Part shown: positions 1 through 64,000 of the stretch, piece by piece
How the letters are laid out: every line of letters starts with the position of its first letter
Numbering within the stretch: the first letter of the stretch is position 1
From: Armatimonadota bacterium
Lineage (GTDB): Bacteria; Armatimonadota; UBA5829; DTJY01
Direction: 5' to 3'
Assembly: GCA_029907255.1 (NCBI GenBank)
Contig: JARYMF010000006.1
Coordinates: 70,426-134,425, forward strand
DNA: 64,000 nt
Notes under the pieces: model-generated
Databases searched by the model: none
Seen by the model: the letters and a program-made list of their open reading frames with translations, nothing else
Told to the model about the DNA's origin: nothing
Translations under genes and position numbers: made by a program

Positions 1-228
1 CTCAATGCTTACGTTTTGTTGTGTTTGTGGCAAGATTCGCCGCTCCGATGGCCAATGGGTCTCACCAGAGGCTTACCTCGGTAATGAACACGACATCGCT
101 ATCTCACACGGCTATTGTCCCCAATGTTACGAAGAGGGGAAAGCACGGATTAAAATTTAAAAATTGCTTTCTGTGTCCATTGTCCGAGCGACTCGAAGCA
201 CAATCGTTGAGGTCTCCGCAAAGATAGA

Positions 229-1068
229 TTACCACTCAAATCTATGCAGATTAAAATAGGTGGAATCTGCTCCAAAGCATGCAACCAAGACACTTATAAA
301 GCCAGCAAGAATGCACGCAAATCCGAGAACCAAAAGTCGGTTCGACCATTTCCCTTGCCACCCACGAACTACTCTCACATGCAGGTAGGCTGCATAGACA
401 AGCCATGTAATTAAAAGCCAGATGCCTTTCGAGACCAAAAGCTCTCTCAAAGTAGATTGGACCCACAAAACACCGGCAATAATTCCAACTGTGAGCAGTA
501 AGAATCCAAGCGTCACCATTCGGTACGCTAAATCGTCCATCATATCCAGGGACGGCAAATGCCTCTGCAACCGAGTGATTTGCTTTCTCTTGAGCATGTA
601 CTCCTGAAGCATGTATGTAATTGAAGCCAAAAAAGCAAGAGTGAAAGCAACATAAGCTAGCAAGCTCGCCCCAAAGTGTATCATGCCCCAAAGGTTTGTT
701 GGCGCCGTTAACGGGATCAAATTTATCTGCTGGGGCGCAAAAATACTAATCAGAAGTGCAATTGTTGCCACTCCAAACACAAAGGTTCCAAGCGCTCCAA
801 TCCGCCGCCGTTGCTCCATAAGAAGATATATTACTGCCAGTGCCAGGGCCATGAACGCTAGCGCTCCCGACAAATTGGTAAACGGCACTTGCTGCATCTC
901 AACACTGCGACCGACCACTCCGAAGCAAAGGATAATAGAACCGACGATGGGAATTAAGGATACAAGTCTACCAGCTGTTTCGCACACAAAGACCCGCCAA
1001 ATATAAAATACGCCCGCCAAGCCAAAAAGAACCGCTGCCAATTTGATTAACAAGCTACTGTCAGGCAT
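229..1068 (-). CDS. HemX-like cytochrome c assembly-family integral membrane protein (CcsA-related, lacks the WWD motif)
   Basis: 279 aa polytopic membrane protein immediately downstream of hemA in the same orientation. The C-terminal region (GIWLLITWLVYAAYLH) resembles the CcsA/HemX family. The hemA-hemX arrangement is known from Bacillus. Confidence 0.6.
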   Translation of the reverse strand: MPDSSLLIKLAAVLFGLAGVFYIWRVFVCETAGRLVSLIPIVGSIILCFGVVGRSVEMQQVPFTNLSGALAFMALALAVIYLLMEQRRRIGALGTFVFGVATIALLISIFAPQQINLIPLTAPTNLWGMIHFGASLLAYVAFTLAFLASITYMLQEYMLKRKQITRLQRHLPSLDMMDDLAYRMVTLGFLLLTVGIIAGVLWVQSTLRELLVSKGIWLLITWLVYAAYLHVRVVRGWQGKWSNRLLVLGFACILAGFISVLVACFGADSTYFNLHRFEW

Positions 1069-1071
1069 ATC

Positions 1072-2370
1072 CTAACTCCCATCAATCTTTTCGTCGGTTT
1101 TCGATTCATCTGCCTGAATGCCAAACAGCTCTCGCAAAAAACTGAGCCTATCTGAGGAATCTTCAGACTCAGCACATTGTTTGATACAAGTCAATGGCTG
1201 GTGCATAACTTTGCGCACTATTGACCGTGCCGCCACTACAATTGCATTCCATTCGTCTTCGGAAAGATGCTCAAGTTTTCTTCTGAGCTTTTTCATTTCC
1301 CCATCGCAGATTTCCTCATATTTCTTTTGAAGATCAGTAATAATCGGCACTACATCACGCATGCGAAACCAGCGCATGAATTCGTCTACTTGTTCGGCAA
1401 TCAACGCCTCAACCTTGGCAATCTCTGCTCGGCGGGCTACCTCTCCAACTTCAAGAACTTTTTGGAGGTCGTCTATGTCGTAAGCAAAAACGTTATCAAT
1501 CAAGCCAACTGTTTGCTCAATGTCTCTTGGGACAGCTATATCAATAAAGAAGATTGGGCGGCCGCGCCTTGCACGCATTACAGAGAGAACTAGATTCTGA
1601 GAAATAATGGGCTCAGGCGCGCCGGTGGAAGTAATTACTATATCGGCTTTCACAAGTGCGGTTTGAAGGTTATCAAACCTTACGGCTTGGCCGTTGAATT
1701 CCGAAGCAAGATGTTCGGCTTTCTCATGGGTGCGGTTTGCCACCAAAACAGATTTAACACCGCATGAAACAAGATGGGTAATTGCCAGCTCAGCCATCTT
1801 GCCCGCACCGATGACTAGAACCGTTCGTTCGGAAAGCTCCTCGAATATCGAGCGTGCAAGTTGAACTGCAACCGAGCCAATGGAGAACGCTCCGCGTGCA
1901 ATTTCGGTTTCTGTCCTCGCCCTCTTGCCGACTGTAATCGCTTGCTGGAAAAGGGTGTTCAACACTGGCCCGCTTGCGCCATGCTTAGAAGCAATAGCGT
2001 ATGCAGTTTTTACCTGGCCGAGAATCTGTTGCTCGCCGATAACCATCGAATCAACCCCCGATGCAACGCGAAACAAGTGGGCAGCGGCTTTATGGCCGCG
2101 GTGAACATAGAGTTTCGGCGTGAGTTCCTCGTTTAAGAGACCACTAATTCTGCTTAAAAATGTCTTGATGGAAGTATCGGCATCGGGGGCAGACGCGCAA
2201 ACGTAAACCTCAGTACGATTGCATGTGGAAAGAATGGCGCACTCGGAAATTGCAGTTGAATCTTTTAAATTGGCAAGTACGGTCGGAAGCTGTTGCTCTG
2301 AAACAAACAGTTTTTCCCGCAGCTCAATCGGCGCAATCTTGTGGCTCAGGCCGACGACCATTAGATGCAC
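1072..2370 (-). CDS. hemA: glutamyl-tRNA reductase
   Basis: 432 aa. N-terminal MVVGLSHKIAPIELREK and the CNRTEVY active-site Cys motif are present, along with an NADPH-binding GxGxxA region and a C-terminal dimerisation helix. Confidence 0.9.
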   Translation of the reverse strand: MHLMVVGLSHKIAPIELREKLFVSEQQLPTVLANLKDSTAISECAILSTCNRTEVYVCASAPDADTSIKTFLSRISGLLNEELTPKLYVHRGHKAAAHLFRVASGVDSMVIGEQQILGQVKTAYAIASKHGASGPVLNTLFQQAITVGKRARTETEIARGAFSIGSVAVQLARSIFEELSERTVLVIGAGKMAELAITHLVSCGVKSVLVANRTHEKAEHLASEFNGQAVRFDNLQTALVKADIVITSTGAPEPIISQNLVLSVMRARRGRPIFFIDIAVPRDIEQTVGLIDNVFAYDIDDLQKVLEVGEVARRAEIAKVEALIAEQVDEFMRWFRMRDVVPIITDLQKKYEEICDGEMKKLRRKLEHLSEDEWNAIVVAARSIVRKVMHQPLTCIKQCAESEDSSDRLSFLRELFGIQADESKTDEKIDGS

Positions 2371-2984
2371 TTTATCGCAACCTCCAATGCTTCTTCCGAC
2401 CTACCTTCGGCGAGAAGTGTTAGCACATTTGAATTGATTATCCGTTCGTAAGCAGAATTTCTGTCGCGCTGGTTTGAGTATTTCGCCTTAACCTTCTCAC
2501 GAATAGCGCCAAGCAGGTCGGCAAGCATGCCAAACTCCGGTCCAAACTCAGCTTCTAATTTCTCTCTGATATGCTTAGCAAGAGCCGGACTTTTCCCCGA
2601 AGTTGATACGCTTATTATGAGGTCGCCTCTTTTAACGGCTGCCGGCACAAAAAAATTGCAAAGTGCAGGTGTGTCTACTATGTTCACCAGAATGCCAAGA
2701 CGTTCGGCTTCTTCTGCGACTGCCTCGTTTACATGACGTTCGTTTGTGGCTGCAATTACTAAGAAAGCGCCCTTCAGGCTACCTGGCTGGTACTCTGCGG
2801 AAACATGCTCTATCTTTCCCTGCTCGGCGAGTTGTTTAAGGGCGGGGGTTAACTCTGGAGCAATAACTACAACGCGACCACCGAATTCAAGCAGAGACAT
2901 GACCTTACGCTCGGCGACTGTCCCGCCGCCAACAACTATGCATTTTTTGTTCTGTAGGTCAAGGTTGATAGGATAGTACGCCAT
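2361..2984 (-). CDS. precorrin-2 dehydrogenase / sirohydrochlorin ferrochelatase (SirC / CysG N-domain-like)
   Basis: 207 aa with an N-terminal Rossmann motif VVGGGTVAERKV typical of siroheme synthase N-terminal domains. It overlaps the hemA start by 10 nt. Confidence 0.7.
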   Translation of the reverse strand: MAYYPINLDLQNKKCIVVGGGTVAERKVMSLLEFGGRVVVIAPELTPALKQLAEQGKIEHVSAEYQPGSLKGAFLVIAATNERHVNEAVAEEAERLGILVNIVDTPALCNFFVPAAVKRGDLIISVSTSGKSPALAKHIREKLEAEFGPEFGMLADLLGAIREKVKAKYSNQRDRNSAYERIINSNVLTLLAEGRSEEALEVAIKCI

Positions 2985-2988
2985 TGGA

Positions 2989-3813
2989 CTACTGGTAGGT
3001 TGCGTGGTAGCCTTTACCTATCCAGTTCACACCAAATAAAGTAAAGAGCACAACTGCAAACCCAACAATCGTCAGGATAATAGACCTTCGGCCCTTCCAC
3101 CCCATGCTCAAACGGGTGTGAAGATATGCGGCATAAACAAGCCATGTTATTAGAGCCCAGACTTCCTTTGGGTCCCAGCTCCAAGGCCGCCCAAAAGCAA
3201 ATTGCGCCCACACAGCACCTGTAAGCAATAGTGCAGTTTGCATAAGAAACCCAAAAGCAATCATTCGATAGGCGGTATGATCAAGCACATCTAGCGAAGG
3301 AAGTCTGCTTGCTAAAAATCCTCCCCCTTTTCCGGCATGCTCGCGAAGAAGATAGAGAATGCCCAGACAAAACGCTATTGTAAAAGCTGAATATGCCAGT
3401 ATAGCAGTTGAGATGTGAGGCACGCGCCATGCGCTCTTTAGCGCTGGCATGGTCCATGCTACCTCGCTAGGTAGACGTGAAGTAAAAACACACGCCAAAG
3501 CTACCAGCGGCACAGCAACTGCTCCGAAAATCTTGCTCTTATTTGAAAATTCTAGCGCTAGGTATAATATTACAACGCCTAGCGTCACCGAAAGCATGTA
3601 CTCATACAGATTTAAAAATGGTGGGCGATTTGAAACGATTCCTCGAATGATTACTGCACATATATGCGGTATTACAGCGATAATTAGGACTACCCTTCCA
3701 ATATCGCCAAACGCCCTTCGCTGGCTTAAGAAGTTGGCAATATAAAACACTGCCGCACCTATATAAAACCCCATTGCAATTTTAAAGAATATTAGGCTAA
3801 GTTGATTTGTCAT
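2989..3813 (-). CDS. ccsA: cytochrome c-type biogenesis protein CcsA/ResC (system II haem handling)
   Basis: 274 aa polytopic protein carrying the Trp-rich WWD-like signature GRPWSWDPKEVWALITW and a conserved His-rich C-terminus. Confidence 0.8.
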   Translation of the reverse strand: MTNQLSLIFFKIAMGFYIGAAVFYIANFLSQRRAFGDIGRVVLIIAVIPHICAVIIRGIVSNRPPFLNLYEYMLSVTLGVVILYLALEFSNKSKIFGAVAVPLVALACVFTSRLPSEVAWTMPALKSAWRVPHISTAILAYSAFTIAFCLGILYLLREHAGKGGGFLASRLPSLDVLDHTAYRMIAFGFLMQTALLLTGAVWAQFAFGRPWSWDPKEVWALITWLVYAAYLHTRLSMGWKGRRSIILTIVGFAVVLFTLFGVNWIGKGYHATYQ

Positions 3814-4838
3814 GAGCCTTCCTTTTTCTCCAACTTCTTGAAAATATGCTCACCATAAGGCATATGGCAGGTTGCGCAGGTGGCGTCTGCAGCTGCATTT
3901 GGAGCATGAGTTGCCATGTCTTTGATTTTTGCTGCATGGCAGCCAAGACATTGTTCGTTGACCGGCTTTCTCAGCTCATGTGCTATGCCCGACTGGTTAT
4001 GCGGATCATGACATGTCGTGCATGTCATTGTAAGCTTTGTATAATGAGTTGAGGTTATATGCTCCGAGTACTGTTGGTTTAGACCAGGAGTTGTTGGTTT
4101 GGCATCAACGAAAAACTTTGCAAGGTCATCGCCAGGTTTAAAGCCGATTGGGAAGGCAAACTTACCCGACAAATCCTTTCCTTTCGAGTGACATCCACCA
4201 CAAATCATTGTCTGTCTATCTCTAGGCAGTTCGGTTAGTTTCAGAATTGACCCCTTTGCAGTGGCATTTGAGACGTGATCGCCTCCTGGTCCATGGCACG
4301 ACTCGCACCCTACACCTGCCTCAACGTATGCCTTTGTCTCCGCGTTGTAACCCGTTACATGACAACCTATGCATTGGGTTGCACCATCAACTGCCTGCGT
4401 TGGCTTCCACTTTTTTGTTTTTACGTCCCAGATAGCTGGGAGCACCTGAAGATTAGCATCCAGGAACGCCTGCTGTTTAATACCTTTGCCGAGAACATAG
4501 GCTACTTTGTCCTTTGTGAACACAGGATTACTCGAGAAATCTGCGACAATCGCCCCCTCAGCATCCGCCTTCTGAAACGCTTTTGGGTGCCCCGTTTTTA
4601 AATACGCTTCCACGAGTTCTTTATGCGTATTTTGGTGACACATTTTGCATAATGTAGAACCTTTGTAAGCCGCCGTATGGGTGTCTCCATCCACCCTAAT
4701 GATATTTGACAGACTAATGCCAACCAAAACTAAAATGACTAGGGCGGGAATGCCATACTTCTTAATCATACCTCTGCTCCTTTTGAACAAACTCGTTGTT
4801 ATGCTTAACGCAAAAATGTTAAGCTCATCGAATAACAA
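3810..4838 (-). CDS. multihaem c-type cytochrome (7 CXXCH motifs) with N-terminal signal/anchor
   Basis: 342 aa with CKMCH, CIGCH, CESCH, CGGCH, CTTCH, CLGCH and CATCH. The N-terminal hydrophobic segment is IPALVILVLVGISL. It overlaps ccsA by 4 nt. Confidence 0.8.
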   Translation of the reverse strand: MLFDELNIFALSITTSLFKRSRGMIKKYGIPALVILVLVGISLSNIIRVDGDTHTAAYKGSTLCKMCHQNTHKELVEAYLKTGHPKAFQKADAEGAIVADFSSNPVFTKDKVAYVLGKGIKQQAFLDANLQVLPAIWDVKTKKWKPTQAVDGATQCIGCHVTGYNAETKAYVEAGVGCESCHGPGGDHVSNATAKGSILKLTELPRDRQTMICGGCHSKGKDLSGKFAFPIGFKPGDDLAKFFVDAKPTTPGLNQQYSEHITSTHYTKLTMTCTTCHDPHNQSGIAHELRKPVNEQCLGCHAAKIKDMATHAPNAAADATCATCHMPYGEHIFKKLEKKEGS

Positions 4839-4896
4839 GCAACCTAACGCAAGCTTCTTCTCAGAACCCTGCTTTAGTCTGCTTAACTATGTTAGA

Positions 4897-6291
4897 CTAA
4901 GACTCTGATTTCAAGCAATCCCTAATTCGCTCGAAATCCTTATCGAAAATTGATGAGTCGGCTCTCGATGTTGCACCGACAACAACCAAAGCTCCATCCT
5001 CATTTGATAATACGCTTACTCGAATTATCCTATGATTAATATAAAATGCCGCAAGTATGCCAAACAAGACAAGTATGAATCCGGCATATAAGACTGGCAG
5101 TCCTGGGTTGCGGGAAATATCAAGCTTTGAGTATTCAATGGCTTCTAGTGCAACTTTATATCCACTAAAATCAACCGTCTGGCCGGACCTAATCCACCCA
5201 AGCGACTTCCAGTTTTCAACGCTCATTTCGCTAGGATAACGCTCATTTAGATATATCAGCGCCGCTGGATCAGGAGGCAGTGCAACCATATATTTTGGTA
5301 CCATTCCTCTGAAATTTGGCGCGAAATCGTGGATAAATACCCCTATCTCCTTACCCCCGAGACGGATTCCCTGGGGCTCTACATTCGACAGCCTGTAGTC
5401 CACTGACCCCTCTGATTCTACCACATCAATCCAAAAATTAGCCGACCCTGTCTCACCATTGGGGGAAGTAATAGCAACTCTTAGAATTGGCCCATAGCTC
5501 GCCTGAAAGAACGATATCCCTTTGTAAGTAAGCGGCCGGTTTACGTCTATCACTTTCCGCAAAGCTGAGCGACCTCTGTCGAAGACCTCCAAATCGCTGT
5601 TATATGCGCTCGGCCGGCCTTGATTGTCGCAAACTACATGAAAGTCGTGTAGCTTCAGTTCAAATCCTAGCGGCTTTTCTTGACCTGAGTCTTTTGCGAA
5701 GTAGGTTGAGACCATTTCACCTTCTGGAATCACTACAACTCCCTCGAAGCCAAACTTTGCACCTATAACGGCCCCAAGGAAAATTACAAGAATACTCAGG
5801 TGGGTTAAATACGGCCCCCAGATTGCAAGACGCCCCTTTGTGGCGTAAAGTGATATATTTCCTTCTTCTTCTACATGCAATACTTTGTACGCTCTAGAAC
5901 GTAGGGTTGTTACAATTCTCGACGCAGCTTCTTGGGAGGGCAGAGGGGTACAAAATTGCTCAGACCTCTTCATCGCTCCAACCTGCTTGGGCGTGGTCGA
6001 GATAGCAGGCGAAAAAGTTCTACGCCATGCGATACCAAAGCGGTTTATGCTGCAAACTAGGAGATTGACTAGCATTAAAACCAGGAGTGTTGCGTACCAC
6101 CACGAATGATAAATGTCCGGCGCCTCTCCGAAGGTTCCGAATACAGACGCCAGTGCAAGCAATAAGAGGAGAACTATAGCGGTTTTCATGGACGAGAAAA
6201 GCTTCCACAGCGAAGCAAATATCGCCAATTCACCTATCGGTTCCGTTTTTTCAATGTCATTTTCGTGATTATGAACTTCGCGGTCGGACAC
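4897..6291 (-). CDS. resB: cytochrome c biogenesis protein ResB/CcsB (Ccs1)
   Basis: 464 aa with an N-terminal TM pair, a large soluble middle domain and a C-terminal TM. This is the ResB architecture, and it sits upstream of the cytochrome and ccsA. Confidence 0.7.
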   Translation of the reverse strand: MSDREVHNHENDIEKTEPIGELAIFASLWKLFSSMKTAIVLLLLLALASVFGTFGEAPDIYHSWWYATLLVLMLVNLLVCSINRFGIAWRRTFSPAISTTPKQVGAMKRSEQFCTPLPSQEAASRIVTTLRSRAYKVLHVEEEGNISLYATKGRLAIWGPYLTHLSILVIFLGAVIGAKFGFEGVVVIPEGEMVSTYFAKDSGQEKPLGFELKLHDFHVVCDNQGRPSAYNSDLEVFDRGRSALRKVIDVNRPLTYKGISFFQASYGPILRVAITSPNGETGSANFWIDVVESEGSVDYRLSNVEPQGIRLGGKEIGVFIHDFAPNFRGMVPKYMVALPPDPAALIYLNERYPSEMSVENWKSLGWIRSGQTVDFSGYKVALEAIEYSKLDISRNPGLPVLYAGFILVLFGILAAFYINHRIIRVSVLSNEDGALVVVGATSRADSSIFDKDFERIRDCLKSES

Positions 6292-6335
6292 TATAATTTG
6301 TTCCTTTGTATGTTTATTTTGACTTCCAGGTTAAT

Positions 6336-7316
6336 TCATGGATGCAAAAGATCTCCACCAATATCAGCAGGTTGAAATGGTTCATACGGCTTTACCAGCG
6401 AAAATACCTGCACACGGCGCCCCCCTGCCTCAGCCACGTAAACTCTTCCAAACTTATCCATCTCCATATCAATAGGCTGGAAAAATGAACCACCCTCAGT
6501 TCCATATACCCCAAGCTTTCTCAAGAAAGTGCCAGAGCGGTCGAACACCTTCAGGCAGTGCTGACCTTTGTCCACAATCCATATTTGGTCATGTCGGTCA
6601 ACAAAAATACCAGAGGCAATCCCTATGTCTTCCAACCCACCACCCCGAAAGCCAAATTTGAATAGATACTTGCCCTTCTTATCAAACACTTGGACGGGCG
6701 TACCAGATGCGTCGAGGGCATAAACTCTACCTTGGCGATCAACCGCTACATCGCAAAGCGATTTGAATTGACCGCGTTTGTCGCCTTTTGCACCAAACTT
6801 CAGCTTTAGCTTGCGATTCTTGTCAAAAACATATATCCGGCACCCAGCGCGATCAACCAAATAGAGGTTGCCATCCCGGTCGAAAGTTATCCTACCGACC
6901 TTGGGCACCTCTTCACCTTGCTCCACGGGAATTTCTATCTCAGTAACTTCTCCACTTTTAGCTATTACTCGAATCGGACCACCCGAATCATTAGCAACGT
7001 AGAGGTTCCCATCCGAGTCTACCGCTAGGCCAACGGGCTTCTCAATACCAGACTGAATCCCCAGCTGTTCCTTTGGAACACCGTCAGAAGTAAACAAACT
7101 CACGCCAAACTTCAAATCAGCAACGTATAATAAGCCGTTCCTATCATCTAGCGCAAGTGCAGAAGGCTCACCAAAAAAACTATCATGCTCAAAGCCGGTT
7201 ATACAAAATTGGAAGTCTAGCTCAGAAGTTGTCCTTTCAAATGGCGCAGGTTGGGCAGCTGAAATGACAACAATAGCTAGGATGGCAACGCTGAAAATAG
7301 GAATTATCCTCGACAT
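6336..7316 (-). CDS. secreted NHL-repeat (six-bladed beta-propeller) protein
   Basis: 326 aa with the signal peptide MSRIIPIFSVAILAIVVISAA and repeated blocks GxxYVAD / GNLYVAN / GRVYALD / GRVYVAE characteristic of NHL repeats. Confidence 0.7.
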   Translation of the reverse strand: MSRIIPIFSVAILAIVVISAAQPAPFERTTSELDFQFCITGFEHDSFFGEPSALALDDRNGLLYVADLKFGVSLFTSDGVPKEQLGIQSGIEKPVGLAVDSDGNLYVANDSGGPIRVIAKSGEVTEIEIPVEQGEEVPKVGRITFDRDGNLYLVDRAGCRIYVFDKNRKLKLKFGAKGDKRGQFKSLCDVAVDRQGRVYALDASGTPVQVFDKKGKYLFKFGFRGGGLEDIGIASGIFVDRHDQIWIVDKGQHCLKVFDRSGTFLRKLGVYGTEGGSFFQPIDMEMDKFGRVYVAEAGGRRVQVFSLVKPYEPFQPADIGGDLLHP

Positions 7317-7554
7317 AAGTAAACCAAGTTACTTGCTGAATCCAATCTAGATAAAAATCGCTACTACTTTAAAATACTTCATATCCCAGCACAAAAGCAA
7401 GCACCCCAGCTAGAAAGTTTCCAAAGCATCAAATTCGCTCGGCTAGCTTTTGCAAAATCCGGCAACATTGACTTTGGAAACAACGCCGTTTCCCACTCAA
7501 ATTCTTTGGGAAGAATAAATACAAACGTTATCGAACCATCTTCAGGAGGACGCT

Positions 7555-7911
7555 ATGGCTGATGAAGGCGGAGAAAGAACTCGAAAGGGTACAATTCCTG
7601 TTGGACCTACCGGAATGCCAGGTGATCCAATTGGGCTAATTCCAACCGGTGCAGACCAAGACTCGGATGGCTCATCTGTCGAACTTGACGCTGAGCTTGC
7701 CACAGAAGAAGAAATACCCTCTACCGAGGAAATTCTCAAGGAGGCTGAGGAGCGTAAAAAAGGACTATTGCCGCCTGAGCCAGCCCCACGCACTCCATTT
7801 AAAAGCGCGGCAACAGCAATGCTTCCTACCCGCAAGGGAACAACCCCCGAGGAGACAACTGAGAAACCACATGTTCCACATGATCGTGGAATGGGAACTA
7901 GCAAGGAGTAG
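7555..7911 (+). CDS. hypothetical small acidic, probably disordered protein
   Basis: 118 aa with a good RBS (AGGAGG 6 nt upstream of the ATG). The composition is low-complexity Glu/Pro/Thr-rich. The opposite-strand Ser-rich ORF 7542..7904 is judged spurious. Confidence 0.4.
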   Translation: MADEGGERTRKGTIPVGPTGMPGDPIGLIPTGADQDSDGSSVELDAELATEEEIPSTEEILKEAEERKKGLLPPEPAPRTPFKSAATAMLPTRKGTTPEETTEKPHVPHDRGMGTSKE

Positions 7912-8040
7912 ACTTATTCTTCCGTTTGCTGGATTATTCTCCTTAACCTAGTTACTATAAAGACCAAGTTTGAGAATCTCTTACTTTCCAAGCTTGCTTT
8001 CGCACGCCAACCTTTAAACCTTCTGACAGCGCCGAAAAAT

Positions 8041-8070
8041 TGACTTTCACACCCATTTTGTGCTAAAATT
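8041..8070 (+). promoter_or_regulatory. putative sigma-70 promoter for gyrB (TTGACT-18-TAAAAT)
   Basis: Hexamers were read directly about 110 nt upstream of the gyrB start. Confidence 0.3.
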
Positions 8071-8156
8071 AATTTGCAAAAAGCAACATAAGCACTCAAA
8101 ATCTCACCCCACGCACACAGTGTTTGCATCGTTGTCAGAGCTTTTGCGTGTCCTAA

Positions 8157-10205
<2,049 letters not shown>

Positions 10206-10247
10206 TTTACATGATGTCCTTAGTTAGCAAATTGGCCTAAAAGCAAT

Positions 10248-10273
10248 GGGGGCAACCACGTAGTTGCCCCCGA
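10248..10273. terminator. bidirectional stem-loop between gyrB (+) and gdh (-)
   Basis: GGGGGCAAC-cacgta-GTTGCCCCC hairpin. On the minus strand it is followed by a T-rich run. Confidence 0.4.
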
Positions 10274-10313
10274 TTAGTAAGTTTACAACTCAGCCGGAAG
10301 AAAAAAGGCAATC

Positions 10314-11501
10314 TTAGATCCAACCACGGTCGCGCATTGACTGAACGACTTCATCCACTGCAATTATCTGCGCCGCCAGTCTGTGACTTATATTCTTGCT
10401 CCTAGCAACCTCAGTTGTCTCTCTATATGCCTGAGAGAGCTGCTTTTCGATAGCCGCATAAGTCTCTTCTTTTTCTGTAAGGCTTCCAGACTTCGCTTGG
10501 CGCCACTCAATATATGAAGCAACAACACCCCCAGCGTTGGCAAGAATGTCAGGGATTACGGAAATTCCCCTCTCAGTGAGTATTTTATCGCCCTCAGTTG
10601 TAGTAGGGTCATTGGCGGCTTCGACAACTAATTTTGCCTGAATATTTGGTGCCGTCTTTTCTGTAATGACATTCTCGACCGCCGCAGGAACTAACACATC
10701 TACTGGCACAACCAGTAGCTCATCGCGCGGTATCTGGGGCAAACCTGTAGCTGCCAGGGAATTCACCTTTCCAAGCTCGGAAATAGGTAGCCCAACATCT
10801 GAGTATAAAGCAGACCCAACATCCGACACTGCAATTACCCTCATGCCCCATTCAGAAAGAAACTTGGCAGTCCAGTATCCAACATTGCCATATCCTTGTA
10901 TTGCAACTGTGGCATCGGACAACTCTTTTCCAAGGATATCAGCTACCGCCATCCTAACTACAGTAGCAACTCCATAACCGGTTGCTTCTTCACGACCTGG
11001 GAGCCCTCCAATCCTAGGCGGCTTCCCAGTCACGGATTCAGGAACATGGGTGTAGCCATAAATAGTAGCCATGTCGGAAGGACCTGTGCCAAGATCAGGC
11101 GCTGGCACGTAGGTGCCCGATTGGAGATACAATCCAAACATATGAACGTATTCTGCAATCAGCGCACGCCTAGCCTCTGGTGTGAGAGTCTGAGGAGCAA
11201 TGCAAATACCAGATTTAGCACCGCCAAAAGGAATTCGTGTGAGCGCGCACTTGTATGTCATAAGTTCCGCAAGCCTGCGCGTCTCCTCAAGACTAACACC
11301 ATCGGACATTCTAATGCCGCCCTTGCCAGGTCCGCGAACCAAGCAATGAAGAACAATATAAGCATCAGCTGAAATAAGTTGACCTTCCCACTTAAAGTTT
11401 AGGTTTGCATATGCCTCTTGATCGCTCTTGCTCAGAAGTTGTTGAGCTTCAGCACTAACATCGATGTATTTTGAAATTTGATTCAAGTTAACTACACTCA
11501 T
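10314..11501 (-). CDS. Glu/Leu/Phe/Val-family amino acid dehydrogenase (probable glutamate dehydrogenase)
   Basis: 395 aa with the catalytic Lys motif GGAKSGI and a C-terminal Rossmann fold GYGNVG. Confidence 0.8.
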   Translation of the reverse strand: MSVVNLNQISKYIDVSAEAQQLLSKSDQEAYANLNFKWEGQLISADAYIVLHCLVRGPGKGGIRMSDGVSLEETRRLAELMTYKCALTRIPFGGAKSGICIAPQTLTPEARRALIAEYVHMFGLYLQSGTYVPAPDLGTGPSDMATIYGYTHVPESVTGKPPRIGGLPGREEATGYGVATVVRMAVADILGKELSDATVAIQGYGNVGYWTAKFLSEWGMRVIAVSDVGSALYSDVGLPISELGKVNSLAATGLPQIPRDELLVVPVDVLVPAAVENVITEKTAPNIQAKLVVEAANDPTTTEGDKILTERGISVIPDILANAGGVVASYIEWRQAKSGSLTEKEETYAAIEKQLSQAYRETTEVARSKNISHRLAAQIIAVDEVVQSMRDRGWI

Positions 11502-12898
11502 TGTTCATCTCCTATTTCAACAGCCTTTGCCGCTCGGAATTCTTGATACCAAGGTGGCGGATGGTACCTAGCATTAAGCACGTGACGCACCGGTCCAAGT
11601 CCCCAGATGCCGCGGAATAGTTTCTCGCGCTCAAGAAAGAAACGGTCCGCCGCAGCTCGGCGTTCCTCATTCCATTCTTTACCCGCCAACACCTCGGCGT
11701 TAGCCTCAAAGATTCGCAGTTTGGCTTCCCATTGATCTAGCCGCCAGCTCGAGCGCGCTTTCCTTGCAAGCTTATCGAACTCCTTGCGAGCCTTTTTAAC
11801 ATCACGAGTGAATGGTTCACCCCAATCTGCCAACCAACAAGCCCATTCATTTTTATCCTGCCCCTTTGCATCAAAGTACCTTTCCGCGTACTCAGCGAGG
11901 ACTGCTTTCGCATCCGACGCTTTCCCAGATGAAAGTGCGCCAAGAAGAGCTTTGTTTACATCGTCAAGGCAGCCTTCTGAATATGCTTGGAATCCGGTGC
12001 ATCCAATGCCCTTAAGTTCATACACAGTTCTAGAAAGACGATTTGCAGCAATCACCGGCCCCCAAGCTCCGTAGACATCCCTCGGGCTTGCTTTTTCAGC
12101 ATATCCAATGTGGACAAACGCATGAAGCTCACATCCCTCGGGCAACACAAATTCAGGGTTTGGACGGGTTTCGCCGTAGAGGATGTGTTCTGCCAATGAC
12201 ACAAACCGCCCTCTCTGCTCGCGGTCGGCCCATTCTTTAAAAATCTTATGTTCTTCCGCTGTCCACCACCAACCGATTAACCTCATCTGAATCCCTGGAA
12301 AATATTCTCGTGCAATTCCATGGATTTCCACCATAAGTCTTCCGAAAGTCAGTATCCAAGGGCTACATTCAGGGCAGGAGCACCCACCGTAATCAAACGG
12401 ACAGCCTGAGATAGAGTCCAAGCTAACCCCCTTTGACTTCAGGTCCTTAAAAAGGTTACGGTGGTTATTCAAGATAATCTCTCGGCCCTTCGGCTTCGAA
12501 GGACATATCAGTTGGCCGCCAAAAAGCCTTTTGTCCTTTCTGTCGGCAGCGATTTCTGGTGAAACTTGGTTGAGGTAGACATGATTTGGGGTGATGACTA
12601 GGTTGGTTTGAAAGCCAAGTTTTTCTGCAATGCGATAAAACTCTTGTTTCCGTTCCCAGAGCACTTGGGGCAGGAGATATTCTCTTCTGGGATTGTCGTG
12701 TGGGTCCTTCAAGTCGGCAGCGTCAAGCCAGTCACCATACGAGTTAAAACCCCAATATTTCGCCTCACGAAGCATCTCTTCGGCCTCATAAGGAGCCATT
12801 ACTTCGTACCAGTTTCCAAAATGGCCAGGCGCATAAAGCTCCCGATATGCTAGCTCACTCATCAGACTTTTCCTTCTTTGTCTTTTCGCGGCAAGCAA
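11498..12898 (-). CDS. hypothetical protein with Cys cluster (CPFDYGGCSCPEC)
   Basis: 466 aa with no transmembrane segment. It is translationally coupled (ATGA overlap) to the downstream dehydrogenase gene. No family could be recognised by eye. Confidence 0.45.
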   Translation of the reverse strand: MLAAKRQRRKSLMSELAYRELYAPGHFGNWYEVMAPYEAEEMLREAKYWGFNSYGDWLDAADLKDPHDNPRREYLLPQVLWERKQEFYRIAEKLGFQTNLVITPNHVYLNQVSPEIAADRKDKRLFGGQLICPSKPKGREIILNNHRNLFKDLKSKGVSLDSISGCPFDYGGCSCPECSPWILTFGRLMVEIHGIAREYFPGIQMRLIGWWWTAEEHKIFKEWADREQRGRFVSLAEHILYGETRPNPEFVLPEGCELHAFVHIGYAEKASPRDVYGAWGPVIAANRLSRTVYELKGIGCTGFQAYSEGCLDDVNKALLGALSSGKASDAKAVLAEYAERYFDAKGQDKNEWACWLADWGEPFTRDVKKARKEFDKLARKARSSWRLDQWEAKLRIFEANAEVLAGKEWNEERRAAADRFFLEREKLFRGIWGLGPVRHVLNARYHPPPWYQEFRAAKAVEIGDEQ

Positions 12899-12937
12899 AT
12901 TGCATTGGCAAATGAACTTAAAACAGCCAATGCTTTC

Positions 12938-13408
12938 CTATCTGTTATTCGTCGGAGCAATGCCTGTGTGGCCAAAGCCAGCGTCGCTGCGCTCAGTTTC
13001 AGGCAGAAATTCTGATTCGACAAGGACGGCCTTCGCAACTGGTGCAATCACAAGCTGAGCAATGCGGTCTCCCCGATGGATAGTAAATGGTTCATCGCCA
13101 AAGTTGATTAAAATTACTTGGATAGGCCCTCGGTAATCAGAATCAATCGTGCCAGGAGAATTAACACAACCAATGCCATGTCTTAGCGCCAAGCCGCTTC
13201 TTGGGCGTATTTGCCCTTCAAAACCTTCGGGGATTGCTATTCGTATACCAGCTGAAATGAGCTTGCGCTCGCCTGGATTGAGGATTGTATCGTTTTCCAC
13301 TGCCGCATGAAGGTCAATGCCAGCGGCTCCAGCAGTTGCATAATCAGGGAGAGGAAGGTCCTCGGCACCAGGTAGCTTTTGGATGAGAACTTTTACCGTT
13401 ACTTGAGC
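12938..13408 (-). CDS. dut: dUTP diphosphatase
   Basis: Taking the start at MAQVTVKVL, the protein aligns with E. coli Dut (PLPDYATAGAAGIDLHAA, RSGLALRHGI, IDSDYRG). The track ORF extends 16 codons further upstream. Confidence 0.85.
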   Translation of the reverse strand, partial: AQVTVKVLIQKLPGAEDLPLPDYATAGAAGIDLHAAVENDTILNPGERKLISAGIRIAIPEGFEGQIRPRSGLALRHGIGCVNSPGTIDSDYRGPIQVILINFGDEPFTIHRGDRIAQLVIAPVAKAVLVESEFLPETERSDAGFGHTGIAPTNNR

Positions 13409-13452
13409 CATTTCAGGAAACACCTTTGCATAATCTCGCTGCGATTTGAGAC

Positions 13453-15174
13453 TCAAGCTACGGCCTCTTTCTCTTTCGTTTCTTCCTCTTCCTCAGACGG
13501 AGGCGTTATCGGCAAAGTGAACGTAAACGTCGAGCCTTTCCCTAACTCACTTTCAACCCAAATCTTGCCGCCATGCGCCTCAACAAGGTGCTTCACAAGG
13601 TAGAGACCTATTCCAGTACCGCCAACTTCACGCGTATCCCGATTGTCAACGCGATGGAATCGCTCAAACACTTTTGGTAGGTGGTCCTTAGGAATTCCCA
13701 TTCCCTGGTCGGCAACGCTTATTGTAACCATACCGTCTTTTGATGTACCGGTTATGGTAATTTGACCACCCTTTGGTGAATACTTGATTGCGTTGTTTGT
13801 TAGGTTGGTCAAAATTTGGTCGACTTTGTCTTCATCGGCAGTGATTTCTGGCAGGTCATCGAGCTCTATCTTGAAGGTATGTTTATTTGTGTATGATTTT
13901 TGGACGGTGACAACCTTTTCGATTAGGTTTGGCAAGTTGACAGGCTTAAGGTTGAGTTCCAACGCTCGGCCAGCTTCGATTCTAGAAACGTTCAGCAAGT
14001 CGCTAATTAATCTGGTTAGGCGGTCACACTCCGTGTCAATGATTGTGTAGAACTCACGCTGGGTATCGCGGTCGTAATAACCCTCTTCATCCATCAAGAG
14101 CGTTGAAATGAAGCCTTTAATCGAAGTCAGAGGAGTTCGAAGCTCATGGGAAACGGTTGATACAAACGCCGTTTTCATTCGCTCAACATTTCGGATTTCT
14201 GTAATATCATTAAAGATTGCAACGACGCCTATTGGTTGCTGCTCCTCGCCCTTAACAAGTGCCGTTTGTACTTGATAAATCCTCTCGCTCTCGTCTATAC
14301 GAAGCGAGATTTCGCTTGCGACTTCTGTATTTTCCGTTAAGCATTGGACAAGTATGTCTTTTACCTTTGGCTCGCCTATTACCTCATAATACATTTTGCC
14401 AAGAACATCTTTACCCTGCGCACCAAACATTGACCGCGCAGAGGCATTCATCTGAGTGATTCTGCCATCCTTGTTTACCATTAACAAGCCTGCGTATACA
14501 CTCTCGATTATGTGTTCAAGGTCTTCCTTCTCCGCGACAAATTCGCGATATATCTGGGCATTCAGAATTACCGCAGTAGCGTTCTTTGCATAGCGTTGAA
14601 GCAGGCGGACGTCTTCCTCGGTGAAAATGTTTCCATAGCGCTGGTTGAAAACATGAAGAACACCAATAGTGGTACTCTCAATCACGCGCCCCTCTTCATC
14701 GCGTTTTTCAGAAATCAAGGGCACGCAAACACCGTTGCGAACATGGAGAAGAGCAACATTATCCTTGTATGTGCGTTCGTCATTCAACGCATCGTGTATT
14801 ATGATTGGCTTGCCAGTTCGGAATACCTCGCCCGAAACGCCCTGTGTGGCACGGACTCTGAATGCCTTTATCTCTTCATCGGTCAACCCATAGGCAGGTT
14901 TAGTAGCTACAAGTTCACCGCTTTCTTTGTCAAAAAGCATAAACACACACTTTTCGGCGTAGAGAATCTCAGCTGTCTTGCGTACGAACCTTTTAAGGGT
15001 CTCCTCAATTTCAGTTATTGGAATCGGCTCACCGCTAGGCTCGGAGAGGCTTCGAATTTTTTGCTCTAGCTCTCTTTTCGCCTTTTCAAGGGTTGCTATA
15101 TATTGCTTGCTCTCCTCTAACTCTTTTTGGAGTTCTTCAACCCTGGCGAGCAACGCCTCGTTACTGTCGAACAT
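13453..15174 (-). CDS. cytoplasmic sensor histidine kinase (coiled coil - GAF - PAS - HisKA - HATPase_c)
   Basis: 573 aa with the H-box [12 protein letters not shown] and the N/G1/G2 boxes ([23 protein letters not shown]). No transmembrane segment is present. Confidence 0.8.
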
Positions 15175-15507
15175 CCGAGTGCTATCACCTTTCCATTCTG
15201 GTATCTGCTAATTGAGCGTAAGTTAGTCATCACACCAAAGCATTATAACATAATGGTGCTGTCATCGTCAACTTGCTATTGTACTTCTGCCAAACGAAAT
15301 ATGTGGCTATCTATTATTCATACCCTGCCCAAAGCGTGCCGTTTTTATGATTGACATTTTGGAACAAAAGTTCCATTGGAATTGTCTAAAACAGGGTAAT
15401 CCCGATTCATTTGTCATTGCCTATAAAAATTATTGCCACAAGGAGGATTTGAAATAGGCAATGTAGAAATATTTTTAGCTACAAACTTTCGAAAGCGAGG
15501 GTAAAGC

Positions 15508-16182
15508 ATGGCATTTAGAACAAGGGTATTCATATGTATTCCTATCATAGTAGCCCTGGTTATATCCGCGTCATTCGCCTATGCAGCGGAGGTAAAAGAG
15601 CTTCAGCTGGCAGGAATCCGGCTAGGCAGATCGGCGCTGAGCATAATCCAGAAGTACGGCAATCCTACAGAAATAAGGGTTGGGTCTACAAGACAAGCAG
15701 CAACAGACACAGGGGCCGGCAGTCCATTCGGTACCGCCGAAGGCCCGCCTCCAGGCATGGGTGGGGCATCAAACCCCTTTGCGGCGCTTGAAGGTCCTCC
15801 TCCATCAGCAGGCGGTTCTTCGGCACCGGAGCAATCATCGCCTTTCCAAGGCTCAGCCGGAGGCAAAGCAAACAAGCAGTCAGCTCCCGAGGTTACATGG
15901 ATCTATCGGTTTCCCAAGAATCATACCCTCGAGTTCATCATCAACCCTGATGGCATAGTAATCCAGATTGCCGCTTTCGGCGTGGATTGGCCTGGCATAG
16001 GAACTTCGAAGGGTATTAAGCTCGGAAGCACTTATAAGGACGTTATCATGAAATACGGCTACCCAGAGTCCCACCAGAAGTCCGGAATGCAAATGGTCAC
16101 AAAATACATTGAAAAGAATAGGGTAGCATTTACATTCTTGGGCAAGACAGTTGTAGGCATCACAATTGCGCTTTGGGACTAG
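15508..16182 (+). CDS. secreted hypothetical protein with Gly/Pro-rich low-complexity linker
   Basis: 224 aa with the signal peptide MAFRTRVFICIPIIVALVISASFAYA. Confidence 0.5.
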   Translation: MAFRTRVFICIPIIVALVISASFAYAAEVKELQLAGIRLGRSALSIIQKYGNPTEIRVGSTRQAATDTGAGSPFGTAEGPPPGMGGASNPFAALEGPPPSAGGSSAPEQSSPFQGSAGGKANKQSAPEVTWIYRFPKNHTLEFIINPDGIVIQIAAFGVDWPGIGTSKGIKLGSTYKDVIMKYGYPESHQKSGMQMVTKYIEKNRVAFTFLGKTVVGITIALWD

Positions 16183-18038
16183 TGCCGTTAACCGAGCGGG
16201 GGTTGCTCTGTGTGGCTAGCGCGCGCGACGCCATTGATGAGATTCGGACAAGGCTCAGTATTCTTGACGTCGTATCGGACTATGTTACTCTGAAGCGCGT
16301 CGGGAAAAATCACGTCGGGCTCTGCCCATTCCATGCCGAAAAAACACCTTCTTTTACGGTCAGCGAGCAATTTCAAACATGGCATTGTTTTGGCTGTGGC
16401 GAGCACGGCGATATTTTCTCATTTGTGATGAAGGCGGAGAGCCTCACTTTCCCAGAAGCCCTTGAACGATTGGCAAAACGCGCGGGAGTAGAGCTTGAGC
16501 GCCTTCAAAAACGACATTCAAGCCGCAGAGATGCCCTTAGGGAAATAAACGAAATAGCGGCCTCCTATTATCGGGAGTTGCTAAAACGAACACCAATCGC
16601 TATTGAATATCTTCGAAGGCGCGGGCTTGCCGATCAAACTATCGAGCAGTTTAAGCTCGGATACGCCGCAGCTGCTTGGGATGGCTTGGTCTCTTACCTG
16701 ACCAAAAAAGGCGTGAACTTAGCTTATGCGGCAGAGGCAGGCCTTCTTATCAAAAGCGATCGTGACGGCGGATATTATGACCGTTTTAGGCATAGGATTA
16801 TTTTTCCGATCTTTGACATACACGAACAGACAATCGGCTTCGGCGGTCGGGCCATCGCCTCCGACGACCAACCAAAATATCTAAATTCGCCGGAGACGCC
16901 GCTTTTTAACAAAACAAGAGCGCTTTATGGTCTCAATTTTGCACGTAAAAAGATCGCAGAGCTTGACCAAGCGATTGTTGTTGAAGGCTATACAGACGTC
17001 ATTGCCTGCCACCAAGCAGGTTTCGAGAACTGTGTAGCCACGTTAGGAACGGCGCTCACTAGGGAACATATTAATGTACTACTACGCTATACAAAGCGGG
17101 TAGTGTTAGCTTACGACGCCGATTCTGCGGGAATTTCGGCGGCAATTAGAGGCGCTTCCATGTTTGAAGAAGCTGGGTGCGATGTACGAATAGCCCGACT
17201 TCCGGGCGGCGACGACCCAGATAGTGTGCTTAGGAAAGGGCTTGTAACCGAGTTTGCCGCCGCAATTTCAGATGCGCTGCCAATTATAGATTACAGGCTT
17301 GCGATACTAATGGAGAGCCATGATCTGTCATCTTATACAGGTAGAGCAGAAATGCTCAAACAGGCTGTAAGGATCTTGGCTGAGATTCCCACTAGTATCG
17401 AACGTGAAAAGCATATTAGAAAGCTCGCAAGGTATCATCCGAACTTTGAGACGGGTACAACTAGAGCAGAGGAACACCTAAGGCAGGATATTGAACTAAT
17501 AGCGCGAAGGCGGCAGAGCATAAAAGGAATAAAAACGCCTATCAATCAATGGTCGAAACCTAAAACAGCCGTTGAGAAGGCTGAAATTTCAATCTTAAGA
17601 ACACTAATTCGCAACGAGGAGGGAGCGCAACTTATTGTAGAAGCGCTATCAGAAAATGATTTCTCAAACGACCTAACCCGCACAGCGGCAAAAGCGGCGT
17701 TCGAAGCCGTTAGGGAAAATGGAGTGGTCGAGCTAAACAAGATAATAGGATCAGTTACAGCTGAAGTCGGCAGATTTCTAAGCGAGCTTGCATTGCGGGA
17801 GGACATGCCGCCACTTAATGAAAAAGGTTTGCAGGATTGTATCGAATTGATAAAGAAATCAAAACTTAGGAAAATGAGAACTTCGGACATTCTTGCACCG
17901 TATATGAAAGATGGTATAATAGATGCTTCAAAGGATTTGCACGAAGCAGCAATCAGACAAGCTATCGAATTATTTAGAGAAACCGGAAAAGTAGATCCAA
18001 AAGCTGGTCCTAAAGGGATGAACGAAAGTGACAGTTGA
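16173..18038 (+). CDS. dnaG: DNA primase
   Basis: CHC2 zinc finger [13 protein letters not shown]...CFGCGEHGD, Toprim EGYTDV and DnaB-binding C-terminus. The start codon is uncertain: TTG 16173, GTG 16182 or GTG 16212. Confidence 0.9.
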
Positions 18039-19161
18039 AGATATTAAAGAAAACGCAGAAATACAAAAACTACTAAACGAAGGCAAACGTAAGGGCATAC
18101 TTACGTATGACGAGATCAGCGATACTCTGAGCCGCCAAGAAGATATTGATGCGGACCAGATAGACGATCTCCTGCAAACATTTGCCGATGAAGGAATTCA
18201 AGTAGTCGAGGAGATCAAAGATGCTGAACTCGTCGAGGAAGCCCCTGTGCCTGAGGAAGCACCCGTCCATGACATCGAGGTTCATGAAGAAGAACTCGCT
18301 GCCATGGAAGGACTTCCGCTTGACGACTCGGTTAGGATGTGGCTCCGCGAGATTGGTCGAACTCCGCTCCTAACAATGGAGGAAGAGGTTGCCCTCGCCA
18401 AAACAATAGCTGAAGGCGACGGCAAGACTCCGGAAGCTCAAAAAGCAAAGGAAAAGCTAATTCAAGCAAACCTGCGTCTTGTCGTAAGCATTGCAAAAAG
18501 ATACAGCGGTCGCGGGATGTCATTTCCTGACCTAATTCAAGAAGGGAACATCGGGCTTATTCGTGCAGTCGAGAAATTCGATTATAGGAAAGGCTATAAG
18601 TTCAGCACATATGCCACATGGTGGATTCGCCAGGCGATCACTCGTGCTATAGCGGACCAGGGTCGGACAATTCGAATCCCGGTGCATATGGTCGAGACGA
18701 TCAACCGCCTGATAAAGACATCAAGCCACCTTCTTCAAGAACTTGGCCGCGAGCCAACTTTGGAAGAGCTGGCTCGCGAAATGGACTTGCCGGTTGAGCG
18801 CGTTAGCGAAATTATGCGGATTGCACCTGAGCCTCTTTCGCTCGAAACACCAATTGGAGAGGAAGAGGATAGTCACCTTTCCGACTTTATTCAAGACCGT
18901 GATACCGTTTCGCCAGACGACGCCGCATCACATCAGCTCCTGCGCGAGCGGATTGTTGAGGTGCTATCAGAGCTAACTAGTCGAGAACGGGATGTACTGA
19001 GGATGCGTTTCGGACTGGACGACGGCTACCCCAGGACACTCGAGGAAGTTGGGCGGCACTTTCAGGTTACACGAGAGCGCATCCGCCAGATCGAAGCCAA
19101 GGCTCTTAAAAAGCTCCGCCACGCCAAGCGACGGAAAAAACTCGAAGAGTACCTGGCATAG
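18028..19161 (+). CDS. rpoD: RNA polymerase sigma factor, sigma-70 (SigA/RpoD)
   Basis: 377 aa with region 2.4 [14 protein letters not shown], region 3 and region 4.2 [27 protein letters not shown]. The dnaG-rpoD arrangement is the classic one. Confidence 0.9.
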
Positions 19162-19199
19162 ACCTCGAGCCCATACTTCAACCTATTCCAAGTTAACCG

Positions 19200-19979
19200 A
19201 TGATTCTTACAATCGATGTTGGAAATACAAACATAATGTTGGGAGTCTACAAAGACTCCCAACTAATTGCAGATTGGCGTATTCGTACGCAACTTGGCAG
19301 GACAGCGGACGAATATGGAATGCTTCTTCGAGATTTATTTGAATATTCCAACATCCAATTTCAAGACATAACAGGTATAGCCATATCAAACGTCGTGCCG
19401 CCCACAATGTCGGACATGGTCGCAGCATGTCGGAAGTTCTTTAACATCGAACCCTTTGTAGTGGACCCATCGAAAGACATGGGAATTAAAATTAACTACG
19501 AACCAAAATCCGACGTTGGAGCGGATAGAATAGCCAACGCCATCGCAGCATATGCACTTTATGGCGGTCCAGCGATAGTTGTGGATTTAGGCACCGCAAC
19601 AACGCTAGACGCGGTTTCTGAAACGGGTGAATACTTGGGAGGTGTGATTGCGCCAGGAATTGGCATATCAACGGAGGCACTCCACCGCGCCGCTGCCCGA
19701 TTGCCAAGAATAGATTTAGTGACCCCGCCATCAGCAATAGGCACGACAACGGTCACCAGTATGCAAGCAGGAATATTATTCGGATTTGCTGGCCAGATTG
19801 ACGAGTTAGTTAACCGAGTGCAAAGCGAGCTGGGAGGAACTGCAAAAGTAATAGCGACAGGTGGATTGGCTGGTTTAATCGCGCCACTCAGTCGGACAAT
19901 AGAAATCATCAACCTCTTTCTCACATTAGAGGGTCTAAGAATCCTCTATGAAAGAGCAAAATTGGCAACCAAAGACTAG
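19200..19979 (+). CDS. coaX: type III pantothenate kinase
   Basis: MILTIDVGNTNIMLGVY and a conserved ASKHA fold of 259 aa. Confidence 0.85.
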   Translation: MILTIDVGNTNIMLGVYKDSQLIADWRIRTQLGRTADEYGMLLRDLFEYSNIQFQDITGIAISNVVPPTMSDMVAACRKFFNIEPFVVDPSKDMGIKINYEPKSDVGADRIANAIAAYALYGGPAIVVDLGTATTLDAVSETGEYLGGVIAPGIGISTEALHRAAARLPRIDLVTPPSAIGTTTVTSMQAGILFGFAGQIDELVNRVQSELGGTAKVIATGGLAGLIAPLSRTIEIINLFLTLEGLRILYERAKLATKD

Positions 19980-20115
19980 TAACGAGTAGCTAATAGATAC
20001 TGCTTTCAATCGGTACGCTATTTGTTACTCGTATTGTTTTCCGATAGGGGAGTAAGAATAGAAAACGAAAATCGAACGCAGGCCATCTGAAATCCGGCGA
20101 CAAACATTCCGAATT

Positions 20116-21060
20116 TTGCTTGACCCTCCCATCGTCCTCGCGCCGATGGCAGGAGTTACAAATCACGCATTCCGACTGATTTGCCGACGGCATGGTGCGG
20201 CGGCAGTCTGGACGGAAATGATAAGCAGTTATGGGCTCCGATACCGAAATTCGAAAACGCTGAGCATGTTCGACTGGACAAATGAAGAAAGGCCTGTAAT
20301 CGTTCAGATTTTTGGTGCAGACGCTGACACAATGGCATCAGCAGCCGCAATGGTTGAGGCTGCTGGGGCAGATGCAATAGATATCAACCTTGGATGTCCA
20401 GTTCGCAAGGTAGTGAGAACAGGAGCCGGGGCAGCTCTAATGCAAAACCTAGAAAAAGCGCGGGAGGTAATGTCAGCCGTCGTCCAAGCAGTAAGCATTC
20501 CGGTGACGGTAAAAACACGGAAAGGGCCAGATAACAAATATGTTACGGCCATCGAAGTTGCCAGGATAGCAGAAGAAGTCGGAATCGCTGCAGTGACAAT
20601 CCACGGTCGCACAGCAGCACAAGGTTATTCGGGAACGGCCGATTGGAATATTATAGCTGGTGTAAAAAAGGCTGTCCGCATCCCTGTTATCGGCAATGGC
20701 GATGTGAAAAGCCCTCAGGATGCAGTGCGCATGCTGACAGAGACGGGCTGTGATGCTGTGATGATAGGCAGGGCGGCACTGGGAAATCCCTGGATATTCA
20801 GTAGGACCGCACATTACATAGCTACCGGTGAAATCCCACCAGAACCATCTTGTGCAGAACGGATGGAGGTTGCCCGCGAGCATCTTCGCTTAATGACCGA
20901 GCTATACGGCGAGGAACGTGGAGTTAGAGAAATGCGAGGGCAACTAGCCTGGTACATAAAAGGTATTCCAGGGGCTTCCCACCTAAGACGAGCGGCCTCT
21001 TGCGCAACGACATTGGACGAAATGCTTGCCCTAACAGAAGAAGCTTGCAAACAAGCATGA
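20116..21060 (+). CDS. dus: tRNA-dihydrouridine synthase (DusB-like)
   Basis: LAPMAGVTNHAFR FMN-binding N-terminus, catalytic Cys in NLGCP, and 314 aa length. Confidence 0.85.
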   Translation: MLDPPIVLAPMAGVTNHAFRLICRRHGAAAVWTEMISSYGLRYRNSKTLSMFDWTNEERPVIVQIFGADADTMASAAAMVEAAGADAIDINLGCPVRKVVRTGAGAALMQNLEKAREVMSAVVQAVSIPVTVKTRKGPDNKYVTAIEVARIAEEVGIAAVTIHGRTAAQGYSGTADWNIIAGVKKAVRIPVIGNGDVKSPQDAVRMLTETGCDAVMIGRAALGNPWIFSRTAHYIATGEIPPEPSCAERMEVAREHLRLMTELYGEERGVREMRGQLAWYIKGIPGASHLRRAASCATTLDEMLALTEEACKQA

Positions 21061-21123
21061 AAAAAATAGACATTGATTTAAAACCTATGTCATAGTGAAA
21101 AATTAAGAAGCAAGGAAAGTAAA

Positions 21124-22203
21124 TTGGAAAAATTTGCCTTTGTAATCCATCCAATAGATGCGAAACGCGACGTTGCCCGTAAATATCCCATTGCCAAATT
21201 TCTGCCCGAAAGACTAGTCGAATGGGGTCTTAAGTTCAAGGAGCCAATGGTCCTTTCGCATATTACCGGCGTAAAATCGGCAACCGGAAAAGAAGCAGAA
21301 GGCTGGTTTATAGGTTGTCCGCTAACGCCGCGCCAAATGAGCACACTGCCGTTAGACTTTGTGTATGAGAAAATAATCAAGGCTGGACGACTTGCCGAGG
21401 AACAGGGAGCACGCATAATAGGGCTCGGAGCACATACTTCGGTTGTAGGCGATGGCGGAATAACTATCGCAAAAAATCTTAATATTGCAGTTACAACGGG
21501 AAATAGTTATACAATTGCGACCGGCATAGAAGGCGTACTCAGAGCAGCTGAGATTATGGATATTGACCCCTCAAAAGCAAAGGCGGCCGTCGTTGGCGCA
21601 GCAGGCTCCATTGGCCGAACCTGTGCTCGCATTCTCGCCCGCCGGATGCCAGAACTCGCACTGGTAGACCGTTCCCTCGAACCACTAAACAAGGTAGCAA
21701 CGGAAATCGCGGCAGAATCCGATTGTACTACCAAAGTGTTTACAGAGGTACATACGGGAATTCGAGATGCCGACATCATCATTACGGTCACCAGTGCTAT
21801 AAACGCTATAATTCACCCATCCGACCTCAAATCCGGCGCTGTTGTATGCGACATAGCCCGTCCCAGGGACGTTTCAGCAAGAGTTGCAAAGGAGCGCAAC
21901 GACGTTCTAGTTATTGAAGGAGGCGTTGTTGCCGTTCCCGGCGATGTTGATTTCCGTTTCAACTTTGGCTTCCCACCCAAAACAGCATACGCCTGCATGT
22001 CTGAGACAATGATTCTAGCCCTCGAAGGCCGCTACGAGAATTTCACACTTGGCAAGAATGTAAGCGTTGAACAAGTAACCGAGATTTCTGCGCTGGCGCA
22101 GAAACACGGATTCAAGCTTGCAGGCTTCCGAAGCTTCGAAAAGGCAGTCACCGACGAGCACATTGAGTTCATACGCGCTAATGCCCGACGGCAAAGGAGC
22201 TAG
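21124..22203 (+). CDS. AAR-family NAD(P)-dependent oxidoreductase (homologue of cyanobacterial acyl-ACP reductase)
   Basis: 359 aa. It is collinear with cyanobacterial AAR: HITGVKS/GLGAHTS, TTGNSYT, the Rossmann motif AAVVGAAGSIGRTCAR, and C-terminal LEGRYENFTLGKNVSVEQV...KHGF. No aldehyde-deformylating oxygenase gene is nearby. Confidence 0.5.
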   Translation: MEKFAFVIHPIDAKRDVARKYPIAKFLPERLVEWGLKFKEPMVLSHITGVKSATGKEAEGWFIGCPLTPRQMSTLPLDFVYEKIIKAGRLAEEQGARIIGLGAHTSVVGDGGITIAKNLNIAVTTGNSYTIATGIEGVLRAAEIMDIDPSKAKAAVVGAAGSIGRTCARILARRMPELALVDRSLEPLNKVATEIAAESDCTTKVFTEVHTGIRDADIIITVTSAINAIIHPSDLKSGAVVCDIARPRDVSARVAKERNDVLVIEGGVVAVPGDVDFRFNFGFPPKTAYACMSETMILALEGRYENFTLGKNVSVEQVTEISALAQKHGFKLAGFRSFEKAVTDEHIEFIRANARRQRS

Positions 22204-22310
22204 TCTTAGAGCAAGTGTGACTGCCTACCCCCTGCGTTTCAATGCTACCGTTGTCGGGTATAAGCTTTATGCCCGACGCAATAAGAGTGATTGTTGGAAG
22301 GAATCCTACG

Positions 22311-22775
22311 ATGCCTGCCATATCACGCAATAGAAGCGTCCTCTTCCGAATCCCCAGCGATGTAAGGTACGTTCCGATGGCTCGCAAGGGAATAGCGGCA
22401 ATTGCAGAAAGCATGGGCTTCCCGAACGAAGCAGTAAAGGATATCGAATTGTCGGTTTCAGAAGCGGTTACCAATGCCGTAAGTCATGGAAGTCCCAGAC
22501 AGGCAGACAACGCCGTTGTGATTATATGTGAGGTAACAGACGATGCCCTCACTATTGACATTCGCGACGAGGGCCATGGCTTCCAACCGGATTCCTGCTT
22601 GAAAAACGCAGAAAGTTTGCAGGAAAGCGGCAGGGGGTTGACGCTTATTTACAGTCTAATGGATTATGTTCAAGTTGCCAAGACTCGCAAAGGGTCGAGC
22701 GTACGAATGGTAAAGAAAAAAACATCCTCGCTTCAGAACCTGGCTACAGCAAACACCAAATGCAAACAGACATGA
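22311..22775 (+). CDS. RsbW/SpoIIAB-like anti-sigma factor serine kinase (HATPase_c)
   Basis: About 155 aa from the internal ATG, which has a GGAAGGA RBS. N-box SVSEAVTNAVSHG and G-box DEGHGF are present. No sigma factor or STAS partner is adjacent. Confidence 0.6.
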   Translation: MPAISRNRSVLFRIPSDVRYVPMARKGIAAIAESMGFPNEAVKDIELSVSEAVTNAVSHGSPRQADNAVVIICEVTDDALTIDIRDEGHGFQPDSCLKNAESLQESGRGLTLIYSLMDYVQVAKTRKGSSVRMVKKKTSSLQNLATANTKCKQT

Positions 22776-22816
22776 CGACGGCATCTCCCTACTGCAGGGA
22801 ATGATGCCGTCGTCTA
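22773..22816. terminator. 12-bp-stem hairpin between the rsbW-like gene (+) and KGG copy 1 (-)
   Basis: GACGACGGCATC...GATGCCGTCGTC with an inner sub-stem. There is no strong U-tract on either side. Confidence 0.35.
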
Positions 22817-22833
22817 TCTGGGTATGAAGGACG

Positions 22834-23118
22834 TTACTGACCGCTAGCTTTTCCTCTTTCAATCAGCTCTTTGACTTTCTGACCACCTCGATGGCCAATT
22901 TCTTCATAGAACTCATGTCCATATTTCTCGCTGGTGGTCTGTCCGCCCTTGGCGCCGATTTCCTCATAAAACGGCGAGCCGTACCGTTGACTGGTAGTCT
23001 TGCCGCCCTTTTTGCCGATCTCTTCATAGAACTTATGGCCGTACTTCTCGCTGGTGGTCTCACCACCGCGTCTTCCGGCTTCACTCACTGTCATCTGCCC
23101 CTTCTTTTCACGCGCCAT
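22834..23118 (-). CDS. KGG-repeat general stress protein (YciG/GsiB-like), copy 1, three repeats
   Basis: Three repeats of the form T(S/A)xKYGHEFYEEIGKKGG(Q/K)TTS. The RBS AGGAGGTG lies 7 nt before MAREKKGQ. The track ORF begins 3 codons earlier. Confidence 0.7.
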   Translation of the reverse strand: MAREKKGQMTVSEAGRRGGETTSEKYGHKFYEEIGKKGGKTTSQRYGSPFYEEIGAKGGQTTSEKYGHEFYEEIGHRGGQKVKELIERGKASGQ

Positions 23119-23418
23119 GAGAAGCACCTCCTTTCATTCGCTTACTATAATCTCGGACCAGCTTATCTGCTGGCACGACACCTTTTGAACTATATGGGGC
23201 TTATTATGTAAGAGCCCGGCCGAACTGCAAGTGCGGCAATCCACTTTATGCCACGTCAATTTGACGTGCCGGCCATGGCTCGCTTACCTTCTGTGATTTC
23301 ACAGTTTTGCCAATTTCATGCACTCCTACTTTCCTTATACCCATTTAATTAACAAATTACTAACAAGAAGCCAATTTACTAAAAGCCAATCGTGTTAAGA
23401 AGCCAATAAAGAGATGCT

Positions 23419-23658
23419 CTATTCGCCAAGAGCCTTTTTACCTTCCTCAATGAGCTTCTTAACTTTTTGGCCACCCTTACGCCCTATTTCTTCATAAAAT
23501 TCGTGGCCATAACGCTCAGCTGTGGTCTCGCCTCCTCTGCGGCCACCTTTCTTGCCGATCTCCTCATAAAACTCATGGCCGTGAGTTTGAGCAGTGCGTC
23601 TACCACCTCGGCGACCAGCCTCGCTAACCGTTATATCACCAACGTCTCTTTTTGCCAT
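23419..23658 (-). CDS. KGG-repeat general stress protein, copy 2
   Basis: 79 aa with two HGHEFYEEIG(K/R)KGG repeats and the RBS GAGGAGGTG. Confidence 0.7.
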   Translation of the reverse strand: MAKRDVGDITVSEAGRRGGRRTAQTHGHEFYEEIGKKGGRRGGETTAERYGHEFYEEIGRKGGQKVKKLIEEGKKALGE

Positions 23659-23784
23659 TTCGTTTCACCTCCTCAATTGGGAGTAAACGAATTAATTCGA
23701 CTGCAAGACTTCAAGGCTATATTAAGCTAGCGAAACTTATTCCAGCCATCCCCGGGCCGGAGCGGGGATGGCTGCTTAGCTAAG

Positions 23785-24015
23785 CTAGCTCTCTCCAATA
23801 GCCTTTTTGCCTTCTTCAATGAGCCTCTTCACCTTCTGGCCGCCTTTATGGCCGATCTCCTCATAGAAGGGCGTCCCATATTTTACGCTGGTTGTTTCTC
23901 CGCCCTTCCTGCCAATCTCCTCGTAGAACTTGTGGCCATGAGTCTCGGCTGTGCGTTTGCCGCCTCGGCGTCCGGCCTCGCTCACACTCATTCCGCCCTT
24001 GCCTTCCTCGGCCAT
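23785..24015 (-). CDS. KGG-repeat general stress protein, copy 3
   Basis: 76 aa with the same repeat and the RBS GGAGGAGGTG. A hairpin at 23741..23773 lies downstream. Confidence 0.7.
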   Translation of the reverse strand: MAEEGKGGMSVSEAGRRGGKRTAETHGHKFYEEIGRKGGETTSVKYGTPFYEEIGHKGGQKVKRLIEEGKKAIGES

Positions 24016-24109
24016 TTTTTCACCTCCTCCCGGAAATTCGAGAGGATATCCGTCCCGCCAGAATAGAGCCCTGGCGTGTTGCTTCTTTGCAAACTAATGA
24101 GAACCTCTA

Positions 24110-24280
24110 TTACTTCGAGGCGGCGGCCTTCTTACCTTCCTCAATCAGCCTCTTGACTTTCTGACCGCCTTTGTGGCCGATCTCCTCATAGAACTCATGG
24201 CCGTATCTGCTGCTCGTGGTCTGGCCACCTTTGCGTCCGGCCTCGCTTACCGTCATAGCGCCTTTCTTCTCCTTGGCCAT
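24110..24280 (-). CDS. KGG-repeat general stress protein, copy 4 (56 aa, below the ORF-track length cut-off)
   Basis: Hand-translated as MAKEKKGAMTVSEAGRKGGQTTSSRYGHEFYEEIGHKGGQKVKRLIEEGKKAAASK*, with the RBS GTAGGAGGTG. Confidence 0.6.
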   Translation of the reverse strand: MAKEKKGAMTVSEAGRKGGQTTSSRYGHEFYEEIGHKGGQKVKRLIEEGKKAAASK

Positions 24281-24744
24281 CTATCTCACCTCCTACTGTG
24301 CTCGCCGGGCAAATAGCCCGCTGCGAGTTTTTTCGATTTTTCGTTTGCCCTTGGTTTATTCTGCGGGCAAACGACATTAAAAATTGTTTTAAGATGTCAA
24401 AGCCCAAAGCTAATTGCCATAATCTTTATTACCTTTTTGACAAAATCTTTAATCTCCCAACGCCCTCCTAGTCGATATTTTTGTAAAATTTATGACATCT
24501 TGTTATCTGCCTTTCCGACTTCATTGAGTTTATTTGCCAAACATGCAAATAAACTGCGCGCATTTTATGGACTTATGTCGTCAGTCGATTTGCATCGACT
24601 TTAACCTTATTCCCTCCAGCCTTTTTATTTCGACTTCTCAATCTGGTTATAACCATTTGATAACCATGCCAAACATTGCGTACAAATAAAGGCTACGCAT
24701 AATGCTGAATCCATCGTTCCATCAAGAATCGCCTTCGCAGAATC

Positions 24745-25665
24745 TCATGGCTGACATTTCATATTGAAGCTCATCGGTACACGCGCAGGTTGGCTTTTAT
24801 CAAGCTTCCAAAGCACGTATTGAATAATTTCTGAGGCTATGTTGCATGAGGTAGTATCTGACAATCCAAACCACGACGGAGCACCATTAAGCTCCAATAT
24901 TAGAGGACCATTTGGACCTTCTATTATGTCCACACCGGTATAATCAAGGCCTACAATTCGCGCAGCTGCCAAGCACATTTCCCGCATATCGTCCGTTAAA
25001 TAACAGGGTTCGCATTTACCTCCCTGATACACATTTGTCTTCCACTGCCCTTCACTAGCGTATCGATACATTGCAGCGACAACCTTTTCACCAACCACAA
25101 AGGCACGTATATCTCTTCCATTGTTTGGTATGAACTCTTGAACGTAAACTGCACGATATTGCTGCAAAAAGGTCGGAAGTATTTCCATGCTGGTCTCAGG
25201 CACGACCTTTTCAACACCAATGCCATGTGAACCGTAAAGGGGCTTTATTACTGCGGTGCCAAATTTCTCTATCGCAGCCATCGCCTCATCAATTTTCTGA
25301 GTGATAATCGTGCGGGGCACAGGCAACCCTGCCTGTTTTAGGAAAAATGTCGTTTGAGCTTTGCTCTCAGCAACGGACAAACTCTCGAGGGAGTTTATGA
25401 TTAGCCTGCCACTGCGCGCAATAAGCTCAAATACGTCATATTGGTAATCTACTTCGCCTTGCTGACTAAAATACCGAAGAATAAAAGCGTCAAAGCTTTC
25501 GGCAGGCTCGCCATCGAAACGTATTGAGCCGCTGTTGTCGACCTCTATCAGCGAAGATAGGGGGTCTATTGGCAAGCCCTCGGCAACATTCATTGCCGCA
25601 TTGAGAAGCTCCCTACTTGCCCAATCACGCTCGAGATCTGGGGTTACGATGCCTATTCTCCGCAT
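24745..25665 (-). CDS. RimK-family ATP-grasp ligase
   Basis: 306 aa. The ATP-grasp fold is indicated by VIKPLYGSHGIGV and EFIPNNGRDIRAFVVG, and by a C-terminal GLDYTGVDIIEGPNGPLILELNGAP. Confidence 0.7.
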   Translation of the reverse strand: MRRIGIVTPDLERDWASRELLNAAMNVAEGLPIDPLSSLIEVDNSGSIRFDGEPAESFDAFILRYFSQQGEVDYQYDVFELIARSGRLIINSLESLSVAESKAQTTFFLKQAGLPVPRTIITQKIDEAMAAIEKFGTAVIKPLYGSHGIGVEKVVPETSMEILPTFLQQYRAVYVQEFIPNNGRDIRAFVVGEKVVAAMYRYASEGQWKTNVYQGGKCEPCYLTDDMREMCLAAARIVGLDYTGVDIIEGPNGPLILELNGAPSWFGLSDTTSCNIASEIIQYVLWKLDKSQPARVPMSFNMKCQP

Positions 25666-25851
25666 GAAGCGCCTTTTCTTAATTTACTTGTAAATTAAGC
25701 TCAAACTTTCAATAGCCCAGCGACGACGGTCTTTGGGGCTTTTTGGTGGGATATGTTAGTTCATTCTAGCTATACCCCAAGGCTAGTGAGGGTAAACTAT
25801 GCGGAGAATTCCCTATCAAATCGGTACATTCAAAAATCAACCAGTTGCATG

Positions 25852-26439
25852 TCAATAGAGATGGAAGACTTCTTGAATGCCCTGGCGGATGAACTGAACT
25901 GCAATCGCAGCAAGGAGCATTCCCATTATCTTGGCGATAACATCTGAGCCTGTCTTGCCGAGAATTCGGTAAAGAAAGCTTACATATCTGAATATTAGGA
26001 AAGTAACAGCAAATGAGGATATAACAGCTGCGACTGTTATCCAAAGGCCATAGAGTCCTATCAATACAATTGTTGTGGTTATCGCGCCAGGACCTACTAA
26101 TAATGGCACTGCTAATGGGACTACGCCGGTCTGGCCTGCCGAGGAAACGCCATAATGCGCCTCGCTGATTGTTTTCATTGCGACAACGAGAAGTAATATG
26201 CCGCCTGCTATCTTGAAATCACTTAGGGTGATTCCAAACAACCTTAGAATACCAGTCCCAGTAAAAGCAAAAAGAAGCAAAAGGAGGAGTGCGACCTTTG
26301 TAGCTCGTGCAAGGATAGCACGCCGTTCATCTGGAGTAGCATCTTGCGTAAGCGCAAGAAACAGCGGTATTAGCCCCAGTGGGTCTATTATAATGAACAA
26401 CGCTATCGTTGCCTTTGCAAAAGGTATCAGAAAGCTCAT
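25852..26439 (-). CDS. MarC/UPF0056 family integral membrane protein
   Basis: 195 aa with six TM segments. The N-terminal FIIIDPLGLIPLFLALT motif is the MarC signature. Confidence 0.7.
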   Translation of the reverse strand: MSFLIPFAKATIALFIIIDPLGLIPLFLALTQDATPDERRAILARATKVALLLLLLFAFTGTGILRLFGITLSDFKIAGGILLLVVAMKTISEAHYGVSSAGQTGVVPLAVPLLVGPGAITTTIVLIGLYGLWITVAAVISSFAVTFLIFRYVSFLYRILGKTGSDVIAKIMGMLLAAIAVQFIRQGIQEVFHLY

Positions 26440-26642
26440 GCTTCAATCCATTACACTTTACTCATGATGCCTAATTCTACCTCCAACACTATATATATCG
26501 CAATAGGACTAACATCCTTTGATTTTGAATAAGATGAAAGTCCACCCAAATCCTTAAAATTTCTGGGGGAAGATGGTAAGGACTCAATCTGGCCAATTGC
26601 AATTCTTTTCAATTCGACCCTTTGCCTGGTTACATCCTAGGC

Positions 26643-28676
26643 CTAAAACTCTGCCTTATCTGCCTTGCGCCCGATAAGTTCTCGAACTTTGGACTGATAG
26701 TTTTGAACTACAGAGACAAAAGCCGCATGACTCCACGTAAGCGGCATTACTGCAAGTGGCTGGCCTGTGAAAGGATGGATCTGCTCAGCAAGTAAGCCGG
26801 CCTCCGATGCGTGCCTCACTACCCATTGAAGCAAGTCAAGCGCAGGTTCAAGATCCCTCAGACTTCGTGCGACCGAAATGTACCATTCCGCCATCCAAAG
26901 CGTCGAGATGAACCAAGGATTGCCAGGAACATTCTTCACATCTGAGCTTACCTGGAAGTAATAGTCGTCCTCGTACCGTGCAAGCCCACCAATAGGCGTG
27001 CGAACCCACAGCCTGTCATAGATAGCTTCCATTGTGCTGACAACTTGAGGCGAGTCAGGCGGAAGGACACCGAAGAGGAAAATACCCGCCATGGAAACAT
27101 CAAGTGTGGGGTCTGCAACTTTAGGTTGTGAGACTTGGCCAGAAACTTCAGCCTTCCCTGAGCCAGCTCCTGTCCTATTGCTCCCAAAGAATATGCTTCT
27201 AACAAATCTACCTAAGTTCGTGTTATAGAAATTATCAACAATAGCATTCCTTACCAATTCGCTTGCTTGGTGGTATTTATGAGCTCGATTTTTATCTATA
27301 AAATCAGCTAGTTTGGCTGCCGCTGAAAGAGCACCATAGACCGAACTACACGTCCAAAGGTGAATTCCCTTTCGCTGCTCCCATAGGTCGTAGCTTGGCT
27401 GAGGCAGTTTAGTAGAAGAATCAAGATTTTCAATCATATAGTCGGCAACTGGAACTACCAATTCTTCGTATACTGTAAGAGCATAATCTTTATCTTTGTA
27501 ACGTTCACAGTGCTCTCCAACGGCCCAAATCACTAATGCAGTGCTGTCCTGCTGGCATGGAATTTCCGGTTCCCCATCGGCAACCCACGGGTGCCAAGTT
27601 GCCCCTAGCGTACCATCGGGACAGTATTTTTGGAGAAAGAAAGGCATATCTGGCCTCAGTAAGGCAGTACAGAACGAGAAAAAACGCCTTGCCGATTCTG
27701 GATGGCCAGCCTTGTCAAGTGCATTCGCCACCAATGCGCCGTCGCGGGGCCAAACGTAGCTATAGTGTGCCCTCGCGGTTTGCATTATGTCAGTGTCGTT
27801 TGCCGCCACTATGCCGCCGCATCGGTCAATCTGGGTCTGAAGGACAAGAAGACTCCTCTCATAGAGGTCAACAACTGCGGGTGGTAAATGAGCATCGAGG
27901 GAGGTGCCTTTTCTAAGGCAGTTGCTCCAATAATCGCTGAATTCATCCATCAGCGAATCCACCGGATTGCCAGCTACGATTGAGTTTAGCTCTTCAACCT
28001 CATCCAGCGAGTGACCAACAGCTAGCCAGTAGTCTACAACACAAGAACCATCGCCTGGCACACTCAACTTGAAGCTTATGGTAGAGTCTACAGAACCTTG
28101 TTCAATAGGATGCATGCTCAGGGATCCATCTTCCGCATCCCGCCATGTTCCCTCCGCTCCCCCAAACTCCTTGATCCCGGTCGCGTACTCAAATATTCCT
28201 GAGTCTCCTACGCGGCCATTGACCAAGATGTAGCAATCACGTTTGTAATGGACAATCGCCCCCGTGAAAGGGTGGAAGAAGACGGTGTCTCCTACATCGG
28301 TCTCATAAATGCGGAAATCATGGCTGAAAAACAGCCTAATTTCTCGCTCCTCGGGATGGAGATTCTCGACCGAAACCCGGCGCAGGAGCAAGTTTAGCTC
28401 CGGATGAACTGCATCGTTAAACCTGAGACCTATTCCTAATCGTCCGTTCGAAGCATGGACATCCGTAATTAGCGTCTTTGGCTTATATCCAATTCGAATT
28501 GACCAAGTATCCTCTAGCCATGAAAACTGGCCGCCAACCCATACTCCAATGCGGTTCTTATACCCACCGACATGGTTGTACAGGCCAACGTGAGGATAGT
28601 AGAGATCGCGAATATTCAGGTTCCGATCCAAGTTCACCAGAAGCGTGCCGTTCCCCAGCACCAGATCCCTGGGCAT
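26643..28676 (-). CDS. glycoside hydrolase family 15-related enzyme (glucoamylase/glucodextranase/trehalase-like)
   Basis: 677 aa. The N-terminal beta-sandwich (LGNGTLLVNLD...LYYPHVGL) followed by an (alpha/alpha)6 catalytic domain is the bacterial/archaeal GH15 pattern. Confidence 0.7.
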   Translation of the reverse strand: MPRDLVLGNGTLLVNLDRNLNIRDLYYPHVGLYNHVGGYKNRIGVWVGGQFSWLEDTWSIRIGYKPKTLITDVHASNGRLGIGLRFNDAVHPELNLLLRRVSVENLHPEEREIRLFFSHDFRIYETDVGDTVFFHPFTGAIVHYKRDCYILVNGRVGDSGIFEYATGIKEFGGAEGTWRDAEDGSLSMHPIEQGSVDSTISFKLSVPGDGSCVVDYWLAVGHSLDEVEELNSIVAGNPVDSLMDEFSDYWSNCLRKGTSLDAHLPPAVVDLYERSLLVLQTQIDRCGGIVAANDTDIMQTARAHYSYVWPRDGALVANALDKAGHPESARRFFSFCTALLRPDMPFFLQKYCPDGTLGATWHPWVADGEPEIPCQQDSTALVIWAVGEHCERYKDKDYALTVYEELVVPVADYMIENLDSSTKLPQPSYDLWEQRKGIHLWTCSSVYGALSAAAKLADFIDKNRAHKYHQASELVRNAIVDNFYNTNLGRFVRSIFFGSNRTGAGSGKAEVSGQVSQPKVADPTLDVSMAGIFLFGVLPPDSPQVVSTMEAIYDRLWVRTPIGGLARYEDDYYFQVSSDVKNVPGNPWFISTLWMAEWYISVARSLRDLEPALDLLQWVVRHASEAGLLAEQIHPFTGQPLAVMPLTWSHAAFVSVVQNYQSKVRELIGRKADKAEF

Positions 28677-28807
28677 GCGTTAAATCTCCTCCATACTTTA
28701 TATTGGACTTCGCTTGCCTTTCACTTATCCGCAAAATTGCGAGGACTGCGTGACATTACCTACTAAGGTAACTATTTGTGCCTTTTAGCTTTCCGAACAA
28801 TGGGCAT

Positions 28808-29557
28808 CTAAGCTCCGAAGGCTACGCAGAGGAAATAAACCCGGCAAGCCCCTGCTTTGAGAAGAGTAATGCTGCACTCATCAACCGTGCTACATGTAGT
28901 TGCAACATCATCCACTAGAAGAATCGTCTTGCCTTCAATTGCACCTCTCTTTTTGACCGCAAACGCATTGCGAACGTTTATACGCCGTTCTTCAGGCCCA
29001 AGTTCAACTTGTGGACGGGTATGGATTATCCTCACAAGGGCATCGCTTACCAACGGCTTTCCTGTTAGGCGGGAGAGATGTTCGGCAAGCAATTCACTTT
29101 GATTATATCCCCTAAGTCTCCGACGGATTGGATGTATCGGCACAGGCACAATACAATCAGCCTGACGCCAGCGGAAATCCGCCTGGGTTTCGAGGTAACC
29201 GTGCATGTAACGGCTGAGAGGCTCGGCAAGCATTCGCATGCCGTTATACTTGAACCTACATATTGCTTCTCTTAGGTTGCCGGCATATTGACCAGCTGCC
29301 CTACCTGCGGCAAAAGAACGTTTTAAACCTGAACAATTTCTGCATCTTGAACCAACTAGAGTATGTCCGCATCGCCTACAATAAGGCTTTGGAATGGGCT
29401 CGAATTTGGAAAAGCAATTTTGGCATATGCTGAGAGGATTTAGCTCGCCACATACGACGCATTTCGGCGGATAAATAAGGTCAAGAAACCCAGAAAAGAT
29501 TTCTTTTGCGGATTTAAGAATGTTATTTGCTTTGAAGAACCAGTAAATTTGCTGCAA
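28808..29557 (-). CDS. ComF-family protein (zinc ribbon + phosphoribosyltransferase domain)
   Basis: N-terminal CVVCG...CQNCF...CRRCGH...CRNC and a C-terminal PRTase motif ILLVDDVATTCSTV. Confidence 0.7.
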   Translation of the reverse strand: MQQIYWFFKANNILKSAKEIFSGFLDLIYPPKCVVCGELNPLSICQNCFSKFEPIPKPYCRRCGHTLVGSRCRNCSGLKRSFAAGRAAGQYAGNLREAICRFKYNGMRMLAEPLSRYMHGYLETQADFRWRQADCIVPVPIHPIRRRLRGYNQSELLAEHLSRLTGKPLVSDALVRIIHTRPQVELGPEERRINVRNAFAVKKRGAIEGKTILLVDDVATTCSTVDECSITLLKAGACRVYFLCVAFGA

Positions 29558-29579
29558 AGGCTTATCTAATTTATTTTTG

Positions 29580-30509
29580 CTATAGCGGTTCGAAAAATGC
29601 TATTTGCCTGAATTCACAGTATCTGGCAACAATTTCTTCGGGTGATAAGGTAGCAAGCCTTCCCAAGCTGAAATCTTCAACACAAAAAGAAGCTAGCGTG
29701 CTCCCATAAATTGTCGCTTTGCGGAGATTTGTCTCACTAGTGTTGCCAGTTGCCGCGATATAGCCAATAAATCCACCAGCGAAAGCATCACCTGCACCGG
29801 TTGGGTCTGCAACCTCCTCTAGCGGATAGGAAGGTGCGGAGAAATGTGCCTCATCAGTAACCATAATTGCGCCATGTTCGCCCTTTTTTATCACAACTAC
29901 CGAAGGACCCAGCGCGCGAATGTCTCGCGAAGCCTTGACCAGGCTTGGCGTATTACACAATTGACGTGCTTCCTCATCATTCAGTAAGACAATGTCAACT
30001 TTCTTTAGAACCTCAATAAGAGCATCGCGTTTACCTTCAATCCAAAAGTTCATAGTGTCGCACATAACGAGAACAGGGCTCTTTACCTGGGCAAGCACTT
30101 CTAGTTGGAGTTCGGGGTCAATATTCGCTAGGAAAACGTATTTCGCATCCCGATATGCCTCTGGGATATGTGGGCGGAAACGTTCGAAAACGTTAAGCTC
30201 TGTGCTGAGTGTCCGACGTTTGTTAATATCATACTCATACTCGCCAGCCCACCTAAAAGTTTTTCCTTTGACCCTCTGCAAACCGGTAAGGTCAATATTC
30301 CTTGACGAAAGGAACCTCAGGTGTTTTTCGGGAAAGTCGGTGCCGACAATACCCACAAGCTGAACTGGTGCAAAGAAGCTTGCAGCCACCGATGAGTATA
30401 CAGCGGCGCCGCCGAGTGCATCACGAACCTCGCCAAACGGCGTTTTTACGGTGTCAAGTGCAACGCTTCCCACTATAAGAACTGGCTTTGCCTGTGTAGG
30501 TTGAGTCAT
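29580..30509 (-). CDS. PfkB-family carbohydrate/nucleoside kinase
   Basis: 309 aa with the N-terminal GG motif and the C-terminal DPTGAGDAFAGGF anion hole. Confidence 0.75.
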   Translation of the reverse strand: MTQPTQAKPVLIVGSVALDTVKTPFGEVRDALGGAAVYSSVAASFFAPVQLVGIVGTDFPEKHLRFLSSRNIDLTGLQRVKGKTFRWAGEYEYDINKRRTLSTELNVFERFRPHIPEAYRDAKYVFLANIDPELQLEVLAQVKSPVLVMCDTMNFWIEGKRDALIEVLKKVDIVLLNDEEARQLCNTPSLVKASRDIRALGPSVVVIKKGEHGAIMVTDEAHFSAPSYPLEEVADPTGAGDAFAGGFIGYIAATGNTSETNLRKATIYGSTLASFCVEDFSLGRLATLSPEEIVARYCEFRQIAFFEPL

Positions 30510-30510
30510 A

Positions 30511-31257
30511 TTACTCGCTCTCCTGAACTTTTGGCGAAAAGAGCACCATTGTAACGAAGCGCGGAAGGGTTAGAACCTTGCCAATTTTTCTAGGATTATT
30601 TGCAAGGCGGAATGCCCACTCCAATCCGTGCTCCTGCATCCATTTTGGCGCACGCCTTACTCGCCCTGAAATGACATCAAAGCTACCCCCCACACCCATT
30701 GAAAGTGGCACTCCAAGTTGGTGCATATGGCGGGCAATCCACTTCTCCTGACGAGGGATTCCAAGGGCTACGAATAGGATATCTGGCTGACATGATTTAA
30801 TATATTCAGCAATTTTTGGCGATTCTTCCTCGCGAAAGAAACCGTGATGAGTGCCCGCGACGACTAATCCCGGGCATTCTCGTTTGAGATTTTCAGCGGC
30901 GGCTTCCGACACACCCGGAGCAGCCCCAAGTAGGAAAATGGAGTAGCCCTTCTCAGCCGCCCGTTTGCAAAGCAGGTTCACAATGTCAATGCCAGAAACG
31001 CGTTCCCGAAGCGGTGTACCTTGTCGCCGCGCAGCCCAAAGTATTCCATAGCTGTCAGGCGTAACGAGATCTGCGGAATTAATTATTGCCCGAAGCTCAG
31101 GGTCATACCTGGACATTACTATGCCCGATGAGTCGGCGGTTACAACCATGTGGGGCTTTCGGCTTGAGATAAACCCTTCCATGATAGCTAGGGCTTCATC
31201 CGTATTTACGTCGTCTATCCCCACACCCAGAATGGTTACACGCCTAATTCCGGTCAT
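30511..31257 (-). CDS. WecB/TagA/CpsF-family glycosyltransferase (N-acetylmannosaminyltransferase-like)
   Basis: 248 aa. ILGVGIDDVNTDEA...FLLGAAPGV...ALGIPRQEKW matches the family. Confidence 0.8.
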   Translation of the reverse strand: MTGIRRVTILGVGIDDVNTDEALAIMEGFISSRKPHMVVTADSSGIVMSRYDPELRAIINSADLVTPDSYGILWAARRQGTPLRERVSGIDIVNLLCKRAAEKGYSIFLLGAAPGVSEAAAENLKRECPGLVVAGTHHGFFREEESPKIAEYIKSCQPDILFVALGIPRQEKWIARHMHQLGVPLSMGVGGSFDVISGRVRRAPKWMQEHGLEWAFRLANNPRKIGKVLTLPRFVTMVLFSPKVQESE

Positions 31258-31319
31258 GATAAGCTGACCTTCCCTTCAAACCAACCAAAGCGAGGCTCGA
31301 CAACATGAATTGACGAGCG

Positions 31320-32618
<1,299 letters not shown>

Positions 32619-32715
32619 TTACACTTCTCTTTAAAAGCTCTTTTATGCTAAGTTTCCAATTATACCCCCTAGCGTCTTTAAGTATCCGAAGAATGCATGA
32701 AATGATTGCATAGAC

Positions 32716-33750
32716 TCAGTGTCTGTTCGGATCAACAATCACCCCATCGAACACAGCGGCATTCGATTTTACTTGGCAGCCCTTGCCAACAACACAGCGC
32801 TCGAGTATCGTATTCTGCATTACTCGAGCCCCCTCCCACAAAATGCTTTCCTTCACGGCAGCTTCCTGTTCCACAACACAATTATCACCAAGCACCGAGT
32901 TTTCTAACACCCTTGCGTTTCGCTCAATTACGCAATTATTGCCGATAACAACCGGATAGCCAATCTCTGCGGTTGGGTCTATTTGCGTATTTGTGCCCAT
33001 CCATACGTACTTCCGAACCTCCGGCAGGGGGAATTGTATTTTTACTCGGCCACGCAGGGCGTCATTATGGGTTTCCTGGTACTGTTTCAGATTACCAACA
33101 TCACGCCAGTATCCAGAGGTAATGCATCCATAGAATCGCCGCTTTTGCTCAAGAAGTAGCGGAAACACATTGTTACCAAAGCCAAAAAACGTGTCCTTGG
33201 GGATAAGTTCGAATATCTCGGGCTCAAAGACGTATATGCCAGTATTCGCCAAATTGCTGAAGATTACCTCGCCCTTGGGTTTCTCAATAAACCTTGTGAT
33301 TCTACCTCGTTCATCACACAGAGCTATACCGTACTCGGATGGGTCGTCTACAATCGATAGAGCAATAGTGCAAATCGCTTTTTTCTCTTTGTGCAAGTTT
33401 ACTAAGCGGCTAAGGTCTATATCAGCAAGGTCATCGCCACCTATAACGACGAAGGTGCTGTCGAAAAAGTTTTCACAGCGTTTTACACTCCCGGCATCGC
33501 CCCAAAGGCGGTCTTCATGGGAGTAATGGATTTTCACTCCCCATCTTGAGCCGTCACCAAAGTAACTTTCTATTTGATCACCTAGGTAATGCAGATTCAC
33601 CATTATGTTCCTAAACCCATGCCTAGCAAGCAACTCGACAATATGCTCCATGACGGGCTTGTTCATAATTGGCACCATGGGTTTTGGCACATTGCGCGTC
33701 AGGGGGTCCAACCTTGAACCTACTCCTGCTGCTAGAATCATCGCCTTCAT
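32716..33750 (-). CDS. sugar-1-phosphate nucleotidyltransferase (GDP-mannose pyrophosphorylase-like) with C-terminal hexapeptide beta-helix
   Basis: MKAMILAAGVGSRLDPLTRNVPKPMVP N-terminus and C-terminal left-handed beta-helix repeats. The start is taken at MKAM; the track ORF begins 13 codons upstream. Confidence 0.75.
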   Translation of the reverse strand: MKAMILAAGVGSRLDPLTRNVPKPMVPIMNKPVMEHIVELLARHGFRNIMVNLHYLGDQIESYFGDGSRWGVKIHYSHEDRLWGDAGSVKRCENFFDSTFVVIGGDDLADIDLSRLVNLHKEKKAICTIALSIVDDPSEYGIALCDERGRITRFIEKPKGEVIFSNLANTGIYVFEPEIFELIPKDTFFGFGNNVFPLLLEQKRRFYGCITSGYWRDVGNLKQYQETHNDALRGRVKIQFPLPEVRKYVWMGTNTQIDPTAEIGYPVVIGNNCVIERNARVLENSVLGDNCVVEQEAAVKESILWEGARVMQNTILERCVVGKGCQVKSNAAVFDGVIVDPNRH

Positions 33751-33785
33751 TCTCGAGCTTATCCTCCCCCAAAGAACTCTGTCAA

Positions 33786-34886
33786 TCACTCAAAGAAAGT
33801 ACGAATAGTAGCTGCCACATGGGCAAGTTGTTGCTCTGTAAGTTCGGGAAACACCGGCAAAGAAAGCACTTCACGTGCAGCTTTCTCAGCCTCGGGAAAG
33901 TCGCCTTCCTTGTATCCCAAATAACGATATGCCTCCTCGTAGTGCAAAGGAGTAGGGTAGTATATCCCAGTTTCAATACCTGCTGATTTTAAATAGCTTC
34001 TAAGTTCATCGCGCTGGGTTGTTCTTATTGTATATTGATGATAAACGTGCTTGTTACCTGGCTGTTCTATAGGAATGCTAATACAAGCATCTGCGAAAAG
34101 TTCGTTGTATATTGCTGCGTTATTCCGACGCCTCTCATTCCACCCATCTAGATAGGGAAGCTTGGCTCTGAGTATCGAGGCTTGGAGCTCATCTAGCCGA
34201 CTGCAGTAGCCAATGTGCTTGTAAGAGTAGGTCCCGCCGCTTCCATGAAACCGCAGATATTTGACTTTTTCCGCCAACTCTTGATTATTTGTGAGCACCA
34301 TTCCACCATCGCCTGCTGCGCCAAGATTCTTAGTTGGGAAAAAGCTTAGCGTTACCATATCACCATAGCACCCGATTGGCTTCCCTTTATGTTCTGCGCC
34401 GATGGCTTGGGCGCCGTCGCATACCACATGAACGTTATGGCGCCTAGCAACCTCGAGTATAGAGGTCATATCCGCCGCTTGACCATATAAGTGGACAGGC
34501 ATTATTACTTTCGTTTTTGGGGTGATTTTATCTTCAAGCAATGTTGGGGAGATATTAAAGGTTTTTGGGTCGATATCAACAAATATCGGGCGGGCGCCTA
34601 ATAGAGCTATTACCTCAACAGTCGCCACGAAGGTAAACGGCGTAGTGATTACCTCATCCCCAGCTTTTACTCCAAGCGCTTTAAGCGATAGCGCTAGAGC
34701 ATCCGTCCCCGATGCGACGCCGATTCCATACGCTGAGCCGCAGTACTCGGCTATTTCTTTCTCCAAAGCTGCGACGTTTTCGCCAAGTATATACCGGCCA
34801 TTTTCCATTACAGTCTGAACTGCCTTGTCTATATCAGACCTAATTGACTGATACTGAGCCCTTAAATCAGCCATCGGCACATACAA
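33786..34886 (-). CDS. DegT/DnrJ/EryC1/StrS-family PLP-dependent sugar aminotransferase
   Basis: 366 aa. GSAYGIGVASGTDAL and the PLP lysine region SFFPTKNLGAAGDGG are present. Confidence 0.85.
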   Translation of the reverse strand: MYVPMADLRAQYQSIRSDIDKAVQTVMENGRYILGENVAALEKEIAEYCGSAYGIGVASGTDALALSLKALGVKAGDEVITTPFTFVATVEVIALLGARPIFVDIDPKTFNISPTLLEDKITPKTKVIMPVHLYGQAADMTSILEVARRHNVHVVCDGAQAIGAEHKGKPIGCYGDMVTLSFFPTKNLGAAGDGGMVLTNNQELAEKVKYLRFHGSGGTYSYKHIGYCSRLDELQASILRAKLPYLDGWNERRRNNAAIYNELFADACISIPIEQPGNKHVYHQYTIRTTQRDELRSYLKSAGIETGIYYPTPLHYEEAYRYLGYKEGDFPEAEKAAREVLSLPVFPELTEQQLAHVAATIRTFFE

Positions 34887-34888
34887 CT

Positions 34889-35722
34889 TTAGGAGTCCCC
34901 CTTCGCGACCCTCTCTACTATTGTTGAAAGATGAGGATCAGCCATACATGTTTTAATAAATGCTTCACAGTAGACTTCAAAGTCTCCAATGTCATACCGG
35001 TATTCGTCTTTTCGAGTCGGCACGCACCAAACCCGCTTTCCAGCGGAAATTCCCAGCCTTACCGCATCGGTAATCTGAATCTCGCCCAATGCCCCTGGGC
35101 GCGTCCGCCTTATCCAGTCAAATATCTCTGGTCCGAAGATATATCTCCCACCGATTGCATAATCACTTGGTGATTCTTCGACCGGCGGCTTTTCTATTAC
35201 ATCCGATATTTCAAACGACTCAGCAATTTCGCCCACGGGCTTAACCATGCCATATTTTGGTGCAGTGGTAATCGGCACCTTCTCAACAAGAATGGCTGCG
35301 AACGCCGGGTTTGATTGGTAAGCCGATATCAATCTCCTTACTGGGAAATCATCGTATGGGGAGATTACAACTGTATCCCCCAATGCTACGATAAAATCCT
35401 CTTTGCCTACTAACTCTTCCGCTTGCAAAATTGCATCGGCAAGGCCTTTTTGGGTTTCCTGAACAGCATACGAAATACGAACTTTGCCCTTACAATCCGC
35501 CCTGTCGAAATATTCCCTTATACTTCCTCCGGTTGGAGAAACTACAAATATAATATCTTCTACGCCCACCGCCTGCAACTCCTCTACTATATGCTGGACA
35601 GTCGGCTTGGTTCCAAGCGGCAATAGCACCTTTGGAATGATATTGGTAAGCGGTCTCAGTCTAGTGCCATGCCCAGCAGCAGGAATTACAGCTTTTGTTA
35701 TTAGGGAATTATTGGTAGGCAT
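34889..35722 (-). CDS. UTP-glucose-1-phosphate uridylyltransferase-like nucleotidyltransferase
   Basis: KAVIPAAGHGTRLRPLTNIIPKVLLP matches the GalU motif. Length is 277 aa. Confidence 0.7.
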   Translation of the reverse strand: MPTNNSLITKAVIPAAGHGTRLRPLTNIIPKVLLPLGTKPTVQHIVEELQAVGVEDIIFVVSPTGGSIREYFDRADCKGKVRISYAVQETQKGLADAILQAEELVGKEDFIVALGDTVVISPYDDFPVRRLISAYQSNPAFAAILVEKVPITTAPKYGMVKPVGEIAESFEISDVIEKPPVEESPSDYAIGGRYIFGPEIFDWIRRTRPGALGEIQITDAVRLGISAGKRVWCVPTRKDEYRYDIGDFEVYCEAFIKTCMADPHLSTIVERVAKGDS

Positions 35723-35843
35723 AAGCTTACCTCCGGCGAAAAATCTTGTGGTTCAAGCGAGAATAGTAGGCGAAGGAATAAAAAGCGAGGCCAATCAGCA
35801 CACCCGTGGAAAATCACAGTCCAAATCCTCGGAGACATATAAA

Positions 35844-35920
35844 TGGAGCCGACGATCCGATTCGAACGGACGACCCGCGCATTACGAATGCGCTGCTCTA
35901 CCAGCTGAGCTACGTCGGCC
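35844..35920 (-). tRNA. tRNA-Thr (anticodon CGU)
   Basis: Reverse complement GCCGACGTAGCTCAGCTGGTAGAGCAGCGCATTCGTAATGCGCGGGTCGTCCGTTCGAATCGGATCGTCGGCTCCA folds as a cloverleaf with anticodon loop TTCGTAA. Confidence 0.85.
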
Positions 35921-35947
35921 CGCACTACCGCTCTGATGATACCAGGT

Positions 35948-36023
35948 TGGTGCCGGGACCCAGAATCGAACTGGGGACACGTGGATTTTCAGTCCACTGC
36001 TCTACCAACTGAGCTATCCCGGC
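35948..36023 (-). tRNA. tRNA-Phe (anticodon GAA)
   Basis: GCCGGGATAGCTCAGTTGGTAGAGCAGTGGACTGAAAATCCAC...TTCGATTCTGGGTCCCGGCACCA, with anticodon loop CTGAAAA. Confidence 0.9.
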
Positions 36024-36072
36024 ACTACTCCGCGGTAAAGGCTATCGGCAAAGTCAGCTTTCAAATTAAAAA

Positions 36073-36151
36073 TGGCGGGGATGACGGGACTTGAACCCGC
36101 GGCCTCCTGCGTGACAGGCAGGCGCTCTAAACCGTACTGAGCTACACCCCC
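36073..36151 (-). tRNA. tRNA-Asp (anticodon GUC)
   Basis: GGGGGTGTAGCTCAGTACGGTTTAGAGCGCCTGCCTGTCACGCAGGAGG...GGGTTCAAGTCCCGTCATCCCCGCCA, with anticodon loop CTGTCAC. Confidence 0.85.
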
Positions 36152-36218
36152 GTGTGTAGCCAAAAGTCAAAAGTGAGGAAACCCTTCTTGTGCTCCTTCA
36201 GCTTTTGCTTGGCTTCGT

Positions 36219-36293
36219 TGGTGGGCGAAACAGGGCTCGAACCTGTGACCTCTTCCTTGTAAGGGAAGCGCTCTCCCAACTGAGCTATTCGCC
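36219..36293 (-). tRNA. tRNA-Val (anticodon UAC)
   Basis: GGGCGAATAGCTCAGTTGGGAGAGCGCTTCCCTTACAAGGAAGAGGTCACAGGTTCGAGCCCTGTTTCGCCCACCA, with anticodon loop CTTACAA. Confidence 0.85.
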
Positions 36294-36826
36294 CGCGTCC
36301 GGTAATCAATCCCGGACCCTCTTCACTGCGTAGTATATCAACACTACGCCCAGCTGTCAATAAAAACAGGTACTGCCACCTGCTTGATTTTCTCAATCAA
36401 AGCGATTTACGCAATCAAAGTATAGCATCCTGCGAGAAATATGTCAAGATAAAACACACTCTTTTACATCATCCGAGTACATGTAAATTGCGCTCCAAAT
36501 TTATTTTCCACAGACTGTAAATACAACTGCGACTGTCAGAAACTATGCGCAGTCGTTGGTAAAAAGTATGCAGAAAGTCTGCCATGAGCAAGAATTAAAC
36601 GCTGGTGAAAAAGACTTTCTATCACACCATTTGCTTGTTTTCTGCTATGCGGTTCGGCTTAAATGCGAATTAGCATCAGCTGCTTGACAATGCGACCGAG
36701 AAAAGCTACACTTCGATTACACTTCGAGCCGGCAGGCGATAACGTAACGGCACTAGTTTCCAATTTTATGTATCTTAACGAAAAATTATAGGTGTAAGTA
36801 ACGCTGGCTTTTCCCATCAGTCGCCA

Positions 36827-38632
36827 GTGCATTTGTACACTTTTAATACTAGGCTAATATGCGAAAAGGGAGCAATTAGCGTGAGTTACACAAAAGCATC
36901 CTATCCTTTATTTTTCCCTGCTTTTCCCCACCTATTCCTGATAACCACAATGGCTTGCATTGGGCTGCTAGCCCACCATGCTTCTTATGCAACGGAGGTC
37001 AAGCCGATGATTGGAGTCTACTACTTTCCAGGCTGGTATCGTGCCGCCAAGAATCCATCAGGCGAAACAAGCGAATGGCGGTCAGCAATTATGAAGGCCG
37101 CCGTTCCACGACCGCTATGTGGATTCTATAACGATGCAGACCCTCGGCTATGGAAGTACTACATTACCTGGATGTCCTCCCACGGAATAGATTTTATTGC
37201 TTTCGATTGGTATTACAACGCCGGCCAGGAATTCCTCTACGAATCACTGGACCGCGGGTTCCTGCAAGCCAAGAATGCAAAAGACATCAAGTTTTGCATT
37301 CACTGGTGCAATCACGGCGGTGGATGGTGGCTTAAGCCGCTTGACCAAACAAAGCCTGCTATTCTCGAGATGACAGACCTCTTATGTGCAAGATACTTCC
37401 ATCGCCCGAACTACTTGAAAATAAACGGATGCCCAGTATTCATGATATATGACATACGCCAGCTTCTTAGCTTTGGCGGCCCTGATGTTCTCAAGGATAC
37501 GCTGGCCGCAATGAGGAAACGCGCAAAAGAAAATGGCTTCAAGGGCCTCTACCTTGTAGCGCTATACCATGGTAGCTCCCGCGAATATATGTCCATGTTA
37601 AAAGAAATAGGCTTTGACGCTTTCACCGCCTACACGTACTCATGGATGCGCCCTCCAAGCGTAGTATGGAATACTGAAGCTGTGCCTTATCCTGACCTTG
37701 CTGTGATGCTTTCCGATTGCTTTTACGAGCAGGTCAAAAAAGATAGCATGAAGGCAGGCATTCCATATTGGCCAGCGACGTTCCCAGGATGGGATGACCG
37801 TCCGCGCCGTGGTTTAGAAAATGCCTTCATGAACGTCGGAAGCACGCCTAAAGCATTTGAAATAATGTTCAGGGGCGCACTCAAGCAAATCAATCCAGCA
37901 TCTCCAGTCGTGATGATTGAGGCTTGGAATGAATGGGGCGAGGGCGCTTGTATCGAGCCATCGAAGGAACATGGCTTCGGATTCCTCAAGGTTTTGGCAA
38001 ATGTGCTTGGCAAACGGTCGCCTAACGAGTCACTTCCAACTGCACAGGAGATTGAATCGTGGAGCGTGCTCACGCCCGATGAGCTGAAGGTTGCCAAGGA
38101 AAACGAGCTAAAGCCGTGGCCCAGCAAAAAACCGAAATTGGCGCGGCGTGGGAGGAGTTTTGACGTACCCGAAGTAAAAATGCCGTATATTATAGACTTT
38201 GCCACCGGCGGCATAACAATGGAGGATGTTTGGCTCGATAACATATCTGCCATAGAAAGGACACCTGAAGGAACTATATTCGAAGCGAAGGGCAGCGACC
38301 CAAAGATTGTACTTCCTGAGATGCGAATTCCAACGCACCAGATAAAGCACATCACTATAGAAGGGAAGATAATAAGCAATACAACCGATATCGAGCAACG
38401 CGATATGGAGATTTACTGGTCTACTGGCCTAATGCCAGAGTTCTGTGGGTTCGCTTCTGCTAATGTTTCTTGGCCAACAAAAGGATACCCAACGGTTGAC
38501 ATATCAGAGATAGTCTGCTGGGGGAAAACGGGCACACCTCTACTTAGGCTAAGAATCGATCCTTGTGCCAACGCAGGTGCTGGCGTTCGTTTTCTTATCC
38601 GCAGAGTGATTATTTCAGGAGATTTACATTAA
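36827..38632 (+). CDS. WbsX-like glycosyltransferase/glycoside-hydrolase-like TIM-barrel protein with C-terminal beta-sandwich
   Basis: IGVYYFPGWY...SEW...HGIDFIAFDWYYN resembles the Glyco_tran_WbsX N-terminal signature. A probable signal peptide sits around MACIGLLAHHASYA, and the true start is unclear. Confidence 0.4.
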   Translation: MHLYTFNTRLICEKGAISVSYTKASYPLFFPAFPHLFLITTMACIGLLAHHASYATEVKPMIGVYYFPGWYRAAKNPSGETSEWRSAIMKAAVPRPLCGFYNDADPRLWKYYITWMSSHGIDFIAFDWYYNAGQEFLYESLDRGFLQAKNAKDIKFCIHWCNHGGGWWLKPLDQTKPAILEMTDLLCARYFHRPNYLKINGCPVFMIYDIRQLLSFGGPDVLKDTLAAMRKRAKENGFKGLYLVALYHGSSREYMSMLKEIGFDAFTAYTYSWMRPPSVVWNTEAVPYPDLAVMLSDCFYEQVKKDSMKAGIPYWPATFPGWDDRPRRGLENAFMNVGSTPKAFEIMFRGALKQINPASPVVMIEAWNEWGEGACIEPSKEHGFGFLKVLANVLGKRSPNESLPTAQEIESWSVLTPDELKVAKENELKPWPSKKPKLARRGRSFDVPEVKMPYIIDFATGGITMEDVWLDNISAIERTPEGTIFEAKGSDPKIVLPEMRIPTHQIKHITIEGKIISNTTDIEQRDMEIYWSTGLMPEFCGFASANVSWPTKGYPTVDISEIVCWGKTGTPLLRLRIDPCANAGAGVRFLIRRVIISGDLH

Positions 38633-38634
38633 GC

Positions 38635-40635
38635 ATGAGATTGATAATCTTCGGAGTGCTAGCAATGTTGATAAGCATGTCGGATGCAAATGCCGGCAAA
38701 TATTCGGGGCGCTATTGCGAGGGGAAGGGCGATGTAGCGTTCCTGCAATTGATTGACCAATCCTTCGGCTTCTTCCATGCAAATCCAGATACCCAAAATA
38801 TTTCTATGCTTTATTACCCAGAGTGGGACTGCTTGATTGAGGGATTTCCGACATGGATGGCATGGTGGGTTCAGAACAGCTACGGGCCAACATATTGCTC
38901 ACTACCATTTCTGCAGGAACCATACCTGACGTTCCTTCAACACTCGCAAGATATGTGGTTTAAGCACCAAGGAGATGGAAAGACAAAACGCGAACACGAC
39001 CTCATAGGGCCGGATGGGTGCTTATGTGACTGTGCATTTCCAACCGGCGCCCATATGGTACAGGGCGACTGCAATTGGCCAATCCATGATTGGGGTTTTG
39101 AGTTCACCGCTGCTGGCGTGGTAATGCAGGCAGAACTACTTCTTATCCAGCGAGATAAGGCTGCAATAAAAAAGTACTTGCCAAACTTAGAGCGAGCATG
39201 CAACTTTATAGAAACTAGGCGTGATGCTAATGGCCTTTTTCTAGTGGGCCCAGCGGCTAATCTCCTAGCACCGAGCTATGGAGGCATACGACAGCCAGAT
39301 GGAAGCTTTGGTAGAGGATATCTAGCCGGACTTTCGGTTAATTACATCGCTGCATGTGACCGTATGATTGAGCTATTTAAGCTTGTCGGCGACAAGGAAA
39401 AGGCAAAGCTTTATGAGCAACGGCGTAAAATAACAAGAGATTCCCTGCCGCTGCTTATGACTTCGGAGGGCTATTTCGTCAAATCAATGGAGGTTAATGG
39501 AACAAAACACGGCGTATTTGGCAATGAGAAATATGGTTACTTTGAAGTTGCCCCTAATGTTGATGCCATATGTTTCCGCGTTGTGGATGAGGCCCAGGCC
39601 AATAAAATTTACGCGAAGATTGCTTCAATTCCTCAGCTCCGACCGCATGACTTTCTCATAACAAACTATCCTTCGCTTGACGATACATATGAAGCATGGG
39701 ATAGTACGAATCTAAATGGTCTTTGGGAATACGGCAGATGGGTTAACGGCGGCGTATGGTCCACCATGGAAGCCCGAGCAATAATTGCCTACTACCGACT
39801 AGGAAAATATGAGGATGTCTGGTGTTCAAATCTTCAATCCATGAAGTTCGTGCGGGATTACCAGATGGATGCACCGCTGACCAATTTTGGGGACGATATC
39901 TGGTTTAAGGATAGGCTAACCAACCTATGCTACGACGCCTTGGGAATCCCCGCCGCAACTATCCGTGGGCTTTTCGAATATGTATACAAAGCCGACAGCT
40001 TGACACTCTACCCGCACTTGCCGGCTTTCATAAGCGAATATGTTCAAAAGGAGCCCATACGTTTCGGAGAAAAGCGAATTTTCATAGCTGTCAAAAACAA
40101 CGGTCCGGAGGTCAAAACAGTTAAAGTTAATGGGAAAATCATAACTCAGACCGAAAAAGACCGGGTTGTCCTACCATTTGCCTCGCTGCCGAAACGGGCC
40201 CAAGTAGAGATTACAATGACAGGCGAGTGGCCTCGAGACGCAGTTAAAAAATTGAATTATAAGTCAGCAGAAGGGATTTTTGGAATCAAACTTGCAAATA
40301 AGCCAAAGCCTTCGGAGTCATTCACCAAACCTCTACTCTCAGCGCTTAACTCGATGATGAACCTCATAAAAGAGGAATCTAACGTCGATTATGAGCTTGC
40401 ATTTCTAACGGAAACCATTAACGCCCTTCAAGCCTATGATGAAAGAGTTGCGAGGGATGCGGCAGGAGAATATCGGCAATTCAGTCCAGAAAAACGAGTG
40501 GCAATCTTAAACATGTATAAGAATGCTGCCATGAACATGTATAATGGGTTTGATTCCCTAATGAAGCGCTATGCCTCCTCGAACGATCCCCAAAAAAGGA
40601 AGCTTTCGACATTATATTCAAAATTACAGGAGTAA
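38635..40635 (+). CDS. secreted hypothetical protein, possibly an (alpha/alpha)6 glycoside hydrolase
   Basis: Signal peptide MRLIIFGVLAMLISMSDANA. The Trp/Tyr-rich segment WEYGRWVNGGVWSTMEARAIIAYY suggests a six-hairpin glycosidase. The track ORF starts 24 codons upstream and overlaps the previous gene. Confidence 0.4.
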   Translation: MRLIIFGVLAMLISMSDANAGKYSGRYCEGKGDVAFLQLIDQSFGFFHANPDTQNISMLYYPEWDCLIEGFPTWMAWWVQNSYGPTYCSLPFLQEPYLTFLQHSQDMWFKHQGDGKTKREHDLIGPDGCLCDCAFPTGAHMVQGDCNWPIHDWGFEFTAAGVVMQAELLLIQRDKAAIKKYLPNLERACNFIETRRDANGLFLVGPAANLLAPSYGGIRQPDGSFGRGYLAGLSVNYIAACDRMIELFKLVGDKEKAKLYEQRRKITRDSLPLLMTSEGYFVKSMEVNGTKHGVFGNEKYGYFEVAPNVDAICFRVVDEAQANKIYAKIASIPQLRPHDFLITNYPSLDDTYEAWDSTNLNGLWEYGRWVNGGVWSTMEARAIIAYYRLGKYEDVWCSNLQSMKFVRDYQMDAPLTNFGDDIWFKDRLTNLCYDALGIPAATIRGLFEYVYKADSLTLYPHLPAFISEYVQKEPIRFGEKRIFIAVKNNGPEVKTVKVNGKIITQTEKDRVVLPFASLPKRAQVEITMTGEWPRDAVKKLNYKSAEGIFGIKLANKPKPSESFTKPLLSALNSMMNLIKEESNVDYELAFLTETINALQAYDERVARDAAGEYRQFSPEKRVAILNMYKNAAMNMYNGFDSLMKRYASSNDPQKRKLSTLYSKLQE

Positions 40636-40644
40636 GGATTTCAA

Positions 40645-41124
40645 ATGGCTGATATGCTCGTTCATCTTTTAAATCTACCCGACGACCGTGAAGACATGGA
40701 GCGACTCATGGCTGAGGGCATTATCATTAGACGTGCGCGCCCACTCGAACGCTCGGTTGTTCGTAGGTACGTGCTCAGCAAATGGTCTGAGGTCTGGGCA
40801 GACGAAGCCGACACCGCTTTTTCCTCTCAACCGCCTACAATTTTCATCGCCACTCACGAGAAAAAGATCATCGGCTTTGGCTGTTATGAAGTAACGTGCC
40901 GTGGGTTCTTTGGGCCAACTGGAGTGAATGAGGAATATAGGGGCAAGGGGATTGGCAAGGTTATCCTCATAGAGTGCCTGCGGGCGATGAGGGAAATGGG
41001 ATATGCTTACGCCATAATAGGCGGTGTTGGGCCAGTGGATTTCTACTCAAAGTGCGTCGGTGCTACCTTAATCCCTGACAGTACACCTGGCATATACACT
41101 GATATGCTTCAGCGCGATGAATAA
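40645..41124 (+). CDS. GNAT-family N-acetyltransferase
   Basis: 159 aa with the acetyl-CoA-binding motif RGKGIGKVILIECLRAM. Confidence 0.7.
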   Translation: MADMLVHLLNLPDDREDMERLMAEGIIIRRARPLERSVVRRYVLSKWSEVWADEADTAFSSQPPTIFIATHEKKIIGFGCYEVTCRGFFGPTGVNEEYRGKGIGKVILIECLRAMREMGYAYAIIGGVGPVDFYSKCVGATLIPDSTPGIYTDMLQRDE

Positions 41125-41302
41125 AAAGTTCGACACGTTATTAATGCCCAGGCGATACTTGAACCATTTGATACTCTACAACAATAGTATTTCTTTTATC
41201 TCCAATTTTCTGTAGTTAAATAACTAAAGGATTTTTGCGCTAGGTTGGTTAACCTTTTTACAGTTTATCGTATATTGTTTTTGCTGTAGATAAATAGGGG
41301 AG

Positions 41303-41767
41303 GTGGAAATGAAAGTAGGAGAATTGATAAGACAAAATATACCAACCGCAACATTCGACACCACTCTCGAAAAGGCAGTTTCAATGCTTGCCGAGTCGGA
41401 CATCAGCGGCATCCCAGTTGTAGATAATGACGGCAAACTTGCAGGCATTGTTACCGAACATGACGTTATGAAACTGGTACTACCCGCATATGAAATAGTA
41501 AAGCCCGACGAATCTAGCAAAATGGACTATGATTTTTTAATGGCAGCGCGGGCTGAACAGGTGCGAAATAAACCTGTTTCTTCTTTTATGACGAAGGACG
41601 TCGTAGCGATAGGTGAAGATTATCCGCTTATTTCCGCAATTTCAATAATGCTGATGAAAAGGCTCAAAGTGCTCCCGGTCACCCGCGAGGGGGCGCCGAT
41701 CGGCATAATTACTCGAATTGACCTTGCGCAGGCGGTTTTGCGCTTAAAAGACGAAAAACTGCAATAA
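41303..41767 (+). CDS. CBS-pair domain protein
   Basis: 154 aa with two CBS motifs (GIPVVDNDGKLAGIVTEHDV and LKVLPVTREGAPIGIITRIDL). Confidence 0.75.
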   Translation: MEMKVGELIRQNIPTATFDTTLEKAVSMLAESDISGIPVVDNDGKLAGIVTEHDVMKLVLPAYEIVKPDESSKMDYDFLMAARAEQVRNKPVSSFMTKDVVAIGEDYPLISAISIMLMKRLKVLPVTREGAPIGIITRIDLAQAVLRLKDEKLQ

Positions 41768-41772
41768 ATAAA

Positions 41773-41812
41773 AAGAGCCTCGGCGGTTCTTTTTGCCGAG
41801 GCTCTAAAAAAC
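41773..41812. terminator. rho-independent terminator (bidirectional: CBS gene + / rplY -)
   Basis: AGAGCCTCGGC-ggttcttttt-GCCGAGGCTCT, with an 11 bp stem flanked by A/T runs on both sides. Confidence 0.65.
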
Positions 41813-41830
41813 ACGATATTCCCAATATAA

Positions 41831-42490
41831 TTAGGACTCCTTTGCCTTTTCCGATGATTCCTCGGTTGGAGCCGCTGGAGCTTCCTCGGCAACTTCGGGA
41901 GCGGGCGCCACCTCTTCAACCCTCACGGCCGGCATTCTCACTGTGGCAACAACGATATCCGAAGGTGGCCCTAGCACTTCAATGTCTTCCGGCACTACTA
42001 GGTCGCCCACGTGCACCGATTCGCCCAGCTCAAGCTTTGAGACGTCTACATCAATGTGCGGTGGTATATGGTCAGGTAACGCCTTAACTTCGAGCTCACG
42101 TACGAATTGCTCAAGAATCCCACCTTGCTTCTGTCCGGGCGCCTCCCCAACCAGCACGAGCGGTACTGATGCATGCACTGGCTCGTTTAGGGAAACTCTG
42201 TGAAAGTCAACATGGATTATTTTCTTCGTAATTGGATTCCTCTGAATTTCTTGAATTAGCACAGGGTGAGCTTTTGATGTTTTGCCATCAACTTTTAGGT
42301 CTATTAATGCAAGCCGCCCACCTGGCGATTTGAGAATTTGCTCAAATTCCTCGCTCTCTATCTCTATCGCCTTCGGTTCAAAATCCTTGCCATATACTGT
42401 AGCAGGTATCTTGCCCTCACGCCGGAGCTTTTTCGTGTAGCTTTTCAATAGGCTCTGCCTACTCCGTGCAGAGAGTTGTAGCCTGGTCAT
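41831..42490 (-). CDS. rplY: 50S ribosomal protein L25 / general stress protein Ctc
   Basis: 219 aa. N-terminus MTRLQLSARSRQSLLKSYTKKLRREGKIPATVYG, a beta-barrel domain and an acidic/Ala-Pro-rich C-terminal extension typical of the Ctc form. Confidence 0.85.
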   Translation of the reverse strand: MTRLQLSARSRQSLLKSYTKKLRREGKIPATVYGKDFEPKAIEIESEEFEQILKSPGGRLALIDLKVDGKTSKAHPVLIQEIQRNPITKKIIHVDFHRVSLNEPVHASVPLVLVGEAPGQKQGGILEQFVRELEVKALPDHIPPHIDVDVSKLELGESVHVGDLVVPEDIEVLGPPSDIVVATVRMPAVRVEEVAPAPEVAEEAPAAPTEESSEKAKES

Positions 42491-42686
42491 GATATCATTC
42501 TCCTTAACAAAGGTTGAAAAATCAATACATAAGCGTAAAACACCGAGCTGTAGTATATACTATGCATTCCCTAAAGTCAAGTAGTCCCCCAATAGTTCAC
42601 AGTTTTTGAACCCATATTCAACGAACTTCAAACAAAAGCGACATGAAACTCCCATTGTTCGCTTTGAAGTTTAAATGGAAGCATAA

Positions 42687-42713
42687 GAGGGTAGCTTTTT
42701 GGCTACCCTCTTA
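42687..42713. terminator. stem-loop downstream of galT (-) / upstream of rplY (-)
   Basis: AAGAGGGTAGC-ttttg-GCTACCCTCTT, a perfect 11 bp stem. The U-tract is weak. A second imperfect hairpin lies at 42622..42672. Confidence 0.4.
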
Positions 42714-42746
42714 TGCCTTTAGATTGTGGGTATTGTAAGCGGACTT

Positions 42747-43838
42747 TCAGTGGACACAAACTTCGGCTTTATCCTTCTCAGTATCGGATTTGCCGCCCGT
42801 GTTGTCTGGCTGCTTTGCTGCATCTCTAAGGTGCTTCGCAGCATCCTCAGGTGCCGTTACGTTTATGTATATGCCCGTCCCCATCTCAAAGCCTGCTGCG
42901 ATGGTGAGCCTGGGGGCTATCTCAAGATGCCAATGGAAAGTGTGATCTTTTTCGGCATCAAATGGTGCCGTGTGCAGAGTATAGTTGTATGGCGGATAGT
43001 TCAGGCACTTTCCTATCATTTGCAGTGCTCTCTGGACTACATCTGCGAATGCAGGAATTATCTCTTGGCTCTCGGCAAATGACTTATAGTGCCTCTTCGG
43101 CATGATCCAGGTTTCAAACGGGAATTTTGGCGCAAACGGCTCAAATGCAATGAAGTCCTCTGTCTCCACAATCACTCTTTGACCAAAGTTAAGTTCCTGG
43201 CGAATCATGTCGCAAAAAATGCATCGGTCATGATAATCATAGTATCTTTCGGCGCCAACAATTTCTTGTTTCACTTCCATCGGAACCATGGGCAGGGCAA
43301 TCAGCTGGGAATGAGGATGTTCGAGGGATGCGCCGGCTACCTTCCCATGATTGCGGAATATTAGGATATACTTGAATCTAGGATCTTTCCTCAAGTCAAG
43401 TATTCTCTGGTGGCAAGCCCACCATACTTCCTGCGCTTGGCGAGATGATATGGTAGCCATGCACTTGTCGTGCTCCGGAGTCTCAATGATTACCTCATGT
43501 GCCCCTACCGCATTCATGAAATCATACATCCCAACGCCACCCCGGTCGAGGTCTCCCTCAATAGCCAGTGCAGGGAATTTGTTAGATACCACCCTTACCC
43601 ACCAACCTGGGCTGTTAGGTGGACTTCCCGGAGGACGGAAAGCCAGCACCTCAGGCGGAGTCATTTCCTCATTCCCTGGACAAAACGGGCAAGTGGCGCT
43701 GAATGCCGGTCTTTGTGAGGTATTCTCGGCTTGGGAAAAATCGGATGGTCTCTTGCTACGCTCGGTGGCTATGATCACCCATTCCCTCGTTACCGGGTTT
43801 TTTCTCAACTGCGGCATCCTTGTCTCCTTTGCTGTCAA
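42747..43838 (-). CDS. galT: galactose-1-phosphate uridylyltransferase family (HIT superfamily)
   Basis: N-terminal RKNPVTREWVIIATERSKRP, zinc site CPFCPGNE and active-site HPHSQL. Length is 363 aa. Confidence 0.8.
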   Translation of the reverse strand: MTAKETRMPQLRKNPVTREWVIIATERSKRPSDFSQAENTSQRPAFSATCPFCPGNEEMTPPEVLAFRPPGSPPNSPGWWVRVVSNKFPALAIEGDLDRGGVGMYDFMNAVGAHEVIIETPEHDKCMATISSRQAQEVWWACHQRILDLRKDPRFKYILIFRNHGKVAGASLEHPHSQLIALPMVPMEVKQEIVGAERYYDYHDRCIFCDMIRQELNFGQRVIVETEDFIAFEPFAPKFPFETWIMPKRHYKSFAESQEIIPAFADVVQRALQMIGKCLNYPPYNYTLHTAPFDAEKDHTFHWHLEIAPRLTIAAGFEMGTGIYINVTAPEDAAKHLRDAAKQPDNTGGKSDTEKDKAEVCVH

Positions 43839-44012
43839 TCCTACTAAAATTTGCCAGGAGGCTCAATCAATATTGTCGGAAAGGTTTGCGCTCGACTATA
43901 GGTCAGAAACGAAGGTTTAGAAAGATATTTAACTTTTAAGGACGAAAACTGTGCTTTGGTAAGCGGAATGCATCGCAATGGCAGCATTCTACTGAAGAGT
44001 CGTTTATGCTGT

Positions 44013-44042
44013 TGACAAGACGACTTTTTAAAAAGTATAATG
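44013..44042 (+). promoter_or_regulatory. sigma-70 promoter TTGACA-18-TATAAT driving the ileS leader
   Basis: Consensus hexamers were read directly. There is no ORF between this promoter and ileS. Confidence 0.5.
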
Positions 44043-44049
44043 AGTAGCT

Positions 44050-44515
44050 AAGTCAACTTAAAACCGAAAAAGGCGAAGACGAGGACGAGTACCCGCTCCA
44101 GGAAATGCCTGGGAATTCGAATCACAAACTAATTAGGCGCAGTATTACGCTAAAGTGTTCGAATTAGCGACATGGTTACAGAGAACCGGGGCAGCTGAGA
44201 ACCGGAACCTAATGTCGGCGGGGAATATCACCTTCGAGCTGGAACGGCGAAAACAAGCACAACCAGCAACCATTTCGGTCGAAAGAGTAGTTAGGCGCGG
44301 ATGTTGTGTTTGCCATTAGTCGTTCACGGGAGCTCCCGTTACAGAGCAAGAGAATGTCGGAATGCAACGAATAACGTATTAACCTAGATTTTTCTCGTTA
44401 TCCGTTGGTTCCTAGTTCTCTGCGAGGTCGGCGGCGCGAGCCGTTGGCGAAAATGGGTGGTACCACGAAGGCTTATGCCTCTCGTCCCGTTAGTGGGTCG
44501 AGAGGCTATTTTATT
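44050..44515 (+). promoter_or_regulatory. T-box riboswitch leader (tRNA-Ile-responsive) with intrinsic terminator
   Basis: T-box sequence AAAATGGGTGGTACCACG at 44445..44462. A terminator hairpin GCCTCTCG...CGAGAGGC (44477..44506) is followed by TATTTTATTT. A candidate specifier AUC+A is seen in 'aatATCAcc' around 44229. Confidence 0.65.
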
Positions 44516-44566
44516 TCAAATTAGCTATACCAATACTAAGTCATTCTAGCTCTTGGGGGTCGTTCG

Positions 44567-47500
44567 ATGTTTAAAGAAGCAAAGAGCAGTTTGAACTTTC
44601 CAGAGATGGAACACGAAGTACTAAAATTCTGGGAAGAAAGACGAATATTCGATAAATTAAGGCAAAAGAACCATGGCCGGAAGCATTGGTCGTTCATTGA
44701 TGGCCCTATAACAGCGAACAACCCTATGGGGGTCCACCATGCTTGGGGCCGAACCTACAAAGACATCTTCCAGCGCTTTAAGGCAATGCAAGGTTATGAC
44801 CAGCGCTATCAGAACGGCTTTGACTGCCAGGGTCTTTGGGTCGAGGTCGAAGTTGAGAAAGAGCTAGGCTTAAACTCCAAGCGTGAAATCCTTGAATATG
44901 GGCTAGACCGCTTCGCTGAGGCATGCCGTAAGCGCGTGGAAAAATTTTCTGCGATACAAACCGAGCAATCGAAGCGGCTTGGCCAGTGGATGGACTGGGA
45001 AAACTCGTACTTTACGTATACTGACACCAACATCGAATATATCTGGCATTTTCTGAAGACCTGCCATGAGAGAGGTTGGCTTTACAAGGGTCAACGGGCT
45101 ATGCCATGGTGTGTTCGATGCGGCACTTCGCTTTCTCAGCATGAACTAATTGATTCCTACCGCGAAATGACTCACACGTCGGTATACCTTAAGCTACCAA
45201 TATTGGAGCGTGAAGGCGAGTACATGATGGTATGGACAACCACGCCTTGGACGCTCGCGGGCAATGTCGCGCTAGCGGTTCATCCAGACCTTGACTATGC
45301 CAAGGTAAGACAAAACAATGAAATCCTCTACTTGTCAGCTGGAACTATCTCAAAACTGAACGGCGATTATGAAATACTTGGCACCGTTAAAGGTAGCGAA
45401 CTTGTCGGACTGCACTACAAGGGGCCACTATTTGATTTGCCAGCCCAATCGCAAGTTGAGCCACGGGTAGTTCCTTGGGACCTCGTTGGCGAGGAAGAGG
45501 GAGTAGGTGTAGTCCACATCGCTCCTGGCTGCGGTGCAGAAGACTACGAGCTTTCGCAAGAGCTTGGGCTGCCTGTAATCTTACCCATTGACGAAAATGG
45601 CTATTACTACAGCGGATTCGGTTGGCTCGAAGGAAAGTTCGTGGGTGACGTGGCACCTCTGATTTTCCAAGATCTGGAAAACAAAGGAATGCTCTATAAG
45701 ACTGAAGAGTATTTGCATAGGTACCCCGTATGCTGGCGGTGTCATGAAGAACTCGTTTTCCGGCTAGTAGATGAATGGTTCATAGCATGCGACCAACTCC
45801 GAGAGCCTATGATTCGCGAAGCTAGAAAAGTTCACTGGGTACCGGATTATGCTGGCAAGCGGATGGAAGATTGGCTCAACAATATGGGCGACTGGTGTAT
45901 CTCGCGAAAACGCTTCTGGGGACTCCCTCTCCCATTTTATAAGTGTGCGTGCGGTGAGATGACAATAATAGGGTCGAAAAAGGAGCTCGAATCGCTAGCA
46001 GTCTGCGGCTTAGAGCAATTGCGCGAGCTTCACCGCCCATGGATAGATGCCGTCAAGATCAAATGTCCAAAATGCGGGCAGGTTGCTGAGCGTATTCCCG
46101 AGGTTGGTGACTGTTGGCTCGATGCTGGTATTGTCGCTTTTTCGACGCTCGGTTACCTCGAGGAAGACAATTCATACTGGCAAAAGTGGTTCCCTGCTGA
46201 CTTTGTCGTGGAAATGCGGGAACAAATCCGCCTTTGGTTCTACGCAATGCTCTTTATGAGTGTAACCCTGGTAGGCAGGGCACCATACAAGACAGTGCTG
46301 GTATATGAGAAAGTTCACGACGAACATGGCCGCCCCATGCATAAAAGCCATGGAAATGCTATATGGTTTGATGAGGCAGTTGAGAAAATGGGCGCTGATG
46401 TTATGCGCTGGATTTATGCAGGGTCGAATATCCAAAACAACCTAAATTTTGGCTACAGCAAAGGTGCAGAGGTAGTTCGCAATCTGCTCACCCTTTGGAA
46501 CGTATATTCATTCTTTACAACCTATGCAGTAGTTGATAAGTGGTTACCATCTGAAAAATCAAACCAGGCAAAAAAATCCGAGCTCGATCGCTGGATTCTT
46601 TCTCGACTGCACAGCCTCGTCGCTGAAGCAACAAAGGCTATGGAAGCATTCGATGTTGCTCATGTAACCCATGCGGTTGAAGCATTCGTGGATGACCTCT
46701 CAAATTGGTACGTCCGCTTAAGCAGGCGAAGGTTCTGGAAAAGCGAGTCCGACGAGGACAAGGAGGCGGCATACTCAACCTTATATGAGGTACTAGTTAC
46801 GCTTACAAAGCTCCTTGCGCCAATAATGCCATTTATGACTGAGACAATATACCAAAATTTAGTATGCTCAGTATCACCCAACGCGCCAGAGAGCGTTCAT
46901 TTATGTGATTGGCCGGTAGCAGACGAGTCAATGATTGACCAAAGATTAATGGAAGAAACCGATGCTGTGATGAAAATTGTGAGACTCGGGCGCGCCGCTC
47001 GCAACACCGCTGGGATAAAAGTTCGCCAGCCACTTTCAGCGCTCATGATTAAACCAGCCAACGAAATTGAGCGCGAAGCAGTCATACGAAATGAAAGATT
47101 GATTCTCGATGAGTTAAACATAAAGGCGCTTAAGCTGGTGGATGATGCGTCAGCGCTAATAAGGTACGCAATTAAACCTAACTTCTCTATTCTTGGGCCA
47201 AAATATGGCAAGTTAATGCCAAAGATACAAGCGGCTCTTGCCTCTGGAAACAACGGTGACATAGCTGCAAAAGTTCTTTCTAAGGAAAACATTACGCTAG
47301 AAATAGACGGCCAAGCCATAACTTTGGGTCCAGATGAGCTTTCAGTCGAAGCAGTAACGCCAGACAATTTGACTTGTGCCGAAGAAGCTGAAACAGTGGT
47401 TGCAGTGGATGTCACACTCACCAACGACTTAATCCAGGAAGGCCTTGTAAGAGATTTAGTACGGCATATCCAAAACATGCGAAAAGAATGCGGTTTCAAC

Positions 47501-47698
47501 GTAGAAGACCGAATAACGATTGAATATAATACTGACGGCAAGCTTGAAGAGGCGATTATAAAGCATTCGGACTACATTTGCCAGGAAACTCTGGCCAACT
47601 CTTTAAGCAAAACCAATGATGGAGAGTCGTTCTCGAAGATAAAAATCGGCGGCGAGGAGGTTTTCCTGCGTTTGAACAGGGTCCAAGCACGCCGTTGA
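44567..47698 (+). CDS. ileS: isoleucine-tRNA ligase, long (type 2-like) form
   Basis: 1043 aa. HIGH-region PITANNPMGVHHAWGRT, a KMSKS-like HKSHGNAI, and the CP1 editing domain are present. The C-terminal extension is typical of type 2 IleS. Confidence 0.95.
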   Translation: MFKEAKSSLNFPEMEHEVLKFWEERRIFDKLRQKNHGRKHWSFIDGPITANNPMGVHHAWGRTYKDIFQRFKAMQGYDQRYQNGFDCQGLWVEVEVEKELGLNSKREILEYGLDRFAEACRKRVEKFSAIQTEQSKRLGQWMDWENSYFTYTDTNIEYIWHFLKTCHERGWLYKGQRAMPWCVRCGTSLSQHELIDSYREMTHTSVYLKLPILEREGEYMMVWTTTPWTLAGNVALAVHPDLDYAKVRQNNEILYLSAGTISKLNGDYEILGTVKGSELVGLHYKGPLFDLPAQSQVEPRVVPWDLVGEEEGVGVVHIAPGCGAEDYELSQELGLPVILPIDENGYYYSGFGWLEGKFVGDVAPLIFQDLENKGMLYKTEEYLHRYPVCWRCHEELVFRLVDEWFIACDQLREPMIREARKVHWVPDYAGKRMEDWLNNMGDWCISRKRFWGLPLPFYKCACGEMTIIGSKKELESLAVCGLEQLRELHRPWIDAVKIKCPKCGQVAERIPEVGDCWLDAGIVAFSTLGYLEEDNSYWQKWFPADFVVEMREQIRLWFYAMLFMSVTLVGRAPYKTVLVYEKVHDEHGRPMHKSHGNAIWFDEAVEKMGADVMRWIYAGSNIQNNLNFGYSKGAEVVRNLLTLWNVYSFFTTYAVVDKWLPSEKSNQAKKSELDRWILSRLHSLVAEATKAMEAFDVAHVTHAVEAFVDDLSNWYVRLSRRRFWKSESDEDKEAAYSTLYEVLVTLTKLLAPIMPFMTETIYQNLVCSVSPNAPESVHLCDWPVADESMIDQRLMEETDAVMKIVRLGRAARNTAGIKVRQPLSALMIKPANEIEREAVIRNERLILDELNIKALKLVDDASALIRYAIKPNFSILGPKYGKLMPKIQAALASGNNGDIAAKVLSKENITLEIDGQAITLGPDELSVEAVTPDNLTCAEEAETVVAVDVTLTNDLIQEGLVRDLVRHIQNMRKECGFNVEDRITIEYNTDGKLEEAIIKHSDYICQETLANSLSKTNDGESFSKIKIGGEEVFLRLNRVQARR

Positions 47699-47779
47699 GA
47701 ATCAAGCGAAAACAGAAAGCTACTAAAGGCAAGCATAGTCTTTGGTAATTGCCTAACGATTGCAAAAGCTTATAAAGTG

Positions 47780-47808
47780 GCAGGGTGTTTTATAGACGCC
47801 CTGCCATA
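47780..47808. terminator. stem-loop after ileS (+) / ASCH gene (-)
   Basis: TGGCAGGG-tgttttatagacg-CCCTGCCA followed by TAAAATTT. Confidence 0.45.
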
Positions 47809-47824
47809 AAATTTACAGTTTTCC

Positions 47825-48214
47825 TTATTCCATTACGCGAGAAAAATGAACAATTGTAACAAGATCCTCAGGGGTAACTGGGCGGTCATAGATACGACTA
47901 AGGAGGTTAATTACATCTTCCACATGTCGAAGCTCGGGACTTTCCTTTTCAACCTCGCGTGGGGTTAGCTCAGAAGCTCGCTTGACAGTTACGCTATCAA
48001 TTATTGCAGTGAAAAGCCTTTGCCTTGGGCCATACTTGCGCCCAACTGTTATCCAAACTAGCTGGCCAGAGCGATATTTGTCGCTCTTGTCTCCAAGCCG
48101 GATTGTCGCCGTTTTGCGACCTTTCCTGAGCATATCCGCATAGGCTTCTGAATAGAAGTTTATCGCAAACATTACACTCGCCCTATAAATGGTGGTACCC
48201 AAAGCACTTTTCAA
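47825..48214 (-). CDS. ASCH (PUA-like) domain protein
   Basis: LRKGRKTATIRLG resembles the ASCH GxKxxExR motif. Length is 129 aa or less. Confidence 0.4.
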   Translation of the reverse strand: MKSALGTTIYRASVMFAINFYSEAYADMLRKGRKTATIRLGDKSDKYRSGQLVWITVGRKYGPRQRLFTAIIDSVTVKRASELTPREVEKESPELRHVEDVINLLSRIYDRPVTPEDLVTIVHFSRVME

Positions 48215-48338
48215 GCGAGTAAGTCTTTACGCCCGCTTAAATGATATTATATGAGATAAAACCGCTTGCTGTCAAGAAAAATGCCAACCACCCAAACAAC
48301 CGGATGGTCGGCAAGAAACACTGCTGCAAGAAAGGTGT

Positions 48339-48623
48339 CTATCTATATCCTTCCAGTTCTTTCTCCATAGAGAGGCCTCCCTTTTTCTCGTCAATCCTAA
48401 TTTCTGTAATGACTCGGGGGGCGCCTTTAGCAAGAACCGACTGATGCGCATGCTTGACCGCTTCCAGAATCTGGTCCAACTCTCCCTCTATGGTAGTGCC
48501 CAAAGCGCCCACCTCGTGCTTCAATCCAGCTTTCTTTATCTCTTCAATTGCCGTATCCACGAAAGGCCTCATCTCGCCTTCAACCATTGGCGTAACACTG
48601 AATTCTGCTAGCACTGCCGACAT
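48339..48623 (-). CDS. MTH1187/YkoF-family (DUF77) small ligand-binding protein
   Basis: About 95 aa from MSAVLAEFSVTPMVEGE. The ferredoxin-like family signature VxPxG is at the N-terminus. The track ORF has a 23-codon 5' extension. Confidence 0.6.
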   Translation of the reverse strand: MSAVLAEFSVTPMVEGEMRPFVDTAIEEIKKAGLKHEVGALGTTIEGELDQILEAVKHAHQSVLAKGAPRVITEIRIDEKKGGLSMEKELEGYR

Positions 48624-48715
48624 GTTGTTCCCTCCTATATGTAAACCCTTTTGCAAATATGGAAATTCGTAAAAAGAATACCCATGAGGCAAATAGTAAA
48701 AACGGCTAACTTCTA

Positions 48716-49501
48716 TTAACCTTTCGGGCCAATAATCTCAACACGCGTACCTAGAGGCGTCATTTCATAGAGTTGCTTTGCATCTTGGATTGTTAGTCGA
48801 TTGCATCCATGAGAAGCGGGACGTCCTAAGAGGTAATATTGAGTTCTAGGTGTGGCATGGATAAAGTGCCCCTCGTGATACCGCATTGCCCAAAGCATGG
48901 CAACATTAAACTGCGATGACCAATGGTATTTCGTTTTAGAAAGAATGCTGAAAACGCCAGCATGATCATGGATTCTTCGTGGACTTTTGGGCGAGTAAAC
49001 CCAATTATAGGCCGCCGAGGATGTTGTTAGATAAGCATGAGTAAGCTTTCCATCCCTCTGCACATATAGTCGCTGGTTAATTCGCAAATGCAAATCAAGA
49101 TAGATTCCATCAGCCCTTCGGTTTGCGAGAACTGCAGGGCGAAACCGATATGATTTCTCCTCTTTCCCCAAAAGCTTACCAGCGTCATTATAAGCCTTGA
49201 TTTTAACCGAAAAGACAAGTGAATCAATCCAAGGCACCGTGAAGTGGAGCACACTCTGAGCTGCCGGTACCTTTCCAATTAAGTAGGAAAATTCCCCACG
49301 CGACTGACCGCCAAGCGGTGTGCGAGTGCCACTGATTGCAACGACGACGGTCTCCGCTCCACCGGCAGACCACTCGAGTGCGAATGTCTCGCCCTCGACC
49401 ACCTCTATCTGCGAAGGCCACGTAACGTAAAGCGCCTGTGCGCATACATCGGATGCAATAAAACTTATTAGGAAACCCAAAGGTAAAACAATTAGCCGCA
49501 T
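48716..49501 (-). CDS. L,D-transpeptidase (YkuD domain) with signal peptide
   Basis: C-terminal catalytic motif ASHGCNRLTIQDAKQLY (His/Cys dyad) and N-terminal signal MRLIVLPLGFLISFIASDVCAQA. Confidence 0.75.
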   Translation of the reverse strand: MRLIVLPLGFLISFIASDVCAQALYVTWPSQIEVVEGETFALEWSAGGAETVVVAISGTRTPLGGQSRGEFSYLIGKVPAAQSVLHFTVPWIDSLVFSVKIKAYNDAGKLLGKEEKSYRFRPAVLANRRADGIYLDLHLRINQRLYVQRDGKLTHAYLTTSSAAYNWVYSPKSPRRIHDHAGVFSILSKTKYHWSSQFNVAMLWAMRYHEGHFIHATPRTQYYLLGRPASHGCNRLTIQDAKQLYEMTPLGTRVEIIGPKG

Positions 49502-49617
49502 TTAAAACTCTTTTTCGAAATTACTATGAATACAAGTTGAGGTCTCTAAGAAACTCTTTATGAGTTACGATTATGATTTACTCCTTTATTTGCGAAAATC
49601 TAAATTACTAATCGGGG

Positions 49618-49701
<84 letters not shown>

Positions 49702-49782
49702 TGTGGGGAGAGTGATTTTTTAAAATTATATCATAATACAACTTCAACGACAATATTAGGGCGCTTAGATAGTAACCTTTCG

Positions 49783-49811
49783 TTGACAAAGAGCACTGCC
49801 CTTGTTATTAT
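49783..49811 (+). promoter_or_regulatory. putative sigma-70 promoter TTGACA-17-TATTAT for the NurA-HerA cassette
   Basis: Read directly about 80 nt downstream of the tRNA-Leu. The track ORF's TTG start coincides with the -35 element. Confidence 0.35.
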
Positions 49812-49860
49812 TGGCAAAACACACGTTCGCCTTACTTTTTCTGCTAGACCGGTTGCCAAC

Positions 49861-51021
49861 ATGCTTGAACTAGAGAAAATCGCACCCGCCGTGAAAGAGT
49901 TTGCCCGTGAAAAAGCAGATGTACTTAGGGGGCTGGGCGATCAATTCTCGGTGGCGAATAGAGTTATCAACGACATATGTTCAGATGTTAACCGCGCCCA
50001 CAGCCGAATCGAAAAAGCCAGGACCTCCTGGCTGATTGCTGACTTCCTTGAGCCCCTGGATGTGGCTCACCAGTGTCCCACGTGTCCACATCCCCATGCT
50101 GTAATCGCGGTTGACGGCTCACAGATCGCCCCTGGCAAGCATGAAATTGCATTGTGTTTTCTAATTAACACGGCGGCTGTTGTTATCTACTACGGAACCA
50201 GCGAGCGGCCATATGCCGAAACAAAACCCGAGTTGTGCTACACAGAAGATAAACTATATGAAGACTATGCTGGCCGTCGCGTGCAAATTGCTGATAAATT
50301 TCTCGGCATCCGCCGAACCCTCGCCGAAAGCGACCACCTCGAGCAAACACTTCGAGAGGTTGCGTCAAAGGGCATCCCGGCTGTGGCACTGTGGGACGGA
50401 AGCCTAATACGATGGACCCTTGAAAGCGAGCCAACAGACTACAAAAATAGGGTGCTAGCTCAATACCTTAAGGTATTCGAAACTGCGAGAGAAAAACGCA
50501 TACCAATTGTAGGCTATATTAGCGACCCGGGAAGCAAAGATTTCGTCAACTCCCTTAGGATAATGCTCTGTCCAGACGAACAAGTCGACTGCGACAAATG
50601 CGGGCGAGAGCCACCTCGCCCTTGTGATGCGGTAAATCAACTCAGCGATGGAGTAATATTTGAGAGGCGTTTGGAGCCCGGTTGCCGATCTGCTCTCTTC
50701 ACTAGCAGATCAAAAATACTGGCACAATATGGAGAACATGAAGTTCAAGCTTGCTACTTGAACCTTGGGCAAGAGGTAGCTAGGCTGGAAATCCCAAAGT
50801 GGGTTGCGGAGGACGACGAGCTTCTTAATATGGTCCATGCTGTGTGCTATGACCAAGCAGAAAAAGGCCGGGGCTATCCTGTTGCCCTCTCACAGGCTCA
50901 CGAGCGAGCAGTCGTTACCGCAAAAGACAAAGCTGAATTCTTCGAATTGATAAAGCACTTTTTCGTAAAGCATGGCGTACGTGTAAGCCACAGTTTGAAA
51001 AGGATATCGAAGGGATTCTAA
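49861..51021 (+). CDS. NurA-like nuclease domain protein
   Basis: IAVDGSQIAPG (N-terminal Asp motif), ALWDGSLI and VGYISDPGSKDFVNSLR resemble the NurA 5'-3' nuclease fold. There are two Cys pairs (CPTCPHPH, CDKCGREPPRPC). The start is taken at ATG 49861 (MLELEK); the track uses TTG 49783. Confidence 0.5.
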   Translation: MLELEKIAPAVKEFAREKADVLRGLGDQFSVANRVINDICSDVNRAHSRIEKARTSWLIADFLEPLDVAHQCPTCPHPHAVIAVDGSQIAPGKHEIALCFLINTAAVVIYYGTSERPYAETKPELCYTEDKLYEDYAGRRVQIADKFLGIRRTLAESDHLEQTLREVASKGIPAVALWDGSLIRWTLESEPTDYKNRVLAQYLKVFETAREKRIPIVGYISDPGSKDFVNSLRIMLCPDEQVDCDKCGREPPRPCDAVNQLSDGVIFERRLEPGCRSALFTSRSKILAQYGEHEVQACYLNLGQEVARLEIPKWVAEDDELLNMVHAVCYDQAEKGRGYPVALSQAHERAVVTAKDKAEFFELIKHFFVKHGVRVSHSLKRISKGF

Positions 51022-51069
51022 TTTCATTTTCTTTTACATAGCATCAAAAAGCTAGAGTAGGAGCAAAAG

Positions 51070-51804
51070 ATGACATCCGAGGAGTGCATTGGCGAGATAA
51101 TTGAAGCGACAACTACGGAATTTCTTGCCGAGAGCCGCGAGCTCCATGCCCCACCGGCATTCGGCAGCTTCGTGAAGGTTCCTTTCGACTTGCAACAAAC
51201 AAGTCCGGAATCTCTGCCAACCATAACTAGCTCACAAGAAGAAAAAGATCCCTTCGAGGAACCATGGAAGCGTTTGGAGGGAACCTTCAGCCAATCATAT
51301 AAATCGCTCGTCGAAGGCGAGGAGGAATTACAGATTCCACCTGCCATCTTCGGCATCGTCTACCACTCAGCCACGATGAATGTTGACTCAAACCGACGGC
51401 CCAGGGCTTACTGGAAAGACGAAGAAAAGCTAAAGGAAGAACAACCTGAGCTTGCAGAATGGCTGTTAATGACCGAATTTAGAGCCATAATTATTGGCTT
51501 CTCAGAAAATGGACGCATCCGTCGGTACCTGCCGCCTCGGCCGCCTAAGATACACTATTTTGTCTATCCTTGCACCACCGATGAAATTCGTGCGATTACA
51601 CAAAGTATGGACTTTCTTAGAACGTTGTCAAGTTTCCGCAACGCCCCATCAGACGAAGTAATTGCGGCATGCATTCGTGAAGCGGCAAGAGCACATCAGC
51701 CAAACGATTTTGAATTCAAAGTTGCCGCTGGGAAAAAACTTGCCAATCTGTTAAAAGATGACTATGAACGCTTGGAAGCAATCATAAGGAGGGTTGCTCC
51801 ATGA
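51070..51804 (+). CDS. hypothetical protein, unknown accessory component between the NurA-like and HerA-like genes
   Basis: 244 aa with the RBS AGGAG and a 4 nt ATGA overlap with the HerA-like gene. No motif could be recognised. The N-terminal half is acidic and the C-terminal half basic. Confidence 0.5.
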   Translation: MTSEECIGEIIEATTTEFLAESRELHAPPAFGSFVKVPFDLQQTSPESLPTITSSQEEKDPFEEPWKRLEGTFSQSYKSLVEGEEELQIPPAIFGIVYHSATMNVDSNRRPRAYWKDEEKLKEEQPELAEWLLMTEFRAIIIGFSENGRIRRYLPPRPPKIHYFVYPCTTDEIRAITQSMDFLRTLSSFRNAPSDEVIAACIREAARAHQPNDFEFKVAAGKKLANLLKDDYERLEAIIRRVAP

Positions 51805-53486
51805 ATGACCGCACTGGAAACGAAAACAAGGGATTTGTGGCTCCACCCAGTCGAAAAGAAATCGGTTTAGTGGTGAGCGGCTCTCTTCTTGAAGGCCTTA
51901 AGATGAAACTCCATCCAGACCAATCGGTCGAGGATATCCGTGCAGGTAAGTTTGTTGTCATCGAGGGCGAAAAGCATGAATTCTTTTCGATGATTACCGA
52001 CGTTGTGCTTGAGACTTCAATCCGCGGCTTACTCGACAATCCTCCGAGGCGCGATAATGAACTTATGCACCAGGTTATCAGCGGCACAGCAACATATGGA
52101 ACAATTCAACTTCGTCCGATGCTTATGCTCCCCTCGGGTTCAGAAGGCGAACTCCGACCTGTTAAAACGATTCCTGGACACTTTAGCCCAGTTTTTACTG
52201 CAGATAAAACAGATGTCAGCCGGATATTCGGCGATGAGAAGGCAGACCCAAAGTTCTTCCACATTGGCACGCCACTCGATATGGAAGATACGCCAGTCTG
52301 TCTGAACCTAGATCGCTTCGTCGAACGTAGCAACGGAATATTCGGCAAATCCGGCACAGGAAAAACGTTCCTAACCCGCATCGTTCTCTGCGGCATCATC
52401 AAGAACCGCAAGGCTGTCAATCTAGTCTTCGATATGCACAGCGAATACGGTTGGAAGGGAACGATTGAAAGTGATGGCGGCAGGGCAGAAGTTCGAGGCT
52501 TAAAGCAATATTTCCAGGACCGTGTTGCTGTGTTTTCCCTCGACCCTGAATCATCTAGGCGGAGGGGAGCACCAGTTGATTTCGAGGTAAAAATTCCTTA
52601 CAGCCAGGTAACCGTTGATGATATTATACTCCTCCAAAATGAACTTAATCTCGCCCCTACTGCTTTGGAGACATCATACGCCCTCATAAATAAATTCGGG
52701 GAGAGTTTGTGGCTTAGCAAACTAGTAAAAATGAGCGCTGAAGAAATGGTTGAATTTTGCCAAACCAACAACATACACCAGCGCTCTTTGGAAGCACTGC
52801 AGAGAAAACTTAAGGTGCTTACCGAAAGCTGTAAATCATTCTTAATTGATGATTCTTTGCAACGTGTAGATATAGATGCTGTCAAACAAATAATGAGCTA
52901 TCTTGATGATGGCAAACACGTAGTGCTCGAATTTGGTCAGCATACCCAGCCCCTTAGGTACATGCTGGTCGCCAACATACTTACTAGGCGGATTCACGAT
53001 GCCTACGTAAAAAAGACTGAGGAAGCTCTGGGTGGAAGTGAGTCAAAGCCGACGCCCCTTATAATTACCATAGAGGAGGCACACAAATTTCTCAGCCCGC
53101 CGGTGGCGAATCAAACAATATTTGGAACAATCGCTCGCGAAATGCGTAAGTACAATGTGACGCTGTTAGTTGTGGACCAGCGACCTTCAGGGATTGACGA
53201 TGAGGTATTATCGCAGGTTGGCACGCGAATAACTTGTCTATTAAACGATGAGAGGGATATTGACGCGGTGCTGACAGGCGTGAGCAACGCATCAGGATTA
53301 AGAGGCGTGCTTGCAACCCTTGACAGTAAGCAGCAAGCATTGATTCTTGGTCATGCAGTACCAATGCCTATTGTGATTCAAACACGCTTTTATGACGATG
53401 AGGACTTCCGCCTCAGCATGGGACAAATTCCTTCTGACAAGCTGGACGAACAAATAGAACATGAAATAAGCCGTGATTTCGCATAA
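51801..53486 (+). CDS. HerA-like (DUF87/FtsK-HerA superfamily) hexameric ATPase
   Basis: N-terminal HAS-barrel-like region, Walker A GKSGTGKT, and the hallmark LLVVDQRPSGIDDEVLSQVGTRITCLLNDERD arginine-finger region. Confidence 0.8.
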   Translation: MNDRTGNENKGFVAPPSRKEIGLVVSGSLLEGLKMKLHPDQSVEDIRAGKFVVIEGEKHEFFSMITDVVLETSIRGLLDNPPRRDNELMHQVISGTATYGTIQLRPMLMLPSGSEGELRPVKTIPGHFSPVFTADKTDVSRIFGDEKADPKFFHIGTPLDMEDTPVCLNLDRFVERSNGIFGKSGTGKTFLTRIVLCGIIKNRKAVNLVFDMHSEYGWKGTIESDGGRAEVRGLKQYFQDRVAVFSLDPESSRRRGAPVDFEVKIPYSQVTVDDIILLQNELNLAPTALETSYALINKFGESLWLSKLVKMSAEEMVEFCQTNNIHQRSLEALQRKLKVLTESCKSFLIDDSLQRVDIDAVKQIMSYLDDGKHVVLEFGQHTQPLRYMLVANILTRRIHDAYVKKTEEALGGSESKPTPLIITIEEAHKFLSPPVANQTIFGTIAREMRKYNVTLLVVDQRPSGIDDEVLSQVGTRITCLLNDERDIDAVLTGVSNASGLRGVLATLDSKQQALILGHAVPMPIVIQTRFYDDEDFRLSMGQIPSDKLDEQIEHEISRDFA

Positions 53487-54936
53487 AGTAGGCTTACCAG
53501 TGCGTAAAATCTTTCTACTAACCCTCAGCATACTGCTAACCGTACATTCAGCGCACGCGGAGGAGGAAAATAAACCCAATGAGGTGCGCATCGTAGCTGA
53601 TTTTGAGAGCTACGATTTCGAAACCGAAGATTTTACTGCACAAGGCAATGTTAAGGTCACCTACGGCGACATTGACCTTATTGCAGAAAAAGTCAGCGGC
53701 AATGCCGGAACAGGAGCATTGGAAGCCATAGGAGGCGTCGAGTTCAGGCAGGGCGATCGCCTCCTAAAGAGTGGCAGCTTTTCGTACAACTTCATTACTG
53801 GCGAGGGACTAGCTAGTGACGCTACAGCCGTCTTGGATAACTTCTATTTTAAAGGCAAGGAGCTAAAGTCACAAGAAGCAAAATACACTATTTCAGACTC
53901 CGTCTTCACAACCTGCGATCGCCCAAAACCGCACTACTACTTAGCAGCACGCGAGCTTTCCTTCATCCCAGGGCAGAAGTTAACTGCCCGCCACGTCTCG
54001 ATATACCTTTTTGGCAACCATATTATCTCCGTCCCAAAATACACCGTTAAACTAACAAAGAAAAAGCGACAATTCAAACTGCCACAAATAGGCATAAGCA
54101 GAACGTATGGTCTCCACGCTGGCAGCAAGTTCAATCTTTCATATGGGCCAAATACCACCGGAACTCTGGATATAATAATCTCTACAAGACAAATGTTCCA
54201 AGGCGGGTTCGAATTCCAAAGGATTGCTGGAAAGCCGTTCAGCGCAAATCTGACTTACAGACAACCTTACTATGGTGGCCTTAGATCAGATTTGCTCTTA
54301 TCTCGCTTGCCTGAAATCACCTACAGGTTCTATTCCACTGATATGGAAGAACAAGCGGAGGATGCCGCTCAACCCGAAATAATGTTGATACGTCTTTTGA
54401 GTGCCGAAACACCTCCCAAACAAGAACAAAAGCTTAGTTTCATAGGGCAAGTTGGCATTGGGCAGTTTATCGAGGAGCCGAACCATATTAAAGCTACCCG
54501 ATTTGATATTCGCGGAATTGCGTGGCTTAGACCCTACACTATTGGCAACCGTACTTATTTGTCTCCTGCCATCTCGTTCCGCCAGTCATTCTATAACAAC
54601 GGAGATAGCTATACGGACCTAGGATTCCGCTTGGCCGCGGCACGAGCAATGGGCAAGAATGCATATATTTCGGCAGTATATGCCAACCACGCCATTGGGG
54701 GCTCAACACCATTCAAGTTCGACCCAATCGAGATACCCCATGAGCTCGCGGCAAAGATTGGTTTTCCATTGGGAACTTTTAAGGTGGAATTTGGAGGAAG
54801 ATACAACCTTTCGGATAGGAGGCTCTTTGATTCGGAAATTTCCATTGCTAAAACAATACATTGCATTGAACCAAAAATTACTTGGCAAAGCCGCTTCAAA
54901 GAAATTTCTCTTGATGTTTCCCTGCTTGGATTTTAG
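53473..54936 (+). CDS. LptD/OstA-like outer-membrane protein (OstA-N domain + beta-barrel, short form)
   Basis: Signal peptide (V)RKIFLLTLSILLTVHSAHA, an OstA-N-like beta-jellyroll (GNVKVTYGDIDLIAEKV...GGVEFRQGDRLLKSGSF) and an aromatic-rich C-terminus ending LLGF. The start is a GTG at 53473 or 53500, overlapping the end of the HerA-like gene. Confidence 0.5.
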   Translation: MISHKVGLPVRKIFLLTLSILLTVHSAHAEEENKPNEVRIVADFESYDFETEDFTAQGNVKVTYGDIDLIAEKVSGNAGTGALEAIGGVEFRQGDRLLKSGSFSYNFITGEGLASDATAVLDNFYFKGKELKSQEAKYTISDSVFTTCDRPKPHYYLAARELSFIPGQKLTARHVSIYLFGNHIISVPKYTVKLTKKKRQFKLPQIGISRTYGLHAGSKFNLSYGPNTTGTLDIIISTRQMFQGGFEFQRIAGKPFSANLTYRQPYYGGLRSDLLLSRLPEITYRFYSTDMEEQAEDAAQPEIMLIRLLSAETPPKQEQKLSFIGQVGIGQFIEEPNHIKATRFDIRGIAWLRPYTIGNRTYLSPAISFRQSFYNNGDSYTDLGFRLAAARAMGKNAYISAVYANHAIGGSTPFKFDPIEIPHELAAKIGFPLGTFKVEFGGRYNLSDRRLFDSEISIAKTIHCIEPKITWQSRFKEISLDVSLLGF

Positions 54937-55052
54937 GGTGCTTAACTAATATGCTTTTCAGTCAAAGCTTCTTTAACCTTAGAAAGCAAACAGCCCACCC
55001 AGAAAATAGAGTGGGCTGAAGAATCACTTCTCGAACGTTACCCTGGACAGGC

Positions 55053-55373
55053 TTAGTCGTCGTAACCTTCGTCCAGGTCGTCCTCGAACTCCTCATCTTC
55101 CCCGTCGTCCCAGCCTTCTTCGAGGCGGCTCTGAGCAACTCGTGCCTCAGCAGCTTCCCAATCCAGATCGGAGAATGGCTCGTGCTCTTGCTCCTTGAAT
55201 ATCGGACCATGAACTGGGCACACAATCGCACGAGTCCTGTTTGCAAACGTCCAGATTACTTCGAGTATTTCCGAGCAGCCGTCATGCGGGCAAACGGGGT
55301 GCTCATTGTGATAGAGAGCGGCTTCTGCGATTCGCAGAACCTCCTTTGCGTATGCATCCCTGGTCATGCTCAT
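55053..55373 (-). CDS. hypothetical small Cys/His-containing protein with poly-acidic C-terminus
   Basis: 106 aa. The RBS AAGGA sits about 10 nt upstream. There is a CPHDGC...CPVHG putative metal site, and the tail is DDGEDEEFEDDLDEGYDD. Confidence 0.45.
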   Translation of the reverse strand: MSMTRDAYAKEVLRIAEAALYHNEHPVCPHDGCSEILEVIWTFANRTRAIVCPVHGPIFKEQEHEPFSDLDWEAAEARVAQSRLEEGWDDGEDEEFEDDLDEGYDD

Positions 55374-55452
55374 GATAAGTTCATCCTTTAGACAGCTATG
55401 ATGGACAGAAATTCGCGCTTAACGCGCCCATCACAGCGTGGTTTGGAATGTT

Positions 55453-55481
55453 TTGACAGTTTGCGCCATTGATATTATAAC
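55453..55481 (+). promoter_or_regulatory. orphan sigma-70-like promoter TTGACA-17-TATAAC with no downstream ORF
   Basis: Read directly. The next 570 nt on the + strand encode only a 20-codon ORF and end at the hairpin 56055..56084. Confidence 0.3.
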
Positions 55482-56054
55482 GTTTATTCAAAGGAATTGC
55501 AAGGCTTCCATGAAAGTTGGCGGCAAACAATTTGCTATAAAGCGACAGCAAAGTAAACCTTTACTTTTAAATACGCCAACAATGGACTTTTGGTTCCACC
55601 ATAGCTCGAAAATCAGCAGTTTGTTTTCAAAAATATCCTGCTAACGCCCCGCAATATCAACTGATTTTTCCTGCTGCCACTTATTTGAAAAATTCAATTG
55701 AGATTTTAGGATGCAAAAAGCCTAATTTTCTCAACGAATTGCCCATGTGTGTGACAATTCACAGGACACGCCTGTAAGTACATGTGGGCTTGTTGCGGAG
55801 AGACCCCCAGCATTCCCAAACAATTAAATATCCTCGGCCTTTTAAGTAATAACATCTGGAAACCAGATCTTCGCCGCACTCAGGGCATTTGCCTCGGATG
55901 GAAGCCGGATCTGGTCGATCATTTGTTCGGGTATTTTTCTTAATGCAAACGTGTTTCAAATAGATCAACCTTTCGAGAACGGGTGAAGTTGTACTAGACA
56001 ATTGTATACTAATTGCAAATGGCTGTCAATTGTAGGCGAGTCTAAGCAAAAGGG

Positions 56055-56084
56055 ACCGGCAAGCTTGACCTTGCCAGTCCCTCA
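56055..56084. terminator. stem-loop downstream of secG (-)
   Basis: GGGACCGGCAAG-cttgac-CTTGCCAGTCCC with one mismatch. On the minus strand it is followed by TTTTGCTT. Confidence 0.45.
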
Positions 56085-56105
56085 AGAAAGGGGTCAAGAG
56101 GATAT

Positions 56106-56354
56106 CTACGCTCCAGCTCTTATGCTAATCCAATAAAGGAGTGCGCTCGTAACTGCAAAACCCACTGCTGACCACTTTGTGAGCTGTGAAAGCTTTTCAT
56201 CAAGCCCAGGCTTCCCCTTGAAAGTTGCTGAAGCCTTGCCACCAATTGTACCGGTCAGGCCCTCGCTCTTAGTTGTTTGTAGCATGACCAATACAATGAG
56301 TACGAGAGCGCTCACAAACTGCACGACGGTCAAAATTAGCGAAAAAGCACCCAA
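56106..56354 (-). CDS. secG: preprotein translocase subunit SecG
   Basis: 82 aa with two TM helices flanking a Gly-rich loop (LQTTKSEGLTGTIGGKASATFKG). Confidence 0.65.
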   Translation of the reverse strand: MGAFSLILTVVQFVSALVLIVLVMLQTTKSEGLTGTIGGKASATFKGKPGLDEKLSQLTKWSAVGFAVTSALLYWISIRAGA

Positions 56355-56441
56355 TCAAATCCACCTCATTTCAGGTACTGCCCATCGAAACAGTAAAACT
56401 ATACCATTAATGGTGATGGTTGTCAACTGACACACTTTGAC

Positions 56442-56627
56442 TTAAGCCGATTCGGTTGTCTTCTTTTCCTTCTCTTCTTCTTCGTCTTCGTCAAGCAGAC
56501 CCTTCGACGATTTCTTGAACTCTTTGATACCTTGGCCCAGTGACCTGCCCAGCTCAGGCAGTTTTTTTGCACCGAACAAGAGAAGGATTATCACGAGGAT
56601 AATTATCAGTTCCTGACCGTGTGGCAT
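56442..56627 (-). CDS. tatA: twin-arginine translocase subunit TatA/E
   Basis: 61 aa with an N-terminal TM followed by [22 protein letters not shown] and an acidic tail. Confidence 0.8.
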
Positions 56628-56659
56628 AATAAAGTCACTTCCTTTCTCTTTATAGATTG

Positions 56660-56839
56660 TTAATCTTCATCATCTGCGGTAATTTCCTCAACCGACGATG
56701 TGAATTCTCTGGCCGCCTTCTTCAGCTCCCGAATTGCTTTTCCCATCGTTCGCCCGATTTCCGGAAGTTTCTTTGGACCGAAAAACAATAACGCCAGGAG
56801 CATAATTACAAAAATTTCGGGGAACTGTATGGATCCCAT
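56660..56839 (-). CDS. second TatA/TatB-family paralogue
   Basis: [41 protein letters not shown] is the same fold. The start is taken at the internal Met. Confidence 0.7.
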
Positions 56840-56854
56840 TTCCAACACCACCTG

Positions 56855-57823
56855 TTAAATACGCTCCAGCTCCACTTCCTCCGCAAGCCTATAGATATCT
56901 TCACGAGAGCAAAAGCCCGCCCCGTAAGTCATCGCATTTGCCGCACCAGCTGCAGTTCCCAGCCGCAAAGCTTCTTCCGGCGCCGCACCCTGGCTAAGAG
57001 CGTAGACTACTGCCGCCGCTAAAGCATCGCCGGACCCAACTGCGCTGACAAAATTAATTTCTGGCGATTTTGCACGCCAAACAACATCATCTGTGGCGAT
57101 TAGCGCTCCATCGCGTCCGAAGGTCACAATCATCATTTCAATACCCTGCCTAACGAATTCGCATGCGGCATCTGCTGCTTCTTCAATCGTGCCAAGTTGG
57201 CGCCCAACAATTGCGGACAACTCGTGGATATTAGGTTTTGCCATGAACGGGAGCGCCTTGAATCCTTCTGCAAGCGGAGCACCATTGCCATCGAGAACGC
57301 AGCGCACATCGTACTGGCGAGCAATCTCAATCATATCCCGATAAATCGAATCCGGCACGCCCGGAGGAGTGCTGCCGGAAAGCACAGCAAACTCCATTCC
57401 AGGAACAAGGCTTTCAAACTTAAGCTTGAGCCTCTCAACCTCATCGGCGGTTATATTTGGGCCTATCTCATTCAATTCGGTTTGTGTCCGATTGACGGGG
57501 TCGAGAATTGCTATGCAAACGCGCGACTCCTCTTTGGTGCGCACAAAATCTGCCTTCAGCCCTTCAGCCCGCAAAGCTTCTAGGATGAATTCCCCGTTGT
57601 GGCCGCCAACAAAGCCAGTTGCAATCGCCTCGCCACCAAGCTCCTTGTAAACCCGTGCTACATTTATGCCCTTACCGCCGGCTACGATTCGCCATTCGCT
57701 GGGTCGGTGAACACGGTCTATTGAGAAATTCTCAACTGTATATGTCTTATCAACTGCAGTGTTTGGTGTAACAGTAAGAATCACAGAGAGCCATTCTCCA
57801 AAATAGGTGAAAATAATTGACAA
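56855..57823 (-). CDS. 1-phosphofructokinase / tagatose-6-phosphate kinase-type PfkB sugar kinase
   Basis: TPNTAVDKTY...GGKGINVA N-terminus and C-terminal GSGDALAAAVVYAL. Confidence 0.75.
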   Translation of the reverse strand: MSIIFTYFGEWLSVILTVTPNTAVDKTYTVENFSIDRVHRPSEWRIVAGGKGINVARVYKELGGEAIATGFVGGHNGEFILEALRAEGLKADFVRTKEESRVCIAILDPVNRTQTELNEIGPNITADEVERLKLKFESLVPGMEFAVLSGSTPPGVPDSIYRDMIEIARQYDVRCVLDGNGAPLAEGFKALPFMAKPNIHELSAIVGRQLGTIEEAADAACEFVRQGIEMMIVTFGRDGALIATDDVVWRAKSPEINFVSAVGSGDALAAAVVYALSQGAAPEEALRLGTAAGAANAMTYGAGFCSREDIYRLAEEVELERI

Positions 57824-57854
57824 GGATGCTGCAAACTGTTATACTTTACTTGCC

Positions 57855-57941
57855 TGCCGAAGTGGCGGAATGGCAGACGCGCATGGTTCAGGACCATGTG
57901 CCCGCAAGGGCGTGCGAGTTCAACTCTCGCCTTCGGCACCA
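57855..57941 (+). tRNA. tRNA-Leu (anticodon CAG)
   Basis: GCCGAAGTGGCGGAATGGCAGACGCGCATGGTTCAGGACCATGTGCCCGCAAGGGCGTGCGAGTTCAACTCTCGCCTTCGGCACCA, with anticodon loop TTCAGGA. Confidence 0.85.
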
Positions 57942-58052
57942 GCTACGTCAAGGCGCAGGGTGGTATCCCTGTGCCTTTTATTTTTCAACCCCATTGTAAA
58001 CCTCCAATCTCGAAAAGTCAAGGTTACAAGCAAATTGCACTTTTGTAATGCT

Positions 58053-58081
58053 TGACAACAAGCATTAATGTGGGTATACTC
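58053..58081 (+). promoter_or_regulatory. sigma-70 promoter TTGACA-17-TATACT with an approximately 190 nt leader
   Basis: Read directly upstream of the MgtE-N/CBS gene. The leader has no ORF. Confidence 0.4.
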
Positions 58082-58278
58082 TCTACGGTTAAAATTGGTA
58101 ATAAATGTTTTTTGAGGTGATGGTTGGTGGAAGCCGACCCTGCCAATAGTAATATATACTGCCGCCGAGCGCGCGGCAAAAGGAGGGGGATAGCCTAGAC
58201 TCTTAGATTTCCTAACCCTCGCTTCTTCTTTCTCCTCTCTCGCGTTCGGCCGGCATCATAACGTTTAAGGAGGGTACC

Positions 58279-59565
58279 ATGCAGTTCCTTACGCAGGTGC
58301 TTGGTCGGACAGTATTCGACAGCGTTGGTGAACCGATTGGGAAGGCCCGTGACGTTATAGTCACGCCTGCCGAACCATTGCCAATAGTCTCTGCTTTAGT
58401 CGTCGGAAACGGTGAGGAAAAAATCATCCCCTGGCGACTTGTTCGTGAAGAGGTAGACCGCATCAGCCTGGTGGTGCGCAAGGATAGAATCACCGAATAC
58501 ACTCCCCGTGAAGGCGACATCTGGCTCAGGAAAGAAGTTCTCGACCGCCAAATTGTTGATGTTCACGACTATAAAGTAGTACGCGTGAACGACGTGCGTT
58601 TTATTGAAACTCCAGGCCAAGTACGCCTACTAGGGGTAGATGCATCCACTCGCGGGCTTCTCCGCGAGCTTGGCATCGAATGGCTAGCAAACCTGTTCTA
58701 TGCATTGTTCAAGCGCCAAGTGCCCGAGAAAATCATTGCTTGGGATGATGTTGAAACCCTCGAGCGAGCCACTGGGCCCATCAAACTCAAAATACCGCTT
58801 GAGAAGCTTTCCAAACTGCATCCATCAGACATCGCCGACATCATTGAGCAAATGAACCCTGCTCAGCGCGCCGACGTTATTGAGAGTCTCGACGTCGAGA
58901 CAGCAGCTGACGTTCTCCCTGAAGCGAGTCCCGAAATCCAGGCCGAAATTATTGAGGACATCGACCCCGAACGGGCTTCCGACATTCTTGAGGAGATGGA
59001 CCCAGACGAAGCCGCCGACATTTTAGGCGACTTACCTGAGGATCGCTCTGAGGAACTTCTCCGTGAGATGGAGCCAACGGAAGCAGAAGATGTTCGGGAG
59101 CTACTCAGCTATGGGGATGAAACAGCTGGCGGACTGATGACAACTGACTATGTCGCTATTTCAAGCTCAATGACAGCCCAGCAGACAATTGACTACCTGC
59201 GAGAACTCAAGCCCGATGCAGAAACTATCTACTATCTTTATGTGGTCAACGAAGAAAATAAGCTTGTGGGAGTAATCTCGCTTAGAGATCTTATAGTAGC
59301 CGAGCCAGACACACCAATCGGTAAATTTATGATTACAAGGGTAATCCACGTTCATCCCGAAGCAAGTCTTAGGGAAGCAGCAGAGCTTTTCCAAAAGTAC
59401 AACCTCCTTGCGCTACCGGTTGTAGACTATGATAACGAGCTAAAAGGCATTATAACGGTTGACGATATGTTGGAGCACATACCGGCACACGCATGGCATG
59501 GCCGGCCGGGCCGCAGGCAGACTGCTCCCGAACAGCGGCTACAACATGAAGAGGTAGAAACGTAA
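58279..59565 (+). CDS. cytosolic MgtE-N + tandem CBS domain protein lacking the MgtE transmembrane pore (N-terminal PRC-barrel-like region)
   Basis: 428 aa with the acidic helical MgtE-N repeats (DIADIIEQMNPAQRADVIESLD...DILEEMDPDEAADILGDL) followed by two CBS motifs. There are no TM helices. Confidence 0.7.
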   Translation: MQFLTQVLGRTVFDSVGEPIGKARDVIVTPAEPLPIVSALVVGNGEEKIIPWRLVREEVDRISLVVRKDRITEYTPREGDIWLRKEVLDRQIVDVHDYKVVRVNDVRFIETPGQVRLLGVDASTRGLLRELGIEWLANLFYALFKRQVPEKIIAWDDVETLERATGPIKLKIPLEKLSKLHPSDIADIIEQMNPAQRADVIESLDVETAADVLPEASPEIQAEIIEDIDPERASDILEEMDPDEAADILGDLPEDRSEELLREMEPTEAEDVRELLSYGDETAGGLMTTDYVAISSSMTAQQTIDYLRELKPDAETIYYLYVVNEENKLVGVISLRDLIVAEPDTPIGKFMITRVIHVHPEASLREAAELFQKYNLLALPVVDYDNELKGIITVDDMLEHIPAHAWHGRPGRRQTAPEQRLQHEEVET

Positions 59566-59581
59566 CTTACGGAGACGCCTG

Positions 59582-60835
59582 ATGCGAAACAAACTGAGCA
59601 GGCATAGATTGGCTCCAATATTAGCGGCTATTGGCCCAGGCATCATTGCAGCTAACGCAGACAACGATGCGGGCGGCATTACAACCTACAGCCTGGCCGG
59701 GGCACATTTCGGCTACAGCCTAATTTGGGTGCTCATCCTTATAACCTTTAGCCTAGGTGTTACTCAGGAGATGGGCGCTCGCATGGGCATGGTGACTGGA
59801 AAAGGCTTTGGGGGTCTAATACGCGAAAAATTCGGGGCGCGCTGGGCTGCCTTTGCCATACTTATTATGCTTCTCGCCAATATAGGAACTACTACCGCTG
59901 AATTTTCAGGCATTGCTAGCAGTCTCGAAATTTTTGGCATAAGCAAATATATCAGCATCCCGCTTTCGGTAATTGGCGTGTTCATGCTTGTTGCGCGCTA
60001 TGACTATCGGCGTGTGCAAAGGGTCTTTCTAATCATTAGCATGCTTTATCTTTCATACGTTGCATCAGGATTTCTTGCTCGTCCTAACTGGAACGAGGCC
60101 CTAGTGAGCATAGTAAAGCCAGATATACAGTGGAACTTACCTTATCTAATAATGTTTGTTGGTGTAGTCGGAACTACAATCACACCTTGGGGGCAGTTTT
60201 TTATCCAATCTTACGTTGTAGACAAGCGTCTACGTGCCAAAGATCTTCCTTATGCGAGAGCCGATGTTTACGTCGGGGCATTCTTTACAGACTTCATAGC
60301 GTTTTTCATAATTGTGGCATGTGCGGCAAAGATCTACCCATTGGTAATGCAAGGCTTCAAAATTGAAGATGCTGCCGATGTCGCACTTGCGCTCCAACCA
60401 CTCGCTGGACGCTTTGCTTCCATTTTATTCGGCATAGGACTTCTGAATGCCTCGCTATTAGGTGCGGTAATTCTTCCGCTTACAAGCTCCTATGCTACGG
60501 CAGAAACCTTTGGCTGGGAAGCAGGACTTGACAAGACGCCGCGCGAAGCTCCGATATTCTTTGGCCTTTTCCTTTTCTTTCTGCTCATTCCAAGCCTAAT
60601 TGTTCTGATTCCCGGGCTACCGTTGCTACATTTTATGTTCTATCCTCAGGTTTTAAATGGCATCCTTCTGCCAATAATACTCATATTCGTCCTTAAGATT
60701 ACAAACGACCAATTCTTCATGGGGGAATACACCAACTCGCGGGCGTTTAACATCATCGCACTTATCACTACTATAGGGCTAATCATCCTAACGATACTTC
60801 TTCTTGCAACCCCCCTAATACAAAGATATGCTTGA
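59582..60835 (+). CDS. NRAMP-family divalent metal-ion transporter
   Basis: 417 aa with about 11 TM segments. The TM1 signature is GPGIIAANADNDAGG and TM6 has MGARMGMVTG-type motifs. It starts 16 nt after the previous gene. Confidence 0.85.
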   Translation: MRNKLSRHRLAPILAAIGPGIIAANADNDAGGITTYSLAGAHFGYSLIWVLILITFSLGVTQEMGARMGMVTGKGFGGLIREKFGARWAAFAILIMLLANIGTTTAEFSGIASSLEIFGISKYISIPLSVIGVFMLVARYDYRRVQRVFLIISMLYLSYVASGFLARPNWNEALVSIVKPDIQWNLPYLIMFVGVVGTTITPWGQFFIQSYVVDKRLRAKDLPYARADVYVGAFFTDFIAFFIIVACAAKIYPLVMQGFKIEDAADVALALQPLAGRFASILFGIGLLNASLLGAVILPLTSSYATAETFGWEAGLDKTPREAPIFFGLFLFFLLIPSLIVLIPGLPLLHFMFYPQVLNGILLPIILIFVLKITNDQFFMGEYTNSRAFNIIALITTIGLIILTILLLATPLIQRYA

Positions 60836-60891
60836 TAAGCCGTCTAAATGGACCTCTTGTGAAAAATGCTATTTCACAAAGCGCTTATCAA

Positions 60892-62037
60892 CTACCTTAC
60901 TGCAAGCTCACGAGGCATTTCAGCAAGCTCCACAGTTACCTGCTTGCGCCCACTGTCCCGAACTATCACAATCTCTACCTTTTGGCCAACGCGCGCATTT
61001 CGGATAAAGTTCTCGATAACCGCAGACCCCGTTACCTTCCGGTCGCCTATCTGCACTATAATGTCATCTGGCTTTATACCTGCTTTGTCAGCAGGCCCTC
61101 CTTTAACAACGGCCGCTACAATAACACCTTCTGAGACAGGAAGGCCTAATGCTCGTGCTATCTCCGGTGTAATTTCCCCATAGCTTATTCCAATCCAAGG
61201 CACGATTATTCTCCCATACTTTTGAACATCGCTTATTGCTCTTTGCGCCACGTTTATTGGAATTGCGAAGCCCAGACCTCCTCCACCTTCGCCGCTAACA
61301 AGGGCTGTATTTATGCCCACAACCTCGCCGCTACTATTCAAAAGGGGGCCTCCACTGTTGCCAGGATTGATGGATGCATCTGTCTGGATTAGATCTCTAA
61401 GTGGAGCACCACCCCCAGGAATTACCCTATTAAGTGCGCTTATCACACCAACAGTCACCGTTCTCTCAAATCCCAACGGATTTCCAATAGCAATTGCTTG
61501 CTGTCCCACAAGAAGTTTGTCTGAATCACCTAGCTTTGCAACTTGGAGTCCTCTACGTGGAATCTTCAACAAAGCAATATCAATTCTTGGGTCAGCGCCA
61601 AGCACTTTGGCGGTCATAGGCGCACCAGCACCAAGAGAGACGTCTACCCTATCGGCATTCTCAATTACATGCGCATTTGTAAGTATTAGGCCGTCTTCTC
61701 GAACTATCAACCCGGACCCTAGCCCAGCTCGCACAAGTGGAGCCCCAATTCTCGGTGACTGCATATTGAGGACGCTCACCACCGACGGCCCAACTGTTCG
61801 CGCCACTCTAATGACATTTCTTTCATCTGGGCCCAATGCACTTAAATCTTGCTGGGATGCTGCTGGAGCAGAAGCCCCATCCGCTACTCTGATGTTCTGG
61901 CTAGATGTGCTTGCCTGCCAAACCAGCGCACCCACTGCCATTCCCAGCAAGAAAATTACAATAATCACAATCGCCATGGGTCTTTGCCTAAAACTCGTTT
62001 CCATATGCTCCGCTCCAATCACCCTTGTATTTTCCAT
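60892..62037 (-). CDS. HtrA/DegP-family periplasmic serine protease with PDZ domain
   Basis: N-terminal TM anchor, catalytic triad context TNAHVI...D...GNSGGPLLN, and a C-terminal PDZ domain. Length is 381 aa. Confidence 0.85.
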   Translation of the reverse strand: MENTRVIGAEHMETSFRQRPMAIVIIVIFLLGMAVGALVWQASTSSQNIRVADGASAPAASQQDLSALGPDERNVIRVARTVGPSVVSVLNMQSPRIGAPLVRAGLGSGLIVREDGLILTNAHVIENADRVDVSLGAGAPMTAKVLGADPRIDIALLKIPRRGLQVAKLGDSDKLLVGQQAIAIGNPLGFERTVTVGVISALNRVIPGGGAPLRDLIQTDASINPGNSGGPLLNSSGEVVGINTALVSGEGGGGLGFAIPINVAQRAISDVQKYGRIIVPWIGISYGEITPEIARALGLPVSEGVIVAAVVKGGPADKAGIKPDDIIVQIGDRKVTGSAVIENFIRNARVGQKVEIVIVRDSGRKQVTVELAEMPRELAVR

Positions 62038-62059
62038 CGGACACCTCTATCTAGCCTTC

Positions 62060-62680
62060 CTAGCCAACTAATTTTGAGCTTGCCGTTTTAAAATCCACTA
62101 TCATCAAGCTCTCAATTCTCTCGCGGTCCGCTCCCCTTAGGCGCAGGACATAAGCTGGATGGTAGGTAGCAGTGGTTGGAATTGAAAATTTACTTTGGTA
62201 CCAACGCCCCCTACCATCCTCCATTTTAAAATTCCTTCCAATGAGCGCCTGGGCTGGAACAGCACCAAGGCATACAATTACCTTAGGGGAAACAAATTGA
62301 ACCTCGGCGCTCATCCAAAGATCGCAAGCTTTGATCTCCTCCATACGTGGAGGCCGATTTCGAAGGACATCGTCTACACGCATTGCCGGGCGACATCGAA
62401 CAATGTTTGTAACCCAAATCTGCCCTCGGTCCAAGCCAGCCAAAGAAAGTACCTTATTGAGCTCCCGACCCGCTGCACCAACGAAGGGTTTCCCCTGTTC
62501 ATCTTCCTCACGCCCAGGACCCTCCCCCACTATCATCATTCCGCTCGGCGATGGGCCTTCACCGAACACGACGTTCGTCCGGGTGTAGCACAAGTCACAT
62601 CGGCAACATACAATCGCCTCAGCCCTAACTTCATTTATAGTGCGCCAGTCTTTCTCTCCAGGCATAAAGGTACCATTCAC
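62060..62680 (-). CDS. uracil-DNA glycosylase, family 4 (Fe-S cluster type)
   Basis: CCRCDLC...GEGPG...PFVG motifs characteristic of family 4 UDG. Length is 206 aa. Confidence 0.8.
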   Translation of the reverse strand: MNGTFMPGEKDWRTINEVRAEAIVCCRCDLCYTRTNVVFGEGPSPSGMMIVGEGPGREEDEQGKPFVGAAGRELNKVLSLAGLDRGQIWVTNIVRCRPAMRVDDVLRNRPPRMEEIKACDLWMSAEVQFVSPKVIVCLGAVPAQALIGRNFKMEDGRGRWYQSKFSIPTTATYHPAYVLRLRGADRERIESLMIVDFKTASSKLVG

Positions 62681-62697
62681 CTTATTTATAGCCGCCT

Positions 62698-63978
62698 TTA
62701 TGTTGCCTCGACCCCAGCGGCCTGGCGGACCGCCAAAGGCGCTTCCTCCAATCGAATCTCCGGAAATCCATTCACTACATTGCAGTTAATCCAAATCATC
62801 TCGCAGCACGTATGCATTGCCGCTGGGGTATCGAAGATCATCCGACGTGACCAAGTATCAGATTGAACATCGTAACCAATCTCGCCTGCCATAACCGGCG
62901 CTATTCCATGCTCTCCATTCGCTTGGGAGGGAAGAGGTATACTCCCACTTCGGAAGTGCTCCGAAGGCTCGCGATCCCTAAGCCACTGAGGCATAAAGTT
63001 AGTGCTCGGCATGCTCATCTGGAAACCCGACAGGTTTACAACATTGCAGAAAAATTCCCTCAGCCTGAGCTCTGCAAGACGGCTGTTTGCTCGTGCGCGA
63101 AGGAACAGTCTTGTTTCATTAAGAGCCCCAAGGATTTGGCCAACGTCATCGGCATTGAATGTATACTCGCTAGCAAATGGCGAAGGCGCATAAGTTTCGG
63201 CCGGCGCCTGCCACCATTGACTCTCAACGTAGTCGAAAATCTTAGCAGCGGTTTGGGCATATGTTTTAACCCTTGTTACCCTGAATGCTTCTATCAAAGC
63301 GCGAAGTGCTGAACAAGCATCTATGAGTGTATTTCCAACCATCTCGGATTTTTCTTGCGCCCGAACAAGGTTGTCGGCAAACTCCCTAAGCATCCAGAGT
63401 GATCTTGCCCGAAGATCCTGAGCATCACTAGTGCATGCAAACCATATCAAAGCTTCTATGGCTACCGACTGGCCTAGAATCGGGTTTGAAGAGTTTTCCA
63501 ATAAGCTATCTTTATTAGCATCAATAGCCTCGAATAGTTCGTTTGCTAAGTTAATGAACTTTCGGTTCACATCCGGCGACTTGTAGATAGCATTCGCTCC
63601 CTCGCCTGCAGCCAACATCGCCACATCACTGCAGGCCCAAAGCATGCATGCCTGATCTTCAAGGTTTGCGTTTGCGTCGGTAATCTGAACACTCCCTGGC
63701 TGTGCTTGCATCGCGAACAACCCACGATTGTTTCTGAGGTTCTCGAAGGCAAAATTACACTGAAGCCGCGCTATAGTCGCCAAAAGAAGCCCGTTGATTC
63801 TCCATTCATTGCGAAAATCAGCCGGCAGAACCTCAGCTTCCTGTGGCACAGCAAACCACTTTGCACACTCACACTCCGCGATGATTGGCCATCCTTGCGC
63901 TTGAGGTACAAGAGTGCGGTCGAAGCTGTCTGGATTCCATCTCCAAGTCCCCAGGTCTCTCTCACTGAAATCCCTCAT
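62698..63978 (-). CDS. hypothetical protein, alpha-helical; ORF may continue past the window edge
   Basis: 426 aa or more. There is no in-frame stop between the listed Met and position 64000 on the minus strand. No recognisable motif was found. Confidence 0.4.
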   Translation of the reverse strand: MRDFSERDLGTWRWNPDSFDRTLVPQAQGWPIIAECECAKWFAVPQEAEVLPADFRNEWRINGLLLATIARLQCNFAFENLRNNRGLFAMQAQPGSVQITDANANLEDQACMLWACSDVAMLAAGEGANAIYKSPDVNRKFINLANELFEAIDANKDSLLENSSNPILGQSVAIEALIWFACTSDAQDLRARSLWMLREFADNLVRAQEKSEMVGNTLIDACSALRALIEAFRVTRVKTYAQTAAKIFDYVESQWWQAPAETYAPSPFASEYTFNADDVGQILGALNETRLFLRARANSRLAELRLREFFCNVVNLSGFQMSMPSTNFMPQWLRDREPSEHFRSGSIPLPSQANGEHGIAPVMAGEIGYDVQSDTWSRRMIFDTPAAMHTCCEMIWINCNVVNGFPEIRLEEAPLAVRQAAGVEAT

Positions 63979-64000
63979 TAGATGGGGGTCGCCACTTTTC

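Follow-up and report, generated by a model that had tools for sequence, protein, structure and literature searches.

The question raised by this locus is whether four neighboring genes for small KGG-repeat proteins are recent copies, each under its own control, or the remainder of an older module with common control and a partner. For this part of the window (the whole 64-kb stretch of DNA that was analyzed), we consider it quite probable that the genes make up a general-stress island in an uncultured Armatimonadota bacterium, with a hydrophilin array under sigma-B-type control and an ATP-grasp ligase gene as its genomic partner.

Array genes and translation signals

The array consists of four intact genes on the minus strand, whose translations in the 64-kb window are 94, 79, 76, and 56 aa long. 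All of them encode KGG hydrophilins: g94 (22834..23118; a KGG/LEA_5 protein with three 20-aa repeats), g79 (23419..23658; two repeats and the diagnostic insert KKGGRRGGETT), g76 (23785..24015; two repeats and the diagnostic YGTPFYEEIG), and g55 (24110..24280; the 56-aa gene, one repeat). A sequence-only reading of this DNA had correctly described four tandem minus-strand genes with one to three repeat copies each, although it assigned 97 aa to the first. The start of g94 is the ATG at 23118, which gives the 94 aa also found in public gene calls, and the 97-aa ORF is too long because the last three bases of AGGAGGTG, the Shine-Dalgarno (SD) sequence, were taken as a GTG start. The same reading regarded g55 as a gene missed by the ORF track, but its absence from that list was an artefact of a 60-aa cut-off only. 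It is a real gene, as no frameshift or stop was found in 24110..24280, and public gene callers annotate all four genes on three public contigs, on which the exact g55 protein is called, with product names such as "KGG domain-containing protein", "general stress protein YciG", and "Small hydrophilic protein". The spacers between the genes measure 94 bp (g55-g76), 126 bp (g76-g79), and 300 bp (g79-g94), rather than the 100-290 bp that had been stated.

The strong ribosome-binding sites noticed earlier proved to be specific to these genes. The exact 8-mer AGGAGGTG occurs four times in 128 kb (both strands of the window), each time 5-7 nt before the ATG of a KGG gene, i.e., at 24287..24294 for g55, 24021-24028 for g76, 23666-23673 for g79, and 23125-23132 for g94, all on the minus strand. 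In B. subtilis, the gsiB mRNA is stabilized by a strong ribosome-binding site (PMC7509114), and the unusually strong AGGAGGTG ahead of each cistron may likewise provide both high translation and mRNA protection.

Protein family and properties

The proteins share a layout of an N-terminal cap (MTVSEAGRxGG), one to three 20-aa units (xTTxxxYGxxFYEEIGxKGG), and a tail (GGQKVKxLIEEGKKA). A 40-nt repeat core is present in eight in-register copies at 60-nt spacing within the genes (3, 2, 2, and 1 in g94, g79, g76, and g55, respectively). The ending QKVK(K/R)LIEEGKKA, previously ascribed to all four proteins, was found in three of them, whereas g94 ends with QKVKELIERGKASGQ.

The proposed assignment to the KGG/GsiB-type family was borne out by profile searches. 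All four proteins pass Pfam KGG (PF10685), with 42.0, 40.4, 39.5, and 33.4 bits for the 94-, 79-, 76-, and 56-aa proteins against a whole-protein gathering threshold of 20.4 bits. LEA_5 (PF00477; whole-protein gathering threshold of 40 bits) is passed by g94 with 46.1 bits, whereas the other three score 26.7-30.5 bits, with significant E-values but below the threshold. The proteins also have the tandem 20-residue hydrophilic motif of group 1 LEA and GsiB proteins (GG-x-T-...-G-...-Y-x-E-[IM]-G-x-KGG), a repeat which we take, guided by the LEA_5 profile alignment, to match the Em/GsiB consensus. Their composition (Gly 16-21%, GRAVY -1.11 to -1.35, without Cys or Trp) falls within the definition of hydrophilins (Gly >6%, GRAVY about -1 or lower), and all are small (6-10 kDa) and basic (pI 9.3-9.9, net charge +3 to +6). 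AlphaFold2 modeled a KGG protein as a single long helix without tertiary fold (pTM 0.39), so no globular fold is predicted, which is compatible with intrinsic disorder. Neither an NCBIfam model nor a solved structure was found for the four small proteins.

Within the GsiB / group 1 LEA family, which is already known, these publicly called and named proteins are not unusual, and the combination of array, repeats, and SD pattern is not due to chance. Judging from the family, they would become abundant when cells starve, dry out, or face osmotic stress, and may shield other macromolecules as hydrated, disordered chains that turn helical as they dry.

Age and decay of the array

The four genes had been considered products of serial duplication. 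A recent date for it belongs to an alternative explanation that we consider unlikely, in which the array comprises four units under separate regulation, every one having a terminator hairpin of its own and a promoter in its 5' spacer. Alignment of the array genes showed 66-75% nucleotide identity, 36-58% identity at third codon positions, which are near saturation, and 73-85% amino acid identity. In five Armatimonadota relatives, arrays of five or six units show an unchanged gene order and share the diagnostic indels, and positional orthologs of every array unit occur in genomes with flanking proteins of no more than 55-77% identity. Given these positional orthologs, the divergence of the flanking proteins, and the near-saturated third positions, the duplications predate the split of the species, and the array genes are ancient positional paralogs rather than recent copies.

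The ancestral array had six units, namely g83, g55, g76, g79, a zero-repeat mini-gene, and g94, two of which have been lost in the window: g83 is gone except for its promoter block, and the mini-gene is degraded. The array is decaying from six units, not growing. The relic array head (24631..24676, minus strand) consists of GTTTGG-N14-GGTTAT (24649-24674) followed by a degraded SD (GAGAAGTCG). Over 43-47 nt it is 79-84% identical to the five relatives (E 1e-6 to 1e-9), in which the block sits ahead of the first gene, g83, a gene that the window does not have. Beyond the promoter block, no significant similarity to the relatives was detected that could represent a remnant of g83, and a possible 'GGNKVK' tail remnant was not significant. 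The decayed mini-gene (23273..23327, minus strand; AGGAGTG-ATG ... ATC ACA GAA GGT AAG CGA GCC ATG) is homologous, by alignment, to the intact 43-aa zero-repeat gene of relative L004.

Predicted promoters and the kinase gene

All promoters in this locus are motif predictions. A position weight matrix (PWM) built from other phyla only was used for scoring, with a null expectation of 0.47 matches scoring at least 16 in the window. The top match of the whole window (18.6) is the putative sigma-B-type promoter of the RimK-like ligase gene (25772..25797, minus strand; GTTTAC-N14-GGGTAT), which lies 106 nt before the ATG and is conserved in all six relatives. The candidate promoter of the RsbW-like kinase gene (22236..22261, plus strand; GTTTCA-N14-GGGTAT, 49 nt before the ATG) scores 16.5, joint second in the window; it is conserved in L003, L004, L006, and L007 and absent from relatives without the kinase gene. 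The GTTTGG-N14-GGTTAT block at the array head is the sole exact match to this sequence in the window and lies about 370 nt upstream of g55, but it reaches only 11.2 with the PWM from other phyla, having GGTTAT instead of GGGTAT. All three sites recur at matching positions in relatives, with conserved hexamers and diverged spacers, which is consistent with the earlier hint of an alternative sigma factor. Both the consensus and the optimum N14 spacer agree with those of sigma-B promoters (GTTTAA-N12-15-GGGTAT), and the genes that depend on sigma-B include gsiB, ctc, and rsbV-rsbW-sigB (PMC9847131, PMC8346170). Since the ligase and kinase genes each have their own canonical GTTT-N14-GGGTAT, they would belong to the same regulon as the array.

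A wider survey pointed in the same direction: in 80 genomes or loci, GTTTNN-N12-16-GG[GT]TA was found at most 200 nt upstream of 55 of the 186 KGG genes (1.9 expected), and a sigma-B-type promoter also precedes KGG genes of Eremiobacterota and Actinomycetota.

The kinase gene (22311..22775, plus strand) encodes a 154-aa RsbW/SpoIIAB-type anti-sigma serine kinase. The protein, whose size is typical for such kinases (about 140-160 aa), matches HATPase_c_2 with 100.6 bits over profile positions 1-127 of 127, i.e., the full-length domain, and its best PDB matches are RsbW (6m36) and SpoIIAB; it scores below the RsbW equivalog thresholds (89 vs 145 bits for NF003144, 73.5 vs 155 for TIGR01924). The array does not lie directly downstream of this gene, as had been reported, but the two are convergent, tail to tail, 58 bp apart. 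A hairpin between the convergent stops of g94 and the kinase gene (22774..22814; 18-bp stem, -30.7 kcal/mol, z = -6.4) is a probable bidirectional terminator. The kinase gene has no STAS or sigma gene nearby, and neither a sigma-B-like or second sigma factor nor an RsbV/STAS gene was found within the 64-kb window. The kinase would exert negative feedback on the sigma factor.

Predicted transcript structure

According to the motifs, a sigma-B/sigma-F-type factor would fire the site at the array head, g55, g76, and g79 would form one transcript, and a second, weaker site may precede g94. The latter (23337..23364, minus strand; GTTAGT-N16-GGGTAT) lies 9 nt before the decayed SD and has a low PWM score; it is a possible promoter for the pseudo-mini-gene and g94, and L006 has GTTAGC-N14-GGGTAA in the corresponding spacer.

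Independent regulation of the four units is suggested by the strong SD of each gene, by a hairpin in most spacers, and by the setting of g94, which is separated by 300 bp and has this weak site. It also has a precedent in Actinomycetota relatives, in which nearly every KGG gene of an array is preceded by its own sigma-B-type promoter (GTTTAA-N13/14-GGGTA), so a single promoter for a whole array cannot be taken as the rule. On the other hand, the 94-bp and 126-bp spacers contain no sigma-70 or sigma-B-type match, either in the window or in the five relatives, and the invariant promoter block is confined to the start of the ancestral array; the suggestion of individually regulated units was therefore not sustained. 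The sigma-70 scan of the array found no promoter on the minus strand, as TTGACA at 24395-24400 has no acceptable -10 element at 16-18 nt. A sigma-54 reading of a conserved TTGGCA block was rejected on inspection, because the GG-to-GC spacing is wrong and not kept among the relatives.

The hairpins also argue against four separate units, as they do not have U-tracts. A hairpin had been reported in every spacer; clear ones were found before g55 and after g55, g76, and g94, but after g79 only a weak terminator-like stem was present at the stop codon (23416..23433, minus strand; 5-bp stem, U-rich tail). The g55-g76 hairpin (24056..24076, minus strand) is without U-tract, and relatives have a hairpin at the same position (GCTGGCGGG..CCCGCCAGC). 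The strong g76-g79 hairpin (23743..23775, minus strand; about -22 kcal/mol) is also without U-tract; its stem GCCATCCCCG..CGGGGATGGC is kept in L004, L005, and L007, while at this position L006 and L009 form other stems. Hairpin conservation was judged by reading the spacer sequences of the relatives, as a fixed-length hairpin scan was too crude. In the single-transcript reading, such U-tract-free hairpins would be partial terminators or elements for mRNA processing or stability. They could instead be full terminators, in which case g76 and g79 would need promoters, and none were found.

Upstream of g55, a conserved leader (24281..24499, minus strand) contains two predicted hairpins (24342-24373 and 24301-27; z = -4.5). 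It differs by 1.4% from L003, compared with 5-6% in flanking genes and 16% in 24500-24639, a hypervariable segment between strains that separates the array promoter from g55. It is possible that the array promoter in the window is a dead relic, and the conserved 219 nt adjoining g55 may contain a promoter of an unrecognized type. No known leader or riboswitch was identified by Rfam searches: at gathering thresholds only tRNAs were found in the window, and the region 22700-25900, searched by E-value, yielded nothing but a spurious match to a viral pseudoknot (24 of 50 bits).

A RimK-like ligase as partner of KGG arrays

Immediately upstream of the array and on the same strand lies a RimK-family alpha-L-glutamate ligase-like ATP-grasp gene (24745..25665, minus strand), which the sequence-only reading had passed over. 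The protein exceeds the threshold of rimK_fam (TIGR00768; 193.5 vs 143.4 bits) and matches Pfam RimK with 121 bits. It falls below the equivalogs for S6 ligase RimK (123.7 vs 331), MptN (271.2 vs 350), and LysX (164.6 vs 275.6), and fails the graspetide/microviridin maturase models TIGR04184 (30.2 vs 475), TIGR04185 (28.2 vs 425), and TIGR04187 (51.8 vs 350). Its best solved relatives are RimK-type ligases (7qyr, 4iwx) and LysX.

Among 80 loci, every one of the 13 with at least four KGG genes has a RimK-like gene directly upstream in the same orientation, and none of those with three or fewer does. Similarly, all seven ligase homologs at 39-45% identity, which were picked for contig size and source diversity before their neighborhoods were seen, have KGG arrays immediately downstream. 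The adjacency covers Armatimonadota, Chloroflexota, and Actinomycetota, with operon-like gaps of 5-60 nt. This RimK-subfamily ligase is a dedicated genomic partner of KGG arrays and their most conserved neighbor, almost obligatory by large arrays across phyla. A Methanocella locus with two tandem KGG genes has no ligase, so the link is not universal. No paper linking a RimK-like ligase with KGG arrays was found, and the pairing across several phyla seems to have been undescribed so far; it is the module with the ligase that looks new, while the gene family itself is known.

What the partnership means is less certain. RimK-family enzymes such as RimK and LysX act on small proteins, and it is conceivable, though rather doubtful, that the KGG proteins are substrates of the adjacent ligase, with glutamates added or side chains ligated post-translationally. 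By a tentative analogy, they might be to this enzyme what S6 is to RimK, LysW to LysX, or repeat-bearing precursors to graspetide ligases. The strict cross-phylum adjacency with operon-like gaps and the restriction of the ligase gene to large arrays speak for such a relationship, as do the T, K, and EE residues conserved in every repeat and the solved relatives of the enzyme. In addition, the ligase of one lineage is naturally fused, in frame, to half a KGG repeat plus tail. However, this fusion occurs in only one of 120 homologs, and its AlphaFold2 model, with a confident ATP-grasp fold and a tail helix at pLDDT 69-82, contains no contact or docking information. By score, the enzyme also resembles alpha-L-glutamate ligases (193 bits for rimK_fam, 271 for MptN) far more than the ATP-grasp peptide maturases, whose models it matches with 30-52 bits against cut-offs of 350-475. 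Conservation of the KGG repeat extends to plants, Bacillus, Methanocella, and Eremiobacterota, where no such ligase accompanies it. Moreover, a terminal Glu is rare among KGG proteins, most of which have a basic C-terminus. The classic RimK/LysX chemistry on a C-terminal Glu thus cannot be general, and C-terminal glutamate was rejected as a general RimK handle on KGG proteins.

Another possibility, which we rate as somewhat less likely than not, is that the ligase leaves the KGG proteins alone and makes an acidic small molecule or oligo/poly-alpha-glutamate, or glutamylates ribosomal protein S6 so that translation is retuned under stress; in that case, the genes might be adjacent because they belong to one regulon and serve one physiological role. 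E. coli RimK can make poly-alpha-glutamate, and mammalian RIMKLA/B make acidic dipeptides, both of which are in line with this possibility. RimK also modifies S6 and remodels the proteome in Pseudomonas (PMC4741518, PMC7343187). Further points in its favor are the ligase's own conserved sigma-B-type promoter, separate from that predicted for the array, its score above the threshold for RimK-family alpha-L-glutamate ligases, and the basic nature of the KGG proteins, alongside which an acidic product could work. Nevertheless, co-regulation alone rarely holds genes adjacent across three phyla at 39-45% identity, and the enzyme misses the equivalog thresholds of both S6 ligase (124 vs 331) and MptN (271 vs 350). 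If the KGG proteins are modified after all, which we regard as a tentative idea, this RimK subfamily could be a dedicated modifier of KGG/LEA-type hydrophilins, with the array switched on jointly by a sigma-B-type factor.

Comparison with known systems

The closest known counterpart of the proposed general-stress island is GsiB of B. subtilis within the sigma-B regulon. Both comprise small Gly-rich hydrophilic proteins of tandem 20-aa KGG-type units (...FY[EQ]EIGxKGG), and the similarity extends to a GTTT-N14-GGGTA-like promoter, an exceptionally strong SD, and an RsbW-type kinase in the (here predicted) regulon. However, GsiB is encoded by one gene with five repeats, whereas the window has several tandem short genes with one to three repeats each, whose basic products, known from sequence alone, have the conserved tail GGQKVKxLIEEGKKA. 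The kinase gene here stands alone, without adjacent rsbV or sigB, and the array has a RimK-like ligase gene as constant neighbor in an Armatimonadota host.

Group 1 LEA proteins of plants, Artemia, and archaea (Em/Dur-19; LEA_5) have the same 20-residue motif and hydrophilin composition. [quoted passage not shown] 2013, cited in PMC12904285). In contrast to these proteins, three of the four window proteins are below the LEA_5 threshold and much shorter, and their genes form a bacterial tandem array with predicted sigma-factor control and a ligase partner.

The Pfam KGG repeat and membership in a stress-sigma regulon, predicted in our case, are shared with enterobacterial YciG and with SEN1538, PA2146, and A. 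baumannii ABUW_2433. Those KGG-domain proteins have been linked to the RpoS regulon and to roles in stress, biofilm, or desiccation (PMC7161692, PMC9262955, bioRxiv 10.1101/2021.08.11.455981), and a disordered KGG-domain protein is required for desiccation tolerance in Acinetobacter baumannii (bioRxiv 10.1101/2021.08.11.455981). They differ in having a shorter GG-rich unit without the FYEEIG core, and are encoded by single genes under another sigma factor, with no ligase neighbor described. With regard to the RimK/LysX/MptN family, to which the ligase is related by rimK_fam and by its solved relatives, the difference lies in the partner, which is a KGG array instead of S6, rimA/rimB, or LysW.

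Implications

What recurs as a set in uncultured Armatimonadota is a predicted promoter of the classic Bacillus sigma-B type, a kinase of the RsbW type, and a GsiB-like target whose ribosome-binding site is very strong. As the same promoter type is also found at KGG genes of Eremiobacterota and Actinomycetota, the general-stress wiring of Firmicutes may be much wider. If so, stress regulons could be predicted straight from metagenome-assembled genomes. How LEA-like proteins protect cells is still debated, and the ligase partner offers a concrete biochemical handle on this question. If the ligase does modify KGG proteins, the bacterial LEA-like proteins of these phyla would be enzymatically modified polymers, and the tandem array would be a substrate set for one ligase, jointly induced by a sigma-B-type factor.

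The KGG Genes and Their Products

The sequence-only reading described four minus-strand KGG genes and assigned them to a known stress-protein family, and both the observation and the assignment were correct. All four ORFs are present and intact on the minus strand, namely g94 (22834..23118, 94 aa, three copies of the 20-aa unit), g79 (23419..23658, 79 aa, two copies), g76 (23785..24015, 76 aa, two copies), and g55 (24110..24280, 56 aa, one copy), with spacers of 94, 126, and 300 bp, and a repeat finder detected eight in-register 40-nt repeat cores at 60-nt spacing across them. On both strands of the entire window there are just four copies of the Shine-Dalgarno (SD) sequence AGGAGGTG, and each lies 5-7 nt ahead of a KGG ATG. 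The 97 aa originally given for g94 relied on the closing GTG of this SD, and the start is ATG 23118, matching public gene calls. Likewise, g55 had been considered a missed gene, which was owed solely to a 60-aa cut-off: the exact protein and its three neighbours are called on three public contigs, including one from the Armatimonadetes metagenome-assembled genome GCA_023511795.1.

All four proteins passed Pfam KGG (33-42 bits vs. a threshold of 20.4); the 94-aa protein also passed LEA_5 (46 bits, threshold 40), and the 79-, 76-, and 56-aa proteins had significant LEA_5 matches, yet below threshold. No NCBIfam model or solved structure was found for the four. Their composition is that of hydrophilins, with 16-21% Gly, a GRAVY of -1.1 to -1.35, a pI of 9.3-9.9, and neither Cys nor Trp, and AlphaFold2 with 50 homologs gave a single uninterrupted helix (pTM 0.39), so that no globular fold is predicted. 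Their common architecture is a cap (MTVSEAGRxGG), n repeats, and a tail (GGQKVKxLIEEGKK). The four genes add new members to a known and very widespread family, with at least 569 confirmed matches in a collection holding one genome per species; the 80 matches kept were mainly from Armatimonadota, Eremiobacterota, Actinomycetota, and Chloroflexota, and relatives carry public names such as 'KGG domain-containing protein', 'general stress protein YciG', and 'Small hydrophilic protein'.

Evolution of the Array

Five related Armatimonadota loci (L004-L007 and L009), whose flanking proteins are 52-77% identical to those of the window, contain five units in the same order and with the same diagnostic features per unit, and L004 has a sixth, an intact 43-aa mini-gene with cap and tail but zero repeats. 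Paralogs in the window share 66-75% nucleotide identity over a common 99-nt module, and third-position identity is just 36-58% versus 73-85% at the amino acid level. Together with the unit order common to relatives, this shows the duplications to be old and under purifying selection rather than recent, and the same identities gave no sign of recent gene conversion among the window paralogs. Compared with these relatives, the window has lost the first unit (g83), of which a promoter block and degraded SD remain at 24631-24676; nothing else in the 464-bp spacer is significantly similar to relatives. The mini-gene is degraded as well, and its remnant (23273-23327, minus strand) aligns to the tail-coding region of its L004 counterpart. 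Directly downstream of this pseudo-mini-gene, the g79-g94 spacer has a near-perfect palindrome, CACGTCAAATTGACGTG (23252-23268, minus strand), a candidate hairpin or site of protein binding that carries two substitutions in the close relative L003. Besides the mini-gene, L004 (5669-6000 and 4325-4785) has a small ORF, labeled DUF2795-like by eye, inserted so that it separates the first KGG gene from the second.

Association with a RimK-like Ligase

Upstream of the array on the same strand lies a gene (24745..25665, minus strand) whose product belongs by profile to the RimK alpha-L-glutamate ligase family (rimK_fam, 193.5 vs. 143.4). It failed the equivalog thresholds for S6 ligase, MptN, and LysX; among solved structures it is closest to RimK-type ligases and LysX, and peptide-maturase ATP-grasps are only remotely similar. 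Among 80 KGG loci, a ligase homolog was directly upstream in all 13 with at least four KGG genes and in no locus with fewer than four; in Methanocella, the ligase is absent beside two tandem KGG genes. KGG/LEA_5 arrays were also found immediately downstream of all seven ligase homologs at 39-45% identity, which came from long contigs of different sources and had been picked before their neighbourhoods were known. One lineage has an in-frame fusion of the ligase ORF with half a KGG repeat and the tail (L052 4672-5637, protein P0112, ending ...FYEETGHKGGRKVKKLIEEGKRALDEGR), represented by two related sequences and by only one of 120 homologs. A literature search found no paper linking RimK with KGG/LEA proteins. 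The mostly basic C-termini of KGG proteins argue against a classic C-terminal Glu extension by the ligase.

Actinomycetota-type arrays have a second ATP-grasp gene (~393-412 aa, CPSase_L_D2/ATP-grasp_3 type) on the opposite strand (L011 7670-8908, L014 3713-4897, L016 3901-4947, L085 6834-8015, and L089 6461-7648), and behind the arrays of L014, L087, and L089 comes a partial or complete set of PRTase, M54 peptidase, STAS, HATPase_c_2, TatA, and TatC.

Predicted Sigma-B-Type Promoters

A near-invariant block, ATGTTTGGCA-N8-AAATGGTTATAAC-N5-TGAGGAGGTGA, precedes g83 in all five relatives and reads as a predicted promoter, GTTTGG-N14-GGTTAT, abutting the SD; the window copy (24649-24674, minus strand) is the sole exact match in 64 kb. 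Across the 80 loci, 55 of 186 KGG genes had GTTTNN-N12-16-GG[GT]TA in the 200 nt ahead of them (1.9 expected), with the consensus GTTTAA-N13/14-GGGTA(T/C/A), which is that of sigma-B, with an optimal spacer of N14 (PMC9847131, PMC8346170). A PWM made from 35 sites of other phyla only (null expectation, 0.47 matches of at least 16 per window) gave its highest score in the window (18.6) to a site 106 nt ahead of the ATG of the RimK-like gene (25772-25797, minus strand) and its joint second highest (16.5) to one 49 nt ahead of that of the RsbW-like kinase gene (22236-22261, plus strand). All three sites occur at matching positions in relatives, where the hexamers are conserved and the spacers have diverged; only genomes that carry the kinase gene have the kinase site. 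These conserved predicted motifs support the earlier hint of control by an alternative sigma factor.

The proposal that each unit is individually regulated is not supported for the window lineage, where the 94- and 126-bp spacers lack any match to sigma-70 or sigma-B-type promoters; it fits Actinomycetota relatives instead, in which nearly all KGG genes are preceded by a sigma-B-type promoter of their own. One such promoter would serve g55-g76-g79, and a second perhaps g94, ahead of which the 300-bp spacer has a weak GTTAGT-N16-GGGTAT site and, at the stop of g79, a weak stem resembling a terminator. Both shorter spacers contain hairpins with no following U-tract, and relatives have hairpins, sometimes of different sequence, at the same places; they might act as attenuators or stabilisers. 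The convergent stop codons of g94 and the kinase gene are separated by an 18-bp hairpin (z = -6.4). The array promoter is 370 nt from g55, and the 219 nt adjoining g55 (24281-24499) diverge by 1.4% from L003, less than the RimK-like and kinase genes (5-6%); 24500-24639 is hypervariable (16% different) and includes a second, partial copy of the promoter block (24515-24546).

Other matches were noticed. A weaker site, GTTTGA-N14-GGGTTC (42608-42633, minus strand, PWM 12.7-12.9), lies ~118 nt upstream of a ribosomal protein L25/Ctc gene (41831..42490, minus strand); ctc is a classic sigma-B-dependent gene of B. subtilis. A strong match, GTTTAA-N14-GGGTAG (42669-42694, plus strand, PWM 16.5), has no plausible plus-strand gene downstream and points antisense into a GalT-like gene (42747..43838); this could be a promoter for antisense RNA or have arisen by chance. 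Tail codons for VKxLIEEGK (GTT AAG ... GAG GGT AA) can mimic a GTTAAG-N14-GGGTAA promoter directly upstream of the next gene, weakly in the window (23438-23463, minus strand, 7.3) and more strongly in L009 5728-5753 and L052 5587-5612 (13.7-13.8).

The Neighbouring Kinase Gene

The kinase gene (22311..22775, plus strand) encodes a full-length HATPase_c_2 protein, with RsbW and SpoIIAB as its best solved relatives and a score below the RsbW equivalog thresholds. The array had been placed directly downstream of it; the two are in fact convergent. The kinase evolves fast (45-52% identity in relatives), and two of the five relatives lack its gene. Neither a STAS gene nor a second sigma gene was found in the window, and RpoD is the sole sigma-70-family gene detected there, in a dnaG-rpoD pair (18028-19161 and 16173-18038, plus strand) that shares the strand of the kinase gene and precedes it by ~3 kb. 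The window also has six tRNA genes, four clustered at 35847-36294 (minus strand) and the others at 49621-49701 (minus strand) and 57856-57938 (plus strand). At Actinomycetota and Anaerolineae loci, weak kinase homologs are paired with STAS genes near KGG genes, and sigma-B-type promoters are also present.

What merits follow-up is the pairing of a RimK-like ligase with a KGG array as a conserved module, under sigma-B-type promoters as predicted from their motifs; the mechanism of this module is open to a direct test by mass spectrometry.

Follow-up and report, generated by a model that had tools for sequence, protein, structure and literature searches.

The leader that precedes ileS in the window, by which we mean the whole stretch of 64,000 nucleotides of DNA that was analysed, is best read as a single class I, transcription-attenuating tRNA-Ile T-box riboswitch that controls ileS and tolerates peripheral expansions. 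We estimate the probability of this reading at about 0.9. The leader belongs to a known family, and its decorations are uncharacterised. We infer that it binds tRNA and switches according to tRNA charge, that its stem I forms a four-way junction in three dimensions, and that the stem I insert described below is neutral. The coordinates of the promoter, the T-box elements, the terminator and the gene are collected in Table 1. Other loci that were fetched for comparison are designated by L numbers.

Table 1. Elements of the ileS leader and gene, in window coordinates.
Feature	Position	Strand	Basis or remark
Sigma-70-type promoter	44012..44041	+	TTGACA 44012-44017, 18-nt spacer, TATAAT 44036-44041; 12/12 consensus
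T-box leader, RF00230 full model (positions 1-219)	44067..44492	+	58.6 bits, E 4.5e-12 (region scan)
Stem I	44073..44239	+	Covariance-model alignment; GA (K-turn) motif at base, specifier loop, AG bulge, distal loop
AGUA, 5' side of specifier loop	44088-44091	+	Motif
Stem I 5'-strand insert, lineage-specific, ~69 nt	44097..44167	+	Hairpin 1 44097-44113, hairpin 2 44114-44165
AG bulge ACAGAGAA	44178-44185	+	Covariance-model alignment
Stem I distal loop	44190-44201	+	Covariance-model alignment
Specifier codon AUC (Ile)	44227..44229	+	Position set by covariance model; context GAA-U-AUC-A 44223-44230
Stem II with long apical extension	44242..44325	+	Covariance-model alignment, ~90 nt inserted; fold
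Stem IIA/B region	44326..44347	+	Covariance-model alignment
F-box CCGUUA	44336-44341	+	Conserved in all relatives
Linker hairpin, additional, between stems IIA/B and III	44346..44423	+	Base AGAGAA 44349-44354 / UUCUCU 44416-44421; fold
Stem III	44427..44448	+	Covariance-model alignment; 9-bp hairpin in MFE fold
T-box sequence AAAAUGGGUGGUACCACG	44450-44467	+	Sequence
Antiterminator	44455..44488	+	Helix A1 GGG 44455-57 / CCC 44486-88; A2 44465-72 / 44477-85
7-nt bulge UGGUACC	44458-44464	+	Sequence; UGGNACC type; near-invariant in 25 leaders
Intrinsic terminator hairpin	44477-44506	+	G+C-rich arms GCCUCUCGUCCC / GGGUCGAGAGGC; -22.6 kcal/mol (ViennaRNA)
Terminator U-run UAUUUUAUUU	44507-44516	+	Ends 50 nt 5' of ileS ATG
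GGGGG Shine-Dalgarno of ileS	44555-44559	+	~40 nt beyond the switch, outside it
ileS, isoleucine--tRNA ligase, 1043 aa	44567..47698	+	TIGR00392 794.6 bits

T-box core, promoter and terminator switch

A search with the Rfam T-box covariance model RF00230, which had been set as a test of the first-pass annotation, matched the leader from end to end, though with a score under the curated gathering score of the model, which is 93. In a permissive Rfam scan of the whole 64-kb window, RF00230 at this leader was the sole match other than tRNAs (E 3.6e-10), and a chance match is excluded. A default Rfam scan of the window at gathering scores returned six tRNAs only and no T-box. The conserved blocks are all placed with high posterior probability in the RF00230 alignment, which also contains three large insertions: 111 nt, against 40 in the model, in distal stem I; approximately 90 nt in the loop of stem II; and approximately 70 nt in the linker from stem IIA/B to stem III. 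It is because these insertions are penalised in the alignment that the score falls below the threshold.

The core motifs were then compared among related leaders. The T-box sequence, already recognised in the first-pass annotation, was found as AAAAUGGGUGGUACCACG, and its GGUGG, A, C and CG are invariant across 25 ileS leaders. The candidate AUC-A specifier that the same annotation had placed in the 5' part of the leader is put by the covariance model at the specifier position, and the pattern GAA-N-AUC-purine is kept in 14 of the 14 Armatimonadota leaders examined. The amino acid specified by AUC, isoleucine, agrees with the downstream gene. The canonical helices of stem I are supported by covariation among 12 Armatimonadota leaders (87.2% of cells paired, 12 pairs changed on both sides, 0 of 500 shuffles as good), and in P1 and P2, the helices flanking the specifier loop, 100% and 93% of cells, respectively, are paired, with four double-changed pairs in P2. 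The distal platform, ACAGAGAA-CCGG-GGCAGCUGAGAA-CCGG, is also conserved.

The gene itself had been annotated as an isoleucyl-tRNA synthetase of type-2 length, and this is borne out by its 1043 residues and its type-2 domain layout, which comprises the Pfam domains tRNA-synt_1 and Anticodon_1 and a C-terminal DUF5915 (PF19302, residues 844-1038). In type 1 isoleucyl-tRNA synthetases, a zinc-binding C-terminus is found where type 2 enzymes have the DUF5915-type domain; a zinc-finger domain was absent among the matches of the Pfam search of IleS. The MupA and MupB models gave 709 and 695 bits, far under their cut-offs of 1900 bits. The window contains no tRNA-Ile gene: its six tRNA genes encode tRNAs for Thr, Phe, Asp, Val and two for Leu. 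The first four form a cluster at 35844-36294 on the minus strand (Thr-CGU, Phe-GAA, Asp-GUC, Val-UAC), and the tRNA-Leu genes lie at 49618-49701 (minus strand) and 57856-57941 (plus strand). Upstream of the leader, and divergent from it, is a galT-like galactose-1-phosphate uridylyltransferase gene (42747-43838, minus strand), beyond which lies a gene for ribosomal protein L25/Ctc (41831-42490, minus strand). The order galT-leader-ileS-ASCH is common to the window and L081, and an ASCH gene is found 3' of ileS in L082 as well.

The consensus promoter TTGACA-18-TATAAT reported in the first-pass annotation is present and agrees with the consensus at 12 of 12 positions; only the start given for it, 44013, is one base off, since the promoter begins at 44012. 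The same TTGACA-18-TATAAT arrangement was found by sequence comparison 5' of the leaders of L112, L087, L088 and L089, with spacer sequences that are unrelated. The distance from the -10 hexamer to the ATG of ileS (44567) is approximately 520 nt, about twice the length of a usual T-box leader. The earlier description of an ORF-free leader of approximately 500 nt is therefore correct as to length and not strictly correct as to reading frames, as ORFs of 42-54 aa overlap the leader. We considered a leader peptide and rejected it: the 54-aa ORF at 44155-44319 begins within the insert specific to the window and has no conserved counterpart in L112, a close relative.

The switch region was analysed by folding and by comparison. 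The antiterminator is the minimum free energy (MFE) fold of an RNA truncated at 44489 (-12.4 kcal/mol, ViennaRNA). The G+C-rich terminator hairpin, followed by the U-run UAUUUUAUUU 50 nt before ileS, was recovered as it had been annotated; a simple terminator scanner run on the leader did not detect this terminator, and a U-U mismatch in its stem is the probable reason. The segment 44477-44488 is common to the antiterminator and the terminator, so that the two folds are mutually exclusive. An alignment of the discriminator domain was made from 25 ileS leaders of Armatimonadota, Chloroflexota and others. In this alignment 98.8% of the antiterminator cells are paired, compared with 50-61% when the partners are slid, and 90.5% of the terminator cells, compared with 43-53%; six terminator pairs are double-changed, and none of 500 shuffles scored as high. 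Folding of the two alternatives, another test set with the annotation, thus yielded an antiterminator and a terminator that both form, share one segment and are supported by covariation. The two grounds named there for abandoning a T-box, namely the lack of a covariance match and the lack of an alternative structure, were both found to be absent, because RF00230 matches and both folds form, with support across the leaders.

On the proposed mechanism, transcription would start just 3' of the consensus promoter, and the AUC specifier of stem I would read the anticodon of tRNA-Ile while the platform formed by the AG bulge and the distal loop would stack on the elbow of the tRNA. With uncharged tRNA, the 3' ACCA would pair with UGGU in the bulge and stabilise the antiterminator at 44455-44488, the weaker of the two structures, and RNA polymerase would then continue into ileS. 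With charged tRNA, the terminator at 44477-44506, the stronger structure, would form together with its U-run, and transcription would stop 50 nt before the start codon. The expansions would be peripheral to this process, with the core intact and the spacing from specifier to platform on the 3' strand unchanged by the stem I insert.

Expansions of stem I, stem II and the linker

The stem I insert, which lies in the 5' strand, folds as two hairpins (fold z -2.6). It is predicted to turn a mid-stem internal loop into a four-way junction through which the 3' strand runs straight. This asymmetry can be observed in the lengths of the two strands. On the 5' strand, the distance from AGUA to the AG bulge is 88 nt in the window and L081, 70 nt in L112, and 66 nt in L089 and L131, compared with 18-19 nt in nine insert-free relatives. 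On the 3' strand, the distance from the platform to the specifier is 17 nt in the window and L081, 17 nt in L112, and 18 nt in L089 and L131, and it is 16-19 nt in the nine insert-free relatives. The three-dimensional geometry between specifier and platform is probably kept with the insert in place. Stem I has been described to pivot at a hinge upon tRNA binding (PMC7583486), and the 69-nt mid-stem branch, which lies near the hinge region, may affect tRNA binding. Stem I is expanded elsewhere in two relatives, whose distal loop, usually of 12 nt, measures 36 nt in L004 (~2711-2746) and 29 nt in L010 (~2727-2755).

The whole leader, including its inserts, was also found in an independent assembly, L081 (SRR16588181), with six differences and an identical stem I insert. 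An assembly artefact is ruled out by this locus, as the same leader came out of a separate sequencing run. Of the six differences, two (44267 and 44295) lie in the stem II tip. They were considered as a compensatory pair and rejected, with a pairing probability of 0.06.

The insert sites of the different leaders match one another (window 44092-44179, L089 1037-1102, L131 2404-2469, L112 2971-3040), so that inserts are present at one site in three lineages, each folding as two hairpins with z-scores of -1.6 to -2.6. L131 is a near-copy of L089, whose IleS is 77% identical to that of the window. A metagenome pattern scan for an expanded stem I returned 41 matches, of which two were T-boxes (L112 and L131) and the others were chance matches. 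The insert of L112 is unrelated in sequence to that of the window, whereas the surrounding T-box core is nearly identical. The helix that flanks the insert is a perfect one of 6 bp in both leaders, with a compensatory change (CGACAU/AUGUCG in the window, CGGCAU/AUGCCG in L112), and the same columns form an unpaired internal loop in most insert-free leaders. The inserts of the window and L089, on the other hand, are approximately 74% identical by hand count over ~38 nt. Their first hairpins differ by a compensatory change from G-C to C-G (window CCAGG-AAAUG-CCUGG, L089 CCAGC-ACAAG-GCUGG), and they share AUUCGAA...UUCGAA at the base of hairpin 2. On this sequence evidence, the L089 insert appears recognisably homologous to that of the window. 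In an IleS neighbour-joining tree, the window groups with the insert-free L082, and L089 with the insert-free L001 and L088, each with 100% bootstrap. Because the homologous inserts sit in clades with insert-free sisters, two histories are possible: either the insert is old and was lost precisely several times and replaced in L112, or there were multiple gains or lateral movement.

These observations bear on a different reading, which we regard as unlikely, in which an RNA module, functional or mobile, is seen in the stem I insert, perhaps in other expansions too, and the leader is taken as a true architectural variant of the T-box. Such a module might provide a further contact to tRNA or protein, serve as a timer of co-transcriptional folding, or be a small element entering one site repeatedly. 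The use of exactly the same site in three lineages with two hairpins each, the resemblance and compensatory change shared by the window and L089 inserts despite their different IleS clades, and the perfect 6-bp helix that replaces the internal loop in the insert-bearing leaders of the window clade would all fit this idea. [quoted passage not shown] Neither was a second copy of the motif found in 1.06 Mb: second copies of the three inserted segments were absent from the 64-kb window and from all the fetched loci that make up this length, and within this sequence a mobile-element origin of the inserts was rejected. That the branch is a recurrent module, gained, exchanged or replaced at one stem I site in several Armatimonadota lineages, is for us likewise doubtful. 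If it were true, the module would add a tRNA or protein contact or kinetic control, and these leaders would be a branched-stem-I class missed by standard covariance models.

The other two expansions are a long stem II tip and a linker hairpin. The base of stem II is conserved, and its tip cannot be aligned with that of L112. The linker hairpin, absent from the Rfam consensus, was found in 12 of the 12 Armatimonadota ileS leaders compared (the window, L001, L002, L004, L006, L010, L082, L085, L087, L088, L089 and L112). Base pairs 1-5 of this hairpin are formed in 59 of 60 cells, and pair 2 is U-A in six leaders, A-U in three and C-G in three. A UG...(A/U)AG internal loop is likewise conserved in it, and the tip, which varies from 11 to 83 nt, cannot be aligned between the window and L112. 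For comparison, L112 and the window agree at 95 of the first 100 residues of IleS and at 65% of the third codon positions of ileS. As the hairpin tips cannot be aligned while the core is near-identical, these peripheral tips turn over faster than synonymous sites. We infer that the stem I insert and the hairpin tips are tolerated, fast-evolving decorations of the T-box rather than new functional parts.

In L001 (~2640-2690, 2724-2815), insertions of short tandem or inverted repeats can be observed, for example CACCGAU repeats in stem II. Short-repeat insertions are also present in L088 (~1265-1300, 1420-1480), for example GATTTCAGAT-like repeats in the linker. The sequences hint that slippage or palindrome-driven events may generate the expansions in these two leaders.

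Related leaders and the remaining alternatives

The closest IleS sequences in a species-level genome collection come from Armatimonadota metagenome-assembled genomes (63-77% identity), followed by those of Chloroflexota, Latescibacterota and others. Among metagenome relatives, P0001 is 99% identical (L081), P0002 81% (L082) and the others 76-78%. The placement of the window near Armatimonadota is based on the resemblance of IleS and of the leader and on the local gene order. A comparison with related ileS leaders, also set as a test of the annotation, revealed Armatimonadota T-boxes with AUC specifiers, three of them above the gathering score (L002 103.9, L006 97.1 and L010 97.1 bits). The leaders of L001 (73.2 bits) and L004 (72.8 bits) score below 93, and both carry large insertions of their own. 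No RF00230 match was obtained in L003 and L005 at E <= 0.01. In L090 (1479-1501), which is also without a T-box, ileS begins 22 nt 3' of a SpoU-type methylase gene. The lack of a T-box in L003, L005 and L090 indicates that not all members of this group have ileS under a T-box.

Phyla with known T-boxes are included in the kingdom Bacillati. According to the NCBI taxonomy, Armatimonadota belong to this kingdom too, and ileS has already been reported as a T-box target in Deinococcus, Chloroflexi and Actinobacteria (PMC2494555). The first-pass annotation had held that T-box control of ileS is uncommon in diderm lineages other than Firmicutes and so helps to place the organism; given these reports and the position of Armatimonadota, this is only loosely right.

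It could be proposed that the leader is a decaying, non-functional T-box relic which has been broken up by insertions, with ileS expressed constitutively or controlled otherwise. The Rfam score under the threshold and the three relatives without a T-box would be in keeping with decay; we nevertheless consider a relic very unlikely. All the insertions are peripheral, and the GA motif, AGUA/GAA, AUC-A, the AG bulge, the distal loop, CCGUUA, stem III, UGGUACC and the alternative helices are intact. Moreover, the core has hardly changed between the window and L112, and since this is so at only 65% identity of ileS third codon positions, it points to purifying selection on the core.

A translational T-box of the actinobacterial kind, hiding the Shine-Dalgarno sequence rather than terminating transcription, is to be weighed as well, as ileS is under translational T-boxes in Actinobacteria (PMC11297988, PMC7583486). 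The translational ileS T-box of Mycobacterium tuberculosis resembles the window leader in its Ile specifier, its target gene, stem II, the IIA/B stem and the logic of its discriminator. In that class, however, a short stem I without an elbow platform is combined with sequestration of the Shine-Dalgarno sequence (PMC11297988), whereas the window leader has a full-length stem I with a distal platform (compare the short stem I described in PMC9177973) and an intrinsic terminator. In the window and its relatives, a U-run comes after the alternative hairpin, and the GGGGG Shine-Dalgarno sequence lies approximately 40 nt past the switch. A translational mode is on these grounds highly improbable.

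A tandem or double T-box, which might have accounted for a leader of about twice the usual length, can practically be dismissed, as a single RF00230 match spans the leader, the T-box sequence, the platform and the specifier loop each occur once, and the extra nucleotides are three insertions within one model alignment. The first-pass annotation had suggested either a tandem or an otherwise elaborate stem I; the former is not found and the latter is, in the form of a branched stem I, to which the long stem II and the linker hairpin are added.

Comparison with known T-boxes and significance

A single T-box with expanded periphery, as we read the leader, agrees with the canonical T-box (RF00230) in the order of stem I, stem II, stem IIA/B, stem III and antiterminator/terminator, and in the GA motif, the S-turn AGUA/GAA, the purine after the specifier, the AG bulge and distal loop, CCGUUA and UGGNACC. 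The terminator with a U-run and the control of a cognate aminoacyl-tRNA synthetase gene are further points of agreement. It differs from the canonical form in its length, with a match of approximately 426 nt to a model of 219 positions and a score below the gathering threshold, and in having a 69-nt branch in stem I, a very long stem II tip and a conserved linker hairpin; in addition, the host is Armatimonadota-like and not a Firmicute.

The ileS T-boxes of Deinococcus and Chloroflexi (Wels et al. 2008, PMC2494555) regulate the same gene, and in the Chloroflexota loci that we fetched, IleS genes closely related to that of the window are preceded by the same T-box core and terminator. The distance from CCGUUA to the T-box sequence is, however, 37-70 nt in the Chloroflexota leaders and 115 nt in the window. 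Lineage-specific T-box insertions are documented, an example being stem Sa in staphylococcal glyS leaders (PMC9177973). Stem Sa (PMC9177973, PMC4574755) is similar to the stem I insert in that it is a lineage-specific hairpin of some tens of nucleotides with which the switch is retained. It is different in that it belongs to the antiterminator/terminator domain, is present in all staphylococci and has a demonstrated role, whereas the insert in the window is in stem I, patchy in distribution and variable in sequence.

A full-text search, in a literature collection of incomplete coverage, found no paper on T-boxes in Armatimonadetes/Armatimonadota, and none evidently concerned with a branched stem I when a four-way junction in stem I was searched for. 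Sequences longer than 500 nt were discarded in the construction of TBDB (PMC7778990).

The regulatory logic of the leader is textbook, and its value lies mainly in annotation and comparison. An ileS-controlling T-box is shown in an Armatimonadota-like lineage, and curated Rfam thresholds and length-filtered databases can miss T-boxes with large peripheral expansions. The related leaders with and without the mid-stem-I branch form a natural series in which the tolerance of the proposed spacing between specifier and elbow platform, and the role of insertions, could be tested.

Follow-up and report, generated by a model that had tools for sequence, protein, structure and literature searches.

A detached MgtE-type sensor gene and an NRMT-type NRAMP gene form an Armatimonadota operon behind a conserved leader with a predicted small ORF

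No regulator is known for the NRMTs, which are uncoupled Mg2+ importers, and a conserved MgtE-like partner has been noted beside them since 2014. What such a partner does, and how the pair is controlled, are the questions raised by a locus in the 64,000-nucleotide stretch of DNA analyzed here (the window), where a two-gene operon of an Armatimonadota bacterium encodes a detached MgtE-type sensor and then an NRMT-type NRAMP transporter. We think it probable, with considerable room for doubt, that this is an NRMT operon with a soluble Mg2+-sensing partner and a leader that works as a ribosome-dependent attenuator. Both ORFs lie exactly where a first-pass annotation, made from the letters of the DNA, had placed them, down to the 16-nt gap between the genes (Table 1).

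Table 1. Positions in the window of the features of the operon and its leader
Feature	Position	Strand	Basis or remark
Sigma-70-type promoter, TTGACA-17 nt-TATACT	58052..58080	+	Consensus scan, 11/12
5' leader, ~192 nt	58087..58278	+	Start inferred from -10 box
Shine-Dalgarno site of leader ORF, GAGGUGAU	58114..58121	+	Nearly invariant in 22 distinct leaders
Leader ORF, GUG + 22 further sense codons + UAG	58127..58198	+	Comparison of 22 leaders
5' arm of long hairpin, within leader ORF	58159..58195	+	RNAfold, duplexfold
C-rich, G-poor tract after leader stop	58199..58268	+	Base composition
3' arm of long hairpin, ...UCUCCUCUCUCGCGUUCGGCCGGCAU	58220..58256	+	Predicted duplex with 58159..58195
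Shine-Dalgarno site of sensor gene, AAGGAGGG	58268..58275	+	Sequence
Soluble PRC-MgtE_N-CBS protein, 428 aa	58279..59565	+	Pfam, PDB 2yvy, AlphaFold, Foldseek
PRC barrel	58285..58482	+	Pfam PF05239, aa 3-68
Second beta-rich domain	about 58552..58743	+	AlphaFold model
MgtE N domain	58816..59118	+	Pfam
CBS pair	59134..59481	+	Pfam
NRMT-clade NRAMP transporter, 417 aa	59582..60835	+	Pfam Nramp, E 1e-86
Metal-site motif D29-A-G-G32	59666..59677	+	DxxG on helix 1, in place of DPGN
Metal-site motif T198-T-I-T201	60173..60184	+	TxxA/T on helix 6, in place of AxxM

Whether the transporter sides with MntH or with the NRMT clade had been left to be decided. Searched against solved structures, it scores 363 bits with EleNRMT of Eggerthella lenta (PDB 7QIA; E 1.4e-107 over 400 residues), whereas all other solved NRAMPs, including any MntH, reach at most 84 bits (next best E 7e-23). 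The metal site quoted in the first-pass annotation, ANADNDAGG, corresponds to residues 24-32; its D-A-G-G is identical in EleNRMT, and T198-T-I-T201 aligns with T224-T-I-A227, so that Thr224 has its counterpart and the two proteins differ at the fourth helix-6 position (TxxT here, TxxA there), where the clade motif, as defined by Ramanadane et al. (eLife 2022; DxxG and TxxA/T), allows both. Both proton-pathway histidines of helix 6b are replaced, by W203 and I208 (Trp and Asn in EleNRMT), and E107 and Q356 are kept (E133 and Q379 in EleNRMT). Bit scores, motifs and the lost histidines all assign the transporter, as far as sequence goes, to the NRMT (Mg2+) clade and not to MntH. Of 60 partner NRAMPs in related operons, 55-56 could be scored, and these retain DxxG and TxxA/T. 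EleNRMT imports Mg2+ and Mn2+ without proton coupling and needs Thr224 specifically for Mg2+ (eLife 2022); the same paper is silent on operons and genomic context, and MgtE appears in it just as a further Mg2+ channel.

The upstream gene had been described as encoding the complete cytosolic part of MgtE without a pore, which holds for its MgtE part and overlooks what lies in front of it. Pfam places MgtE_N at residues 180-280 (E 7e-31), followed by a CBS pair (E 7e-27); because the MgtE transmembrane domain PF01769 is absent in the Pfam search and the chain ends 27 residues beyond the second CBS domain, in a tail predicted to be disordered, the protein is not a channel. The ~170 residues preceding the MgtE part comprise a PRC barrel (28.2 bits against a gathering cut-off of 21.2, E 2e-6), visible as a beta barrel in the AlphaFold model (pLDDT 78.8), and the second beta-rich domain; a Pfam search of residues 70-175 gave no match. 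Foldseek with the whole model returned MgtE and CBS matches only, with MgtE cytosolic domains at the top and none for the N-terminal domains. TIGR00400 aligns over profile positions 25-251 of 450 only and scores 209, below its cut-off of 232.75. A protein from an Armatimonadota MAG is 100% identical to the sensor protein.

The closest solved relative is the cytosolic domain of Thermus thermophilus MgtE (TtMgtE; 2yvy, E 2.6e-46), and comparison with it (PDB 2YVY, 2ZY9) indicates how much of the Mg2+-sensing apparatus is retained. The two proteins share the N domain and CBS pair, and sites Mg4, Mg6 and Mg7 keep their acidic ligands: D91 and D247 of TtMgtE correspond to D243 and D396, and D95 to D247, all three invariant across 32 homologues, and E59 corresponds to D211. 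Unlike TtMgtE, the sensor protein carries the ~170 extra N-terminal residues and lacks the five-helix pore and the end of the plug helix, which is truncated after D396-I401, so that sites Mg1-Mg3 are impossible; site Mg5 is half lost (D226 to N375), and two ATP-contacting residues (N203, F227) are replaced. The protein is the cytosolic module, in complete form, of an MgtE subfamily that bears a PRC barrel, with the Mg2+ ligands that bridge the N and CBS domains intact. Judged by length, 23 of the 150 best representatives have this module joined to an MgtE pore, and PF01769 was confirmed in four of eight long relatives scanned; a fusion with an Nramp domain occurs in none of the best 150. The membrane regions of the long relatives are MgtE-type or of no assigned family.

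The pairing of an MgtE-N/CBS-only protein with an NRAMP, proposed earlier from this one locus, is conserved among relatives. Among assessable metagenome loci, the sensor gene adjoins an NRMT gene in all 9 that are close and in 40 of the 59 that are distant. The same holds for the loci of 8 more close relatives, for 3 more genome-scan loci with both genes visible and for 2 plasmids from other phyla. The pairing is seen in Armatimonadota, Bacillota and Actinomycetota. Nor is it new: Shin et al. (2014, PLoS Genet) had already described operons (the Clostridium acetobutylicum CA_C0685 region and ACP2976-ACP2977 of A. capsulatum) in which a gene for the cytoplasmic N-part of MgtE stands directly upstream of NrmT, in the same order as here. 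Their partner is called a small protein, and the terms CBS and soluble domain are not used; the partners here and in Alicyclobacillus and Rhodococcus are 414-447 aa long and headed by a PRC barrel. M-boxes precede the published operons frequently, though not universally, and the window operon has none.

A trans-acting sensor for Mg2+ feedback was already offered as speculation by Shin et al. (2014), and the intact ligands in a complete cytosolic MgtE module now make gating in trans a concrete, testable idea. The sensor protein would sense cytosolic Mg2+ through the acidic sites bridging its N and CBS domains and, when Mg2+ suffices, restrain the NRMT. Against this stands the reading that the protein is merely co-expressed and, for example, buffers Mg2+ or nucleotides, acts as a chaperone or regulates some other target. 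It would fit the 19 of 59 distant homologues that have no NRMT gene directly downstream, each with at least 1.3 kb of downstream DNA available, the absence of Nramp fusions among the best 150 representatives, and the one test in which co-expression of the A. capsulatum MgtE-like fragment with its NrmT did not improve rescue (Shin et al. 2014). It fits less well with a gene order and short spacing that are kept over three phyla while the flanking genes differ, with the identical module being covalently joined to a Mg2+ pore in relatives, and with the brake that an uncoupled Mg2+ importer would presumably need. We regard mere co-expression as unlikely, if seriously to be reckoned with, and favor a gate.

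How the operon is switched on leads to its 5' leader. The promoter that the first-pass annotation put at 58053 was recovered, and identical hexamers with unrelated spacers stand upstream of the leader in related contigs (L002-L005, L007, L010, L012, L089 and L095). The leader of approximately 190 nt is real as well, and all close relatives retain its core (58112..58252; nhmmer E 1e-14 to 1e-34). It lies downstream of a tRNA-Leu gene (57856..57941), a separate unit with its own promoter and terminator.

What found no support is the suggestion that this leader could be a metal riboswitch weakly resembling the M-box. An Rfam scan of 57700..58400 returned nothing above chance level at E<=10, with M-box RF00380 unmatched, whereas the same tool gave an M-box of 145 bits on our positive control, the homologous operon of Alicyclobacillus. 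There, on a plasmid of Alicyclobacillus fastidiosus, a true M-box occupies the same position before the PRC-MgtE_N-CBS gene, and it is for this reason that we link these operons to Mg2+. The window leader matches neither the RF00380 model nor that Alicyclobacillus sequence; the likeness seen by eye (GGUGA, GCCAAU) was rejected, since the local alignment scores 14 against a shuffle mean of 15.9. Gathering-level Rfam scans of 20 distant relatives found no M-box. A c-di-GMP-I riboswitch precedes the operon in two relatives. The leader in the window is thus a conserved regulatory leader that is neither an M-box nor another Rfam riboswitch.

Its conservation looks instead like that of a coding sequence. 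A frame beginning with an invariant GUG is retained in all 22 distinct leaders, which are not independent because they represent one Armatimonadota clade plus one outlier; in 18 of them the ORF has 23-24 codons, with 69 or 72 nt from GUG to stop, and in 18 the stop is UAG. Its Shine-Dalgarno site, which we take to be complementary to the 3' end of 16S rRNA (canonical sequence), lies 9 nt upstream of the GUG and 6 nt upstream of an in-frame UUG (58124) that is an alternative start. Each of codons 2-7 varies at position 3, for the most part synonymously, and is almost fixed at its first two positions. The predicted peptide, M-E-A-D-P-A-N-S-N-I-Y-C-R-R-A-R-G-K-R-R-G-I-A, is hydrophilic; the leaders have the scheme M-E-A-D-P-A-N-S...R-R-x-x in common, with the N-terminal octapeptide and a C-terminal G-x-[GR]-R conserved, the middle varies in sequence and length, and the pattern occurs nowhere else in six-frame translations of the window and loci L001-L100. 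Two other frames were rejected. One opens with the AUG at 58120 (8-9 codons), but this AUG directly adjoins the Shine-Dalgarno site and three leaders have AUA or AUU in its place; the other is the third reading frame, whose length is not conserved.

The ORF also overlaps a predicted long hairpin. Its 5' arm includes a strand X (CUGCCGCCGAGCGCG) and the purine-rich AGGAGG, and X may pair alternatively in a local hairpin with 58170..58179. The predicted duplex of the two long arms has -42.5 kcal/mol (z -2.2 against dinucleotide shuffles); over the 22 leaders the mean z is -1.87. Such values are modest, and purine/pyrimidine composition by itself accounts for part of the pairing. The arms differ between leaders yet stay complementary, a pattern of covariation, in predicted pairing; with X pairing either locally or with the distal arm, the leader ORF is predicted to overlap mutually exclusive RNA structures. 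After the stop codon of the ORF, the tract that contains the 3' arm is rich in C (0.34) and poor in G (0.13), where the surrounding DNA has about 0.25-0.31 of each. Such a tract is present in 22 of 22 leaders (C 0.29-0.50, G 0.04-0.21); with this composition it could serve as an anti-Shine-Dalgarno element or as a site for Rho loading (rut). The folding prediction for the window leaves the sensor gene's Shine-Dalgarno site open once the long hairpin is made, and pairs it with the C-rich tract if the arm within the leader ORF is kept single-stranded. This predicted switching is clear in the window only, and not so in L002, L003 and leaders with 130-620-nt spacers.

These features bear on whether the leader is nonetheless an untranslated ligand-binding riboswitch, a divergent M-box or a new class, with the reading frame incidental. 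Very well conserved nucleotides, hairpins and alternative pairings would suit such an element, as would the M-boxes in front of homologous operons. Besides the negative Rfam scan and the below-shuffle M-box alignment, however, we find a perfect Shine-Dalgarno site at initiation distance and, in 18 of the 22 leaders, a GUG-to-stop distance of either 69 or 72 nt. Given a MAFFT alignment, RNAalifold finds one short hairpin that lacks compensatory changes and one helix in which a single pair is compensatory, and the fold of the whole leader is not significant (z = -1.2). An aptamer in the conserved 5' block was considered and dropped, because the variable columns of the block are third codon positions. 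A riboswitch is therefore improbable in our judgment; the conservation is better read as that of a small ORF which is translated and whose translation is coupled to alternative pairings of the RNA.

On this anatomy the leader would be a ribosome-dependent attenuator rather than a riboswitch. With ample Mg2+, ribosomes would read to the UAG, unwinding the 5' arm of the hairpin and releasing the C-rich 3' arm, which would mask the Shine-Dalgarno site of the first gene and/or load Rho, turning the operon off. When Mg2+ is scarce, translation would abort or stall in the acidic, proline-containing N-terminus, the hairpin would form and sequester the C-rich tract, and the operon would be on. That the leader responds to Mg2+, that Rho may take part and that the sensor protein gates the NRMT is what we infer.

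The arrangement resembles mgtL-mgtA and corL-corA of Salmonella and E. coli, where a short ORF likewise sits in the leader of a Mg2+-transporter gene, within mutually exclusive stem-loops (here predicted) and upstream of a pyrimidine-rich tract, but it belongs to another phylum and another transporter family. MgtL has 17 codons, against 23-24 here, and four prolines instead of one. M-E-A-D-P recalls the M-E-P-D-P of MgtL, a five-residue match that could be chance and is too short to establish homology. MgtL begins MEPDPT, and its EPDP motif aborts translation at low Mg2+, switching mgtA on; the leaders of mgtA and corA bring together a uORF, mutually exclusive structures, rut sites rich in pyrimidines, and Rho (cited literature). 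The cited MgtL work defines a DE/P-rich segment as four of six residues being D, E or P; in the N-terminus here (M-[ED]-x-[DG]-P), three of the six residues after Met are so in 21 of 22 leaders and four in L100.

The ORF might instead encode a 23-residue protein with a function of its own, perhaps modulating the transporter or sensor, and not act as a sensor of its own translation. MgtR and MgtS, small proteins that regulate enterobacterial Mg2+ transporters, are a precedent, and the two conserved ends of the peptide could be read in this way. The peptide is hydrophilic with a variable middle, however, and its coding sequence doubles as a conserved hairpin arm facing a C-rich tract, an arrangement typical of leader peptides, so we consider a functional protein very improbable and retain the attenuator.

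A further possibility is that the operon takes up Mn2+ rather than Mg2+, with sensor and leader responding to Mn2+ or another signal. EleNRMT carries Mn2+ too (eLife 2022), and the A. capsulatum NrmT, which has no M-box, was judged to be mainly a Mn2+ transporter (Shin et al. 2014); the c-di-GMP-I riboswitches of the two relatives, and the single outlier among the leader copies, which stands before a porin beside a Zn/Mn-type ABC transporter, point the same way. Yet T198, the counterpart of the threonine that EleNRMT needs specifically for Mg2+, is present, the sensor protein retains the Mg2+-site residues of MgtE, and a close homologue of the operon carries an M-box. An operon for Mn2+ is thus rather unlikely, and we continue to favor Mg2+.

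A broader proposal, possible but on the whole doubtful, is that the leader ORF either reinvented the MgtL principle independently or is a very old relative of it, with the Mg2+ dependence of the ribosome on an acidic, proline-containing N-terminus as the sensor. It would then stand before another transporter family in a phylum that branches deeply, interchangeable with M-box and c-di-GMP riboswitches, and the PRC-MgtE_N-CBS module would be a detachable Mg2+ gate for two unrelated pores, that of MgtE in cis and the NRMT in trans. To our knowledge, ribosome-based sensing of Mg2+ through leader peptides is documented in enterobacteria only; an MgtL look-alike in Armatimonadota, if true, would suggest that it is a general strategy. 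The 23-codon element makes predictions about its start codon, E2, D4 and P5, and the hairpin arms, and it cautions annotators that a conserved leader with the look of a riboswitch may be a small ORF. A pattern scan for the leader across 596 Gb of genomes gave six matches.

The sensor and transporter genes lie exactly where the first-pass annotation had placed them, 16 nt apart, and the sigma-70 promoter it proposed near 58053 was recovered in a consensus scan, with hexamers found again upstream of the leader in relatives, though with differing spacers. Because the tRNA-Leu(CAG) gene just upstream has its own promoter and intrinsic terminator, ending at 57977, the operon is a separate unit. The transporter, for which an NRMT or an MntH identity had been considered, is a full-length Nramp-family protein (Pfam, E = 1e-86) that scores 363 bits against EleNRMT of Eggerthella lenta (7QIA; E = 1.4e-107) versus at most 84 bits against all other solved NRAMPs. 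Furthermore, its residues agree with the definition of the NRMT clade by Ramanadane et al. (2022), namely, DxxG in helix 1, TxxA/T in helix 6, and loss of the proton-pathway histidines. These alignments confirm the NRMT-type idea, and on sequence grounds the transporter is an NRMT. The signature is kept in all partner NRAMPs scorable per site (55 to 56 of the 60 distinct ones found in the related loci), with DAGG in helix 1 of 53 and TTITPW or TTIAPW in helix 6 of 51 and 5, respectively.

The sensor protein, which matches one from an Armatimonadota MAG at 100% identity, contains MgtE_N at amino acids 180 to 280 (Pfam, E = 7e-31) and two CBS domains, and no MgtE membrane domain was found in it with Pfam. 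Its closest solved relative is the Thermus MgtE cytosolic domain (2yvy, E = 2.6e-46), and the NCBIfam mgtE model covers it with only model positions 25 to 251 of 450, at a score below the cut-off; the earlier reading as an MgtE regulatory part without a pore is thus borne out. An AlphaFold model (pLDDT 78.8) places two further domains at the N terminus, the first a PRC barrel (Pfam, 28.2 bits; cut-off, 21.2) and the second without a Pfam match. Thermus thermophilus MgtE (TtMgtE) numbering was taken from the 2yvy alignment, with the register verified at I28, I84, I168, and I190; metal and nucleotide sites are partly retained, and those that depend on the plug helix or membrane domain cannot exist in the sensor protein.

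With a limit of E ≤ 1e-30, an exhaustive HMMER search gave 1,520 representatives; the best 150 are mostly 400 to 450 aa long, with 23 of 585 to 656 aa. In four of eight long relatives scanned, the same PRC-N-CBS module is followed by the MgtE membrane domain PF01769. Since relatives join the module to this domain, the free-standing protein is, by domain comparison, the entire cytosolic module found in an MgtE subfamily that bears a PRC barrel. No fusion of the module to an Nramp domain was seen among the best 150 representatives or the eight long relatives. The other four long relatives (P0164, P0242, P0246, and P0250; 620 to 750 aa) have a C-terminal region that escapes Pfam's MgtE model and may be a divergent pore; it is hydrophobic in the three sequences inspected (P0164, P0242, and P0250).

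Features of the operon, its products, and related loci (L numbers)
Feature	Position	Strand	Remarks
tRNA-Leu(CAG) promoter	57817..57845		TTGACA/TATACT
tRNA-Leu(CAG) gene	57856..57941
tRNA-Leu(CAG) terminator	57950..57977		followed by T run
Operon promoter	58052..58080	+	TTGACA-17-TATACT; 11/12
Sensor gene	58279..59565	+	428 aa; own Shine-Dalgarno site
Transporter gene	59582..60835	+	417 aa; own Shine-Dalgarno site
Sensor beta barrel	aa 1-84		AlphaFold
Second beta-rich domain	aa ~92-155		AlphaFold
Helical N domain	aa 174-277		AlphaFold
CBS pair	aa 286-400		AlphaFold
Disordered tail	aa 401-428		AlphaFold
TtMgtE Mg4 site D91/D247	D243/D396		invariant among 32 homologues
TtMgtE Mg6 site D95	D247		invariant among 32 homologues
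TtMgtE Mg7 site E59	D211		still acidic
TtMgtE Mg5 site D226/D250	N375/E399		half lost
TtMgtE ATP contacts Y170, R187, D188	Y319, R336, D337		kept
TtMgtE ATP contacts N203, F227	I352, L376		lost
Transporter helix 1 motif	D29-A-G-G32		alignment to EleNRMT
Transporter helix 6 motif	T198-T-I-T201		alignment to EleNRMT
Former histidine positions	W203, I208		alignment to EleNRMT
EleNRMT E133, Q379	E107, Q356		alignment to EleNRMT
Canonical M-box, L101 (NZ_CP104068.1)	1880..2048		145 bits; with terminator; precedes sensor and NRMT genes
c-di-GMP-I riboswitch, L027	225..309		84 bits
c-di-GMP-I riboswitch, L028	2670..2754		80 bits
Related leader ORF, L083	1196..1435		GUG; V-D-D-G-P-A-N-S…; 34 codons; own long-range pairing
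Window leader arms			5' GAGCGCG; 3' CGCGUUC
L003 leader arms			5' GACGG; 3' CCGUUC
L004 leader arms			5' GCGGG; 3' CCCGC
L007 leader arms			5' GACAGG; 3' CCUGUU
L091 leader arms			5' CCAGGG; 3' CCCUGG
L083 leader arms			5' GCUUGCUGGA; 3' UCCAGCAAGC

Co-occurrence of MgtE-N/CBS-only proteins with NRAMPs proved to be conserved. An NRMT gene lies directly downstream of the sensor gene at 9/9 assessable metagenome loci with at least 69% identity, at 40 of 59 with 45 to 57% identity (10 more could not be judged), at all loci fetched for eight further close relatives, and at three of three genome-scan loci (L082, L084, and L087; downstream DNA is cut off in L085 and L086), and the genes flanking the pair vary from locus to locus. 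Annotated plasmids of Alicyclobacillus fastidiosus and Rhodococcus qingshengii show this order too: the gene for a "CBS domain-containing protein" (414 or 447 aa, both PRC-MgtE_N-CBS) directly precedes one for an "Nramp family divalent metal transporter." The remaining 19 homologues, at 45 to 54% identity, have no NRMT gene directly downstream despite at least 1.3 kb of DNA (L021, L029, L034, L036, L037, L039, L042, L046, L047, L049, L051, L060 to L063, L065, L067, L068, and L080). Outside these, L081 has an NRMT gene 1.4 kb downstream, and L071, with too little downstream DNA for assessment, carries an NRMT gene upstream on the opposite strand. The A. fastidiosus pair (L101) may be mobile because it lies on a plasmid (NZ_CP104068.1) between recombinase and transposase genes.

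Shin et al. (2014) reported that most NrmT genes adjoin one encoding the cytoplasmic portion of MgtE, speculated about feedback regulation by this MgtE-like neighbor, and found that rescue was not improved by co-expression of the A. capsulatum pair; later NRMT papers do not take up the pairing. The gene pair is therefore a new member of a kind already published, and the trans-acting sensor is a reasonable hypothesis, also already published.

For the leader, a metal-responsive riboswitch with weak M-box resemblance had been suggested. No Rfam family besides the tRNA was found in 57700..58400 at E ≤ 10, and the same search finds, as a positive control, the M-box directly before the A. fastidiosus sensor gene; local alignment of the window leader to that M-box scored 14 versus a shuffle mean of 15.9. 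The leader is not an M-box, and the riboswitch reading is replaced by that of a probable small ORF. In the leader, GAGGUGAU, with an 8-nt match to the anti-Shine-Dalgarno sequence, stands ahead of a UUG; next comes the invariant GUG (58127), from which the frame is open in 22/22 distinct leaders. The ORF has 23 or 24 codons in 18 of them, length differences are multiples of three, and the stop is UAG (18), UAA (1), or UGA (3). In each of codons 2 to 7 the third position varies (Pro, U14/G6/A1/C1; Ala-6, C9/U11/A2; Asn, U16/C6; Asp-4, C19/U3), while the first and second are almost fixed. By consensus, the peptide begins M-[ED]-x-[DG]-P-[AG]-N-S; then come four or five variable positions, in most cases a Cys, and, ahead of the stop, G-x-[GR]-R-x-x. 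When the window and loci L001 to L100 are translated in all six frames, the peptide pattern is confined to these leaders. The other two leader frames showed no comparable coding behavior. We consider it quite likely that the conservation is that of a translated small ORF.

A core of ~140 nt (58112..58252) precedes the sensor gene in every relative with at least 69% identity except L011 (73%), where no leader is present and a TTGACA promoter lies ~35 to 60 nt ahead of the sensor gene (2400..2466); the core is absent from the 45 to 57% group. Scanning 596 Gb of genomes with a degenerate 35-nt leader pattern gave six places: four in contigs named Armatimonadota, a fifth in an uncultured bacterium whose leader is the same as the one in L008 (among these five, the motif precedes a sensor gene in 4/4 with downstream DNA), and a sixth in a Thermodesulfovibrionales MAG (L083). 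This last, the only copy found beyond Armatimonadota-like contigs and NRMT operons, precedes an OprB-family porin gene, and adjacent genes encode an HMA-domain protein and an ABC-3 (Zn/Mn-type) transporter. A main weakness is that the leader family has a narrow taxonomic base. No M-box turned up in 20 distant relatives, of which two (metagenome contigs L027 and L028) have a c-di-GMP-I riboswitch 250 to 400 nt upstream of the operon with no sizeable plus-strand ORF between; depending on the lineage, the PRC-MgtE_N-CBS/NRMT operon thus follows one of three different leaders.

The ORF from about nt 25 to its end is predicted to pair with a stretch 16 to 70 nt past the stop, with duplex energies of −33 to −53 kcal/mol in all 22 leaders except L084 (−19.7). 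Compared with dinucleotide shuffles, the mean z is −1.87, negative in 20/22, and the paired arms vary in sequence among leaders while staying complementary. A local hairpin within the ORF is the predicted alternative for the 5' strand. Over the 70 nt past the stop, each of the 22 leaders is rich in C and poor in G (C, 0.29 to 0.50; G, 0.04 to 0.21). The stop lies 80 nt from the main ATG in the window, compared with as much as 622 nt in other leaders. In predicted window folds, the main Shine-Dalgarno site is unpaired when the ORF is free or only its start is covered, and pairs with the C-rich tract when the whole ORF arm is held single-stranded; this prediction is clear for the window only and ambiguous in the other leaders folded.

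The mgtA and corA leaders of enterobacteria bring together a small ORF and two exclusive structures with Rho and its pyrimidine-rich loading sites. MgtL, the mgtA leader peptide, starts MEPDPT, and its EPDP motif makes the ribosome unstable and causes translation to abort, to a greater extent when Mg2+ is low, turning mgtA on. Here, ample Mg2+ would allow full translation of the leader ORF, opening the hairpin and exposing the C-rich arm, which could mask the Shine-Dalgarno site (short-spacer leaders) and/or recruit Rho (long-spacer leaders); at low Mg2+, translation would abort or stall, the hairpin would form, and the operon would be expressed. The sensor module would close on Mg2+ via the N-CBS bridging sites and restrain the uncoupled NRMT. 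We put gating of the NRMT in trans at slightly under an even chance, and Mg2+ sensing by the leader ORF, proposed by analogy, a little lower; the short resemblance of M-[ED]-x-[DG]-P to MEPDPT is among the main weaknesses. The literature searched contains no paper joining MgtE, PRC-barrel, and CBS, and within it the partner's PRC-containing architecture and kinship with PRC-bearing MgtE channels appear undescribed, as does a putative leader-peptide attenuator in the M-box's place.

In L092 (3809..5080), gene calling splits the NRMT gene into parts of 44 and 360 aa, compared with a single gene of 423 aa in the near-identical L091; the cause is a frameshift or nonsense variant, or else an error in the assembly. 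Between leader element and sensor gene, L004 (2490..2900) has a ~240-nt tandem duplication that lengthens the spacer to 622 nt and resembles an inserted repeat element. In L009 (about 1590..1690) and L095 (about 2330..2490), the corresponding spacer contains long inverted repeats, made up of AAATTCGAA-type units, that give a hairpin of very high stability.
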